Source of the DNA: Amphiscolops sp. MND2022
Taxonomy: Eukaryota
Length of the DNA stretch: 64,000 nucleotides
Assembly (NCBI GenBank): GCA_964187785.1
Contig: OZ076411.1
Coordinates: 46,438,001 to 46,502,000 of the forward strand
Reading direction: 5' to 3'
Below, piece after piece: positions 1-64,000 of this stretch. The notes below the pieces were generated by a model. The model saw only the letters and a list, made by a program, of their open reading frames with translations. It had not been told where the DNA came from and did not search any database. Every line of letters starts with the position of its first letter. The first letter of the stretch is position 1. The position numbers and the translations under genes are program-made.

Positions 1-448
1 CTGCAGCCAGAAAGGCCAGACAGTCAGTTTTCTAGCTTTGAAAAGCGGCACTCCATCCAAGTTGAGAATCATTAGAAGTTCGCCAGGAGCTATTGTGGGA
101 CCATCTGAAGGGTTTCTTTTTCGCTTCCATGATTTTTTGATTTGGTGTCCGTTTCGATGGGCAAGGAGGAATATATGGACTTGAGCATCAACGCAAAGTA
201 ACTCCTTCAGCATATTTAAAGTGGTAACTGTGAAGTGGAGGTAGCCGATGATAGCAGCTGAAAATGTTGTTGGGTTTGGGCAGAACCTCTTGGGACAACC
301 CCAGGATCTCCCTCTGTCCTTTTTTGGACAAGTCGTTGCAAAGTTTGAACTGCTGAATTTTCCAATAAAAATCATGCCATGACAATTGAGATCCCGGGAA
401 AATTTCTTGAGTTTCCAATTTCTGCTTTAATTTCTGGCTCAGAAACAA
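1..448 (-). pseudogene. CMC-EnSpm (CACTA-like) transposase fragment, frameshifted, running off the left edge
   Basis: Minus frame from about 255 to 1 reads ...LLMILNLDGVPLFKARKLTVWPFWLQ, matching the L-N-x-D-G-x-P-L-F-K..S/T-x-W-P catalytic motif of animal EnSpm transposases. ORF 188-448 in another frame has LSKKGQREILGLSQEVLPKPNN, resembling the upstream LS..A...LL.L....LP..N motif. Confidence 0.8.
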
Positions 449-1780
449 TCAGTATTGATCTGGACTGCGGTGGCTCGATGTTGTACTGCAAAGTAATTAT
501 ATTCTCCTCTCTCACCATAGGAAGTATCACTTTCTTGATCATTTCCTGAACGTTCCGTCATAAAATTATCGATGCAACTTTTGACTTGTAGATTGGGGTG
601 AAGCATTAGTTGAAAATGCTTCAAAGTTTTCTATTGCAAAAACGTCATGAATGGGCAAGTTGGTTGCTTCGAAAAAATCTGAACAACTGGGGACAGACGA
701 ATCGCTAAAATTTCCAAGTCGATACAGTGCCGATGATCTCTCACGGGCAAGCGAGACCGTTTAAGAGGCTCAATGTTTCGTTTGGACGTGCTCTGAATTG
801 GTTATTTAGGCTTTTTTGCTGTCTTCGTTTACGAACCGGTATGTCAATGGCCAATTGTTGCCCATTCTTACTTTTTGCTGTACAGACAATTAACATTGAA
901 ATCCCCCAAAAAAATGCCGGTCATATAAAACTAAAATCTCATCCCCAACTCGGATTTCGCGGCACACTTCGGCTGTAGGAAATCATTGAATCAAAGTAAT
1001 CTTGCCGAAGACATCCATGGCTGTGAAAGCTGTTTCGGATAGCTAGTCATGGTGAGCTCTGCAAACGTAGGCATCTTCCCAAAAAAACATCTTTCAAGCT
1101 ATACTGGGTTGTGTTTTTGTTCGAAAGATAGGAGTTTGGTAATTATGCGACAACGTTTCTGAAGTTTGAAGTAAAACAAGAAAACTGCGCGTCAGTGTGT
1201 TTTCAAATTCCGCCAGAATCGATTCAAGATATTGCTGTACTCTGATTCCACGAGAAAAACTAGGATCGAAAAACCCGAATTGAATTGTTTAAAAACCCTA
1301 TACGAAATTCACAAAAACTGACACTTTCGGCAGTAAACGATTCTTCAGTTTTTGTGACTCTTTTTCAAAGTAAACCTCTCCTGTATCTTACATGATTAGC
1401 TCCGTCCCGTGCTCGAAGATAAGCATAGTTTCTAGTCCCACAAAGATGAAACACTGCTTCTAAATCAGAAAGGGTCTGAGTAATTGAAAACGATTCAGGA
1501 GCATGTAGTTAACGATATCAACACCACATCCAGTACTCGTAAAACTAAACAACTGATGAAGAAACAAAATGTCCGCTGAGCATTGGCGTTTTTCCACTTC
1601 ATTTGCTCCGCAAAAAATGTATAGCGAAAGTGAAGTTCGAAAAAAATGACCTAAGGCCTAGAAAAACGCCATTCTAGGGACCTAATTAGAACCATCTACC
1701 AACTACCCTGCAGACGTATGCAATATCAATTGAGCAGACGGATTGAAGTGAAAAAATATACAAAGATTTTTTGGCCAGGA

Positions 1781-4700
1781 TAAATCGAGGACTTACTAAA
1801 TTACATTTGAACACTTTGCAGCAGTTTCTAGAGCTGGCTGACGTCTCAGCGTAATTGCTTCTCGGCTAAAAACAAAACAATTGATGCTCTTCGGGCGTTT
1901 GGGTTGCCTTCGCCAGATGCCGACCAACCGACCGATAGTAACTTCTATCACCTTGGAAGTCCCGACAGAATTTTCTCTTTATAAACTATTTCGCTCCGAA
2001 TGACCTTTGGAAAACCTCATTGAGCTTTTTTTGTTTCGAAAAAGTACAGACAAAAGTGTCTTGACAAAGTGGTCTTTTGTCAATCAAATTTTTAGAACGG
2101 CTTTTTTACCATAGCTTTCAAACTTCCAGCATGTGATCTACATCCAGCATGTGATTTCGTTACTCCAGATCAAAAGAATTTTAATCTCTGATTCTGCGTT
2201 CGAGTTTTTTCTATGTGCTGCATGACCACAGAATCCGAAAGGTTTCCACAAAACATCTCTGAAATACCAATAATTGTGCCACTTTTCAGGAGTAACGAAC
2301 CAGTGAACTTTTCTAGATTAGGTGTCTTTTTCTGTCAAGCAGTTAGTTTTTAAAAACTGCGATCATTCTCATTTGGATGACAAATGTCGAAGGTAAGCAT
2401 CTAAGAAGCAGTGCAAAACAAAGACAGCGAACGTTTATTTTGAAAAAGTCCTAATATCAATGCAAAAGTATCGGGAACCAATTCGTTGGAGTTGCAATTG
2501 ATTCTGTAATATCACCTAGTTGACTGAAAGAAATGTCTCATGAAAGTAAGTGTTGATTGGTCCACTTTTCTTTTCTTATTCTCATACCACAGCATTGTCA
2601 GTTTTCTTTGCCACTGGGAATAGCGTTGTTGGCGGATCAACACAGTCGTTTGATTTCTTTAGTTTTTAGTCGGCGCGTTTTCCTTTTAAGGAAAAATGCC
2701 CGACTATAGCAGTGACCTTTTTTTTTCTTCAGACTACAATCCTCACACTGATCGGTCCACTTTTTACAATTCTCAATTCTGCGCAGAGCACCTGAGGCCA
2801 AGTCCGCCCAAGGCAAACTTTACTCCAAAGGGTCCCCCCTTTCATTTTTTACTTTTTCAAGGAAACATACAAAACCGGACGTTTGGATTTTTTTCGGAAC
2901 TGTGCGACTTTTTTTCGAAATTTCTTTTCGAAAACAAAACGGAATGTTTGTTAATAAATACAGAAGGGTCCCCCCTTTTACATTTTTCGGCACTATGCGA
3001 CTTCTTTTGAAAGAAATTTTTTTTTTCAAAAATTTCAATTTTTTTCCAAAAAAAGTGTTTTACGCTTTTTGAGCCTTAGATATGGCGCCGACTTTAGACG
3101 TTCTCGTCTTGTTAAGGGTTAAGATGGTCTACTGAAATCTGGTTGCCCAGCTTCAAAGTGTGGCGGTACAACTCTTCAGAACTTATCTGCCCTAGAGCAA
3201 CGCGAATTGCTTTCTGGTAAAGTTCCGTCCTCACTGGTTCAGCAGCCACTCTTGGTCCGGGTTTCAGGGCTTTTCGGGGATCGATCATTACATTACCCAC
3301 TTCGAGCGACAAAAATAGAGCCTTTGCTATGTTTTTGGTAAACTCACTTGGAGTGTCTCCAGCTATGTTTGTCAAATCTTTGCCGCTGTAGATCACTTTC
3401 TGTTTTTCAACGTTTTCTGAGTCGACTGCGGTTGTCGAAAGTCGAACCTGCTTTTCTGCTGACTTTCCAGTCAACTCCCGCAAAGGTTTTCTGGTAATTT
3501 TCATAGTTTCTTCTTGAAGCTCCAAAGATTTGTCCAGATGCTCTTCCATAAATCGAGGACTTACTAAATTACATTTGAACACTTTGCAGCAGTTTCTAGA
3601 GCTGGCTGACGTCTCAGCGTAATTGCTTCTCGGCTAAAAACAAAACAATTGATGCTCTTCGGGCGTTTGGGTTGCCTTCGCCAGATGCCGACCAACCGAC
3701 CGATAGTAACTTCTATCACCTTGGAAGTCCCGACAGAATTTTCTCTTTATAAACTATTTCGCTCCGAATGACCTTTGGAAAACCTCATTGAGCTTTTTTT
3801 GTTTCGAAAAAGTACAGACAAAAGTGTCTTGACAAAGTGGTCTTTTGTCAATCAAATTTTTAGAACGGCTTTTTTACCATAGCTTTCAAACTTCCAGCAT
3901 GTGATTTACATCCAGCATGTGATTTCGTTGCTCCAGATCAAAAGAATTCTAATCTCTGATTCTGCGTTCGAGTTTTTTCTATGTGCTGCATGACCACAGA
4001 ATCCGAAAGGTTTCCACAAAACATCTCTGAAATACCAATAATTGTGCCAGTTTTCAGGAGTAACGAACCAGTGAACTTTTCTAGATTAGGTGTCTTTTTC
4101 TGTCAAGCAGTTAGTTTTTAAAAACTTCGATCATTCTCATTTGGATGACAAATGTCGAAGGTAAGCATCTAAGAAGCAGTGCAAAACAAAGACAGCGAAC
4201 GTTTATTTTGAAAAAGTCCTAATATCAATGCAAAAGTATCGGGAACCAATTCGTTGGAGTTGCAATTGATTCTATAATATCACCTAGTTGACTGAAAGAA
4301 ATGTCTCATGAAAGTAAGTGTTGATTGGTCCACTTTTCTTTTCTTATTCTCATAACACAGCATTGTCAGTTTTCTTTGCCACTGGGAATAGCGTTGTTGG
4401 CGGATCAACCAGTCGTTTAATTTCTTTAGTTTTTGAGGGTTAAGATGGTCTACTGAATTCTGGTTGCCCAGCTTCAAAGTGTGGCGGTACAACTCTTCAG
4501 AACTTATCTGCCCTAGAGCAACGCGAATTGCTTTCTGGTAAAGTTCCGTCCTCACTGGTTCAGCAGCTACTCTTGGTCCGGGTTTCAGGGCTTTTCGGGG
4601 ATCGATCATTACATTACCCACTTCGAGCGACAAAAATAGAGCCTTTGCTATGTTTTTGGTAAACTCACTTGGAGTGTCTCCAGCTATGTTTGTCAAATCT

Positions 4701-4870
4701 TTGCCGCTGTAGATCACTTTCTGTTTTTCAACGTTTTCTGAGTCTACTGCGGTTGTCAAAAGTCGAACCTGCTTTTCTGTTGACTTTCCAGTCAACTCCC
4801 GCAAAGGTTTTCTGGTAATTTTCATAGTTTCTTCTTGAAGCTCCAAATATTTGTCCAGACGCTCTTCCAT
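1781..4870. repeat. Direct tandem duplication: unit 1 = 1781-3548, unit 2 = 3549-4870
   Basis: taaatcgaggacttactaaattac starts both units. Lengths 1768 vs 1322 differ by exactly the 446-bp insertion at 2668-3113. The junction shows a short AT microhomology. Confidence 0.92.
2668..3113 (-). mobile_element. Non-autonomous Helentron-like (HINE/DINE-1-like) element, copy with an empty site in the duplicate
   Basis: Present in duplication unit 1, absent from unit 2 (empty site 4434/4435). Subterminal inverted AGTCGGCGC motifs, 3' hairpin, insertion in a T-run, no clear TSD. Confidence 0.75.
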
Positions 4871-5430
4871 TTCGACATTATGTGAAAAAAAAACGGTTCC
4901 ACGCCTTTCACTGAACAAATCAAGCCTTAGGTTAGAACTCCCACTATAATTTACCCCTTTTTCAACGGTGACAAAATGAATAAAAACGCCAACCATTGTG
5001 CCTAACCTGTTTCTCGCGATCGACGTGAAAGCTCTGCAAATTCCGTCATTCATCAACGTACTGGTTTCCTGCACTTCAGGCGAAGAGTTGCTGTTTACAT
5101 CGGATTCAGTATCTGCTTCAAAGTACGATTCCAAAACATGCGGGGAGCTACATGCGACAGGAGCTACATTGTTCATATCCAGTTGTGCTAGTGCACTCTC
5201 GTGTGCGTTGGTAGTTTCCAGTTTGGCCACGCTAATGTCGCCTTTCTCAATCTCATTATCCAAGTAAACCACATCTTTCAATTGCCTTTAAGAGCCCTTG
5301 TATATGAAATGCCCTCTCGGAAATTATTGATCGCAACCTCGTCACCTTTTTCAAGCTTCATTTTATCGAAGTTGCTAAAATTCGTCGGCCAACCTTTGAT
5401 TGTGGCTCGAGGGTTGAAAAAGTGCCATCA
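4280..5430 (-). pseudogene. Transposon-associated BEN-domain-like ORF, frameshifted near 5282; partial copy at 3112-3548
   Basis: 333-aa ORF contains PSEFTKNIAKALFLSLEVGNVMIDPRKALKPGPRVAAEPVRTELYQKAIRVAL..YRHTLKLGNQ, a BEN-like helical pattern. An upstream frame (KLEKGDEVAINNF...) joins by a 1-nt shift. BEN call is by eye. Confidence 0.55.
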
Positions 5431-6273
5431 CTGAGAAAAGAGAAGAGGCAGCCCTAGCTTTTGGGCAGTCCCAGCCTTTTCTTCTTCCAGTTTCTTTGGC
5501 TCCGACACAGAAGTGAAGTGATTTTTTGTAAAACATCAGAAACGTTCTGAAATGTAAGTCGTCGATTGCCTTAAAACTGCTAATTTGTCCTTTAACAGTT
5601 TTAAAAGTGGCAAAACTGTAAAATTGATAATGAAAGAAATCAGAATCAGTTATTTCAGAAACCTTTTTGATAGTTTGGGAGTTTCCTGAACAAGAGCTTC
5701 CTTTTCTCCTAACACATTCTTCCGACGTCGGGAGTTTTGACTGGAAGATTCTGATGACAGATTGAACATTTCAAGATCAAGTAAGAGAAGATATCTGAAA
5801 AACTCTGGAGCGAATATACAGTCATTCGGCTTTGAGAATTAAAACAAATGTCTTATACGAAGAGATCTCATTGAATCTGGTCAAAACCATGCAAAAATTT
5901 AATTCAACATAAGATTCGGAGACCGAATTGTACATCAAAAAACAGTCCTTACGAAAACGGAAAGCAAAGTACACCACTCGACAAAAAGAACGTTTTTACA
6001 ATGAATGAAGCAAATACAGAAAGCTTTTGTTGTGAATTTAAAATTGAAGGCAATTATCTACAATTGAACAAGCAACGCTAGGAATCGACGCAGCGCTAAA
6101 GCTTCTATAGAGTGCAACACTGGACTTCGGTTCGTGATGGTCTTTAATAACATGTCTGAAACAGAAAATTTGCTGGATTCTCATTGCTACATTAATTCAA
6201 AAGCCAAAAAGTGGACATTTTAACTTTGAAGCTCCTAAAGTTTTCGGAAGGAGGTCGCATCAGGCCAAAAACA

Positions 6274-7032
6274 TCACTCCAGGCCTTTCGATGAACACGA
6301 TTTTTTCATCTGAAGAAACTCACATGCAAAAAATGAACCCTTGTAAAAAACAGCACTCAAAAAGTGACAAAACAAAATTACAAACCCAGAGATGTGTCTG
6401 ACGTTTGTCTTACTGGCAAGTGACAGACTATATGAGTTGTGACAGAGTCGGGTGATGCTGTCGCCCTCTGCAATCAATTGCAGAGTAAGCCCTCTTGGGA
6501 AGATTCTTTTTCTTTATGGCCTTCTTTGTATCGAACCTCCTGATACTGCCCAGGAAGTTCTGCCTCCTCAATTTAAGATCAACGCTGCGCAGCGTAAAAA
6601 TCGGAGTTTACAATTTTTTCCTCGCCTTCCAGAGCAGCATCCATTGTAAGAAAATTTACCTGAATCAAGGATTCCACGACTCCGAGAAAAATTGGTTGGA
6701 AGTGACGTTCGAGGCAATTTTCGACATTGTTTGATTGATCGGTGCATCCATTGAAAAGCGCACAGTTTGCAAGCAAACGTTTTTGCTGAATCCTTGACCT
6801 CCACCCAACCCATTTCGGGCGATAGGACTTTAATTGTGTCTATTTCAGCGAAATAGACTTGAAACAGGTCCTGATTGATCATTTTACCTTTCGGGCAGCT
6901 TGGGAACACAGGAGGCAAGCTTGACCCTGGCTTCCGATTAGGCGAAATGGTGAGATAGTCATTACTGGCTCCTTGAATGGGTTTGTTCGAAACATCTTTC
7001 GCGTTGACTTGGAGGCTTGGCAGTTTGCCCAT
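6274..7032 (-). pseudogene. Degenerate ORF with a broken Cys/His (BED/C2H2-like) finger, probably transposon-derived
   Basis: FACKLCAF continues by frameshift into NGCTDQSNNVENCLERHF; multiple stops and shifts; same strand as the EnSpm and BEN remnants. Confidence 0.35.
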
Positions 7033-7143
7033 TTGCCATCTGAAAAAATTGAATCAGTTAAAGATGATCACGAAATTCATATGATTAAAAAATTACCAAA
7101 CATTGTTTTAAATATAAGTGAGAGAAATTGGCAGAGATATGAG

Positions 7144-7340
7144 AAACAAGCCGGGAACGGCATAAGTGTGCGCCATATCAAAGGCTCTAAAAGAGCAAAA
7201 GTACTTCAAAAATCACAAAAAATGAAGCAAAGACCCTTTCCACACGTTCAAAAATTTCCAAAAAAGCTCACAGTTCCGAAAAAAAATCGAAAGGGGGACG
7301 TTTTAGTCTCGTTCGGTTTTGTTAGTTATATTAAACGTAT
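7144..7340 (+). mobile_element. Helentron-like repeat, 5' fragment
   Basis: Begins AAACAAGCCGGGAACGGC...GCGCCATATCAAAGGCTC, like the other family 5' ends. Confidence 0.65.
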
Positions 7341-7789
7341 GTTTTATATCTTTTCCCTAACTTGTTTCTCGCCATCTCGGGAACCTTAATTGGTTCGTAA
7401 GGGCAGAATCAGATCAGTCAAAGGAGCATCGCTCTCCAAAGAATCTCAGATTGACAAGGAGACTACATTTAGACGTTTTTCTTGAACTCCTCGGAAGGTG
7501 GTTGTTTTTCATCGGCTGCCCCTCCTCAAGATATTTTGGCAATTGAAACAGTCATTCCCTTCAAAACGGAAAAGGGTTCAATGCTGAAAATATTTCTTTT
7601 TTGTTTCGAGTTCATCCGATAGAGTTAAATGCAATTCCAGTGAGCATTGAATCAGAGCCGTTGAACAGTTTTTTTGTGCGATTTTTAAAATCCCAAATAA
7701 AGATAGGTGATTTTGAGCTTTGTATCTATTTTATTGCTTTATTTTCACGGCCATAGAAACTTCTCAATTTGCAGCAGAATTTTTTAGTG

Positions 7790-8080
7790 ATGTAAATCTT
7801 GCAAGAAATTTTCCTTGGTGATGCAAGTCTTTCAAGAATTTTACAAGATTCTTGTAAGATATGACTTTTCTGTCTGATTTCTGCAAGACTTACATTTTTC
7901 ATGATTGGTTTTTTCCTCCACCATGGTATGTATATTATGCATTTTGAAACATAAAGCTGGTCTGTTTCCGTTGATAGTTGCTGTTAGTTATGCATTGAAC
8001 GTCTTGCAAAAATCAATTGTGCATATTTTACTCAGATTACTTTGCAACCCTCTTGAAGAAAGTGACCTATCAAGAAAGTC
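7790..8080. repeat. Cluster of CTTGCAAG-type motifs (MITE/subterminal repeat family)
   Basis: Repeated tcttgcaaga/caagattcttg motifs, shared with 44273-44794 and 55614-55802. Confidence 0.45.
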
Positions 8081-8089
8081 TTGTTTCAG

Positions 8090-11000
8090 ATTCTAATTTC
8101 GAAGTACTCGAATGAGGACGATCCAGAGGACAAGATTCACTTCATGGAAGTGCAGAGTGGAGATGCCTCGGAAGTGGTTTCTCATTCTAGCAAGGTCCAC
8201 ATCACGTACGCGGCGCATGTTGTTGATGGTGCTAAAGTTGGAAAGAAGTTTGACAGCAACAAAGATGCCGCCGGGGCTAAACTCTTAGCTGTGGATCTTA
8301 CAGCCAAAAAAGGGGGGTCTGTGGTGACGGTTAGTTTAAAATATACTGAAAAAAGGTTTGTTTTGAAGTTACTAAAATGAAAGTAATGTATGGTGGTTTC
8401 ATCAAAATCTAGTACTTGAAATTGTTTCCTCCCCACACATGCGTCAAATTGTGAAAATAAGTGAAAAATTGACAATTTAGTTGCTGGTTGCACGAATTCA
8501 TGTGACGTCATAACAGCAGTGCTTTTAGAAATAATAAAGTATTTTTGGTACAACTAAAAAAAATAAAAATTGAATTGTAATGTGTGGGGCGGGGGTGATA
8601 TGAAAAGAGTCTAATGTTGAATTAATTACTCCTTTAATCTGGGAACAAGGTATTCATCTGACAAATAAAATTTATTCTTTTCGAGCTGATGATGCATCAA
8701 ACTCTTAAGGTGAAATCTGTCAAGTGTTGTGTTGAAAGATGGCAACTCGTAAATATTTCCATAGAAATTCTTCTTTCAGGGTCTCAAAGACGGCTTAGTA
8801 GGTATGAGCAGAGATTCCACTCGAGTGATTTTGGTCCCTCCAAAACTGGCTTACGGCTCTACGGGTCTCAAAAACAAAGTGCCTCCCAATTCTTACCTTA
8901 TTTATGAGGCCAAAGTTGCCAAAGTTAGTAGCTACTCGTGTAAAATTTATGTTATACTTATGTCATGGTCTTTACAAATACTGGTTTTCCATAATGGTTT
9001 TGAAACTTTTTGAAGTCTTCTTTTTATCGTACCCTTCTTAACACAATTTAACAAAATTCTTCCTCTGGTTATTTTTAATTAAGCTCAGGGCCATTGAATT
9101 ATCCTCGTTTTGAAAGTCTTCTATTGAAAGGGCTATTGGAAGTCATCGTTTATGCAATCAATAATTCAAAAATGTAATTCTTTTGTCTATACCCTCCAAA
9201 ATCTTTTGGCAAAAATTTCAGGTTTCTCAAGTGTCGCGAACCCAGCGAACTTCGTCATCTGAAGTCCCGCTGCCCAGGCTGTCCAGCAGAGGTGACGATG
9301 ACGACGAAGATGAAGTTTCAGAGTCAGTAGATGAGGGATCTGATGAGGAAGATGATACTCAGGCTGAAGGAGAAGAAAGTTCTACCGCTGATGACGCCCC
9401 TAACTCATCATCTGTTACCAGAGCCAAGATATTACAGAGAACGGCCAAATTAGGACAAGCTGTGTTGCCTCCAAAGCGCGAGAACAAAGCAACGCCCAAA
9501 GCGGCTCAGCAACCGGTTTGTTCCCTGTTGCGTGATTTTAGGTGTCATCTCAAAAAGTGTCAAATGGAGGTTTTTGCGAAACTCATTTTCACTGTTTTTC
9601 AAAGTTTAACAATATTTTTTCAATTAGTAACGTTAAATCTCAAACCTGAATTTGAGAGACTTTTGTTGAAAAATGTTGGTTTACCATATTGTCGACGAGA
9701 AAAATCGGATTATTTGATGGTTCAATTTTTACTGAGCTATATTTTTACTGTATTTCCTATTTTTTATTTGAATAAAACATTTCATAAATCAATAATTACA
9801 TTTTCCTTCAGTTGAGCAATGCTATTTGTATATTGTTATTCCGCTTGTTATCATCCTAAGCTAGTATTCATTAGTATTTCGCTTAGCTTTTTGCTTCTGC
9901 TGAAGTTGCGTTTTCTGATAACTTCATTGTTGTTTTGCTATTTGCTTCTATTAGTTACTGGTTTCTATTATGATGCTCTAAGGCAAAAGAAATGCCAAAA
10001 AAAACCAGCGGCTCTAGCATTTATTCTCAAGATGCCAAAGAGGATGGCTATGACGGAATTAGTATCTCATGGAAATTTCATCTACACAATCTCGTTTTTT
10101 TTTACGAGCAATGCTAGTAACATTATCGAGCGCTGGAATAGAGCCAAAAGAGACTTGCTGGTGCAAATCGGAGTCATGTTTTTTTGGATTTTTTTATCCA
10201 AGTACGCTTTCTGACAGAAAAATGAGCAAATTTTTTGTGACTGATATTCTAAAACAGCAGATAACAAAAAGTTCCAATCTGCTCCTGTGTCTTTTCCAAC
10301 TACTCTATCAAATTGAATCAAACTCGACTCGAACTGAAACCCCTGTTACTAGAGTTGCATTGAAAGCTGTAGCGCAGCGATAGTTTTCGTAAATTCTTCT
10401 AAAATGCCTTAGAAGAAATTTTAACCTGAGAAGTCTCTACTGGTCTGAAAATTTGTTCATGCACTTATGCATATAGAGTTTCAGGGGCAAAATCGAATGA
10501 AGTAATTCTTTTCACTTCGTCCTGGCAATATCCAAAGTAGTTCGGGAATCAGGCTGAAAGTTTAAATATAGATTATTTGTCTTGATATGTGTTATAACAG
10601 AAAATAATTTTATTGTTCAAACTGAAAAATACAGATGTTCGACGTTGGTTGCACTTTCGATCTTAGGTCAACTCTACAACTGGCCTTTTCCCTAGCCTGA
10701 AGCGTACAAAAATGGTGAGAAAGAAGAATTTTTGATATTTTTTCGAAATTAAAGTCGCACTGTGTTGAAAAACGAGAGCGGAACATTTTAGCCTTCAAAA
10801 ATGCAAAATCCTAACTGAAAACAAACCAAAGCACCCGAAATGAAAAAAAGTTTCGAAAAGAAACGTCGCATAGTTCCAAAACTATGGAGGTGTAAACAAC
10901 ACCGTGGTCGCATCTTATATTGAATCAGAATTTAAATTGAATCAGTTTATATAAGAATTAGTCGAGCCGTTTGCCACCCCTGGATGCAGTTGAGATGCGA

Positions 11001-14000
11001 GGCCAACTCAAAAATGGATTTTATCCCAACTTAGGACCTAAAAAAACAAAATCGTAAAAAATCAAATGAAACGTGTGACCCTTTAGTTTCGAAATGAAAC
11101 ATCAGAAAAATCAGAGAATAGACCTCTACGTCAGAGCTGGTCTTACATAGATGTTATTGAAAGAAAGTGGATAATGGCTCTTGACTATTTGATTCTGAAA
11201 AACTATGGGAAGGTGATTAACATTTCAGGATGTTTCAACGCAGATCGTCTAAAAACATGTAATAATCGAGGTGGCGGCGTGACCTTTTGTTCGATTTTGT
11301 TCTGAAATCTCTAAAACAGGCCTAAATCATCTTCAGCACAACTATTTGAGTTTCGTGGTGGAATGTATTCTTACAAGAAATCCATCGAATAAAACGAAAC
11401 ATTTAATAGATATTGGCTACCACTTGTTTTAAAAATCTCATCTTGCTCGCGTTTTCCTTCTCATTTTGACAAAAACGAATGATTATTACCTTATTAATGA
11501 TTATTAACATAATTAATGCATATAAAACGCCAGTATTGTTTTCATTTTCTGTTCAAAGGCCGAGCATGATTCTCTGTTATTATCCAATTAACGAAGCCGA
11601 TACTCCAAGATTTGGATACTTTCTGTCAAACTGACTACGTTTGCGATTCTTATGCAATGTTGGAAAATTGGGACTGTTCTGAGAAATCTGATGCAATCGA
11701 AAGATTTGCTTTTGGAAATTTTCGTGGAAGCTGTAATTGTCGGGCACATTTTGTTCCGGAATACGCCGCCTAAAAAGTGGCTTAATTATTTTCTAATGAT
11801 AATCTCATCCAAATTTCGTCCTTCAGTCAATAGTCAGATTTTTCGAAAGATGATGAATGCGTAAAAGTGGTTATGCTCAATCGAATGTGATCGGCATATA
11901 AAATGCTCACTAAATTGTAATGCATTCAGGTACTGAGCGAAGTTGATCTGTTTCACTTCGAAGTCGTCTTCTTCTCTCCAAAATAAACCAGACCACTGAA
12001 CCAAGTATCCAACAATTGAAGTATCCGAAAGAAATGAATCCTTTGCCCTGACCTAGTTTTATATGCTACTAGTTTGAGTATTCATATTTGCGCTGCCATA
12101 GATTAACATTTGTTGAAACACAGACCTTTTCCGGTCAAGCGTAGTTCAAAACGAACTACTTCAACTTAATCCCATAAAATTCTAGTTTCTTTCCTTCAAA
12201 TCGAATCATTATCCGTTACGTCATACGGTGATTGTGATACGAATGAATACGATTGATCGGCACTAAGAACGATGGTGAAAAGAAGAGTAAGGTTAAGTTT
12301 TATGATTTTTCCTGTGGTGTTCTGTACTCAATTGCTAATAATCGTCGGAAAAGGTGGTAGAAAATAATACCTTTAGAATCACACAAAAAAATACCTCACT
12401 TTGTATCAGCGAATATTTGACATAAACAGTTATTTAGCGAACTAGCGACCGCGCAGGAATATTTCAGCGATTTCATTAGCAATTCAACCCAACGGCAACC
12501 AATAGAATCTCCAATTTTGAAATTTATTGTGAACATAGTTGGAATTTGAAATTAAATTGCGAAGTTTTCCGACTCTTACCCTTATAAAATCCACACAGCA
12601 TGTTAAATTCCAGTCTTTTTCTTGCAAAAACTAAATTAGGTTATCTTAAGTTTTGTAACATTCTTGGAGTCACGCATTTAATAGTTTGAAGAAAAACTTT
12701 TTCAGCCAAAGAGCGACTTTGAAATTATCGGTTTAGCCATTAGCAAAAAAGTAGCAATGTCAAAACCCAATTTTTTAAATTGGAAAATCTCCGAACGTCA
12801 ATCGGTTCAGCTGTTGGTTCAGATATTCTTCCGCTAAGTTTTCCTTTCTATTCGAATCTCTATATATGCTTATCAAAGTTAGCGCCATCGATTTAATGTA
12901 TTGCTAATAATTCCAAATTGTGTTTTCAATCAATTCCCCTGAAATCAACTGCATTTCCCCGAAGATTACAGTAAACTATTGAAATGGTTGTTGCCACGTT
13001 TGGAGCTTTTCAGATAAAATATGTTGTTTCATTGAAAAACGGTCACGCATAACATCTGCGCAACATTCCTGAAAACAATGTAAGCTAGTTTGATTTTGTG
13101 TGATCAATCTTGAGTTTTCTATCTGTTTTTTTATGTTAATGGAAAGTAGATTGACCCCTTACCATGGTCGTTTTTTATACCTTCCAAACGGGGTTTTTGT
13201 TCAGGGCATTGTAAAATTTTTATCCCAAAAAATAAGGAAGACTTTATTCAATGTGTTCAGTGAAATTCATTGTGTAGAGCTAAAGGTTTGATGTTCTCAT
13301 CTGTTTGCGTTTCTTTGTGTTAGGTCAATGTATGACAACATCTTTAAACCTTTAAGCAAATAGGTAGTTTCATGGCCTCGCTGTGATGTTTCAGACTGCA
13401 GCAGTGGCGGATGAAATGTCGTTCCAATCATCAACTCAACATCTTTATCGTTAGTGCCATTATTCTTTTTTTATTGGGACCACCAGTAGTAGTAGTAGTT
13501 TGAATTATTTGCTATTATAGGGAATCGGAGTTGTTTTCCTTGCAACAATGATGTTCTCCAAGTTGAAAACCCATGGTGTAAAATGTTTCACCTAAAATTC
13601 ATTTTGATGTAAATTGACCAAACTTGGGCTCATATGATCTAAAACCTAAGGTTTATGAAATATTTTCACGCTTCAAGTAGTTTTTTGGCAGCTTTGTTTG
13701 AGTCTTGGACATGAAAGTGTTGCTGTTTAGCAGAACCATTGCATTAGCGTTGAATGAGTAATGTGTTCTAGCGAGCAGTAACCAAGTGGCCTTATATAAC
13801 GCACCAATGGCTGCAGGGCCTCAAATGTACCCTCAGCAGGCGCCCATGATGCAGCCCCCGATGCCGCATACATATCAACATCCCACGCATCTCCAATCTA
13901 CTATCATGCCCACTTCTTCTTTGATGGCAGCGCCTGTTACTTTTGGGACATCGACCCCATCATTGTCGACTTCCGGCCTCGACCAATCAACGTCCAACAA

Positions 14001-17000
14001 TCTGCAGCTGGTTATGCTCGAGTCCAAACAGATCCAGAGTGACGTCAGAAACCAGGTGATGCAAGTTTCGACAAAGTTAGATCAGGTGCACCAGAAAGTG
14101 GAAGTTTTGGCTTCTCGCGATTCTATGATGGGCACAAGTGGCAGCCAAGTCACCCTGGAAGCTGCTGTTTTGGTCCAGAACATTCAGAGGATTGTTCAGG
14201 TAACTTCACTAATGTGTACCAGCATTATCGACGAAGCCAAAGTATCATTGGTTGTAACCATTCTCTGTGTTTAGGAGAACCAAAGATTGAAAGAAGAAGC
14301 GGAACAGTCGAGGTTGACAAATGAAAGTCAGACAGAAAAAATTGCGGGTCTACTCGCTCAGAATCAGAAGTATCTCGAACAGAGTAACATCATGCTTGAA
14401 CAGCGGAATGAGTCATTCCAGGTACAATAACATCTATCTTCAAGTCTCGCTTGTTGTTGGTGAAATTTATGAGAAATGCTGTAACCTAAAAATGCCCCAT
14501 CAGTCTAAGGAATAATAAGTTTGCCAACATAGTGATCCTACCTGAAGTGTTTGAAATTTTTTGTTTTGGTTTTTTTAGAAAATGCTTCTATAGTTTCTTC
14601 ACATTTGTTTGCTAAGTGATTTTCAATCGAAAGTTACGATTTTGTTTCATAATTGCAGAGTGTTTCATCGTCCAGTCAAATCAAGATCACACAGTTGGAG
14701 CAAGAAAAGACGCAAATGTTGAACGAGCTGAACTCGCTGAACAACAAAATATCGGAGCTGCAGTTTGACCTTTCGACTCAGAAGCAGCGGCAACTGGACT
14801 TCAAGTCTCAAGTTAACGAAGAAGCTGTTGGCAAGAACCAACTCAGAGAAGAGGTGGCGACACAGAAAGTCAAAATAACAGGTTAATTCTTCCATTCCAT
14901 TTTTTTGTTAAACATTTGAGGTTTTCATTTCAAATGATATATAATGTTTTTAGTCGGCGTTTTTTAGTAAAAAGTGCACAACTCTTGCAGTGGCAAGTTT
15001 TTTGTCTTCAATCACCCTGAAGCGTCCACTTTTATAAATTTTAATGGTGGACTACAATGGAATTTTATAGATTTTAAATGTAAGTTAGCCATTTGGCCCA
15101 GTAGCTAACGCGGATTTCCAGACCTGGTGACGGGACCTTTGAAGCAGGAGTGTTTCATTCGAGTCCCGTTCTAAACCAAAATTTTTATGTTTGCAAATTT
15201 AGAGGAAAGACCAAAGGGTCCCCTTTTGGTTTTTTCGTTACTATGTGACTTCTGATTTTTTTAACCGAAGCCCCCTTCAATTTGTAGAAACAAAGCGCTT
15301 TGCGAGCATAGTTTTCGGGATTGTGTGACTGATCAAAGACATTTTGTTTTGGAAAAAATGTCTCCCAATTTTTTTTGTGCTTTTCTGCTAAGGAAAACCG
15401 TTTTCCGAGTCTTAAGGGTCACATCGTTGGTTATCTCGAAAAATTCGTTTGGTCAAAGGATACCCGCTTTTTAAAATTTTTAAAACGTTTTTGGCTACGA
15501 AAGGCTAAGCGTTTTGCGAACTTAGAGGGTATCCTTTTGGGTTTTTCGGCACTGAGACTTTCCGGAAAAAAGTCATTTTTTTCAGAAATTGGTGTTTTTG
15601 ATGTTTTGAGTTAGAGTAAAAACAATTGTCGAGTCTTATGGGTATTTTTTGGCACTGTGAATTTGACAAAAACGACACAATAGTAACGCATATTCAAAAC
15701 ACTTTGCTCATTTTGAACTTTGATCGGAGCGCCGACTTATGCCGTTCCTGCCCGGCTTGTCTGTTTCTCATTGCTTCTTTCAACTATTTTCGAATTGCAT
15801 CAGCTGATTTTTTCAGAGCTGGAGGAAGATTTTTCGAAGGCTAAAAACGCATATAGAGAACAGAGAGCAGCTAGGAAGCACGCGGAGTCGCGCATTGTCG
15901 ACCTGGAGGAGCAGTTGACTGACGTCAAATCTGAGGTGGAGAGTCTCAACAGACAGCTCAGCGAACGCAAGAGGAGGGCCAAGGGTGAGCTCGACACCCA
16001 GCAGAAGGAGATAGAGGAGACGAAACAGATGTACATGGTGAGTCATCGCAGCTTGAGGCGTGAGTTTTGCGTAAAGGGTTGAATCTGCGCTTGTATCATT
16101 TCAAAATGCTTTTGTATCAAGTGCTTGTCAAATTGCCGTTAATTTATGAACACCCGCCGAGTTTGTTGTCAAATTGCGGTTCTGTTTGGATGAACAGTTC
16201 TTGTTTGTCGTCATACAAGTTAAGAAATCCCCAAATGATTTTTGTGACCACCAACGGTTTTAGGTTTGAAGGTTTACTGAGTGTTTTTGATTTGCGCAGT
16301 CGGAGATCGAAAGCTTGAAGAGTCGACTGGAGGCACAGCGGAAGATGGGCACTGACGCCAACCTAGCACTGAGCAAGGTGGAGGCTGACTTGGACAACCA
16401 GTGGAGAGAGAAGTGTGATGCAATGGTCAAACAGACGAGGAACCAATTGGACGACCAGCTAAAATTCGCCAACGAAAGAGCAGAGAATCTACAGAGCGAA
16501 GTACATATTATTCTCACTATAAGTTTCATTAATGCGTTAGAAATGCTAATATTATTTCAACTTTTGCAAAGATAAAAAGCTGAGCTGATTTTTTTCAATG
16601 TAGCAATAAATTCACTTTTTAAAAGGAACACTGAATTAACCTTAGTTATTTATTAAACAAGAATTTGGTTTCAAGAAAACAAAGCAGTGTAATGTTGTTT
16701 CAAAAAATAATTTAATTAAAAGCATATACATTGAATATTCAAAACAGTTAAGTAAAACGGAAATCAATCCAACACTTTTTTTATTCCGATACATCACAGT
16801 CAAATTTCTCCAGGTGAGTGTATTAATGGTGAATGTATTAATTACTATGGACAGAAATGAGCTTCGAATTCGCTGGTTGACTGATTGTTCGCCGAGAGTT
16901 TTTATTCGCGATACCTTGGAAAGGAAAGCGACTGTTTTTCGAACAATAAAATTCCAGTAATGTTACTGAGCCCGAAGGGACTGCTTTTAAATATAGACAT

Positions 17001-20000
17001 TGCACAATCTTTTGTTTTGCCAGCTAATGAGCTCACATAGAGTCATAAATCAATGTTTGTTGTAATTGACTTAGTTTTTTCTATTGAAGACAAGTTTTCG
17101 AGTTTTAAGCTGTTTTCGATCTTTTTGCGGGGTGATAAACACGAAAGCGAAAGAACCAGCTTTTTGCTCCCAAAATTCGGCATAAGGCAACGACCTGATT
17201 AAAGCTGCAACGTATTCAAGTGTTTTTAACAACCTGGATGTTCAATTTTGCTCCAAGATCTGAAAAGTTCTCACATAATAAATAATTGTTGCGTTTTCAC
17301 ATTATAGCCACTACAATATGCACCAGTCAGCCATTTGATCTGGTATTCTGTAGCTGAACAACAGCGTTGAGAGAATAGCAAATTATGGTTTTGTATATGT
17401 ACTTTTCAGGTTTCTTCCTCCAAAACGAAAATTGTGGAGCTTAACAGCGCGGTGAGCAACTTGAAGCGCGATCTCATCGAAAATCAAGAACAACTTCATC
17501 TGAAGGTTCGTTTTGTGCTGGAATTCGTGCTGATGCATAATCATTGCATAATCAACGGAGACGTCAAATTGTCTGATAGAGAATGTTGTTTTCTAGAAGG
17601 ATGAAGTGCTTAGTCTGCAGAATGAGATCGACAAGTTGCAGTACGAGCTGGATAAGAACGCCAAATCTGTGTCCTCTGAAGTACTTCTGCCGGAAGTGAG
17701 AGCACCAAAGTTGTCTTAAGTCTCCACAAAGGAGAAAAAAGTTCTTTTAAATTGCCTTAAAATTCCAGAATGGAGAAATATCTTGTTTTAATTATGAGCA
17801 AAATCAACTGGATGCTTCTCAATGAAGCCAAAGTTATCGTAAGTCTCCAAAATCGGAGAAAAAAATGTAGATAAAAGAACAAAATTATCTGGAGTTTCCT
17901 GAATTTTAAATGGAAGAATGGAATATTCGAATGCCCAATTGGATGTTTTTCAGGTGAAGAAAATCATGAACACAATCTACCAAGTGATGGCTAAGCACAT
18001 TGACAAGGAGGCCAAATACACGGGGTCCAGTTTGCTGAACTTCATGAAACTTGTCATCAAAGTTAGTTCAAGAGTGATCAAATTAACGTCAAGTTGCACC
18101 ACGATGTTTCCCGTTTTCTTTTGGAAATGCTGGCAGAGAAACTTTTTAGTTATCTCCCCCTCCTCTGTTGTGAGAAATTCAACAGGTATAGGCTCAAAAT
18201 TGATAAATTCCCCTATTAAAAGTACGTGTACCATTTTTAGTCGGCGCTTCTGAAGAAAAGTACCCGACTCTTACAGTGGGTAGTTTTTTTTAGACGCGTA
18301 AGGTCCACTTTTTTGTTCATCTGTTCAACAACCTCAATTACGGAGGTTCAAAATACTCGAAACCTCAGAACCTCGTCCAAAACAAAAAGAAACAAAACCG
18401 ACGTCTAGAACCTCGAAGACATACTAAGGATCCCCCTTTGGCTATCTTGGTGATTTTTACTTAGATTTTTTCGGCAATGAGACTTTTTTGAAAATTTTTG
18501 GATTGCACCAAAGGGTCCCCCTTCATTTGTTTCGTTATTTTTCAACAGAATTGATGTTAAAAAAATCCCAAAGGGTCCCCATTTTTACATTTTTCGGCAC
18601 TGTGACACTGTTCAAAAGTTTCATTTGATTTTTTTCGAAATTTTTTTGAAGTCTCCAAAGGGTCCCCCCTTCAATGTTTCATACTTTGCAACAAACTGGA
18701 GTTTCAAAAAGCCCAAAGGGTCCCCCTTTTACAATTTTATAAACTTTGCGGTTTTTGAGCTTTAGATATAGCGCCGATATTGTCCGTTCCCGGCTTTGTT
18801 TATTACCATTCCGAGTTTAAAACTTGATGAAACCAGTCTAACCTTTTACTATACTAATGCAGAAAGTCTCGAAATTTAAAATTGACTAGACGTAGGTAAT
18901 CCGGTGATATTCATTTAAAAATGATTTGAACTGAAATATAAAATGAGAGTTCTGAAAGAAATTTGATTTGAAATTTGTTAGGCACAGATTTAGTGGTCGC
19001 AACATATTTGATTGTACAAACGTTAACTAATAAATTTGGCTCTCTTAGAATCACGATGATGACAGAGATTTAAAATCTTAGAAGAAACAAGCCGGGACCG
19101 GCCCGAGTCGGCGCCATATGAAAGGCTCAAAAAATTAAAAAGGACTTCAAAGTGTCAAAGTATTCTCTTCTATAGCACCCGAAAAACGCAAAAGTTGGAC
19201 CGAATTGTCGCGCCAGAGTGGAGGCTTTGAGAATTTTTATCCATTCGGTCACAAAACATCAGAAAAAGTGAAGGGGGACCCTTTGGTGGAAAAAAAATTC
19301 GAACAAAAAACTGAAAGGGGGACGGACCCTTTAGTCTCTCGCCCGGTATTGTATGTTACCTTTTTGGTTCAGTTCCCTGGGCCAACAGGTATAATTTGGC
19401 GTTGTCTTAAATTTTTGTAGAACTTCAGGTAGAACTATTTTGGTCATTTCAGGTGTATCGAAAAACAAGCCGGGACCGGCCCAAGTCGGCGCCATATCCA
19501 AGGCTCAAAAATAGCGAAAAGACTTCCAAGTGTCAAGTACTCTTTTACAGTACTCGAAATTCGAAATTTTTTGAAAAAAATTTTTTTTCGAAAAAATTAC
19601 ATACTCAAAAAAATGGACCGACTGGCGCGTAAAGTCTCACAATGCCGAAAAACTGAAAGGGGGGCCCTTTGAGGTTTTTCAACATCCATTCTGTCGCAAA
19701 ACATGAAAAAATTGAAGAAAACAAAAATTTTCATTTTCGGGAAAAAATCTCACAATGCCGAAAAAAACTGAAAGGGGGGACCCTTTGGGATTTTTCAACA
19801 TCCATTCTGTCGCAAATCATCAAAAAAATGCAGGGGGGACCCTTTGGGGAATTTTTTTTCGAAAAAAAAGTCGCAGTGCCGAAAAAAATGAAAGGGGGGA
19901 GTCTTTGGTCTCGCCCGGTATGGTATGTTACGCGGAAAAACAGGAAAAACCTTTTTGGTTCAGTTCGCTAGACCGGATAGTGCATTTTGATGCAATAATA

Positions 20001-23000
20001 TTTTGTAGAACTTTTGTAGAACTATTTTGGTCAGTTCGTGTGGATAGAAAAAAAAGAGTCACTATAATAGTCGCGTTTCACTTCATGAAGCGCCGACTAA
20101 AAAACACTATAGTCGACTTTTTTCTCGAAGAAAAGCGCTGACTAAAAACGCAATATCGCCTTGAGCAAATTATGACAACGTAGTCAGCTACGGTCAAATA
20201 CCTCTAATGCCCTAAATGCAGGAGCGCAGCGACGTGCCATTAATAGTTCAGCGGCTGGTTTTGACGTATTCCGACCTGGAGGAGCGCAAAGCACTGCATA
20301 AGTAGGAAGGTTGAGTCATAAAACCAAAATTTTATGGCTGCTGGGAAAATGAATTATTATTGCAATATTTCCTATGGGCCTTTTTCTCCGGTGTGTTTTT
20401 AGTCGGCGCTTCATTAAGTGAAACGCGACTATTCTAGTGGCTTTTTTCAATCCACACGAACTGACCAAAATAGTTCTTAAAAGTTCTACGAAATTTTATG
20501 GTGTCAAATTGAACCATTTGGCCTAGCGAACTGAACCAAAAAGTTTTTTTTCACGTAACATACAACACCGGGCGAGACTAAAGGGTCCCCCTTACAGTTT
20601 TTTCGGCATTGTGGAAATTTTTTTCGAAATTTTTTCTCACCAAAAGGTCCCCCTTCATTTTTTTATTTTTGATGTTTTGCTATAGAATGGATGTTGAAAA
20701 ATCCCAAAGGGTCCCTAGCTTTTAGCGCGGGTGCAACTTTTAGGTTTTTATGTACTGTAACAGACTTTGACACTTTGAAGTCCTTTTGCTATTTTTGAGC
20801 TTTAGATATACGTTTATGTCTTTGTATACGTTTATTGGCTACTGTCAGTCATTTAAACTTTTTGTTATTATTGAGGTAATTAACTAAAATTTCCCGGTGC
20901 TCAACGGAAGCATAGTTTTATGACATAATATTGCAACGAGACAAAAATGCCGAATAACCTTATACTGTCTGCAGGCAAAAGCACGTGTGTCCTAATTCAG
21001 GACTCCTGAATCCTGCTATAATTTTTTACAGAAATGAATTTGCTACGTGTATTTTGTATTTTGCTACGGGATAGTTTATTTTTACAATGAAATGTGTTGA
21101 TTACTAGCAATATTTCGTTTTGAATTTGTTTTTCAGGATGTGACACTTAGTGTATCTTCGGGAAAACAGCCAAATTGTCTGACTGATTCTTCAACTTTGA
21201 TAGAACCCATTCCCGAAGACGAGAGTGACGAGAATGAAGACGAGGCTGGTGAAAGCTCAAGTGAAGAAGCTGATTCGAAGAGCTCGTCTCCTAGACCTAA
21301 AGACAGTCCTGAGGAACCTGTCTCTAAAAAAGATTCCGATTCCGCGGCTAGTGAAAAAGAAGTTTTGCCTGAAACCGAGGTACCAGTTGCAACATCAGCA
21401 ACTAATGACGTTATTCCTACCATTGTCCAGTCGACTTCGACTGATTCTGATGTTAGCGAATATTCAGTTGTTGAAACTGATAGAGAAAAACGTCAAAGTG
21501 GTGCTGAAGCATTGTTGTCTGATTCTGATGACAAAGCTCAAACCGGTGCTGTGGAAACACTAAATGATAATGCCACGAATGAAATCAATTCTCCTAGTCC
21601 TTTGTTGAAAGCTGACGATGAAGCTGACAACTCGGACTCTGAAGGAGTTCCCGTTTTAGACCCTAGAAACCTTCCTAGTTCTGACTCAGAAAACGAACAA
21701 GATCCTTCCTATAATAGTCCTTTGAACACTAGTAACATGAAAGAATCATCTGATGTCATCAAACCAGAAGACAGTGAAATTCAGACAAACGAAGAACCGG
21801 TCCCTGTTGTTGATTCTCCCAATGGATCACATGGGTCGATAGAAAATATTGCCGTACAGGAGACAACAGAATCTCCTGTATCAATTGTAGTTGAAAATGA
21901 AGGTTAGAGCTGTTTATTTTTCTTGATGAATACTCACTTTTTGATCAAATTCAGGATACCATTTTGAAGAAGACATCGTATAGGTTTCTCCCTAGTCTTA
22001 TTTCGGGCAAGCTTTCAGGTCTTAAATACCCACTAAAATGTGACGTTAAAGTCTATCAGTAGAGCTTTTTTTTGGACAGCAAAATGTTTTCTTGTGACAA
22101 GAACTTTATGCAAATTCTGAACGGTGTTCTTTTCCATTTTCATAATAAAATTATCGCATATTGGTGGAATCTAATTCTTCCAAAAAGTTTTCATTTTTGT
22201 GCCGAATGCAGCTTTTGTTCATCGTTGTCCCAAATCGTAGATGACTTTTTTTCAAAGTGCAATGTCATTTTCTTATGTCCTTAAAATCGTATATGAAACA
22301 TTGAGAGATGTTAATTTTTATTGGAAATCCTATTTGAACCCGAACTTCGATGGTTCCATTTTAGATTAAATATTAGTTAGAATAAATTGAGTTAAAATTG
22401 GTTAATTTCCTAACAAAAGTCTCAGTTCCGAATCTGTAAAACTTCTCATTTTGATGACGCTTCTATGCAGCACGTAGTCTTTCCTGGTGGAGCGCAACTG
22501 TACATTCGATGGTTTGTGAAAGAAATCTACAATGTCACTGATGATGTTTTCTGCCAAATCATCTGACTGTGGATTAGTCGAATTGATGCCTATTATTTTC
22601 ACGGGTTTTGTGATGTTGTGGAATTCTAGAATGCAATTGATGACATCATAGACGGGAATGAACTTTCTGTCTCGTTTCAATACATGTAAAGAAGCGGGTC
22701 GACCTCTGAAGTACTTTCGGTCATAGTTTTCGGGTCTCGGTCGAAGAATGGTGTCATTGGGGTTGAGAGAACCAATGCTGATTGCGTCATTGGACTTGAA
22801 GCTCCGTAGAGACCCAGTTTCGAATAATGCTGACTTAGAAGGGCCTCTGGAAATAGTGAAGTTATCCTCATCGAACTCAATCTTCCGTTGCGTTGATCTT
22901 CTTTTGGATTTATCTGGCTTAAAACGGCTGAGCAATTTGGCTATAAAAGACATCTTGGGTGTCGATTGAGGTCTTGGTCGTTTCTCAAAATTTGATCTAC

Positions 23001-26000
23001 GGTCAAATTGTCCTAAAAAAGATAAGCATTAGGTTACAAAGACAGTTTATAAAATTCTAACCAAGTTGTATGCTACTTACGGTTAGATTGGCGGCGATAG
23101 TTCAAGCTATTATCCCACCAGTTATCACTGACAGTGTTAGTGGCATTGAAGTCTTTAGAACAGCCAGGCTCACCGGGGTCGTGTACATCGATATCTGTGA
23201 TTTCATTTGTCTTCCTATCTTCACTGGCTTTTCCAATCGTCTCTGATTCATTTGGTAACGCGTTATCACAAGCATCAGTTCCATCTGGCAAGTTTTCTGA
23301 ATAACCATTGAGATCTTCCTCTATTGTTGATGATCGATTTTCTTTGTTTGATTGATCAGGCTCTGCTTCTGCCTCAGGCAAATCGTGAACTTCGACTTCC
23401 AAAATGTCTCCATTCTGAGCTGAGCTTTTCGTCGTTTCAGTTTCTTCTACCGTTGTTGGGATTTTTCCGTTGGGAATAGTCTTTGAACTCACTTTTGGAC
23501 TCATCTTCACATCTTTTGTGCTACCTGTTTCACTGATTATGTCTTCATTTCCAATTAATGGTGCTGATTTTAGTGACGATTTATTGAAGGAGTCATGAGA
23601 AGTTTCATGGCATGGTTCCTGGTCGTCGTCTGTGTTCACTTTTTGTTTGTTTCTGGGCAATGTAGCTGTTTCCCAGGGTTCTTCCTCAGGTATAACACTT
23701 ATCCTGTTTTGCATCTTGATAGTACTTGGAGGCTCAGGCGCGGAAATATCAAAACTGTTAGCGTTCTGTATTTGTCTGTATTCTTCAATGCTACATAGTT
23801 TTCCCAGCAGGTTGAGCCTTTCAACGTACGACATCTTTATACCGTACACGTTCTTGAGTTTGTGGTGCCATTTTTTCTCCCAATAGAAGGAGACAACAAA
23901 GCGATGCCCGTCAATGCCGTCCAATTGGTAAACATTCATGGTGCCCTCGAACTTTTTCCATTCCCCGCCCATAACTTTTTTGTATTGCGTGATTGTCTCA
24001 ATACTGGCGACATGTTCGCTCTCGTCGAGAATGGAGGAGATCCGTTCATCTCTGACTAGATACACCAGAGTCCCGAGGATTTTGGAATTGGCGGTGCTCG
24101 GTCTGTAAAGCGTTGGAATAGCGTCGGCATCCTGGAACCGACTTGGTGACATTTGTATTCAGATAATTTCTCTATAACCCTATATTAACTGTGGCGTTTA
24201 TCTATAAGTTATATTCCTCGCAGTGGTATGCAAACTAGACTAGCGTGATAGTTTTGTATACCGGGCGGTTGCAAATGAAAGAAGGTCAATTAAGGATTCA
24301 AGCTAATGGATTCGCCCAGTTTCTATTGGCAATAAGCATGGATAAAAGAAGGTTCACTAGGTGTACATCTAATGTAGCTAGCGAAGCTCGGCATGGGCCA
24401 CGAGTTGACTAAGTTGTGTGAAAGTTAAGTTGCGGACTGTGCTATCTTTTACGAATGTGTTTTGCCATATTTGTATGTACTCAGACTGTTTGATTATGTT
24501 TAGCTGTTTTATTTAAGTTGCCCAAATGTTCGTAATGTTTGATTGTATCTTAATGATGTCTTAATGCTCTTAGTTGAACTGCTGCCTGCCAACTGAAAGC
24601 CGATTGTAGTCGATTGACGTCGTTTAATGTTCCGTGTAATCTATCTAATTTAGTCTCGTCAAAATGCATCCAAGAGCCCGCGTGATTTTCGAAGTTGCCC
24701 AGCGTTGCTTACCCAACCGATTAGGGCTTCTTTTATTAAAGATTTTATGAATGATCCTTCCTTGATTGATACTGGGTTCTTCAAAGCATTCTACCAATCT
24801 TTGCGACTACCGATGTGAAGTATTTGAATGCCAGGGCATCCATCATTGCCATGAGTTGAAGTAGACATTGAGAAATAGATCAATTTTGAGACCACTAATT
24901 CGGTTGGTGAAATAACTCAAATATACTTGCTGCAAATGAATGGTCGTTGCCTGACTTCGGAATAGATGAATAAGTTATTGGTAGTTTTTAAAACCTATTG
25001 TCGAATTTACCTTTAATTTAAACATGCTTGAAATGTATATGAATTCTTGAATGAAATCATGTTTAGATACCGCAGCGCCGACTGAAAATGCAGTTCCAAC
25101 AGCCATGGGTAACCCAGAGATGCTGAATGACAGTCCACCTTCTTTGCCTGAATCGCCCAGAATAGAGCCTCCTTCGGATTCTGAAATAACGTCGCCCCAG
25201 GACGAGGCGGACGACGATGATAGAGTTGTAGGTGGTGCATCTTTACCCGCTTTCAGACCTACTACTCCATCTAGCGAAGGGAGTGATGACGATATTCCTG
25301 AACCCACGAAGCCAGTATCAGAAGCAACACAGGCTCAGAAGAATCAGAGGATCTTCGATGACTCAGATTCCGATGATTCCTTGTTCGGCAACTCAACGAA
25401 AGTTGACAAACCGCAGTTAGTTTTCGTGCTACAAATTTTGAGTTGAGCATTCATTTCGAATCTTCCGTCATAGTGTAAAATATATTCCTTTTTCTTTCAG
25501 AAATGCCCCAGCCAGAGCACCAAGTACAAACTCCACAGCATCGAAAGTTAGTTTTTACGGTTGGAAGAAATAACGCCAAAGACTGCTTATTGGCTTTAAT
25601 GTCTAAAGAAGTCCTTCAACCAATTGATCTAAGTGAAAACCGAATGTAAATTTATTGTATACATTTGTCATATGAATCGACCTTCCCCCTTCCGGGCAGC
25701 GTCGCTTCGCTTCTGCGTTTAGGTCACTAAATGTATGTGATAAAGATTGTTTTCTTCGGACGTTATTTTACCATTCTGTTTTTAGTCGGCGCTTTTGAAG
25801 AAAAGTGCCCGACTCTTACAGTAGGTAGTTTTTTAGACGCGTAAAGTCCACATTTTTGTTCAACTTGAACTATGCATGTCCAAAACCTACTGAAAATGTC
25901 AGAACCTCGTGCAAAACAAAGCCGACGTCCAGAACCTCTAAAACATACTAAGGATCCAAACTTTGGCTATCTTAGTGTTTTTACACTTGCGATAAGCAAG

Positions 26001-29000
26001 TGTTATGGGAAAGTGCGGGTGTTTTTTTTCCGCGCGACAACTCTCTCGTTTCAGACCGCAAGTCGCATAGTCTGAATTTGTGGCCGTGCCAACTTCTGGC
26101 AGTTGGCCAACTTCCAGCCCTTGTCGCAACTTCTGGCACTTGGCATAGAGGTTAATTAGGATTGTTTGAGGTCTGCCAAGCAGAAGGACGTGGGTTCGAG
26201 TCTCGCCCTTGACCAAAATTTTTTGTGCATGTTATTTCGGCTTTGTGACTTTTTTTCGCAATTTTTTTTCATGTCATCAAAGAGACCTCCCTTCATTTTT
26301 TTGGTATTTTGCAACAGAACGAATGTTTAAAAATCCCAAAGGGTCCCTTCTTTCAGATTTTTCGGCACTATGAGACTGTTGAAATTTCTCATTTTTTGTT
26401 ATTTTTTGCAAAATTTTTCAAGTCTCGCTTCAATTTTTTGAAATTTTGCAACAGAATGGATGTTAAAAAAATCTCAAAGTGCCCCCTTTCACAGTTTTCG
26501 GTATTGTGAGATTTTTCAAATCGAATAATTTTTGTCTTAAAATTAGGTTTTCTCAGGCCCAGCACGCTATATCCGATTTTTGTTTTTTTTTATTAAAGAC
26601 CGCTGTTTTTTCTATGCGACTTTTTTTCTAACTTGTTTTCATCTAAGCCCCTTCAATTTTTACTAGAAACGAAACGTTTTGCGAGCATAAAGCACTGCTC
26701 AAGGTTTTCGGCACTACGCGACTTGCCGGAGACCTTCATCAAAAAATTTTCGAAAAATTTCGAAAAAATTTTTTTCCTCAATTTTCTGTTTTTTAAAGGT
26801 TTACAGTTGAGAAAGATGGGTTTTCTGTTGTTTCCAGTTGGAGAAGAATTGTTTTCGAGATTTATGGGTATCCCTTCGGAATTTTTCGGCGCTGTAAAAT
26901 TGATGAAATTTTAACAATTATGTCCTTTTACCCTTGGCTCTCCGTATGATATTGCTTATTTGGGTTTCTTCAAAAGTTCGCAACTTTCTTCGCAAGTGTT
27001 TGCGAAGCACGGCTTCGCCTCTGTGTTAACTTAGATTTTTTCGGTACTATGAGACTTTCTTCCGAAATATTTTTGATTACACCAAAGGGTCCCCCTTCAA
27101 TTGTTTCGATTATTTGGAACATAATGGATGTTAAGAAATCCCAAAGGGTCCCCTTTACATTTTTCGGCACTGTGACACTTCAAAAATCTCATTTTTGTCG
27201 AAAATTTTAAATGTCTCCTAAGGGTCCCTACTTCAATTTTTTCTCATTATTTGCAACAAACTGGAGTTTCAAAGAGCCCAAAGGGTCCCCCTTCACAATT
27301 TAAAAACTTTGCGCTTTTTGAGCCTTAGATATAGCGCCGACTTTGGCCGTTCCCGGCTCGTTATTCGGTGCTTTTAGTTAACTAAAATTGTCAGACTATT
27401 ACAGTCACTTTTTTAAAACACACGAATGCGACGAAACAGATACGGTGATCGATAAAGAATCTTCTAGTCAAAAAGCTAAAGTTTACTAACAGGCTAAAGG
27501 GTTCTCCTTTTAAATTTTCCTCGTCTTTACATCACTCACAACAACAAATGTGCAGAGGTTCTCATTTTAATTTGAAAAATTTTCCATCTCTCCAAAGGGT
27601 TTCCTCTATGACTTTTACTGAAAATTTTCAAATTTCACATAAGGGTCACCCTTTGTTTTTTATTTTCAGTCAGGAAAAAGTCTTTTTAAGCCCAAAGGGT
27701 GTTTTTCGGCATGTGAGATTTTTCATACGGGGCGCCGACTTCTCGTCCTGTTTAAGATTGTAGGATATTCATTTCAATTATGAATATTTATACCTCATAG
27801 TGATTCGTAGAATTTGATACAACCTCATTTTGAAAATTTCATTGACTTCCTCAAATTGAAATTTGATTGTATTAGCTTCATTTGCTCATTTGAGAACCTC
27901 TAACAAAAAATTCAGAGAGGAAATTTTGGGAGATGTGGGAAATCACCAGTAATTGTTATCTCGATAATCAGTTTTGTTCCGTTCAATTTATAAATTTATA
28001 AATACGTCAGGGAGTCAATATTAGTATAAGGTTTGTGTGAGTATCCCGGATTGGCATAGAGAGGGGTATGGGGGCTGTCAAAGCTAACAGGCTGTGGCGC
28101 AGTCGAACCTTGGGGGTTCTCGGAATTAGCGAAGAGAAACAGAGGTTTGTGCCATAGCTTTTGTTTATCTAGTCTCAATGATGAAGTTGCTAAGATGATA
28201 TAAGCCGCTTTATAAGGTCTTTTGAAGTTCTAGAAGTTCTCATTTCTAGCTCAGGTTGTAATCAGAAAGACCCCTTTATCTAGTGTTAATTTCCCGGGTT
28301 TCCCTCCCATACAAAAACAGGTCAATCATACTCTGCCATCATACTTACAGTATGATTCCAGGCTGATCATACTCTGGACCATAATGGTTTATGGTTACAG
28401 GCTGACCATACTCTGGACATATATGGTCCAGTCTATGATCAGCCTGGAACCATAAAAAAGCAAAGTTTATGGTTACAGCCTGACCATATTCTGGGCCATA
28501 TATGGTTCAGTCTATGATCAGCCTGGAACCATAAACTTTTATGGCCCAGAGTATGGTCAGCCTGGAGCCATAAAAAGAAAATTAGGATAATGTAGTCAAT
28601 TAACACGTACACTGATGAAATTACAAGATATTCCTCAACAAAAGGTCCAATACAATCACCAAACTGAAAACAAGGTAGCAATCATCAGTTTTGGGCATCT
28701 TTTGCTGAATTATTGGTAATTTTTCTCGAACTAATCGAAAATCACACTGCAAAGTGGGTACTGCTATAACAAAAGAGTCAGTTATTAACAAATGAGTGGC
28801 TGAGAACAAATTGAGTTACTATAGTTTGTTTTTAACTCCGCTAAGAGCTTAACGGAGTTCTGACCTGCAATGTATCGTTCGCAGATACAAAAGGTCGAAT
28901 GTGGCTCCATTGCCCTCAGCCTATAAAGCTGACTGTTCTCAATATTTGAAAATTTTTGTTTGAAAATTAAAAAAATATATATTAAAAAAATATGATTCCA

Positions 29001-29388
29001 GGCTGACCATACTCTGAACCATATATGATTCCAGGCCGATCATACTCTGGATCATATATGATTCCAGGCCGATCATACTCTGGACCATATATGATTCCAG
29101 GCCGATCATAGTAAGGAAATTTGTATGATTTCTATTGTGCCATAATATGGTCAGATTATGATCGGCCTGGTCGGGAAACCCGGGTTAGGTTTTCCCCTGC
29201 CTCAAAATTAAAAAGTTCATTTTTAGAACTTCCATTTATTGACACCTTCTACCTTCGAGCTGTTTCAAATATTTCTGTTTTCCTTGTAGGATGATGTGAA
29301 AAGTGCCAAGAAAGAAGCAAGTGCTCCTGAAAAGAAAACTACGTCGCTCTTCCCAAGTGACGACGAAGATTTAGATTGGCTCAAATAA
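8090..29388 (+). CDS. FKBP15: FK506-binding protein 15 (FKBP133/WAFL) orthologue, 5'-partial, 1171 aa modelled
   Basis: GT-AG exons, phase-consistent: 8090-8329, 8780-8923, 9222-9515, 13395-13449, 13772-14199, 14275-14421, 14659-14881, 15817-16037, 16300-16500, 17410-17505, 17597-17695, 17954-18061, 21137-21902, 25067-25415, 25501-25546, 29290-29388 (3516 nt). FKBP domain (KKFDSN...GLKDGLVGM...ILVPPKLAYG...PPNSYLIYE), AKILQRTAKLGQAVLP, NIQRIVQENQRLK coiled coil, VKKIMNTIYQ, and C-terminal DDEDLDWLK-stop all match FKBP15 as I recall it. N-terminal exons not located. Confidence 0.93.
14951..15761 (-). mobile_element. Helentron-like repeat, near full length, in FKBP15 intron
   Basis: TTTTTAGTCGGCG at the left end, GCGCCGACTTATGCCGTTCC...GGCTTGT at the right end, internal AAGGGTCCC motifs. 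Confidence 0.7.
18238..18801 (-). mobile_element. Helentron-like repeat
   Basis: tagtcggcgcttc...gcgccgatattgtccgttcccggctttgttt termini; four aagggtcccc motifs. Confidence 0.75.
19085..20148 (+). mobile_element. Two head-to-tail Helentron-like copies (about 19085-19460 truncated; 19463-20104 full) plus a duplicated 3' hairpin (20105-20148)
   Basis: AACAAGCCGGGACCGGCCC.AGTCGGCGCCATAT occurs twice; 3' TAGTCGCGTTTC...GAAGCGCCGACTAAAAA. Confidence 0.75.
20399..20812 (-). mobile_element. Helentron-like repeat, inverted relative to the 19463-20104 copy
   Basis: tagtcggcgcttcattaagtgaaacgcgactatt is the reverse complement of the 20067-20100 end. Confidence 0.75.
22402..24152 (-). CDS. Orphan two-exon gene, 560 aa, nested antisense in FKBP15 intron 21903-25066
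   Basis: Exon 1 24152-23081 and exon 2 23012-22402 are joined by a 68-nt phase-1 GTAAGT...TTTTTTAG intron that fuses the 359-aa and 183-aa ORFs in frame (1683 nt, no internal stop). Confidence 0.75.
25783..27362 (-). mobile_element. Compound Helentron-like repeat array (two or more joined copies)
   Basis: Left tttagtcggcgcttttgaag, right gcgccgactttggccgttcccggctcgtt, many aagggtccc motifs. Confidence 0.7.
27548..27755 (-). mobile_element. Degenerate Helentron-like 5' fragment
   Basis: ggggcgccgacttctcgtcctgttt terminus. Confidence 0.5.
28293..29184. mobile_element. Foldback/MITE with 12-bp TIR and 33-bp subterminal minisatellites
   Basis: CCCGGGTTTCCC at 28293 and GGGAAACCCGGG ending 29184. 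Unit atatatgattccaggccgatcatactctggacc about 3.7x at 28990-29110, and in both orientations at 28350-28570. Confidence 0.7.
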
Positions 29389-30179
29389 CTCAAATACCTT
29401 CATCCCTTCTCATTCCAAAGAGAATCGCTTATTATAATATATAGTATATTTTGTCTTATAATTGCTCAATTTCTCCTATACTGTATCTATCAGTGGATAT
29501 TTTTAATATTTCTGCTTTAGCAGGAATGTTATTGTAACCTCAAAGTTGGTCCTTTTTTTTTCAGTCGTCAAATTTCGTCCTACTGAATAATTCAGATATT
29601 TTGTTCGGCAGTGAGTGTAAGCGTGGGAAAGCTGCCGACAACAATTCAATTCTAGTGCGATAGAACGAGCGAGTGGTAATTATCCATTCGTATGCTGACG
29701 TCATTGAGATGAAGCGAATGAGTGTTAATTATTCGTTCGTTGAGAGCTTCGCCTGCATTCAAATGCGAATGCGAAACTTCGTCTACGCTTAGTTATATTT
29801 TCTTTAGTCCGAGAAGAATTAAAGGCGGTGTAAACTTGTACAGTGATTAATTGTGCTCTAAGTAATGATTAAACAGGAGTGTATTGGTATTCCAGATATG
29901 ATTCTTTTATTAATGATTTTTTGTTTTAAAAAAATAAAGATTAAAGCAGAAATAGTACTGAGCCCCGGAGGGGCCTATTTTGGATATTTGCTCCATTTCT
30001 ACTCAGATTTCCTTGGTTTACAATCTCAAATTGTTTAGAACAGAGTCCTCATCTATAGACTGTGAAATCTTATTCTTCTAATGAAAATTTTCTCCCACAA
30101 TCTTTAGTAATAGTTTTGAAAAGCGGCCGCGAAACTAAAGTTTGTTTGACAAAGCCCGTCGACAGAGATCTGAAAGTTT

Positions 30180-30745
30180 TGTTTTGAATCTCAGTGCGAG
30201 GATAATTGAAGAAACTAGAGAGAAGAACAGGTGAGTTGCAGCAATTCTGGAATTGAAACTGCGAACAAAGACTGTCTTCTGGGCCTTAATTGCAAATTCT
30301 CCTCCGGTGCAGTATTCAACCAGATTGAATGGCCTGGTCTGAATTAACAGGGACTGTGAGTCTTTGTGTCGCTTTTGCTATCGACTTTTGTGCACAAGCA
30401 ACGAGGGACAGATTGTCGATGGCTCTTCTCACCTGCTTCAAAGGCAATTGTATTCCCAACTTCATCAATAAATTTCTTTGCTAACTCTAAATTCCCCATT
30501 TGAATGACGCGCAACTGGAAATAGGTGTGAACAGTCCGGTCTCTGTTTGCTTTGTCACTTTTCAAAAGCACCTTTCCATTGCACCAGTCAACGTTTGTTG
30601 GTCCAGGAAAACAATTATTATTCCTGTTATCGATTTTTACACTTGCTTTTGCACCGACTCTTGAAATTCGTAGATCATGCAGACAGTGCAAAAGTAATTT
30701 CTTCTAGCCTGACTGAAGATGGCATCGTTGGGACATGCTGTAAAT
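30180..30745 (-). pseudogene. Possible broken cysteine-rich secreted-protein gene (Ly6/uPAR-like?)
   Basis: NYFCTVCMIYEF, NNNCFPGPTNVDWCNGK and RCLC...SPC lie in different frames with AG/GT sites; I found no consistent open model. Confidence 0.25.
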
Positions 30746-31639
30746 CACAATAATACCAAAGGGTCAATACCTACAATGACTGAATGATACCAACACTGTA
30801 TGGAATAAGTGATACACCATTGACTTCCGGTCACAATTTAGCTACCAACTTTAAAAATGAAAAAAAACTTTCTGATAGGAAAATTGGATTGACAGATTAG
30901 ATTGTAGATACACCTCGACATTGAGTTCAGTTGATTACCTTTTTTGAAATTGAGCTTTTTCAAACATTTTATTAATTTATTCAAAACGATACATTGACGG
31001 AATCGAATTGCGCCTATTTTAAGCAAAAGTCCCTTTTGCATCCTGGAAGTCGAAAAATCTGCAAGTGAAGAAATTTTCAGTCCTCCACGAAAACATTCAA
31101 GGCATTACAAAGTGAAAAAAATAGCTGTATTTTTCAGCACGTAGTTTTTTGATACAAAATTGCGATCAATTTAAAATCTAAGTTGCAAAATTCGAAAACT
31201 ACCGTGGCGCTTTCCAATTATTAATATACTCCAAGCCGATGTAAAAACTGACACAGGAGTACTTTCGATAAACTGACTAAACTAGTTCGTGAACTTGAAA
31301 ACTCGCTGGTTTAATGGTACGCTATGAACGTTTGAACTGAATGATCCAAAATACGACACGGGATGTGAAATCATTTCAAGTGAGGCTTTCATAGAAGTAC
31401 ATTGAAACAAGAGTTTGATTTTTTTTACTTGGAATAGAATTCATATTTTATACGCCAATTTGATTTCGAAGATGATTTTGCCCAACCAACGGAGAAAAAC
31501 GTCAAAATTTAAAAATGTATTCATATCTATGTATTGATCAATTAGTCTCCTAACATTTCATCGTTAAATTTCGAATAAATTGTCATTCATCTCATTTTAT
31601 AAATGAGAACGATACTGATTATCGTTTTGACATTTCTGT

Positions 31640-34600
31640 TTAATATTCTCTTGGCGTGTTGGCTGCAATGACGAAGCATCCCAGGAGAAACACCAAAATC
31701 TGAAACAAATCAAACTCTTCATTCTATATACAGCAACGACAATCATCTGTTGACCTCCAAGTCGACTACCAAATGGCACAATTCAAATGCATTATCCTTG
31801 ATCTTGTGGATAGATATGTTCGTTTGAGCTGAGTCAGCAACAGTAAAGTGATTATCTCAGACAGTCTTATCATCTCAAACCGTTCTCATGCAAGATGAAA
31901 GGACTTCTTGTGAAGTACAAGATGAAAGAAAATCAACATATCAACAAGAACAAATCAGTAACGATTGGAGTTGGGATAAAATTCCGGCATCAAGGAATTT
32001 AGGAGTTTCAAAGTAGCAGACAATTAATTGGTTTTTGAACCGAAAAACGTAAAACGTAGAGATCCATGGGAATGACAAGATGCTCGGAATGGGCAATAAT
32101 TTTGATATCTCAAATGAGTGGTAGATGAAATTGACTTACCAGTACACTCTCGACAACCACGGCGACGCTACCCAGCAGCGACATGTTAGCAAACAACATG
32201 CTCCTCATCCTCCGATAACATCCCTACAATGTACGAAGCCTCAAATTTGATATGTTGACTTAATAAAGTAAGATTGGCGTAAATTATACACTAGCTGCCT
32301 TCTGAGAATCTTTATCAACGGAAAATAATTCCACACCTGACTATCGACAGAGAAACACTCACATGCTGAAAATTTTAGCTGTGTAATCTTTGAAGCTCTA
32401 TAAATAGACCTTTTCAACAGAATATACCGCGAGAAATACAATAAGCAAATCTCGAAATTCTTCAGGCCTCACATGACTCAAAAAATTGAAAGTGTTTCAA
32501 AGTGTTTAGTATATAAATTGCTGAGGTCTGAAGGAAAACAAACATGAACCTGTAAATCCAAGAGTCGAACTGGTTTTCAAATTCGACAATTTCGTAACGT
32601 ATCCTGGAAATTTCCCTGATCACAGAGCTCCAAACAACTTATATTCGCAACGAGCGACAAAAATAAAGGACAAAAGTCTATTACTGAAATACAAGAATAT
32701 CCCCAAAAATGAGCCTGAAGTATTTATTAGGAAGCATTTTAGGTTCCCGTATATATCGTATTCGTTGAATAAAACTTGTTTCGTGCAAATTTGAGGGAAT
32801 TCGGGCGCCGATTTTTGACGCCGATTACTTTCACTAATGGCTTTGGAAAAAAATGGAAGGGCCTAGAATTTTTTGACCAATTCTGAGTCTAAGTTGTTTT
32901 TTGGATTTTTTTGGTAACTTGGACTCATTGGAAAAATCCAAGAAAAGCAACTAAAACAGCGAAAAAACTTTGTAATTGCTTGAAGAGACAAAACGGACAT
33001 TTTCGGGTCGTTTTGGCACTGCCCAACTTTCATGGACAAATTCCATTCCATCAAATAGTCTTTTTGAAGTTTTCAAATGATGGCTTCGCTTAGAAAAAAG
33101 TGTTTCCATACCTGGATGGCCCCCATTTCGGTTTTTTTATCAGATAGTATCGATTTTTTTTTCAAAATGAAGTATAGAACACCGTTTCTTGCATCACCGT
33201 CTATCTCAAAAAAAATACTGCACCTAAAAATTTGACCTTCTATCAGTTCAATCAGACCTAGTACCTGAATTGTCTCAAGTATTGCCAAGAAAAGAAAAGT
33301 TTTAGCGTTTTTTGTCACTCTGCGACTATAAAGTCAACGAAAGTTATTTTTCACCACTTGAGTTTTTTTAATATCACGAGTTTAGGATTGTCCTAACTTT
33401 GAGTTGGTCTCGAATTTCAAGTGCATCCAGGGGTGCAAATGAATTCCAATTGATTCGTCTACAATTTGAACCAATTCAAAAATCGAAATGATATGAAGAG
33501 TCTTTCGGGTTATTTTTTCCGAAATGATGGAGATTTTTGAATTTTCTCCTATTTGCGGGGGTCTTTTCTGTTTCTTTTTTCTTCTAATTTTCCTAATTAG
33601 AAAACGAGTTTTTCAAGCATAAAGCGTCCCTTTATTTCTTTTTAAGCACTGCAACTTTTTCCATTTTGTGCAATTTTGTTTTCTCGTTTCGTGACTTTTG
33701 TAATGTTTCAGGTAAGGGAACAGTAGTAGACCACTTTTGTAGCCCGGAAGCTTCCTTCTTCAAGTTGTTTCGGTATTGTTCATTTTTCCGAATCCGTTTT
33801 CTTCCAATTAGCATCTAATCAGTATCGGCCTTATGTATATTTTTGGAATCGAACTAAAATTATCATCTGATGAAATATTTCGATGAAAAATTCATCACTC
33901 CGATTGTTGGCGTTTCATCCAAATTTTTTCCATTGTTGAATCTTGGATATTAGCAATCAGAGTATGGTTTGAAACTGACCAGTGTTGATGGTTTATCTTT
34001 CTCAGGTTAGAACAACATTTTAGGGTTTTCTGTTAGAGCATGAAAACATAAAAATGCCCTATATCCTGCTTTAGTCGGCGCATTTCAGCAGAAAATGAGG
34101 GCGACTTACAGTGGAAAGTTTTTCTCTTTTTGTCAGATAACAAAATGTATGCTTAATGGACACGTTTTTCAGAAACTATTAAACTACTGAATCAGCCAAG
34201 TCCGGCCATGTGAACAAATTATGAACGTCTGTAGAGTAAAACCGTGAGGTTATAGCTGAATATTCGGATATAGCGCATTTCTTCGGCTATACCGTCTATA
34301 TAGTAAAATTGTCCGGATGTAACTTCAAAAATTTGGATACAACGAGTTCTTCTGATATACCATTTAAAAATAAGTTTTCTCTTGAGAGAACAGAATGTAT
34401 GCGAATGGACCACCCAATAGCCATGCGTGATTCCCAAGCAGTCGGTCGTCGGTTTGATGTCTGCCTACCAATATATATCTTTGTTTACAAACCTTTTACG
34501 CGTCAAAGGGTCCCCCTTTTGTGTTTTTTTTTCGGCATTTTGCGATTTTGTTTTGGAAAGTTTTCATTTACCTGAAAAGCCTCCTGTCGGTTTTCTCGTA

Positions 34601-37078
34601 TTTCAACTTCCAAAAAGGCTTCTTTCAAACCAAAAGTGTCACATCTTAGGGTTTTCCGGCATTGTGCGACTTCGGGAAAAAGTTTCATAGTTTTTGCTAC
34701 TTTTTGATGTTTAATATGTCCAGTAAAATAAAAGCGTTTTTCAAGTTCGCAGGTCGCCCTTTCGGTCCACTCTGGAAGTTATGAAAATTTCCCGAAGGCC
34801 ACCCTTTTTTGAGAGATATTTTGGGATTTTTGAGCTTCAAGCGGGGTGCCGACTTTGAACGTTCCCGTTTTTTAACTTCACTTCTAAAAAAGTTAAATCG
34901 TTTCTTACGAAGTCAAAGGGAAGGCAAATCCTTTGAATTGACTTTTCGGAGCTCTAAATGCATAAATGCTGAAAGTAGTTTTCAGAACAGTAGAGACTTT
35001 CAGTTGAAGGAGTTTCGATAGTTTTTCAATGACGTATCAGCAGAATATATGAGAATCAACACAGTGCCAGTTCGCCTCTTGTCAAGATTAAACTTGGACC
35101 CTCAAAGTCCCCAAAGATAACAATTCCATTCAGTTTTTGACCCAAAGCTGAGCCATTTGACGTTTTTTTAAAAGATAATTCGTGCGTGCTTATCGTAGAC
35201 CCCTTTGCGACTAATTTATGCTGTTGATTACTTACTGTTTCGAAGGAGTGAGGTGGGTTTGGACGGGGGTTCTCCCTGTAGCAGTCGGCCAAGTAAACAG
35301 GGTTCACCTTCCAAATGGCTTTGCGCACTTGTCTCAATGTCGGCCGATGCTCGTAATAGTATCGACAGCACGAGGCCGGGTATCGCTGAAATGTCACGAA
35401 ATGATGAAATCACTGTGAAGGATTCTGTGAAGAGATTTGCAAACTAAACGAAACGAGTTTCATTTCATAAAAATGAAATTCGAAGTCCATATTCTCCAAT
35501 ATTTCGATTAATCATCTGCTTGCACTAATCTAAACCTTTATTATGACCACAGGGTCCCAATAAGTATTCAGAATACCTTCTGAACTGTTTGGTCGAGCCC
35601 ACTGAAATAAATTTCAAATTTCAGTAAGCATAGTTTCATATTCCTTTTTACTCTTGAGCATTTTTGATTTTATTAACAATTGATTATTTTTAGCGACTGT
35701 TTGGATATTTCGTGAATAGACAGAAATGAAAGTTAAGAGAGGTACTGACTCTGGTGATGTTTCCGAGGGTGGGAATGTACATGTTGCTTGGAGCTGGAAT
35801 CTCGTAGTTCCACGCTATGTACTGGTAGTCCTTTTCATCGTCCACTCCGCAGCATTGGTGCTATAAGAACAACCAAAGATTCCTTTTTAAAAAATATATT
35901 TAGGATAAACATTAGCCACCGAATAATGAATAATGGCTGGCGGCAAATTTTTAGGGAAATTAAATTTTCCACTCCTAGTTTTCACGGGACAGTTTGTAAG
36001 CACTCACTATTTTCTGGCAGCAGTTTTGTAACTTTGCAGCATTATAATTTATTGTTTTAACAAATTAAATTCGTAATTTAAAGTTATTCAACCTCACAAA
36101 ACCTAAATATCCGGTAGATGTTCAATTTTGGAACAGAGGTTATAACTCACGTATATCTGGACGTAGTTCCAGAAGACGCTGTGTTCTCCCTTGTCGTTCT
36201 CTCCCTTGTAGTTGAAGAGGGAGTCGTCCATGTTTTGGTACAGGTTCTTGCGCAGCTCCTCTTTGTACCAGAAAGGGAGAGCCACAAAGAGAGCCACTCC
36301 GATGAAACACAGCACCAGCATACCACAGTGCTGAAAAAAGGTAGACAACCCAATGGTTTTTTGCTGGTAACGGCTGCTCTGCTGTTTTAGGGTACTTTAG
36401 AGGTACCATGTAAGCCGAAGTTTTCATTTTCAAATTACCCCACTTGACAACATATGATGTTGAAATTCTCCAATTCCATAGACGAACGATTTCTAAAATT
36501 TTTAATTCAACGCCGTTCATTTTTCCATAAAATCCTCACCATATCTCACTTTACAGATTTTTAAGTTTTTGCGACAAATTTTTGAAATTGTTACATAATC
36601 AGTTTAGCTGTTTAATCGTTCAACATACCACCATGATAACAGCTCTTTGCTCCTTGACGAACCCGGAAACTCCCAGACATCCGGTGACCAACAAGATCAC
36701 CCCTGTGAATATCATGCCATATGACAACCAGCTCCAGAGGTCTTCACTGGGCAACACCGCGCTGAGTATACCCACGGCATTCTCTGCTATCAGCCAGATG
36801 CCCAGTCCAGTTATGGCACCCGCAAAAATCTGAAACAGATAATGGGTGTCACAAGAAACGGCTGTGGTGAGATTCAATTCTGAACTCACTCATAATGTAG
36901 ATTGTGGGTTCAGGTTATTTCCTAAACTGAATATACTCCAAATTGAACTAACAACAAAAAATGTTATGGCGCTTGATAGCTGATGACTTTTCTTGTGAAA
37001 TATTGCAAAAGTCGATGCATTTCGGCAACAAGCTCCTAGAAAAGCTAGTTCACATTGGAATTGATTCAATGAACTCAT
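31640..37078 (-). CDS. Tetraspanin, about 303 aa
   Basis: Exons 37078(or 37035)-36953, 36829-36629, 36330-36151, 35860-35750, 35385-35236, 32223-32140, 31699-31640; all junctions GT-AG, phase 0. Four TMs, GCLG after TM2, WNYVQ-(H)QCCG, PASCC, TGCY before TM4. Start codon uncertain. Confidence 0.9.
34072..34872 (-). mobile_element. Helentron-like repeat in tetraspanin intron
   Basis: tttagtcggcgcatttc...ggtgccgactttgaacgttcccgttt termini. Confidence 0.65.
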
Positions 37079-38359
37079 CACTGGAAATACTTAAAAAGGT
37101 TTTATTATTCTAAGAACGTTTTCAAATTGAACAACATTTTTGCGGAAAAACAATGATCTTCCATCTAAACCTGGTCACCCATTTGACACAAGTCGACACA
37201 ATTTTGAACTAAATCCTTTTCACATTATTCTGAGTTATCCTCGTCATTCCTTCCTTTTTCGTGGCAATACATTTTGTATTCACCTCCGAACACTTTCAAA
37301 AGGAATCTTTTTCGACGCACAAAGAGCTCTTTTGAAAAATTAACAACACTTCTAAATAATGTACATATGGAAGCTAATTTTACAACAGTTTTTGAAAAGC
37401 GTCATTTTGAACACAAAAGGAGAAGAACTCGCAAATGGCGAAGATTTGAACAAAAGAGAACAAAAAAATAGTGAAGTGTTTACAAACCAAAAGCAGGAAA
37501 TTGATCGCGAAGGCAAGGTAGCTTACAGCCTTGCTTGTTCTCCCTTTGAATCTGCTCTCACTGGAAAAGAAACGAAACCATGTAAAATCTTCAACAATGT
37601 AAATATATTCATGCTGAAAAGATAAATCTACGAAAAGTTACTAACTATAACACCATCGCTGAACAAAGGTATACAAATGATGAACATACACACAAATGTG
37701 AAAAACTTCAATGTATGAAGAAAATTTCAAAAGAGTTGACGTAAAAGACTCTCGGTTCTTTGCTCGGCCAATTTTTGATGCATTCGTTGCCAAAAATTGG
37801 TTAATATCAAAAATCAAAGAATGCTTCTTTTAGTATTTACGATTGACGTGGTATTGTGTATTAATGTACGGTAATTGAACATTCTTGTCGCGATGTGAAG
37901 CACAAGTACTCTCTCAGAAGAATACATTTCTCGACCATTTTCGACCGGAAAATTCCATTCAGTGTTCATTTCCGATTACTGAAAGCTATGAAGAAATCGA
38001 CTATTAAAGATTTCCTTTTTCTGCCAGCTGAGTGTCATTAAAAGGACTGGTCAATAACCCAGGAGCTTTTGGAGAGGACAGCATGATATACAAGGGTTCC
38101 TTACATGTTTGGTTAAGTATCTCAGCTAGAAAATACGCAGTGTAATGAAAAAAAAAACAGCAAAATCTAGAATATAATCACTCCAGTTGAATTTTTCTAG
38201 TTAGAAAACAACATTACGTTTTTTTCAGCCGAGGATCGGTATTTCTGGCGATACGATTTGCCGTGGGTGTGGATAAATGACAAGTGATTACCCTTGTCAA
38301 GTGACAAGGGATAAATGACAAGTGGCACGTTCCCACCTCCCTTCAGTTCTGGGTCATGG

Positions 38360-38470
38360 AAACAAGACGAGAACGTCTAAAGTCGGCGCTATATCTAAAG
38401 CTCAAAAAGCGCAAAAATTTTTCTCTTTCGAAAAATGTCGCATAGTGCCGAAAATTGTAAAAGGGGGACC
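38360..38470 (+). mobile_element. Helentron-like 5' fragment
   Basis: aaacaagacgagaacgtctaaagtcggcgctatatctaaagctcaaaaagcg, near-identical to the 5' end of the 2668-3113 copy. Confidence 0.7.
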
Positions 38471-40811
38471 AAATACTCGATGATCACATAGTATAAAATA
38501 GTCAAACTAAATAGACTGAACACTTGGATAAAAGGTTTGAAAAACATCAGATGATTTTGTTGAGGTCTACTGAACCCAAAGTTGAGTTACAGAAGGAGTT
38601 TTCTTAGTGGTAGTCTACTGCTATTTTTGGGCGTCAGCCTGTGACACAAGTACTGGCAGATATTGAGAAGCCAATTTTAGTGGAACCCACTTCTGTTCCG
38701 AAATATGCATCTATGCCAATGTACTGGATTTTGAAGACATATCTCTCAAATGTTCAAGCGTTTCGATCGAAATTCAGCATAAAAAGTGGAACTGCCGCGG
38801 AGGTAAAATGTTTGTCACAAAATTCGTGTCAATTCAAAGTTCACCTCACGAAACAAACTGGAAAGTAACGTTTTAGAAGATACTGCAACTTTGGAACTAC
38901 ATGATTTTCATGACCTTCACCTTGACTTCATGATTGTGAAAAAAATCTAGAAAAAGTCAACAAGACGTGCGCTGACCAGCAGCATATTTTCCGGCTAAAC
39001 TGGTCTAGCAACGACATATGTTCGAGGTTCAAGAGTAGCCATTGCACAATGGAAACGCATAGAAGTTTGATGAAAAAAGTTTTGAAACTTCTTATTTGAT
39101 GTCATCCCTTTTCAGAAGGAAACACTTCAAAAACACATTGAACACCTGATTTGTTTTTTTTCAGCCTGTGTGGATATCAAAACCTAAGCAATAAAAATTT
39201 TATAATTTTGCACCAAAATTCACTAAAAGTATCCAAATTTGGAAAAAATTGAATTTTCAAAAACCTTGTGGTCATTTGGCGCTTTTCTAAGAGACTGCAA
39301 ATGTCTTTACAAGAACGCCTAGTGAATAGCGGGTCCAGTTGGTATTGAATTACGAAACTGCACAGAAAAGTATATTGACATTTCAAAAACAAAAATTTTT
39401 TGCCTATTTCAAGTCGTTTGCCGAACTTTTTACACACAGAAACGTAAAATTGTTTTTTAAAACATTCTGGATGCCTTTTTAAAAAGGTTGAAGTTTTCAA
39501 TTACTATAAAATTTTGGTAATTTTCATTGAAAATCCACAAAAATATCAAAGAACTGCTGAAATCTGCATTTTTCTCACAATTTTGGGGTCATTTTGAGGG
39601 TTTTCTAACGTGAACTTGCAATTCACCTTCAAAACGCCTACTGCACAATGCAATCGTTGTTTTTATTTTTCAACGATGGCAATATCTCAAAATATCAAAA
39701 ACTTAGCAGAAGAAACGTTGAATTTGGATTTCTTTTTGTTTCCGACTCATCATGGTCATTTTCGAAGCACTACAATGCCACTCTCAACTGCATAGTTAGT
39801 TTGGTCGCTTTTGAGTTTTCTTGACCATAAGAACTTTTAAAAAGAATACAAAAATTGCAGGAGAAACGACAAACTAGAAAATGTTGGGTTTTCGATATAT
39901 GATAACTTGTTTTTTCAAAAAAAACTTACTGAGCATTGTTTTCAAATTTTGATGAAACGTTTTGAAGTTCAATTTAAAATCTTTCAGAGATTCGAAAAAA
40001 AACTGCGTTCCAAAGTCAAAAATTTTAAAGACTTTTTGGTTATTTCGTGGTCATGCTGAGGTCATTGAAGGTGCTTTCGAAAAATCTTATTTATTTTGTG
40101 GTTGCATGCTGTTGAATGTTGTCAATTCGTCTAATATACGAAGTTTGCGAATTTTCCGGAAAAACTCATTTCTCGGAAAAATTTTGAATTTCGGTTCGTT
40201 TGGTCAATCTGGGATCATGTTGAACCTTGGAACCTACAAATTTTTCCTTCACAACGCGTAATGCACAGCGTGATAATTTGTTTGAAGGTTTGAAGTTTAG
40301 GAACATCTAATTTACGAAAAGTTTCACGAACAATCACTAAAAGTTTCAAAAAGAATTGTTTTGATATTGTAGGTTTTTTGTTCATATTGAGACAATTTAC
40401 AAACATATCAGCAAATACCGCCACGGAATCCAACTATATATCAACTGCAAAAGTTGTTGAACCATTCTTTTACTCTAATCCTCGGAACCTTTTAGAACTT
40501 TCACAGAATTTGCACAGAAACGTTTGAAAAGTCTACAGCAATACTCACTGGGTGCGTTTTGAACTGTTTTTGATGAAAAACACTAATTTTTTCATCAAAA
40601 AAGGATAGTGCATTCAATCGTTTTTCATTTATATGTTTTGAATCATCTAACACACTAGCACTTTCAAAGACTGACCTCAAATAGAATGAAGAAGCAACAA
40701 AAACTGGAAGTTTTTAGAGTTTTCGACAATTTTCATGTGAAACTAAAGCACACTTTTATCAAAAAAACTGCTTTTATTACTTCAAAAGGCCTATCGGACA
40801 ACGAATTCACA

Positions 40812-41007
40812 TGTTGACCGGTTGTGGAGTTCCAATTTTTGTAATATGATACCTGAAGAGCAGAAAAATTCAGAAAATGAGAAAACTTTGTTTGATTCAG
40901 TTTACCGCAACCAAAACGATGAGTCAAAGGTTACATAAGAATATTGATGGATCAACTTCAGAATGAATCTTATATTTATTTAATTTTGGTAAAAATGACT
41001 TCCAACA
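40812..41007 (-). repeat. Copia 3' LTR (196 bp)
   Basis: TGTTG...CAACA; preceded on the minus strand by a purine tract gcggagagg; homologous to 45095-45305. Confidence 0.75.
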
Positions 41008-44000
41008 CCTCTCCGCAATTAATGACACAGAGAACAACTTTGACACTAATTGTTCGAATCTTTTCCCGTTCAAGACCTTGGTGAACACGTCCGTTATCTT
41101 TGAGTTCGTATCCACACAAAGAAGTTCTGCAGAACCATCCTCGAAAAACTGTCCGCAGAAATGATACTTCTAGTCGATGTGATTTAACCTCTGGAAAATT
41201 ATTGCATTTCGTGTCAATGCCATTGCACACTGATTATCTGTTTCTTTGAGGTAATGCAAAATTCTTTTAACGGCAACAAAAGGTGTTTCAATTGAACAGT
41301 TATTGATTTCAGCAGTTCAGTTGACGTAAAAAGCTATATGAGGTCGTGTTGAAACAGACAAGTAAAATAAAGATTCTAACAGTTTTCTGTACAGATTTTC
41401 GTCAAATAATTTAAAAATTTCATCTAATTGCACGTTAGACATTGGGTATTTGGCTGTTTTGCAGTCAGTCATAATCCATTTCTCATTAAATTTGGAAAAT
41501 TAACCCACGTGAGAGATAGCGATTAATCCAACTTTCATCATAATTTGAATGACCAAAAGGTTGTTACCAACCCCATGATGATCTACTGGCAAATACCTAC
41601 TGATCGAACTCCTAATCGTCGAGGTTTCATTGTTTTATTAGTTAAAATGAGTGTATCATCAACCCAAGATGACAGAAATTGATTTTCCTGCCGATTCATC
41701 GGACAAAAAGACAAGAATCTGCGTCAGAGTTCTTGAACTTGAGTTATTCTGTTGAAATATTCGCATATTGTAGATAACATGCACCACTTGCTTGTGTAAG
41801 AACATACAGTCATTTTTAAAATTTCCAGATTCTGTCTTCATAGCCCTTCTTAATGCAGTCGGGAGGTTTTTCGCGATAGATTTCATCCTGAGTTGGAAAA
41901 TTAGGAAGTCTATTTGATGAATTTTCATTGAATGTTTAGTCGCTAGTGCAGAGTGACATCGCTTGTTGCATGTGACAGTGGTTGAGAAAATTTCAGTGTA
42001 ATTTCAACTTAAACTTTTGAAGAGCCGTTCGCGACATAACAGGCTTCTTTGTCATTTGAAATTGAACCAGCTGGTAAACTTTTTGTACCAAAGATTCATC
42101 TGCTATTCAATGATGGAAATTTTCCTGGTTTAAGCACCAGATCAGAAACACCAAGTTTGTTAAAAGAATTCAATTCTGAACCTATTGCTTGTTTGCAACT
42201 TTCACAATTCATTAATTTTATAGCATCCGAACAAGTCATAGGATCTTCATCTTCAGAGTGACACTATGAAGAAAACGTGAAATATCTGATTTTCTGCTTC
42301 TCAGAAAACTGAATTGGATTGCCATAAAGTTCTGACTTTTACTTTGTCGTTTTCCAAAAGATGTTACTTGGTTGACCACATTTTCATTATCAGTGACAGA
42401 GGGTATCAGAAGCGAATATGTACTTTCGATATGTGTTGATTCATCCAAGTTTGCTCTAAAAGTAGCTAAAATACCATGATCATTAAAACTATTTTGATAG
42501 ATGACTGTTGGAATTTCAATATTCTGAAGTTCACTACAGGCTAAAAAGCAAACGATTGGCTGGAATCCTTTGTCACCGAGTGAGAACACTGTTGTTTGTC
42601 GAATTTGACATTACGGCTTCAGATGATCTGCTTTTGTTTTTGAATTCGAAACATAACGTATTCTTTCCCAGTCAACTCCAGAGAATGTCATTTTTTTCTG
42701 CTTTTGGGTCGAGTTTTTGTCAATTAGACAAACTTTATTGAAAGCCAGGTAACCAAAACGCCCTGAAGGATATACATTAATTTTTCGCCGGAGAACAATT
42801 CGTAAGGTGTTTTGTCGGAATGGTTACCTTCTGATAACAACGTTTTCGAATTTAGCTAGCTGTGTCAACAGCTCGGACCCGAACATTTTCCTAGAGAAAT
42901 AATTCTGAGAAAATCTTTCTCGTCAAATCAGAAGTTCTTCGCCAAAAACGCTTCACTACTCCTTTTTTGAAGGGACTGTAAAGTGAACTAAATTCTTTTC
43001 AAATGCCTTCATTGATGCAAACTTCAAGTAATGCGTGACTCGTGTACTCAATTCCATAATCAGAACGAAGATATTTGACATTTCTTTTGCCAACTTCAGC
43101 AGTATATTCTTTGAATTTACATTCTTTCTCAAAAATATTTCCCTCATAAAATATAATCTTGCAGCTTTTGGATGAAAGGCACCACGTAAAGTTGATTTTT
43201 GAAAGCTTTTGGAAAAGGTCCACAATTATCGGAATGAATTATATCAAACTTTTCGTTCGAATTATTGTGTAATGCTTCTGGAGAATTCTCAATTGTGCTT
43301 TTATAAGGCCACTGTCAGTCAATAATTTGTTCTCACAACCGCAAGATCTAGCTTGTCATCGCTTTTCGGGAGACCACAAACAGCTGACGTTTTCTGTTTG
43401 GGTTTGAGGAACTTGCAACCAGGTGCAAAACATTTTTGCGTTTTGTGATTCGTTTTTCCACAATTAGCACCTTTGTAAACAGATTTGTTTCAATGCATTT
43501 TGGCAACTACCCCATTCGAAATTTCTTCGATGGTTAAGTCACTGCTCGGTAGCCACAACCATTTTTTAAAAGGGTTGTTCTGTAACTCTTTATAGGCAAG
43601 TCTTTATAATTGAAATGCCACGTTAAAAGACTCGAATTTTTCAGGTAAGTTTTTAAGAACTGTCGCAATTTTTAAAAATTCACCAAAAGTTTCGTGGCGG
43701 ATTCCAAATTGATAATCAAATATCTAATCAAGTTTAATAACACGAATCTGTTTCACAGGGCTCAACTCTTGAGTCGATGAACTGCTTCCACAACGGAAGA
43801 ATCTGCGGAACTTTTGTTGCCCATATTTCTCATCAAAATATGCCCATAGTTTGACACCATCGTTTGCACAGAAGAAACGACAGCTTGCAGTAGAAGTAGA
43901 GAGTCATCTAGATGCATGACCAACTCACGATACAGATTTACATTGTTTGCAGCTCTTCGCTTTTCAGTGACATCATCTTGGTTTATTTGGCTGTTCTTGG

Positions 44001-44272
44001 TTGGTAAATAGGCACTGAATCTTGTTTTCCAAGTTATGAATTTCTCTTGCCTTCCGATGAATTCAGGAAGTTTTTTAGTACACTTTTTCGAACTCAATTT
44101 GTAACTTTGATCTTTGAAATTGAAAAAAAAACTGCATTTAATTTGAAATGCAACTAGTTGAAAAGTAAAATCAAAATGAATTTTGGAGAATCATTTTGAA
44201 CACAGTGAAGAAAAACCAACAGAAGTGAGATCAATTTGAACTTTGTAAATTCAATTTGAATGTCTAGATTAG

Positions 44273-44794
44273 CCCAGTGCAAAATATCTTGAAAGTCTTG
44301 CCAATATCTAGCATATTCTTACATATTACCGTTTACAATTGAAAGCCTCGATAAGATCATGTTTATTCTTGCTTGACACAACCTTCTTCAAATTTTGATA
44401 GGATTCATGGTAAGGGTCGTATCAAGAGTGTTAAGAGATTGAATAACTTGTAGTACAAACAACAATTTTGTTTACAAGTTTTTGCTATTGTTCGCACTAC
44501 CAACTACATTATCATTTGAAGTATTGGATATAAGACAACACAACGTATTGAAATTCAGAACATGATAGCTTGGTTGTAGCGCGAAAAGACGTGGTAGAAT
44601 AGGTACGCTGATCAAGCGAAGTTGGCGTGGGTTTTTGTTTGTTTTTATTCACCATGCAAGCTTTTCTCTCGAAACTCTTGGCAAGATCTTGCAAGATCGT
44701 ACATATTCTTGGCGTTCTTGATAAGAGTCTTGCCAAAATTCTTACCAAGGGTTTCACGAAAATGTAAGATTCTTTCAAAAAAATTCTGACTGGG
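44273..44794. mobile_element. MITE with CCCAGT termini, nested in the Copia 5' region
   Basis: CCCAGT...ACTGGG with CTTGCAAG-type subterminal motifs; no exact TSD. Confidence 0.5.
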
Positions 44795-45094
44795 GGCCTT
44801 CAATATCGTCTCTTACTAGACATCGGGACTAAGAGTCGCTTCCGATCTGTTTCAGAAACTGATTTGTACTATCCGCGAAGAGACATTTCAATCGGAACGA
44901 GAAAAAAGTCTTGTCTGTTCAAAATGATTTCACTTCCGGCATGAATTTTACTTCCGTTTCGAGGTTGTTCAAATTGAAAGTTCGAAATTCGAAATGTTTT
45001 TTTGCGAAAAAGGCAGTTTCAAAATGATTTCACTTCTGTTCAATTTGAATTTTCAAAACGCGAAATTGGTGTATTATGAAAACTTTAAAAGGTG

Positions 45095-45305
45095 TGTTAT
45101 CAATTTCTATTTTTAGCTGGAATCAATAACTTTTTATAATTTGATACTTGAGGAGCAGACGTTTTTAGAAAATGGAGATAATTTTATATGATCCAATTTA
45201 CCGTAGCCATAATGATGAGTCAAAGACTACATAGGAATATTGATGAATCAACTTCAGAATGAATTTTTTTAAATGTTTATTTTTGGTTGGAGATAACATT
45301 CAACA
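45095..45305 (-). repeat. Copia 5' LTR (211 bp, diverged)
   Basis: TGTTG...TAACA; shares ttcattctgaagttgat.catcaatattc.tatgta..ctttgactcatc with the 3' LTR. Confidence 0.7.
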
Positions 45306-47782
45306 CTAGTCGATGAAAGTTTTGTTATTTTCACAAAAATTGCGTTAGAACATCAAACTTGGAAAGAAAATAGGATTAGAGAAAAAAAGCTGCATTAAAA
45401 CGTTAAAACGTGAAAAATATGAACATTATGGAATTTGTCAATTTAGGCATTGTAAGTACAAAAACTCTGCATATACAATTACAGGACAAAATTCAGTAGC
45501 CTATCACATCTTAGGTTTTGTTAGATAAACACGTGTAAGTTGACGAAGATTTTAATTACGGAATGTTCATGTTTACTTTGGTCATACGTTTGACTTTACT
45601 TTCTAATTTGCGCACAATATACATAAAAAAACCAGAAGGTTTGGTATTCTTGAATATTTCGTAGAATCCAATAACTCTGATTCATTAACAAGACTGGTAT
45701 TCATTAACAAGACAATAACAAATGTTATTTCTCTTCTAAAGGTAATCGTTGAAAAACTCAAAGTAATAGATGTCTTACCCTGATATCTTGGTTTTCATTT
45801 TTTGGTTAGTTTTTTGCAAGTTGAAGGGTGAGGAGTATCGTGAGGGTGAGGGACTCAGTGTTTGCAAACACGAAGCACAGGCAAGCTTGTTTCCAAACGA
45901 GACGCTTTGTGAACGGTTTGAACTCAAACCTTTTTTCTGAAACGGAGCTTATTCAAAAAGTGTTAACAATTTTTTTCATCAACGTATAAAAAACTTCTTT
46001 ACCTTATATTCCAGTATTTATATGAGCATTCCTTTTGCCACAATAGGTAGTCGTTCTATTTTCATGCTTTACTTTAACAATCATTGTTCGCTATCTTCGA
46101 GAAATGTCGATTGCTTGAGTCTGTATGTTATACTGCAGTGATTCACTTTTGTTTTGTATTTTCTTTACTCCGTCGCCCACTTTAGCGATTTCGGTTCCCG
46201 TCATCTTCCCAAAGTTTAATCACCAAAGTTTCAGTCTCCGAAAAGGTTCACGGAAGTTGTTTAGTTCATGAAGAACATCAAGTTGATTCCACTTGAGTCC
46301 AGTTAATGTTTCTGTGAGAGAATGACCTTGACTCTCCAACTGAACTAACAAAAAGAACATCCAAACTAATTAAATTGAAAAAGTTGTAAATAATTATTAT
46401 CAACATCATAAATACTATTTCAAACATAACTGTAGAGGAAATTATTCAAAAGCAACATATTTGCCACAGGGTCCCATTCTAATACAGTATTGCTCAACAA
46501 TTCTCTTCTTTGACACGTCATCGTGAGATTATAACATGGCGCTGAGAGACAATATGGACTGAGCGGGGCAGCAACTTCGAGCAGTCCGTCAGCTTTGGCG
46601 GGACTGCCAGCATTCTGGGACACCGCTACTTAAAACAAAGTGGGAAAATGGTGGAACATTCGTTGTAGCAGTCAATGCAAAAGCTTGAGTTGCTCAGACA
46701 AAATCACCGACACAGTCTGTCTATTCTTTCAAAATTCGCACCTAAATGTTAAGCGACCATTACATGGGAACTTTTACATACAAAAAAATTATTAAAAAGT
46801 TGAAAAGTATGTAACGGCTCCCTCTGGTACAGCAAAATCAGTGGATTTTGGAATTGGACCTGTTCAGAAATTTAATGAAAAATTATAATTCGATGTGTGA
46901 CGTGGCAGTAGGCATGTGATTGCTCTTTTTGCTGTTTCCGCCATTTTCAATGCAAAACGGGGACGAGAGCAGACTGAGCGAGAACACACAGAACGACATG
47001 GCCTGAGAGCCCATAGAGACTGTAAAAACTCGTTGAAAGACTCTTTTCAAGTTTGCTAACCCGGTTTTTATCGATTTTCAGCATTATGCTGCACTTTGTA
47101 GCGGAAACCGGAAAACTGAGTCTTTTCGCCTAGAGATCCTTGTTTGGTGCTTGGAGCCCTTGCACTCTATCTTGTAGCTGTGTGGTCTGCCAGATTTATG
47201 CGCGCTAAGATGTATTTTCACAGTATTTAGCTGCATTTTCTAGCCCGAGAACCAGTTTTGGCAATTTTAGATGTTATTCCGATATCACCCTGGAGCTGAA
47301 GCGATATACCCATTTCTACAGGTTCCTCCACCTCTGCTAACGCGTTAAGCGACTGGTAACAGCTTGCCGTTACAGTAATACGAAAGAAACTTGGCTTTTG
47401 AAATTGTGAAATGAATTCGTGAAAACTGAGAAAAAATGTTTCCTTTTTATTTTTTTTTCGAATATGTCACTTCATAATTTTTCATGATCTATACTGATTG
47501 TTTGGGCGCCACAATATAGCTACCCTGCGATTATCATTGATTGTAAATTTGGTGCAGCAACAGCAGAATAGGAGAGGATGTTGGCTCATCGATTATCTAA
47601 GACGAGTACCTACTTACAACCATATTTCATGTGGTACAAATGATTCTCAAACTGAATTGTTTATGTAATGTATTAATATTTGATCCCAGTTAGTACATTT
47701 TCACATTCTAGCGTATTTAAAACATTTTGTTGCAGCACAACCAGTCTCTATGCCAATAATTGAGATTCTAAATTCGAAAAAA

Positions 47783-47783
<1 letters not shown>

Positions 47784-47820
<37 letters not shown>
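47784..47820. repeat. (TGC)12 microsatellite
   Basis: Perfect trinucleotide run. Confidence 0.95.
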
Positions 47821-47821
<1 letters not shown>

Positions 47822-48324
47822 CAGTGAACTGAAATAATGAATTCATTGCCACTATTACATAAATGAATACTCATCAGTACTACGGGAAAAACTAGGCAAA
47901 AGAGGCTTAATTAGGAGTGGATGAGGATTGATCAAACTTCACCAAATCTGCTGCAGTGTCACGAATTATCGTTTGAATTATTTTAATTTTGACTATATAT
48001 TCTGAGGAAAAGAAATAAAATCGGAAGGTGGAGGGTCTTGGGGGTGAGAAGCAAAGTGAATAAAAACTGTTTTGAAAAGGTTCAAAAGGTTACAAATGGG
48101 AATTAGTAATGAGAATAAAAATTTTGGATTGATCAATAATTAGTGCATCGTTTTCACTGATATCAGAAGAGTAGCATTGGGGATGTGAGAGAAATAAGCG
48201 ATGGGTGGATGTTTAGTTCCTTGATAGATGATACATCCAGCCACTCATCAAAGACACAATTGATTGATTGACGTCCCAAATGTTTGTTGATGTATGTTAG
48301 ATTGCATACATAGATTAGACCATG

Positions 48325-51300
48325 TTAGAGAAAATCTAGGGAACAAATGGAGAACTTGGATGTATCTCTTGGCATACAAGCAGAGAACTTCTTGGTTTTG
48401 GTGAGACAAATAGCAGCTCCGTCGAAAGCGGTCAAAATGCGGGTAGATGAAGTATAGAACATAGACGGATGTGTCTGTGAAGTCACCACCATTTTTTCAT
48501 CCACGCTGGTGTAGCTGTTCACATTGCCAAAATCTTGTACAGAAACTATAGCGCTTTTGATGAAGCCCATGTGCATGAATGTTGCAGCGAACTCCTGAGC
48601 TCCAACATCTGGGTTCTGTTCCTCAAAGAAGTTCCACAGGAATTCTAGTTCTGCTTCATCTCTTGGGTACGTTAAGATGGCGCCACGATTGCGACATTCC
48701 TCAACTTGGCGCGTGAAGTTCCAACCGGGTTCTGAAAACCTGAGTTGAAAGAAGCATCGTTTGAAGTTGAAATTTAGCTCCCCGTTCTCAGCCGCACAAA
48801 CAGTCCGGTACTGTGTATTCTCATGTCTGTGAATGACGTCATTTTGTTTGAGATTCGCTAGTTTAACAAGTTTCAGATATTCTTTCGAAGAATGACCTTG
48901 TCTCAAGAGTCTTTCATTCACGACACTAGTTTGCCCGAATGTTGCATATTGCCATGATAGAGTCGAAACTGTCAGCGATAGTAAAACGCCAAAGATTATA
49001 GCCACTGAAACCCTTTTCGCTTTTCCACAAAGAGTGAAAAACTTATGTTGGTTGTCAGTTATCTCGGCCTGTCCTGTTTTGGGAACAGTGTCCGAACCCT
49101 CAACGGGTTTATACAGAATTGTACCCATCAGCTTCTTGAAAAAAGCAGCATGGTAGTCTTGGAATTTCTGCAGAACCACCAAATAGACTAGCACATTCAG
49201 CTGCGAGTACAAGAGTTGCAGCGGAGTCTTCACAACAAAAAAGTACGAGAGAAAGCTGTCCATGGAGCTGCCGTAACTTTCTTTGTTCCCGGGGTTTCTG
49301 AATCCCAAGAAGCCAAAAACATAATTGGGAGTCCAGCAAACTATCCAAAAAATCCAGCTTAGTGCGAACGCATAGGACAAAGCACGATTGCGTTCGATGC
49401 GTTTTTCTTGCGCCAGTAGACTTTGAATCACGTTGTAATAGAAGAAGCCGGAAAGTGAGGCCGGTATCAAGAAAAACAGAACCATCTCAACGATATTTCT
49501 CGCAGTGTAACGTGAAACCAGCGAATTGCATTTGACTAAAAACTCGTAGTCAAAAAAGTGGGCCCTGCAAACAAAAAGATGAAGGCTTTCTAGTTATGAT
49601 TGCTAATTTTATTAATTGAAAGAATATCGAAGCGTTTCGATTGATAGAATCTGTAGGAACGGGTCCGTTGAACGGTTTTTCATTGACAAAAACATGATCA
49701 ACTTTCATCCCTGCGATAGTTCTGTAATAACTAAAACGGTTAGAATTTGTGACGGTTATGTTTTTTGTCTGAAAGAACTCCTCATATTGATAATCGTCGT
49801 TATTTTCTGACACGTGATTGCGAGATATACACGCATTCATTGTATAGTGAATGTTTTTGTAAAACACGTAGTAACAGATCTTGAATATTGTTTTTCCGTT
49901 AATGAAAAAAAACTGGTTAGAGAACCGTATTATGTTTACGGTGTTAAACATCCCTTGAAAACTGGTTTCCCCTATGTTCAAATTTTTAATCAATAAAAAA
50001 GCTTTCAACGATGCAGCTCCCAAACTCAAAAATAGCCTTTTTGAGCAAATCAAAACAACATTTTCTCATTCTCTAAATTTTGTCGAACAACGTTTCTTGC
50101 ATTATAATTTCATAACTTTCGTTTAAAAGTTTTTCTGATACTATGAAAGAGGCTGCTTTCGGTTGTCAAAAAAGTCATCGGACATTTCAATCCCCCATCA
50201 GTTGCGATGCGATGGTCCATTGATGAACTTGCTTGTGATCTCTTCTTAAGTAAGTAATGCTAAGAACTGTTACTGTGGAAAAAATAGAATCCTATATCTT
50301 CAGTTTGTTTCCCTGTTCTCGGATATTATATTTTAGGCAATGCCTTCTGGAGGAAACTTCTGCTGTAATAGCAAGTAAATAGTTTTAGTTTACAATATTA
50401 ACAACTAGTGGATATGATTGCTCCTATGAACCTACCAAAGGGTAACCGTTTCCTGTTTCTCAACCGAATGAACTGATTTTCCGCAATTTGTTGCCAGTTT
50501 ATTTTATAAAAATGCTTCTAATTTCGAGAGATGTTCCAATTCAGAAGTATATACAAACGCTTCATTGTATTCATTGGTTTAAATTGTTGGGAACATATTT
50601 CTTATTCTCCCCTCGCTGAGGTACACTTTGTTTTTGCTTATCCCCCCAGCATGAAAACACTTTTTTTTGAAAAAATTCTTGCACGAATGAAAGAATTGTA
50701 TATGGTTAAGTCTATTAAGAGGATTGTCTCTACAGCTATTTTGTCGCTCCCAGCTAACAATGTCTGAAATAGAAAAAATCACGTCTGGAACGAGCCAAAA
50801 TCGTACAGATAGACCCCTATTTCAACGCAAAATTTTTCCAAAATAAAATAAAATGAGAGCTAATTTTAACAGTGAGTCAATCAATGTATGAGGAAGGATT
50901 ATGTCGGCATCAAATATTTCATTGAATTAAAGTCTCATCGCAAACAATGTCGACATAAAAGTGTTTGCACCGTGCTTCGTATATACGCCCAAATATATAC
51001 GTGGCCAAATGGGGAACAAATTAGGAACATTGTCCAATTTTTGTTCGAAACGAATTTTAACTAAACCTGGGATTGTCGACGCCTTGTAGATAGGTACGAT
51101 AATTCTGGTTGAAGACCAAATCGAGAGTGCTGCAGATGAAGGCCAGACATACCACGAGAACAATCACCACTGCTATGTTCCGATGAAAGTTCTCCTTTGT
51201 TTGGTAGAGAGGTTTGCAAACGAAGAGGTATCTTTTCAGAGATCGGATTACGTTGCATTGTGTTGGAACTACGTAAATAAGTGAAGAGAAAAGAGCAGTT

Positions 51301-54300
51301 CAATTATTAACCTTGGTTTAGAAATTCATGAGCTTTATGAGAATGTAATCCCTCGTATGAGAATTGAAAAAAAGTTTGAGCAATACGCCAGCTGACCATT
51401 TGATTTTTTTGCGGAGATTTTTTTTCTACTTTTTTGGGGGCCAAACAATCAGAAAAGTGTCAAAATTTTGAAAATATCGACTTTTCGGTCGGTCTGAGGC
51501 TTTTTTTAAAACAAATCTTTTTTTTGCAAACATCTCTTCATAAAAACCAACTGGATATCAGAAGCAATCATTGTTAATAATTTTATCATTGTAACCTTCA
51601 AAACGTTTCAAAAATTTCACAAAATTTTATGGAAACATTAAAAATTTTGAAGTCAATGAGCTTATTCTGAACAGTTTCTGCTGAAAACCAAAGAAAAACA
51701 TCCTGCCTATCTAGTTTAATCGTCTTTGAACGTTTTGAACCTTTTAAAACACAACAACTTTCAAAATTAAACACAAACAGCTCGAAAGCCACATCAACTG
51801 GAAAGTTTTGGATTTCAATTTTTTTTGGGTTGTTTTGAGTTTTTGTTCTACCTGGAACACAACACTTAAAGGGCGTACTAAGTAGCTTGATAAATCATTC
51901 GAACTCACGACACGAAGCCTTTCACAAACAATTGCAGAAATTGTGAAAAATTGCAACAAATCGGTTTGTTTGCGTTTATTCAGGGCTTTTTCCAAACATA
52001 TATTGACAATAATCTCTTCAAATAAACCAACTGGTTATCAAGTGTAATCATTGTTGAACATTTTAACATTGAACCCTTCGAAACATTCCAACGATTTCAC
52101 ACAAATTGCATGAAGTTTTCTATTTTTCGACATTTTTAGATTATTCTGAAGAGTTTTTGAAGCTCTGCATCTTTTTTTTCATTCCATGAAAAACTACAAA
52201 AACTGGTAACTTTTGAAAATTTCAACATCTTCTGTGTCATGTTGAGGCTTTTTCTTAGGGAAAATTGTTCATTCCTTGGAAATTGTGAGAAAAACCACAC
52301 AAACCTTCTGGACAACAATTTTCTTATTTTAAACGTTTTATCTTTCCTATCCACATCGAAAAAATGACAAAAACGGCAAAAAAAATTTAAAATTGGAATC
52401 TTTTTGATTTAAGAAAAGAGTTGACTATAGTCATAACTTTACGTCAGTGCTTTTTCGATACACCTGAACTGTCCAAAATAGTTCTACCAAAAAACTCTGC
52501 GCTTCCATTTTGGCAATATACATAAAACCGTTGAACCGTAAAGCAGTCCCCGGCGACAATAAGACAACCCATAACGGAATTAACACATACCGGAAACAAC
52601 GAAGGCCGTATATAACGTATACCGGATATAACGTTCCTTGGAGAAATTTTCGATGTTACAAAGAGTCCCTTTTTCAATTTTTAAGGAGCTTTAGAGCTGA
52701 TACAAAATCATTTGAAGCCAAAGGGTCCTTTTCGGAATTTTAATGGTATTGTGAGACCTACTTTTTTTAACTTGAGCGAACAGCTGTTTTATTGTCAATG
52801 CTTTATAATACTTTGTTCAAGCTTTTCTTACCTATGTGCGTTTTGTTTCAAAATTTTTGTTTGGTCGAAGGGTACCCTCCGGCATGGCGGATTTCGGCAT
52901 CAGAGAGGGCAGTTTTTCGAGTTGGAAGTTCCTTTCTTAGCACTATGACAGTTTTGCAAAAAAACTGATATTTTTCGAAAAATGAATTTTTCTTTACAGT
53001 TGGGCAAAATGTGGTTTGCGAGTTTTATGCGTAGTATCTTTTGAGGTTCTTTGGCACTGAAAAATTGATACAAATTTAAAAACCGTGTCCTTTGCTTTTT
53101 CAAGAAACTTGAGCGGGCACCGACTTGGGCCGGTGCCGACTTGTTTTCTTAAATAATTGCATTCATCTCTTACAGAACTGCCTAAAACCCCAAAAATCAG
53201 AAAATTTGCGAACTCTTGTCATTTTTGATGCCAAATTGATGCATTTTTCTATTGAACAACTGGATTCATATCTTGAAAAACCTACTGGACAAGGAAGTTT
53301 TTCTTTGATGATCGTTCAATTTTTTAAATACACGATTTAGTCTGTCGAAGTCTGTCCATTCAAAGAAAAAAAACAAAAATCTCTACAAATACATATCGCA
53401 TCAAACTAAATTTATGTCTGTTGAATTCTATGGGTGACAGCCTTCAATTTAAATATTAATTTTGTAGGGAAATGGACGATTGAGTCCCAAATGAAAAAAG
53501 CGACAATTGAGTCCCAAAACAAATTGAGTCCAAAAATTAATTAAATTTAGGGGGTCGACAATTGAGTCCCGCGACAATTGAGTCCCAAATAATTCAGAAA
53601 TGAAATATTATTATAACGTAGTCAGATATGTTCACATACCCCTAGTGCTCTAAATGTAGGAGCGAAGCGAAGCGGAGCGACGTGCCATATGGCCATGCCT
53701 CAATGTTGCTACTTGGCGAAGGGAGCGAAGCGACCGAGCCATACAACAAATATGCAACCTTTTCAATTGTCGCTATTTACATTTGGGACTCAACTGTCGG
53801 CATTTGGTAAGTTCGTCAAAGTAATTTGTTTGGGACTCAATTGTCGCGGGACTCAATTGACGCTTTTTGCATTTGGGACTCAATTTTTATTGGGACTCAA
53901 TTTGTTTTGGGACTCAATCGTTGCCTCACCAATTTTGTAACATGGCAAATTTTTTTTTTAAAAATGAGGTTGATCTAAATAGTTTCCTTTCCAATATGAA
54001 ATATGGACCGAAAATAATAAATTAAGTTGTACTAATTAGTGGTACAATTCAGTCAAAAGTGACTTTTCGATTTAACTAGAAAATAAGGTAAACTAGAAAA
54101 TTGCCGAGAGAGTTCAAAAAATACTTTTGAAAGTAAATTCTAGTTCTAATTACTCAATTAAAGAGGTACTGTTTTTAAGTCGGCGTTTTCATTAATGTAG
54201 AGTCCCAATTTTTGCTTCATCAATGCTCGCAAAAAATCCAAAGTAATTCTACATACAACACAAAGCTTGCGAAACACGAGACCGCATGTGAGCGATAAAA

Positions 54301-55449
54301 AGCAGGGTTGCCGAGTGTCGCCAAATAGATAGAAAGATCAATCCCGGCAATGCAAGGTCTTTGTCTGAATGAGTAAAACTCGGGAAAATGAAGTACCTAA
54401 CGTTAAAGTGAATTTGGTTGAGCAAAAACTTACATAAAATTTCCCAACGTTTTTAGGGAGTTTCTCTGGTTATTTTCTCCGATAAAAGGATTCCAGGTAC
54501 CCATGTTTTTGTTTTTGAGCTTTGAGCGGTGCACCGACGTAAGCCGTTCTAATTTTTTTGCTTTGGGTTTCTCCCTGATTTGATAAAATCCGATCTCTTA
54601 CCTGAACCCAACAGTGGCTAGCATACACACCCCCGTGCTATACTCATTCAAAAGCAGTCTCAAATGAGTCACAATGCAAGATGTCCGTCTATCCAATACC
54701 ATGATATCGACCAATTGTGAGATTCTCACGACGTACGATTTCATGATCATGTGTCTGCTATTTCTGTAGGACTCGATATTCGAGTAGAGCTCAATTTCAC
54801 TCACCAAATTTGCAAATCCAGGCCCGATTAAGTCACAAATAGCTTGAAACATGACTGGAAACATGTGCCAGCAGCGCAATTCTTCAGTGGCCATTAGGAA
54901 TGCAATGAGCAACGCGTTTCCTAAAATGGCGACATTATTTCTGATGGCAATTCAACATGAAAAAGACGAATGCGTTTTAATGGTTATCTCGCAACCAACA
55001 AACTACAAAACATGAAGATGATTCTCTAATTATATAAAAATTTTTGCAAAATTTAGCAAGTTTTTTAAAATAAATTTTTCAAAACGTTTTTTTTTGTTCC
55101 CACAACCAAAAAATCATTTGAAATTAAACAAATTGTCAAATTGTCCGTGGAACATTTCCTGATATTTTTAAATGAAATTAACAATCGAGTTTTTCACAAA
55201 CGTTTTTTCGGAAGGCTTTCTCTAGGTTGAGGCTTAGAAACTGACACAAAGCAATAAGCGCCGATAAAAAACAGTATGCTTACCGAGAATGCAATATGTG
55301 CTTAAGCAACAAGTGACGATTTGCCGGAATTTCATGAACAGCATGAATGCGCCATCGAGATTCAGGCCTGCTCCTGACAGTATAAGATTGACGTTCGAAA
55401 ATGACAGATCATACCAAGTGAGGGTCTCCTCAAAATGGGTGATGTTCAT
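48325..55449 (-). CDS. Rhodopsin-like (class A) GPCR fused to an extra TM helix and a C-terminal C-type lectin-like domain
   Basis: Exons 55449-55284, 54920-54602, 51268-51067, 49564-48325. TM1 YCIL-GNALLIA, TM2 FQAICDL, TM3 SLKRYLFVCKP, TM5 LFFLIP..FY, TM6 CWTPNY, TM7 LYSQLNVLVY, TM8 VSVAIIFGVLLSLTVSTLSW, then a six-Cys CTLD. The exon 2/3 junction is out of phase (2 vs 1): missing microexon, indel or pseudogene. Confidence 0.8.
52430..53148 (-). mobile_element. Degenerate Helentron-like repeat in GPCR intron
   Basis: Right end gggcaccgacttgggccggtgccgacttgttt; agaactattttggacagttcaggtgtatcgaaaaa is shared with the 19434-19462 segment. Confidence 0.5.
53466..53930. mobile_element. Foldback element with modular inverted arms
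   Basis: Left arm repeats (ca)attgagtccc about 5x; right arm repeats gggactcaat about 7x; unrelated central spacer. Confidence 0.75.
54173..54550 (-). mobile_element. Degenerate Helentron-like repeat
   Basis: tttttaagtcggcg left end; gagctttgagcggtgcaccgacgtaagccgttc right end. Confidence 0.5.
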
Positions 55450-55613
55450 TTCGGGTGCCTGTGAAGTAGTCCATTCACTAGATGTACTAGTGAAAGAAGT
55501 TGTCGATGTTGAGGTGCCGGTGAATCACGGTTGTTACTCTTTTATCTACACCCTATGCTTCAAAACTGTTCTACCGTTTTCGTGAGTTTAATAGCTGCCA
55601 AAATCTCATTACA

Positions 55614-55802
55614 CCCTTGTTGAGATAAAAAGTAGGGTCCTTGCAACGATCTTGAAAGAACATTGCAAGATACTTGCCTAAAATGCATTCTTTTCAAGAA
55701 GCTTGCAAGCAATACCTCCACTTGCGAGAATTTTCAAGAAATAGATTAAATGCAAGGATCTGGCAAAATCTTTACAAGGGTCACACGTTTTCTCAACCAG
55801 GG
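55614..55802. mobile_element. MITE with CCCT-starting TIRs and a 2-bp TSD (CACTA-like)
   Basis: CCCTTGTTGAGATAAA / TTTTCTCAACCAGGG flanked by CA...CA; internal CTTGCAAG motifs; 165 bp upstream of the GPCR ATG. Confidence 0.65.
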
Positions 55803-56522
55803 CACTCTAATGCTTTTCGATCGAGAATCTTTGTGTCAAATGTCGGTACCCTAGTTGAGACTGCTTGAACTTTTTACATGCTGCAGGCCTGCATGCAGGG
55901 TATTTTTTTTATAAAACCTAGAAAATTCAGTATGCATCCGTTGGTAAATCTTGTAGAATTACACTGCATTCTCCACTACTGCAATTAAATTTGAAAATAT
56001 TTTCCTCTTCTTTATGGACATGATCACGTTTTATTCACACATTAATTTCTCAACTACTCATCTGATTTAACCACCGCTTCTCAAATAGGACGCTGAAGAT
56101 GACGCTAGTTTGCTGTTTACATTGTGAATGAAATTAAATTGCATTGAAATGGCGGCAAAATTGTGAACGTCTCAGATGCATTTAAAATTAGAACTGATGC
56201 ATAATAAAACTCGCAGAACTTCACGGCTTGAAATTGCCGCCAAAACTTTGATGATTCTTTAAAGCAGCTTGATAAAAGTTGATGACAACAGGGAAATAAT
56301 AACGCATTGAAGTTTCCGTAAGAGATTTAGAAAATCATTGAAAAAGTTGCTGGCAACTTTAAAGAACATATAAAAAATCCAAGCAAGTTCAACAAGGGTA
56401 CTGAAACTCTCGCAGATGTCAGAAAAAATGTAACCTTATTATAATATTTTGATCAGCGCTAGCAAAAGCTTCTCCTTAAAAACTATTAGTAATTTTGGAT
56501 TTTAGTAATTAACAAGGATCAG

Positions 56523-57125
56523 CTATTGAAAATAATATCTGTCGTAAGCACGAGAGTTTGTGCTCGTGACCCCGTCTTTAGGACGGTCATTGGCCTGTTT
56601 GTTCTTAGAATTATTTCTAGGTTCTAAGTTTTGCAGTACTTCAGAATATCCTTCCGGTCTCTCGGCCGGAACGTTCCATCCCCCTTTGGTCAATTGTCCC
56701 GATCCGGCCATAACTACATTTTGGATTTGAGGCAAAATTTGGCTGCTAATTGCCTCATTTATGGCTCTTTGAATCTGAACACTGACACTATTCATCATTT
56801 CGTCCATCTCTCGAGATATACGTGAATTTAACTCACTCGACAATCTATTGATCTCAACGCTTGAACATTCTCTGATTGAATTATGGCCTAATTCGGTATT
56901 TGGACTTGGTCCATTATTTCTTGAGTTCGGGAACTCATTCTCATTTTCAAGTTCAACTCCAAATAGGCTTTCTGGTCTACCGGCTTGATTACTATTCACA
57001 CTTTCATTTCTCTCACTTCTATCAAAGTGGTTTTCACCTAACATAATATCCAGATTTTCAATATCTGATAACATCTCAAGTCCTCTAGACTTTCTAGCTT
57101 TCTTTTGTTTTCTAGTAGTTGGCAT
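56523..57125 (-). CDS. Gag-like N-terminal ORF, cut at the LTR-like boundary
   Basis: MPTTRKQKKARKSR...INRLSSELNSRISREMDEMMNSVSVQIQRAINEAI coiled coil. The reading frame leaves the element at ...AYD (56541) and stops 5 codons later in flanking DNA. Confidence 0.55.
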   Translation of the reverse strand: MPTTRKQKKARKSRGLEMLSDIENLDIMLGENHFDRSERNESVNSNQAGRPESLFGVELENENEFPNSRNNGPSPNTELGHNSIRECSSVEINRLSSELNSRISREMDEMMNSVSVQIQRAINEAISSQILPQIQNVVMAGSGQLTKGGWNVPAERPEGYSEVLQNLEPRNNSKNKQANDRPKDGVTSTNSRAYDRYYFQ

Positions 57126-58301
57126 TGAAACAGTTCCGAATCAATAATGAATTAATCAACACGGAAATAACAGCGGTGCCGTTTGTGGATTAAACTTAAC
57201 TAGAGTAAAATGGAAGGAATTAATAATTTCCCCAACGGGATGACAGTATTTATACCCTTCAGGGAATGACAGTCACATTCCTTACATAACTAGTTAGGTT
57301 GATAGCATCATATGACCATTGGTTCCATGATGAAAACCCTGATATTCACATACCTTCGGGGACATCTAAGGAATGGCATTTATGGGTCATATAGTCAAAA
57401 GGTAGCTTCAAACGAGCTGCCGATTAAGGCATGTACATCAAAGTGTCAACAAATATCTTTTGTTTACATAACTCACGCAAAGTGAATTGGAGGCACGTGC
57501 CGACACAAGATTTATCATATACTACACTGAGAATGGAATGTATAATCGCACATAAAGGCTATGGTATGAATCCCCATTCATAAAAATACATTTCATGCTG
57601 AAGCCGAAATGGGCTTAATTCCGTAAGTACATACAGCACAATAGGGAAGTGAAGGAAAATAGCCTTGTCCGTCTATTTTTACATATGCTAGGATCACACA
57701 GATAATATAGTATCATAAGCACCTTTATATGTTTCAGGGATGAATTAATGCTAGTTCTGGGTTAATGCTCGGTTAACTGAACAATAAAACACAAATATGC
57801 ATGAAGTGGCCATAATCGACCATTTGATCAGAGTACCAATTGAAACCATATATATTAGTTCAATGGGCCTTACTCGGCCAAATACTAAACAAAGCTTTAC
57901 ATTATCAACAATGAACATTTAAACTACATGAAAGAACAATTGTATTATTACTAATAAAGTAACGATGTACTAAGTTAGTCCCTTTTCATTATCGCTTCGT
58001 GGCCGGAACCGGCCGTTTGACCAAAGTAGTGAGCAGCGAGAGCGGAATTTCGTCAGACGGCCTTAACCGGCCAATTAACAAATACAATAATAGTACAGCA
58101 AGAATTACAGCACGTGATTGGCTAGCACAACTGTGGTGAGTTATATCGCCGAGAAGGGACGTTTTCGCACTCGAACACGTTTCCTTCTCGCGATTAACTT
58201 GCTCTCTTATTGTTTGCTACAGCATCAATACAACTTTGCAATTTAATTCAGCTACTACATCAACGAACCGATTTGGCTAATCCCAAATCGTAATATTAAC
58301 A
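56540..58301 (-). mobile_element. Putative long LTR of a Ty3/Gypsy-like element; right boundary uncertain
   Basis: Sharp composition change at TGTCGTAAGC (minus-strand end ...GCTTACGACA). Candidate other end TGTTAATATT at 58301. No PPT, PBS or TSD confirmed. Confidence 0.5.
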
Positions 58302-58397
58302 GACTAGTTTGAACATCCAATATAAATAACCAAATAAAATAAATACAAACAAAAATACATAATGTAAACAGTTTCCAAAGTTTTAGCAGTTTTATTC

Positions 58398-59180
58398 TTA
58401 AAAAGTTGGCAGCGTTCCGGGTATGACTTCTTGGTCATTGCTTGTTGTCGTAATCATAGTGCCGTCACAGGCGGCAGCCTGCGACACTGCGGGTGCAAGA
58501 AAAAGAAACGAACCTGCGTTCAATCCGTTTTCGTAGGCTTCTCTCCTCAGCTTTGTTATGAATTCTGGCTCATCTCTCGGTGTAGATCTGTTCATGTACC
58601 AGTCCACTCGCTGTTTCTTGATCGCATCTACTGAGCGGCCGCAGACCATACATCCGGTATAACGTGTTTCGCTCACGTTCTCGTACGGCCTCGTGTTTTG
58701 AATGTGGTATGAAGCCCTGAATCCTGAATCAGCCACTACTAGCGGGGTATCCACAGACGGTCCTCTCTCATGAGGAGGCGGTGACAGTGGTGATTCCATG
58801 ACAGGAAGTAGAGTTTTGCAAAGCTCTATCCGAGATTTCCCTATCTTCTTTGGGGGAGCATAACACATTTCGTTATCGAAGTATTTGTGGTCCAACTTCG
58901 GGGTCACGTCTGCCTGCATCTGCCTGGAGCTCGGACCAGCTTCTGTATCTTCTTCTTCTTCGGGCAAATCTACAGTCATAATGCGGCCCCCTATTAACAT
59001 GGGGCTGGAGACTACTTCTCTCTCGATCCTGGCTACTAGTTGTTCAGTATCAGTGGAACAGTCGGTTTCCCAGTCTGAGGCTTCACTCTCACTACTAGAT
59101 ATGTAGATGACAGATTCGTTAGATTCATCAGAATCATAGTCCAAGTCGAATAATTTTCTCGCCAGATTGTACTTGCTCAT
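58398..59180 (-). CDS. Orphan 260-aa ORF, acidic N-terminus plus CxxC (GCMVCG); probable element accessory gene
   Basis: Intact, intronless, ATG-initiated, GC-richer than host DNA. Confidence 0.65.
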   Translation of the reverse strand: MSKYNLARKLFDLDYDSDESNESVIYISSSESEASDWETDCSTDTEQLVARIEREVVSSPMLIGGRIMTVDLPEEEEDTEAGPSSRQMQADVTPKLDHKYFDNEMCYAPPKKIGKSRIELCKTLLPVMESPLSPPPHERGPSVDTPLVVADSGFRASYHIQNTRPYENVSETRYTGCMVCGRSVDAIKKQRVDWYMNRSTPRDEPEFITKLRREAYENGLNAGSFLFLAPAVSQAAACDGTMITTTSNDQEVIPGTLPTF

Positions 59181-59545
59181 TATGAGTTTTTTAGCTATCT
59201 TGAAGCTTGAGGAGGCAACTAGTCAGAGTCAAAGTTTGAGATAGAATGAATCCAACAAATTTGAGAATTTAGCCGACTCGGGCCTTTTCCCGGCAATTCG
59301 TTTTCGGCGGTTGAATCTTCGGTAAATTGTCCTGATTCGACATAAACATTCCTGAATGGAATTCCATAATTAGTTGGCCGCCTTTGATATACCGATGTTT
59401 ACCCGTCATCAACGCCATCACCTGAAGAGGTGTGAACGACGCTTGAGCTGTTAACGTCAATTCTCTCCATCTCAAGTGGGTAATTAACGGGTCGCTTGAA
59501 GGCTATTAACGGCACGCGCCGCTAAATTCTTTCAACATGGCTTCA

Positions 59546-59554
59546 GCCAATCAG
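59546..59554 (+). promoter_or_regulatory. CCAAT box (GCCAATCAG)
   Basis: Consensus NF-Y-like site upstream of the 58398-59180 ORF; a second site (tgattggct) lies near 58115. Function not shown. Confidence 0.3.
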
Positions 59555-59556
59555 AG

Positions 59557-60274
59557 TTAAGCTCCGATAAAATGAAAAATTAAGTAATAAAATGGCGAAA
59601 ATGATAAATTAAAATAATTCAAAATGGCGGAAATAACAATTTGAGTAACTAAAATAACGGAAGTCCCAATTAGGACAACAAACAAAATGGAACAAGATGG
59701 TAAACCGAAATAGGGTAAACGGCCGTAATCGGCCAATAATTCCATAAGTTGTAAATAATGAAGTAATCTTTGTACATTTCGCTGGCAGACTCCATGTACA
59801 GAATAAATATGTAAATCATCCCATAAAATTAGTCTGGTAATAATCTTCAGCCACGAACTCCAACTCTTCAATTCTTTATTTTGAATTCCAATTCAATTCC
59901 TTTTATTTTAATTGCATTTCCTCGTCCATATTCATCCAGTCAGTCTTCATCGTCAAACTATCCTTTCTGTCTTCAATCCCTCCAGCCAGTCTTCTCTTCA
60001 GAGTATCTCTGTTTCTCCCCTTCAAGCCAAGTCCGGCCAATTTCCTTCGTGGCAGCAATCCGATTGGAGCATTTCCCGTTTCGTCCCAGCTCAGAATGTC
60101 TTCAACTGAAGGTTGGTTTGTTTCTTTTTTGAACTCAAATTTAACTTGATCAGGGCTAAATTCGTTCACAAAATGCTTCCTGTTTCCATCAATAGATGCG
60201 TGATAACACATTTCATTCGAATTTTCATAGCACTTCCGGAAGTTTTCTAACGCGGTAAAATGGATTTTTTTCAA
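59557..60274 (-). other. Short or stop-interrupted orphan ORFs (123 aa and 104 aa)
   Basis: ORFs 59903-60274 and 59557-59871; protein-like text continues across stops (RIEELEFVAEDYY). Confidence 0.3.
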
Positions 60275-63200
60275 GGAAGCTCACCGCCAAATTTCATCTC
60301 ATTCTGTTTAGAAAACCAGAACATTGACGAATCACAGATTCGAAACACCTCCTCTTCAGACAATTTCACCGAGATCCCTCAACGTCCTATTCCAATAACT
60401 ATGCCAAGGTCTAGTCCCGATCCAATTGTTTCGTCTTCTCCAACTCCATCCACTACCATTGTCATGTCAACAGCGGCGGTAACAGAAGGAGTCCAGGACT
60501 CAGTCACTCCCTCTCCTTTCAGTGTTGATAGTGATTTTGATGTCACGGCATACGCTGATGAGAAAGTTCTGCTTCTCGCACGGGCCCAGGAACAGGGAGA
60601 GAGACAGATTGCTAAGAGTTCCGGAATTGGGGAACAGGAGGCTGAAGAGAGTGCCCCTGAAGACCCGCCCACTGTCGGGGGTAAACCCCAACCTTCTACG
60701 TCGCTCTTCCAAACCAGCACTCCAACCAAGGACTTGCACAGTGAGTCTGCTGGGTTGGATCTATCACAGCTAGTAGCCGGTCTCACCATTGCTCCTTCCA
60801 CTCAGACGGAATTGCCAGAATTGTTGACAACTTGCGGAACTTCTGCCAACATGTCAGCAGTATCATTCCTTCAGCATGAGACTGATGAGGGTTCATCTAT
60901 ATGTGATGCCCCTAAATTGCCGACTGGAGTCACAGACATAGTATATTTGGACGACGTGACTGGGACTGAGGAAACCGGTGACACTTCCAGCCAGGCAAGC
61001 GGACCAGCTCTATACAGTTTCCAGCCAGTAGGAAATGCGGCAGAAACTGCCGGGGAGTCGTCAGTTGACACTCCTATTCATCGTTCAGATGACATGCGTC
61101 CGTCAACATCAACATCTGTAGGGCGAGATTCTGGCGTCAGGGAGCTCTCCGGTCGCAGCCGGGCCATTTTGAAACAGTACTTCGATCAGGATGCTACCAC
61201 CATCAATTTCCCTCTCGGTCACAGAACAGTGGCTTTTACTGAGCCACAAGTGTATCATCTTTTGAGGGTTCTTACGGATGAAACCCTGAAGATGTCCTTC
61301 ACTGCCATGGAACAGATGGTGATTGGGGCGGTTCGCGGAGCGCCAGTCACTTCCAGTTCTCGAACTGACCATTTCCGAATCAGGCCAAGAGCCCAAACTC
61401 CCGGACCTGGATTTCATAGTGATACTGATGGCAGCCCAGGCTCTGAAGATTTTCCTGAGTCAGGAACTGATACGTCTGTCGGAACAAGTTCAGGACAAGA
61501 GGACAGAGGGTTAGACTGCTCCAATGACACAGACAGTTCCGGAGAAATGGCTCTCATCTCACAGGCCTTCAAGGAGCCTTTCAGACCTGTTTCAGCTTCT
61601 TGCGGGACTACTCAAAATGATCCTTCCCAAGCAGACTCCGAATCAGCAGAACAGTCAAGCCTTGATGCCACTCTTTCCGAGTTACGGACTCAAACTTCTC
61701 CTGCCCCGCCTTTAGTTTCGAGTTCGGGTAAAGCGCCAAAGCGGAAACAGCGAAAACAGACTCGAGGTGTCCCTATGAAAGAGGAGTTCTTCTCCAAAAT
61801 CGGATGGACGCGCTCGTTTATTTCCGGACCAGCAGATCCGCTTCACAATCCGTATATGGTATGGTGCCATATATGCAAAAAGAATATCTCTGTGAAGACG
61901 AAGGGCACTTTAGAGATCCTGCGACACCACAGGACGGAGAAGCACCTCCGACGAGATCAAAGATGGCGCTACGAGCACCTCAAGAGTGTCCACCCCGTGT
62001 CCGGAAAGGTGCAACATCGGGTGAGAGGCCGCAATGGGAAGATCCTCTCGGAGATCGAGTTGGCTAAGGAGATGCGCCACTTTATGCATGTTGAGCTGGT
62101 GGACATCGGAGAACGCTTCCCCTTCTATGATGATTTCATAAAAGGAACAACCACCACACTCGTCACCCCTGAAGCAAGGACTAAGACGCAGATTCAACTT
62201 ATTGGGAACTTCATACAGCAACTTGGAGATATTGGACTGCTCCGCAAATTGTGGTCCCAACTAGGCTCTTTGACCAATTACCAGACCAGTTACTGCGACT
62301 TCGATTGGGGCGAGGAAAGGATTTCGGTAAGTTCTCTATTGGGTACGCGCACTGCTCGTGGAAAATCAAAGTCCTCCACGCATTTCGTAACTCTTCTTTT
62401 CCTTTTCAGGCCATCTTCCAGCATATTTTCAATTGTGCAATGAACGATTTAGCAAATCAGATTGCTACCACACAGCACTTTGCCATCGAGTTTGAAGATC
62501 AGGGAGTGAACAGACTCATGTCCGTCAAATTCTGGAAGGGCAACACCCTCTGCCGAGTCTACGTGTGCCGGAGTGGGCTTCCTTCCTCTGATCTTACTGG
62601 AGAGTTGGGGTCTCTCTCTCGACTTCTCTCGGTAGTGTCTACCAAGGCCGATATAGTCGCTTGTTCCGGGTGTCCAGTGGAGCTGATCCGGACTATCGAC
62701 TACAGTGCTTTCTTCCCTCGGGCTGTCCAGAGTTGCTTTCGCTTCGAGCACCTGCAACTCCAGAAGATGATGCACAAACCCACTTTCAGTGTGTTTGGCA
62801 GAATAGACTTCTTCTCCGTTCTGAAGTGCCTCATAGTTTCTCTTGGAGCCGCTACCGACGAAGACTGGGTCCTGCAATCCCCCGAACTTGCACGAGTTAG
62901 TATATTAAGTTCACACATGAGGCGTGAAAGGTTAGGGGGGTAGGTTCGGACAAAAGACAATTCGGGTTCATTTAGGCCATCGATTCCTGCAAACTGGACT
63001 TACCGAGTCTACCCAACCTCTGCCGGGAGCTCGTGAAACATTGGAAGGCAGTCCGGCAGTACCTGACGTCGCATACTCCACACCAAGGAATGCAAGGGGT
63101 CCACAATCAAGTGCAGAGCTTCGAGTGGTCTCTTATCTGCGACTCTTTCTTCGTCGTCAAGTTGGAATTCTTCCAACGCATAATCAGTGATTGTGAGTAT

Positions 63201-64000
63201 ACAGCTACATGTCCATATCTGTACTTTAAGACATCATCAGAACGGTTCTTGATCCTTGATTCCTTGGGCTACTAGCACAATAAGCATATTGGTATGGGTT
63301 CATGTGAACGTTTTGTTCCATTCATGATCTTGTCCGTTGTATTTTCCAGATGTTTCCAGTTTCGTTGTCAATCTGCTAGGCCGACGAGATGCGTCATTTT
63401 TCCTCTGTGGAGAAGTCTGCCGTTTGATCTCCAAGCTATGTGCCAGATGCTACTTGCCGGAAACCATCCCCCTCGAGAATTCGTGGTTCCTTCTCCTCAA
63501 TTTCAACGTGAGCGAAGGGAAATTCATCAGCGAGGAAGAGTTCCTTGTCCGGCACCGATTGACAAATCGGATAGCTACAGCCAGCAAACAGTGTGCCGAT
63601 GTTGTTCATCTGAACAAGAAGTCTGAGAAGGCCGCCATTGACAAGACAGCTGCAGAGACAACCAGCAGTTTCGTCAAAGAGGGACTGCAGTTCATTCAGT
63701 ACCTGATCAAGCAGGTCCTCAATCAAGCCGGGCTGAGTTCCGAGGTGATCAAGGGGTTAGCCGCCTTTGACCCTTTTGTCCTCTTCAAGAGACCCAGTGA
63801 GGTCGGACTCCGTCACTTTGAGGTGTTGTACTCGACCTTCCAGCTTCGCTCTTGGGTTTCCAGTGAGAATGAGAATGTCTGTCGAGATGAGTATTTGGCT
63901 TTGTTAGATCACCTGCGAGTCAATTATCCTCCAGATTTCGATTTCAAGGAAAATTCCACCGACCTGATAGACTTCCTGATGCAGCTCGAGTTTTTCCAAA
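60260..64000 (+). CDS. Intron-containing hAT-transposase-derived (ZNF862-like) protein with a BED/U1-like zinc finger, 3'-partial, >1140 aa
   Basis: Exons 60260-62326, 62410-62895, 62976-63192, 63350->64000 (GT-AG, phases 0,0,1; open to the window end). Finger WCHICKK..KGTLEILRHHRTEKH; hAT-like HFAIEFED, CFRFEHLQL, VIKGLAAFDP. Confidence 0.75.

Follow-up and report, generated by a model that had tools for sequence, protein, structure and literature searches.

The 64,000-nt stretch of Amphiscolops sp. MND2022 DNA that we analyzed (in the following, the window) carries on its minus strand what is apparently an intact four-exon gene for a 629-residue receptor predicted to cross the membrane eight times (Table 1). 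Its last exon, D, is open in one piece from the acceptor TTTGCAG/G at 49564 to the stop codon at 48325, with no stop between TM7 and TM8, just as the first-pass annotation of this locus had described it. That annotation had further argued that the joining of a seven-helix (7TM) receptor to an eighth helix and a C-type lectin-like domain (CTLD) was not an artefact of gene modeling, and we agree: the TM7–TM8–CTLD fusion lies within one exon here, and at least 44 paralogs carry it in a single ORF.

Exons A–C, with GT-AG borders and agreeing phases, provide TM1–TM4 of the model. The protein encoded by exon A would start with MNITHF, placing an N-glycosylation sequon at N2, and the exon ends in a phase 1 donor (CTCG/GTAAGC). 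Upstream of its ATG the frame stays open for 25 further, S/T-rich codons, up to 55524; since there is no ATG among them, the start codon of exon A is an uncertain candidate. Exon B (acceptor TTTTAG/GA; phase 2 donor TTCAG/GTAAGA) matched the first exon of a paralog in a tblastn search (E 6e-18), and exon C (acceptor GAAAAG/A; phase 2 donor CCCAG/GTTTAG) likewise gave a tblastn match (E 1e-8). For intron 2, we provisionally took as acceptor the second AG—located 37 nt past a TAG and preceded by a weak pyrimidine tract—because it alone keeps both the reading frame and the family spacing C-x7-RY. The TAG/TT acceptor of the same intron was ruled out, as it shifted the frame and cost the model TM4. 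A polar stretch reached by extending the tblastn match upstream of exon C (CNVIRSLKRY) was also discarded as the end of TM3, in favor of CMLATVGF from exon B, which is hydrophobic and fits the family. Exon D continues in the phase of exon C and aligns over its full length with paralog P0002 (36% identity). Once joined, all 629 codons are open and in correct phase, and the model aligns collinearly with the single-ORF paralog P0018 in one HSP covering residues 6–628 (E 1e-74). A search for a second gene of the family within the window found none, the ten other long ORFs of the window had no Pfam match, and no Rfam families were found in it.

Table 1 Exons and protein features of the predicted receptor gene in the window.
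Feature	Position	Strand	Content and basis
Exon A	55284..55449	-	First in-frame ATG (candidate start), N-terminal tail, first half of TM1
Exon B	54602..54920	-	Rest of TM1, TM2 (QAICDLIGPG), ECL1, TM3 to F-R of FRY
Exon C	51067..51231	-	R codon of FRY completed, ICL2, TM4, start of ECL2
Exon D	48325..49564	-	ECL2 with conserved Cys, TM5–TM7, helix 8/linker, TM8, stalk, CTLD, stop
TM5	49494-49414	-	LIPA proline; 7tm_1, phmmer, hydropathy
TM6	49383-49306	-	CWTP; 7tm_1, phmmer, hydropathy
TM7	49254-49171	-	NVLVY; 7tm_1, phmmer, hydropathy
Helix 8 and cytoplasmic linker	49012..49170	-	53 residues, ending in KAKR; in effect a fourth intracellular loop
TM8	48955..49011	-	VSVAIIFGVLLSLTVSTLS; predicted N-in/C-out signal-anchor-like helix; Kyte-Doolittle and charge bias
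Stalk/neck	48799..48954	-	52 residues, of which at least the last 13 are predicted helical
Long-form CTLD	48328..48798	-	157 residues; AF2, Foldseek, VIA-align

The seven-helix part and its class A features

Seven hydropathy segments precede TM8 in the window model. When compared to the Pfam profile 7tm_1 (PF00001), exon D scored 21.9 bits (E 1.4e-4), under the gathering cut-off of 30.5, exon C gave a weak match (E 0.004; profile positions 84–128), and exon B had no match. The same profile was matched by nine of 15 long paralogs, the best of them at an E-value of 7.9e-12. A phmmer comparison of TM5–TM7 with the PDB returned CCR2, RXFP4, and FPR2 (E 1e-4 to 1e-3), and bradykinin receptors were also among the sequence matches of the 7TM part. 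In an AF2 model of P0018—29% identical to, and collinear with, the window protein—the 7TM bundle reached pLDDT values of 73–92 and matched at least 500 solved class A receptor chains (TM-score by target up to 0.78), including beta1AR, H1R, NMUR2, NK1R, and APJ (0.62–0.78); it is thus on the model of this paralog, not of the window protein, that the fold match rests. Together with the weak 7tm_1 match of exon D and the stronger ones among the paralogs, the predicted structure shows a class A fold for the 7TM part of the family. This upholds the initial reading of the locus, which had pointed to the motifs CWTP and NVLVY, both of which we located in exon D (at 49338-49327 and 49197-49183 of the minus strand, respectively).

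The window protein has kept CWTP, the R-Y pair, the TM5 proline, N7.49, Y7.53, and the TM3 and ECL2 cysteines. It deviates at D/E3.49, which is F (FRY), and at P7.50, which is V (NVLVY), so that coupling to a G protein is not assured. Compared with class A GPCRs, both peptide/chemokine-like and aminergic, the family has in common the seven helices, CWxP, R3.50-Y, P5.50, N7.49...Y7.53, the TM3–ECL2 cysteine pair, an N-terminal tail with predicted glycosylation, and helix 8. Unlike in those receptors, however, the C-terminus here is predicted to leave the cytosol, which would close the tail into a fourth intracellular loop and put a folded domain outside; most family members are hydrophobic at D/E3.49, the window copy carries V for P7.50, and the family fits no assignable subfamily.

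A predicted eighth helix, a stalk, and a C-terminal lectin-like domain

The KAKR that ends the linker is followed, as had been noted before, by a further hydrophobic helix. This 19-residue segment has a Kyte-Doolittle mean of 2.14, exceeded by only one other segment of the protein, and a hydrophobic peak above 1.6 recurs at this position in 42 of 44 paralogs (mean peak 2.29). The flanks of TM8 display a positive-inside bias: the window protein has four K/R before the helix and one after it, and in the 15-residue flanks of the family the means are 3.98 and 1.86, respectively, with more K/R before than after TM8 in 38 of the 44 members—members that are kin, so that the Wilcoxon p for this difference overstates their independence. 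The stalk that the first-pass annotation had placed between TM8 and the CTLD has counterparts of 39–54 residues (mean 49) throughout the family, with an identity of only ~12% among seven full-length paralogs. AF2 modeled a helix at residues 2–14 of the domain construct, corresponding to the end of the neck, and VIA-align superimposed it on the necks of tetranectin, langerin, and CL-K1. When one paralog was modeled at full length with AF2, its TM8–stalk helix had a pLDDT below 50, and the assignment of TM8 therefore draws on hydropathy and charge bias.

Only two sequons occur in the window protein, one in the N-terminal tail and one in the CTLD. The latter (N499, at the start of helix alpha1) is common to 36 of 57 family members, and this recurrence, the K/R bias across TM8, and the conserved disulfide cysteines led us to place the CTLD outside the cell. 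These predictions fit a type II (N-in/C-out) signal-anchor topology for the TM8–CTLD module.

The C-terminal domain of the window protein has a CTLD fold, as shown by structure prediction. Its AF2 model (pLDDT 92.4, pTM 0.87) retrieved 322 PDB matches with Foldseek at E≤1e-3 (best 4e-6), of which the best 50 were all CTLDs, and VIA-align returned Z-scores of 14–15 with an rmsd of 2.1–2.8 Å over 120–135 residues, as well as 533 chains at Z≥8. Among the AlphaFold DB (AFDB) clusters matching the domain, those with a name were nearly all CTLD-containing proteins and none was a GPCR with a C-terminal CTLD; 92 of the nearest 100 ESM Atlas clusters were Lectin_C. The six cysteines stand where the first-pass annotation had counted them, at residues 230, 244, 264, 360, 370, and 381 of the ORF (473, 487, 507, 603, 613, and 624 of the model). 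Across 57 family members, each of them is either invariant or conserved to at least 90%. They form the long-form pattern C0, C0′, C1–C4, with C2, C3, and C4 aligning with those of CD69. Further features of the domain are the NFT sequon at residue 499, a YPR motif, and MHMGF where WIGL would be expected.

The sequence profiles responded differently. Pfam Lectin_C (PF00059) did not match the window CTLD even at E 10, nor the C-terminal domain of P0002; it weakly matched 11 of 57 family members (best E 0.0015), and a family profile run against PDB sequences found CTLD chains at E 0.01–1 only. The assignment to the CTLDs hence follows from fold and cysteine pattern, not from a sequence profile. 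Of the two Pfam families that the first-pass annotation had named for this protein, 7tm_1 matched pieces of the window protein below its gathering cut-off, and Lectin_C did not match them. The annotation's remark that EPN/QPD is missing was borne out: in an alignment with CD69, the window CTLD has neither EPN/QPD before C2 nor WND, but instead STRILTAFDGAAIC before C2 and KKFSAC before C3 (family consensus F-x-G-P-x-x-C and L-x-x-C). For lack of these motifs, the window protein ought not to be classed among the sugar-binding C-type lectins. Variability within the CTLD peaks in the long-loop region and in the loop after alpha2, which have the highest entropy and, per sequence, 6.7 and 4.6 inserted residues, respectively. 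The long-loop face is the usual binding face of CTLDs.

A paralog family and its nearest known counterparts

Searching 1.84 billion proteins with a family profile yielded 203 representatives at E≤1e-3 (116 at E≤1e-10), and at least 44 proteins unite TM7, TM8, and a CTLD in one ORF. Of 30 sampled representatives, all without a name, 29 were found in ENA only, the exception being an ordinary GPCR, and the five that we traced to their source all came from the assembly of the window itself, though from other contigs. The family ORFs are unannotated, and Pfam matches—mostly weak—occur in only some members. A JGI metagenome scan gave 378 pattern sites and no relative. A word-indexed protein search with a full-length alignment of 15 sequences found, among the best 8000 candidates, only P0018 and one fragment; this search missed known members, and so has no bearing on other species.

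TM8, the stalk length, and the cysteines are shown by sequence comparison to be conserved across this large paralog family. Among seven full-length paralogs, identity is 29% in the 7TM part and 31% in the CTLD; the linker has ~10%, and linker, TM8, and stalk keep only their length and hydrophobicity. In the close paralog pair P0002/P0003, a dN/dS of 0.22 over TM8–CTLD shows that the module has evolved under purifying selection. Of these two, P0003 is an intact ORF that encodes nothing beyond TM8, stalk, and CTLD, and no 7TM part lies within 4 kb of it. The closest paralog of the window gene itself appears split into two ORFs, P0012 and P0021.

On another reading, the architecture is real in the family, but the window copy is decaying or already non-functional, on its way to becoming a pseudogene within a birth-and-death family. 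Such a fate would suit a gene whose closest paralog appears split and which lies in a transposon-rich, gene-poor stretch, has lost P7.50 and the proline of LKPF, and depends on the second AG as acceptor of intron 2; this weak acceptor and the apparent loss of the ancestral start, which left the S/T-rich N-terminal tail open but without an ATG, could mean that the window copy is mis-spliced or decaying. We nevertheless deem decay unlikely. The four exons keep their 629 codons open and in correct phase, all invariant or near-invariant residues of the CTLD are in place, as are those of the 7TM part with the exception of the LKPF proline, and both NVLVY and LQKFQDYH recur in the intact paralog P0002, which argues that they are subfamily traits rather than signs of decay.

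We found no protein with both folds, 7TM and CTLD, among the AlphaFold DB or ESM Atlas clusters, and read the family as a new domain architecture assembled from known modules. The best structural matches of its C-terminal domain are neck-bearing type II C-type lectin receptors (CD23, DC-SIGN/DC-SIGNR, langerin, LOX-1, dectin-1, NKR-P1). Like these, it is predicted to have basic residues on the cytoplasmic side of a single N-in/C-out anchor, from which a helical neck leads to a long-form CTLD at the C-terminus; the C0–C0′, C1–C4, and C2–C3 pattern is shared as well, although the pairing is here a predicted one; LOX-1, dectin-1, CD69, and NKR-P1 resemble the window CTLD also in having no Ca/sugar motif. 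The likeness in sequence is borderline (profile E 0.01; no Pfam match for the window copy), and YPR and MHMGF replace the usual L-A-S-I and WIGL. A further difference is that a complete class A GPCR takes the place of the cytoplasmic tail, which turns the anchor into an eighth helix.

Two other groups of proteins offer partial parallels. Enzymerhodopsins (rhodopsin guanylyl cyclase and rhodopsin phosphodiesterase) also have eight helices, and, as predicted for the window receptor, an extra helix on a 7TM protein moves a terminal domain across the membrane; they are, however, of microbial type, with the extra helix at the N-terminus and the flipped end in the cytosol, and unrelated to the window receptor in both sequence and function. 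In latrophilin (RBL lectin) and polycystin-1 (N-terminal CTLD), a lectin-fold ectodomain is likewise joined to a multi-pass signaling core. Yet adhesion GPCRs and polycystin-1 have a class B2 or a polycystin core and GAIN/GPS autoproteolysis, and their lectin domain is N-terminal, so that no extra helix is needed. Published domain tables list lectin-type ectodomains at the N-terminus of adhesion GPCRs, including invertebrate ones with CLECT (PMC8687355, PMC11797021). Our literature search returned no report of a C-terminal lectin domain on an eight-helix GPCR; what it did return were domain counts, or lectin domains placed at the N-terminus of adhesion-type receptors (PMC7308585, PMC8687355, PMC5013795, PMC11797021, PMC12909245, 10.1101/2025.10.31.685756). 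The first-pass annotation had known of no class A example of this eight-helix design, and neither the structure clusters nor the searched literature supplied one. It had also made the novelty of the design conditional on there not being many existing homologues; homologues are in fact many, but every one that we traced is an unannotated ORF from this very assembly.

Candidate function and meaning of the architecture

Taking these results together, we consider it probable that the window gene encodes an orphan, divergent class A GPCR which, through TM8 and an extracellular CTLD, recognizes a ligand and signals in cis. In such a protein, the orphan receptor would lead via a cytoplasmic loop of ~50 residues into an eighth helix crossing from inside to outside, followed on the extracellular side by a helical neck of ~50 residues and a disulfide-bonded CTLD—in effect, a type II lectin receptor whose cytoplasmic tail is a whole GPCR. 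The CTLD would serve as a ligand-recognition module independent of Ca or sugar, whose hypervariable long-loop face would probably contact a protein or some other macromolecular surface. Acting in cis with the 7TM bundle, it may convert binding on the outside into G-protein or arrestin signaling inside. The first-pass annotation had proposed a tethered co-receptor or ligand-capture module, a role that we likewise treat as hypothetical. By analogy with langerin, tetranectin, and the collectins, the neck may drive oligomerization. The family as a whole may constitute a diversified recognition repertoire, be it chemosensory or immune (self/nonself).

The same eight-helix architecture could also be put to another use, with the CTLD or its stalk chiefly regulating the 7TM pocket of its own molecule, be it as a tethered lid, an inverse agonist, or an agonist, and any external ligand binding to the 7TM bundle. 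Regulators to which such a module may be likened are the Stachel of adhesion GPCRs and the hinge of LGRs. A stalk of fixed length (~49 residues) that holds the CTLD beside the bundle, the missing Ca/sugar motif, and the equal divergence of 7TM part and CTLD (~30% identity), expected of co-evolving partners, would all suit this role. Against it, the most variable and insertion-rich parts of the CTLD are those surface loops that usually face foreign ligands, and P0003, which is intact and constrained without a 7TM part, suggests that the module can act on its own; we thus regard a mainly regulatory CTLD as improbable. More improbable still is that the fused ORF gives rise to two conventional mature proteins, a 7TM receptor and a separate type II lectin receptor, by cleavage in the linker or internal initiation: the free-standing ORF of P0003 and the poorly conserved linker (~10% identity) would allow it, but the linker displays neither a conserved cleavage motif nor a conserved internal Met, and if the joined protein were of no importance, it would be difficult to account for an in-frame fusion retained in at least 44 paralogs at ~30% identity.

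Returning to the receptor that recognizes its ligand and signals in cis, we tentatively extend this reading to the whole family, which may—though here we are less than confident—represent an undescribed, lineage-specific class of animal receptors with ~100 genes, in which the CTLD captures macromolecular ligands for G-protein signaling in cis and which would descend from a GPCR gene fused to that of a type II lectin receptor. The ligands would then be microbial, dietary, or self/non-self molecules, captured by the CTLD rather than by the N-terminus or the helical pocket, and free-standing relatives of the fused lectin-receptor gene, such as P0003, may survive.

To our knowledge, textbooks describe GPCRs of all classes as having their N-terminus outside the cell and their C-terminus in the cytoplasm, with large ligand-binding ectodomains always N-terminal. 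By means of an extra helix, the predicted family departs from this topology and would represent a second evolutionary route to a receptor composed of an ectodomain and a 7TM core. Turning the C-terminal tail into a closed fourth intracellular loop would bear on the engagement of G protein, GRK, and arrestin, and the eight-helix CTLD design may serve as a scaffold for engineered receptors. C-type lectin receptors and GPCRs, both among the largest recognition systems of animals, would here be joined in one polypeptide, and the strong expansion of the family in one lineage is suggestive of a chemosensory or innate-immune repertoire overlooked by standard annotation.

Exon structure of the receptor gene

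On the minus strand, the reading frame ending in the stop codon at 48327–48325 runs without an upstream stop as far as 49593, and a strong splice acceptor (TTTTTGTTTGCAG/G) lies at 49565/49564, the very position at which the first-pass annotation had begun the exon. Re-reading this frame bore out all of that annotation's coordinates and cysteine numbers, together with its placing of TM5–TM7, a linker, an additional hydrophobic helix (TM8), a stalk and a C-type lectin-like domain (CTLD) in one open exon of 412 codons (exon D; see the table).

We sought upstream exons in the window by tblastn with the first exon of a paralog as probe. This located TM1–TM3 at 54927–54601 (E 6e-18) and, at 51257–51093 (E 1e-8), the last part of TM3 together with TM4. 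The resulting four-exon model has GT-AG borders and matching phases at all junctions, and the joined exons form a stop-free sequence of 1890 nt, or 629 codons. Its product aligned with P0018, a paralog encoded by a single ORF, in one BLASTP segment (residues 6–628, E 1e-74), so the exon model is collinear with its intronless relatives. The model has two weak points. One is the acceptor of intron 2 (GAAAAG/A at 51232/51231)—a second AG, 37 nt downstream of a TAG—which is the only choice for this intron that preserves both the frame and the family spacing C-x7-R-Y. The other is the start: directly 5′ of the first ATG, an S/T-rich frame resembling paralog N-tails (GTSTSTTSFTSTSSEWTTSQAPE; 55450–55524, minus strand) is open and contains neither an ATG nor an evident acceptor. 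The start codon is therefore uncertain, and the ancestral start seems to have been lost or to lie in an undetected exon.

Intron 1 (55284/54920) interrupts TM1 and intron 2 (54602/51231) splits the R codon of FRY, the DRY equivalent. Since both are missing from the paralog P0002 and from the single-ORF paralogs, the family comprises at least three gene structures (four exons, two exons, intronless); the phase 2 intron ahead of ECL2/TM5 is common to the window gene and P0002. The window itself is gene-poor. Rfam returned nothing at gathering score over positions 1–64000, no second family member was found within the 64 kb, and ten other ORFs (154–727 aa) gave no Pfam match at E ≤ 0.01.

Features of the predicted receptor gene and further ORFs of the window
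Feature	Position	Strand	Remarks
Exon A	55449-55284	-	GT-AG junctions, phases matching
Exon B	54920-54602	-	GT-AG junctions, phases matching
Exon C	51231-51067	-	GT-AG junctions, phases matching
Exon D	49564-48325	-	GT-AG junctions, phases matching
ECL2 segment	first element of exon D	-	conserved Cys
TM5	exon D, after ECL2	-	LIPA
ICL3	exon D, between TM5 and TM6	-	basic, QEKRIERNR
TM6	exon D	-	CWTP
TM7	exon D	-	YSQLNVLVY
Helix-8-like segment and polar linker	exon D	-	QKFQDYHAAFFKKL, then linker with KAKR at its end
TM8	49011-48955	-	19-residue hydrophobic segment VSVAIIFGVLLSLTVSTLS
Stalk	exon D, after TM8	-	52 polar residues
C-terminal domain	end of exon D	-	157 residues, six cysteines
ORF	60260-62440	+	no Pfam match
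ORF	23076-24152	-	no Pfam match
ORF	4283-5281	-	no Pfam match

Identity of the two modules

Profile matches of the window copy itself were weak, and its paralogs matched better. Exon D reached E 1.4e-4 against Pfam 7tm_1 (21.9 bits, below the cut-off of 30.5) and exon C a sub-threshold E of 0.004, while phmmer gave weak matches of the 7TM part to CCR2, RXFP4, CCR6, the bradykinin B1 receptor and FPR2. Nine of 15 long paralogs matched 7tm_1 (best E 7.9e-12). The AF2 model of P0018, with a bundle pLDDT of 73–92, matched 500 or more chains of class A receptors, with beta1AR, H1R, NMUR2, NK1R, APJ and OX1R among them (TM by target 0.62–0.78). Conserved across the family alignment are T-G-x-C...A-x-x-R-Y, the ECL2 Cys and P5.50, along with a W-rich TM6, Y-S-x-x-N in TM7 and the helix-8 KPF. 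The window copy reads FRY, CWTP and NVLVY; it retains R3.50 with its Tyr, W6.48, P6.50, N7.49 and Y7.53, and lacks D/E3.49 and P7.50. On these alignments and models, the proposed class A identity of the 7TM part is firm at the level of the family.

The C-terminal domain of the window copy gave no Lectin_C match in Pfam, and 11 of 57 family members matched weakly (best E 0.0015). A 57-sequence profile searched against PDB sequences retrieved almost exclusively CTLD chains at borderline E-values of 0.01–1 (a tetranectin-derived binder, CD69, CLEC4A4, tetranectin, CLEC5A, SP-D and MBP-A), and of the 100 closest clusters in a language-model Atlas, 92 belonged to Lectin_C. The AF2 model of the domain (48831–48328), built with the 57-sequence alignment, had a mean pLDDT of 92.4 and a pTM of 0.87, its elements following the order of a long-form CTLD with a neck helix in front. 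Foldseek against the PDB returned 322 matches at E ≤ 1e-3, the best 50 of which were all CTLDs (among the top matches DC-SIGN, CD23, langerin, LOX-1, CL-K1, lithostathine, dectin-1 and NKR-P1B), and VIA-align gave Z 14–15 with an rmsd of 2.1–2.8 Å over 120–135 residues, 533 chains reaching Z ≥ 8. All AFDB cluster matches aligned over a CTLD-sized segment; the named ones were nearly all CTLD-containing proteins, and none was a GPCR with a C-terminal CTLD. Each of the six cysteines is invariant or at least 90% conserved in the 57 members, and the HMMER alignment places the final three opposite C2, C3 and C4 of CD69. As modelled, then, the domain is a member of the CTLD fold superfamily, as first suggested. 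Also as suggested, EPN/QPD is absent: at the EPN/QPD and WND positions of sugar-binding CRDs the window reads ...TAFDGAAIC and KKFSAC (family consensus F-x-G-P-x-x-C and L-x-x-C), which keeps this CTLD out of the classical Ca-dependent lectins.

A paralog family with a predicted extracellular C-terminus

A profile made from two sequences, window exon D and P0002, was run over 1.84 billion representative proteins. At E ≤ 1e-3 it matched 203 representatives; 116 remained at E ≤ 1e-10 and 49 at E ≤ 1e-30. In many of them a single ORF of 600–700 residues holds the complete architecture of N-tail, TM1–7, TM8, stalk and CTLD (for example P0018, P0032, P0154, P0155, P0159, P0102 and P0106); others begin near TM5, like exon D. 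None of 30 sampled representatives was named, and 29 were found in ENA alone, the exception being P0133, a plain 399-aa GPCR from Logan. The five that we traced (P0001, P0002, P0102, P0018 and P0003) lie on separate contigs of ERZ25074608, the window's own assembly.

TM8 has a mean Kyte-Doolittle value of 2.14, exceeded in the whole window protein by TM4 alone. A hydrophobic peak (mean 2.29) separates TM7 from the CTLD in 42 of the 44 proteins that have both. The 15 residues before this peak hold on average 3.98 K/R, against 1.86 in those following, with an excess before it in 38 of 44, a comparison among kin and so not 44 independent trials. The CTLD requires three disulfides, which we count as a sign of the extracellular side, and 36 of 57 members have an N-x-S/T sequon where helix alpha1 begins; of the only two sequons in the window protein, one is in the N-tail and the other at this alpha1 position. 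These four independent sequence features—hydrophobic peak, K/R bias, disulfides and sequon—predict that the CTLD lies outside the cell. In the full-length paralog model, the TM8–stalk helix (439–494) is of low confidence (AF2).

Seven full-length paralogs have diverged about equally in the 7TM core (29% identity) and the CTLD (31%). Their linker, TM8 and stalk share 10–19% identity, with length and hydrophobicity maintained, and the stalk measures 39–54 residues (mean 49) in the 44 fused proteins. Within the CTLD, the conserved core consists of beta1, alpha1, the YPR motif, alpha2 and beta5; variability and most insertions concentrate in the post-alpha2 loop and the long-loop region. Some paralogs (P0018, P0020, P0079; e.g. 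L004:3001-5100 of ERZ25074608) continue beyond the CTLD in Tyr/Asp-rich tails (YDYDY..., EYDYDYGDYDD...) that look like acidic motifs of the tyrosine-sulfation type; in the window gene the stop codon directly follows the CTLD, and such a tail is absent. P0034, P0154, P0045/P0155 and P0018 carry M-G-x-x-x-S/T at the N-terminus or an internal candidate start, similar to the N-myristoylation consensus, odd on an extracellular glycosylated GPCR N-tail and perhaps due to chance.

P0003, a 221-aa ORF (L007:4001-4666, L008:4001-4666), starts at the TM8 equivalent (MRIISLLATITLL...), holds stalk and CTLD, and is 73% identical to residues 193–423 of P0002; the 4 kb upstream contain no 7TM homology. Between the two, Nei-Gojobori dN/dS is 0.22 at a dS of 0.70 (TM8 plus stalk 0.24, CTLD 0.21), so the TM8–CTLD module is under purifying selection. 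P0003 is either a type II lectin receptor in its own right, kin to the fused genes, or a 5′-truncated copy still under constraint. Nearest to the window gene are two short ORFs, P0012 (69% identical over TM5–TM7) and P0021 (59% identical over the CTLD). Both terminate early and so look like pieces of one broken paralog, a split that seems to fit the expectation for a birth-and-death family.

Novelty and possible function

Microbial enzymerhodopsins offer examples of an extra helix that flips a terminus. Where 7TM receptors are known to carry a lectin-fold domain, in adhesion-type receptors and polycystin-1, it sits at the N-terminus (domain tables, PMC8687355, PMC11797021). Our novelty search was limited, covering open full-text literature, AFDB clusters, the ESM Atlas and JGI metagenome contigs. 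That literature yielded no receptor of class A in which an eighth helix is combined with an extracellular domain at the C-terminus; ESM Atlas matches formed separate 7tm_1 and Lectin_C sets with no entry holding both, and JGI metagenome contigs contained no relative. AFDB cluster matches to full-length P0018 were ordinary GPCRs whose alignment ended at about residue 435–500, bar A0A821KE43 (rank 17, 908 aa, 'GPCR family 1 profile domain-containing protein (Fragment)'), which aligned over 29–699, beyond the 7TM part. This entry may be a lead to a comparable design outside this species. The first-pass observation is confirmed and its interpretation supported, the gene model of the window copy being predicted: this is a real, conserved domain architecture of known modules, forming a large family in the window's genome and apparently undescribed so far.

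In its overall anatomy the protein would correspond to a type II lectin receptor with a GPCR as its cytoplasmic tail, and we consider cis ligand capture the most likely reading. The CTLD would recognise a macromolecular ligand, independently of Ca and sugar, through its variable loop face. The neck, whose helix superposes on those of tetranectin, langerin and CL-K1 (VIA-align), may oligomerise; binding would be relayed to the 7TM bundle by TM8 packing or extracellular-loop contact, and the bundle would signal inside, the former C-tail forming a closed fourth intracellular loop. Rival readings would make the CTLD an intramolecular regulator, the window copy a gene in decay, or the one ORF a source of two products. 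For the family as a whole, its size and divergence suggest a repertoire for chemosensory or immune recognition.

Follow-up and report, generated by a model that had tools for sequence, protein, structure and literature searches.

The window (the whole stretch of 64,000 nucleotides of contig OZ076411.1 that was analysed) contains the left 7.5 kb of a young Ty3/gypsy LTR retrotransposon of 16,471 bp, which lies on the minus strand. Its 3' LTR (1,947 bp, TGTCG...CGACA; positions 56540 to 58486) shares 99.69% identity with the 5' LTR, located beyond the window at G000:C3:46509064-46511010. The left copy of the target site duplication (TSD), ATATC, occupies 56535 to 56539 and the right copy directly follows G000:C3:46511010. 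The first-pass annotation, which had placed an LTR-like terminus at 56540 and expected the unit to continue past 64000, was right on both points; the second LTR, pol, gag and the matching TSD were all found there. A 5-bp TSD is present in 9 of 10 close copies, with no sequence common to the nine, and the LTRs are paired and have TG...CA ends. The element block is colinear with nine other copies at 97-99.7%, except for a 31-nt deletion, whose interpretation as a frameshift was rejected because it lies downstream of the stop codon of the accessory gene described below. Carriers of this cargo are very numerous and young. The description of the element as giant holds insofar as 16.5 kb is large, but Ogre elements, at 16-25 kb, and Burro, at more than 30 kb, rank above it in size (PMC6431247). 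Similarly, the GC enrichment claimed from 56540 onwards applies to the interior (49.4% over 60260-64000) but not to the LTR (38.4% versus 37.5% over 1-56539).

The pol, gag, primer binding site and 5' LTR all lie outside the window, after the accessory gene. The minus-strand pol (1,746 codons) is open and encodes protease, reverse transcriptase (RT), RNase H and integrase domains (Pfam) in the order PR-RT-RH-IN, and the gag on the same strand (570 aa, also open) contains a CCHC knuckle. The heptamer A AAA AAC precedes the gag stop codon and would be compatible with a -1 frameshift. The primer binding site shows a 12-nt match, added CCA counted, to the genome's tRNA-Leu(CAG), for which ARAGORN called a tRNA in one of the four loci checked. 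Gag starts inside the LTR, and the minus-strand ORF at 56523 to 57125, previously regarded as a separate gag-like gene, is the LTR-borne copy of gag codons 1-200, running past the LTR end into the flank; the 205-codon ORF was rejected as a separate gene. The junction preceding the 3' LTR (58487 to 58506, minus strand) contains only 5 purines in 20 nt. Polypurine tracts are lacking throughout this lineage (5-8 purines per 20 nt), whereas a short G-rich tract of 7-8 nt occurs in far relatives, and the LTR ends are exact despite this lack. No Rfam family was found within 56000-64000.

Between pol and the 3' LTR are two further genes, one of them an orphan ORF and the other an antisense gene of four exons. 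The orphan ORF (260 aa; 58398 to 59180), which the earlier annotation had correctly listed among the minus-strand ORFs, lies on the gag-pol strand with its 3' end inside the 3' LTR. It has an acidic N-terminus and a C-terminal region with a conserved CxxCG...ACDG. An errantivirus-like env identity was rejected, as the ORF matches no Pfam family and has no transmembrane stretch (top 19-residue hydropathy, 1.31). The head-to-head genes are separated by a non-coding region (59181 to 60259), which is a putative internal divergent promoter. Two segments of this region (59320-59387 and 59471-59542) match, at 79-84%, a stretch close to the right end of a giant EnSpm element described below.

The accessory gene lies on the plus strand and, when spliced in silico, yields an open frame of 1,308 aa from four exons, in agreement with the three-intron plus-strand gene proposed earlier. 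Exon 1 (60260 to 62326) encodes a long low-complexity N-terminus followed at about 61865-61945 by a BED-like C2H2 finger (C-x2-C...H-x5-H), which is preceded by a basic KRK stretch; the finger is the best-conserved part of the protein, its Cys and His residues being conserved in at least 90% of 43 aligned rows. Exon 2 (62410 to 62895, 486 nt) encodes a predicted RNase-H-like core in which both DDE Asp positions are unconserved. Exon 3 (62976 to 63192) is 217 nt long (135 + 82), and far relatives contain an additional intron at 63110/63111. Exon 4 (from 63350 past 64000 to a stop at window-equivalent 64506) encodes an all-helical domain lacking the catalytic Glu. The three predicted introns, all on the plus strand, are of the GT-AG type: intron 1 (62327-62409, 83 nt, GTAAGT...TTTCAG), intron 2 (62896-62975, 80 nt, GTTAGT...ATTTAG) and intron 3 (63193-63349, 157 nt, GTGAGT...TTCCAG).

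Seven of 10 close copies have an open spliced frame. Of the 24 loci with an open model, 22 share an exon 2 of 486 nt and the other two had mis-called acceptors. Exons keep their lengths at protein identities as low as about 30%, whereas the GT-AG introns vary in length, and in the two farthest of five pairs the introns have diverged faster than the exons (61-72% versus 77-81% identity). As judged from comparison with the far relatives, the intron at 63110/63111 has been precisely lost in the lineage of the window element. Purifying selection acts on both the orphan ORF and the accessory gene, with dN/dS of about 0.04-0.13, and the accessory-gene core has values of 0.04-0.11 in the six pairs with measurable dS. 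The idea of a neutral passenger gene, or of introns that arose by chance, is refuted by these dN/dS values and by the fixed exon lengths with variable introns; the precise intron loss also speaks against this idea, which we regard as extremely improbable.

Among 40 sampled loci similar to the cargo, 38 are in a gypsy context and the remaining two belong to an element of EnSpm type, not a hAT, that has 2-bp TSDs; no non-TE locus was found in this sample. The gene order is unchanged in far-diverged families. The cargo proteins are only 30-45% identical between families, compared with 82-88% for RT, and four deep cargo clades correspond to four deep RT + IN clades in FastTree trees; the trees comprised FastTree analyses and a 16-row IQ-TREE analysis, with eight near-identical copies and three incomplete loci omitted. 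The earlier proposal of a retroelement with an accessory gene derived from a DNA transposase is supported, with the gene an old inherited component of the lineage and not a recent capture. Cassette swapping specific to the cargo was rejected, since the gag core has likewise been swapped between close copies.

The accessory gene is likely a descendant of a catalytically dead hAT-type transposase. The earlier assignment to hAT is upheld by predicted structure but not by sequence or profile searches. The models show a BED-like finger and an RNase-H-like, Hermes-like body without DDE. In a Foldseek search with the N-half model (mean pLDDT of 49.8, which is poor; built from a relative and containing a read-through intron), the first six rows were all Hermes, with a best E-value of 6.2e-4. 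VIA aligned this model to Hermes 141-269 at Z 6.1, with generic RNase-H-like folds ranked higher. For the C-half (exon 4) model, the sole long alignment was to Hermes 367-593 (160 residues, rmsd 6.5) at Z 5.3, a value inside the range of chance matches, and Foldseek returned no match for the exon-4 model at E 0.001. The Hermes regions matched by the two separate models are colinear, and hAT proteins have the same succession of finger, RNase-H core, helical insertion and helices at the C-terminus, as judged against the genome's own hAT ORFs. The DDE-equivalent columns, assigned by eye from the strand pattern and from the motifs of these ORFs, vary (E/A/K; S/T; no E), and neither the DDE triad nor CxxH is conserved.

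Sequence searches were negative throughout. No Pfam family reached the cut-off for the exons or for 68 + 32 + 16 aligned relatives; the closest was zf-BED (PF02892; E 0.57, 3 of 32 rows), and neither PF05699 nor PF04195 was matched. PF14291 gave no match anywhere, controls included. Comparison with 27 ORFs taken from 20 hAT loci in the same genome, by hmmsearch and by hhalign, revealed no similarity, nor did a PDB profile search, and word-index protein searches found no longer relatives. These negative tests for hAT, together with the kinases and actin-like folds that head the VIA results, would fit a captured host gene that combines a zinc finger with a generic RNase-H-like fold. Against such an origin stand the two models matching colinear parts of Hermes, the hAT order of domains and the lack of a non-TE locus among the 40 sampled, and we consider it improbable. 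In the window element, no convincing terminal inverted repeat (TIR) pair surrounds the gene, only short AT-rich inverted pairs, and a stand-alone hAT with its own TIRs and 8-bp TSDs was rejected as the gene's current source, given the gypsy or EnSpm context of all sampled loci. The ZBED family comprises catalytically dead host derivatives of hAT transposases.

In its models, the accessory protein shares with hAT transposases (Hermes, PDB 8EDG, 4D1Q and 8SJD) a BED-like finger, a core of RNase-H-like fold, a helical insertion and the C-terminal region. It is set apart from them by the absence of DDE, of TIRs and of an 8-bp TSD, and its sequence shows no detectable similarity to theirs. Unlike ZBED-type host derivatives, it would have been domesticated by another transposon and not by the host.

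An intact homologue of the accessory gene resides in an EnSpm/CACTA-type element of 35-38 kb, next to a broken gypsy pol end. This giant element has perfect 37-bp TIRs in all five copies having both ends and generates a 2-bp TSD (allowing an extra terminal C in one copy). Its transposase is EnSpm-like (DUF1258, E 4e-9; Transposase_21 and DUF4218 below the cut-off). The element contains no integrase, RT or gag/particle genes, and carries additional weak SET-like ORFs and 88-bp tandem arrays. The position of the homologue beside the pol remnant indicates that the gene probably moved from a retrotransposon to a DNA transposon and stayed intact. The tree points to two separate captures by the giant element, although a single origin was not rejected (p-AU, 0.10). 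Among young copies of the giant element, pN/pS is 0.5-1.0 with few changes, and selection on the gene in this carrier is inferred from its intactness.

The relative in a giant cut-and-paste element makes the accessory protein likely to be a portable DNA-binding helper, and the retention of the gene in both a retrotransposon and a DNA transposon speaks more for a general role in regulation (anti-silencing) than for a retro-specific function. A retro-specific cofactor would anchor the integration complex at selected chromatin or aid nuclear import. Such a role, proposed for plant antisense ORFs (PMC7264820), is compatible with the predicted DNA-binding finger, the KRK stretch and the tight linkage of cargo to pol. 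It is rather unlikely, as the gene is intact in an EnSpm-type transposon without integrase or gag and the TSDs of the nine copies share no sequence.

We tentatively favour, at somewhat less than even confidence, the reading that the gene encodes a nuclear, sequence-specific DNA-binding regulator that would maintain transcription of its own element by anti-silencing or trans-activation. Precedents for regulators are provided by TnpA and by dead transposases (bioRxiv 10.64898/2026.08.24.746577), as well as by VANC (PMC5735166). The opposite action, in which the protein represses its own or rival elements or an antisense RNA regulates them, draws on reports that antisense transcription can regulate such elements (PMC7264820) and on the cargo being far more divergent than RT between families, as expected for family-specific recognition. 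The strong protein-level constraint disfavours a role of the RNA only, and the great number and youth of the carriers argue against self-restraint; we judge this alternative as a whole unlikely. The protein might instead target a host silencing protein, as a decoy or inhibitor, rather than carrier DNA. Its presence in two unrelated transposon classes, the conservation of its large helical body throughout the relatives and the lack of a tandem motif array like VANC targets in the internal region of the window element (58487-65000) are in line with this, and the missing array counts against the favoured reading. The finger, however, is the best-conserved part, and an inhibitor acting throughout the host would amount to a public good, presumably harder to retain in thousands of copies; we see little probability in this alternative.

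Under the favoured reading of a carrier-maintaining regulator, an ancestral hAT-like gene would have been inserted antisense into the 3' internal region of a gypsy element. Because the gene is antisense to the genomic RNA, its introns would be unseen by splicing of that RNA, copied by reverse transcription and so retained. The gene would be transcribed from the internal promoter, back-to-back with the orphan ORF, and its finger would bind short motifs within the carrier. Template switching may have reshuffled the cassette, and one gypsy family may have handed it to the giant EnSpm element, which would have retained the gene while the adjacent pol end decayed. A more speculative extension, to which we give clearly lower credence, is that a dead hAT transposase now serves animal transposons as a portable, spliced module for anti-silencing. 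This module would have been inherited and reshuffled throughout the gypsy radiation and passed to the giant EnSpm element, which would have amplified an 88-bp piece of the donor pol tail into an array for its binding; now and then the element's RT would have copied the spliced mRNA back, causing precise intron loss.

The closest known counterparts are the aORF-3R genes, additional ORFs in antisense orientation that lie between pol and the 3' LTR, such as gene23 of maize Grande and those of rice RIRE2, Retand (TRP28/PF04195) and fungal Boty (PMC7264820, PMC11963269). As reported there, they are similar in position, orientation, presence in most copies, conservation and a proposed nuclear or DNA-binding role; an own internal promoter was shown for Grande and is inferred for the window gene. 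These systems are from plants and fungi, and the term 'intron' is absent from the available text of the Retand paper. The window gene differs in its 3-4 predicted spliceosomal introns, length of 1,308 aa, lack of a PF04195 match, predicted Hermes-like fold, head-to-head partner ORF and relative carried by a DNA transposon. Among anti-silencing factors encoded by transposons, TnpA of Spm and VANC of Arabidopsis are likewise element-owned accessory genes with family-specific divergence (bioRxiv 10.64898/2026.08.24.746577, PMC5735166). TnpA is also transposase-derived, like the likely origin of the window gene, and VANC targets amplify as tandem repeats, as do the 88-bp arrays of the EnSpm carrier (PMC5735166). 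As described in these sources, however, TnpA and VANC derive from or serve the same plant DNA-transposon superfamily, whereas here a likely hAT-type protein would serve a retrotransposon and an EnSpm element.

Among enlarged elements, planarian Burro, plant Ogre and the rotifer Vesta/Juno with ORF3 similarly have a Ty3/gypsy-like backbone expanded by coding capacity, but they have gained polyprotein domains or extra ORFs, and the accessible parts of these reports describe no antisense spliced gene (PMC6431247, PMC5408684). In Chondrus crispus, En/Spm elements enlarged to 16-20 kb with 4-5 ORFs (PMC6431247) resemble the second carrier in combining an EnSpm backbone with extra ORFs, but the latter is 35-38 kb long and contains a gypsy-derived cassette. 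The literature searched yielded no LTR element of an animal that carries a dead transposase as a spliced antisense gene.

Element-encoded, sequence-specific anti-silencing is established in plant DNA transposons (bioRxiv 10.64898/2026.08.24.746577, PMC5735166). If the portable anti-silencing reading is true, the present family would be an animal counterpart of VANC and TnpA that bridges class I and class II elements. It would represent a case in which one transposon class domesticated the enzyme of another and then passed it to a third, and it offers a natural example of precise intron loss within a retroelement. The family supplies many diverged alleles, each with its own cis DNA, as well as two unrelated carriers, so that the co-evolution of protein and motif may be directly testable in an animal.

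The sequence from 56540, which the first-pass annotation had read as an LTR-like terminus of a possible giant retrotransposon running past 64000, is indeed the end of a minus-strand Ty3/gypsy element of 16,471 bp. Self-comparison revealed a 1,947-bp direct repeat (TGTCG...CGACA), comprising the 3′ LTR at 56540-58486 and the 5′ LTR at C3:46509064-46511010 (contig OZ076411.1; both on the minus strand), where the element ends. The two copies are 99.69% identical and are bounded on both sides by ATATC, a 5-bp target site duplication (TSD). The pol, gag, second LTR and matching TSD proposed as a rightward check are all present. In the 1.07-Gb genome, matches to the first 961 bases from 56540 formed many locus pairs ~14.5 kb apart (40 scored among 4,102 candidates); paired LTRs were found in 10/10 copies picked from the candidate list, nine of them with a 5-bp TSD. 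Both gag (570 aa) and pol (1,746 codons; PR, RT, RH, and IN) lie on the minus strand. The gag start codon is within the LTR, and the ORF previously described as gag-like does contain gag sequence but represents the beginning of gag as repeated in the LTR, not a separate gene. Likewise, the reported GC-richness holds for the plus-strand gene (49.4%) but not for the LTR (38.4%).

In the primer-binding site, 12 nt pair with tRNA-Leu(CAG) of the same genome. The 3′-end pattern of tRNA-Leu, the element's primer type, also forms a dense tandem array (G000:C8:35587099-35636985, spacing about 235-700 bp) that holds the majority among 100 listed of 964 genome-wide matches. No polypurine tract was found before the 3′ LTR at 58487-58506 in the window's clade, but the LTR ends are nevertheless exact; this junction is coding sequence of the neighbouring orphan ORF. 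Some copies are rearranged: the full-length copy at G000:C8:58134466-58150973 (L009/L010) has flanks without a TSD and is possibly a recombinant of two insertions, the copy at G000:C3:60226501-60245500 (L105/L106) has an apparently inverted right LTR end and lacks exon 1 of the antisense gene, and several Z and W copies contain internal tandem duplications of 2-3 kb. Outside the element, a ~190-bp sequence at 55615-55803 has CCC...GGG termini and contains recurring motifs of the CTTGCAA type. Visual inspection suggested an EnSpm-type MITE flanked by a 2-bp duplication (CA); the repeat search returned no inverted pair there.

The interval between pol and the 3′ LTR holds two genes arranged head-to-head. 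The sense (minus-strand) orphan ORF (58398-59180, 260 aa) terminates within the LTR, is open in 9/10 close copies and has 320 relatives, and neither a Pfam family nor a transmembrane stretch was found for it. In almost every family examined, the terminal LTR bases (58455-58486 in the window) also code for VSQAAACDG, a conserved motif of the orphan ORF product. The plus-strand gene is predicted to be spliced from four exons (60260-62326, 62410-62895, 62976-63192, and 63350-64506) into a 1,308-aa product. Among 10 close copies, its frame is intact in seven (1,308 aa), compared with six for pol and eight for gag. The three introns noted at first pass look real at the sequence level: spliced-alignment searches gave open gene models at 24/30 loci, with exon 2 being 486 nt in 22 (both exceptions are mis-called acceptors, one corrected by eye); introns measure 65 to 157 nt in clean models and, in the four more distant of 5 pairs compared, have diverged more rapidly than the exons. 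In far relatives, a fourth intron divides exon 3 into 135 + 82 nt. None of the 20 loci in the window's lineage has it (gap 0 in 18; two damaged copies give -1 and -8), whereas 22 of the 30 loci outside this lineage show a 67-453-nt gap at this position and eight gave no usable match, two of which do have the intron in spliced-alignment models. The simplest reading is a single precise loss in the window's lineage. Because the template of plus-strand synthesis would have the polarity of the antisense gene's mRNA, a brief template switch onto spliced mRNA packaged alongside it would remove a single intron.

When exon 4 and relatives served as queries, each search yielded 7,300-7,800 first-look candidates, figures that are not copy numbers, and 40 loci selected by similarity to the antisense cargo (28-96% identity) were fetched. 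The expected fixed linkage to the LTR element was observed in 38 of these, in which the gene or its remnants adjoin gypsy pol, gag or the orphan ORF in unchanged order, mostly with paired LTRs; the other two lie in an EnSpm unit with 2-bp TSDs. The dN/dS ratio was 0.04-0.11 for the cargo core (6/19 pairs with measurable dS), 0.08-0.20 for the orphan ORF and 0.02-0.14 for RT+IN; that the cargo is neutral is barely credible. Four deep RT+IN clades are mirrored by four deep cargo clades with far longer branches. Within a clade, cargo identity is 54-83% with saturated dS despite RT being 96-99% identical, which indicates that modules have been exchanged. In the gag core, the window copy and L019/L020 encode nearly identical proteins with saturated silent sites, while the copies are 97% identical overall; this reflects short recombinant tracts inside gag, and the exchange is therefore general recombination and not cargo-specific. 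A library search returned 421 cargo relatives; for the two tested, the best match that this genome offers is only 46% and 38-40%, respectively, so the family is present in other genomes.

The proposed hAT derivation of the cargo is not detectable by sequence or profile searches but receives some structural support. A finger-plus-exon-2 model of a relative (mean pLDDT 49.8) has a predicted strand-strand-strand-helix-strand-helix-strand order, that of an RNase H core. Its first six Foldseek rows are Hermes (best E 6.2e-4); in VIA, generic RNase-H-like folds rank first, and Hermes 141-269 aligns with Z 6.1 and rmsd 5.9 over 113 residues. The exon-4 model (pLDDT 79.6) had no Foldseek match, and its sole long VIA alignment is to Hermes 367-593 (Z 5.3, rmsd 6.5, 160 residues; other rows 38-69 residues). 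Since these two individually weak matches are colinear, hAT-type descent is the probable origin of the cargo gene. A related DDE superfamily may be the source instead, solved eukaryotic transposases being few, and an origin outside transposases, under which the sequence-level silence would be expected, is improbable. Conservation of the finger residues is at least 90%, but the columns expected to hold D, D, and E (assigned by eye) are not conserved, and DNA cleavage by the protein is very unlikely.

The two cargo loci lacking gag, pol and LTR are parts of one repeated unit of 35.3-38.1 kb with 37-bp perfect TIRs, subterminal repeats and 2-bp TSDs (five copies, both ends fetched). It encodes an EnSpm-like transposase (654 aa) and two ORFs with weak similarity to SET (E 0.015 and 0.075), and its TIR occurs 151 times genome-wide. 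Non-autonomous relatives only about 1-1.5 kb long share this TIR. The 35-kb copy at G000:C2:29298732-29334034, of EnSpm/CACTA type, carries the SET-like ORFs, 88-bp and 185-bp tandem arrays and a gypsy-derived cassette; another of its ORFs, without a Pfam match, we take to be BEN-like, and a flanking ORF resembles an ENaC/degenerin channel, on which the genome was taken to be that of an animal. In the EnSpm-borne gene, each of the four intron positions has splice sites; 8/9 copies are free of stops in the three core segments that were checked, and the gene groups with one gypsy family (support 100/100). It is directly followed by a frameshifted gypsy pol C-terminus and preceded by DNA matching that family's intergenic region, so transfer was from gypsy to EnSpm. 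The 88-bp arrays match the same family's pol tail with a score of 87; shuffled sequence reached at most 40, and other gypsy families scored 25-40. The tree suggests two independent captures, but a single one was not rejected (p-AU 0.10). Among the loci examined, the nearest known gypsy relative is 75% identical in exon 4 and dS is saturated; a further, broken locus stands at 82%. The gene thus stayed intact while the adjoining pol end decayed, which suggests selection within the EnSpm carrier. The pN/pS of 0.5-1.0 among young copies involves few changes and does not show selection. Two non-coding blocks of the window lineage, 59471-59542 and 59320-59387, match (79-84%) a stretch near the right end of the giant element, far from the cassette; this may be another piece of gypsy origin or a promoter common to both.

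That a DNA transposon has kept the gene speaks against any function bound to integrase or particles, and the protein is accordingly a doubtful integration cofactor. Such retention fits known dead-transposase regulators; TnpA and dead transposases are described as regulators in bioRxiv 10.64898/2026.08.24.746577, the main text of which does not contain the term 'LTR'. Repression or RNA-level control by the cargo is a marginally better candidate, though still unlikely, than inhibition of a host silencing protein, which we rate no higher than the integration role. Other known systems compared are VANC, a plant anti-silencing factor (PMC5735166), and giant elements (PMC6431247 and PMC5408684). PMC7264820 and PMC11963269 describe antisense ORFs of unknown origin and function in plants and fungi, at the same site and orientation between pol and the 3′ LTR. 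A literature search outside subscription journals and Repbase found no animal LTR element carrying a spliced antisense dead transposase, nor such a gene common to an LTR element and EnSpm. The overall reading of an LTR retrotransposon with antisense cargo is upheld; antisense ORFs in this position are known, and the cross-class transfer from gypsy to EnSpm is unusual. Tentatively, and as the likeliest of the functions considered, an internal divergent promoter would produce the spliced cargo transcript, and its product, a nuclear DNA-binding protein, may keep its carrier expressed.
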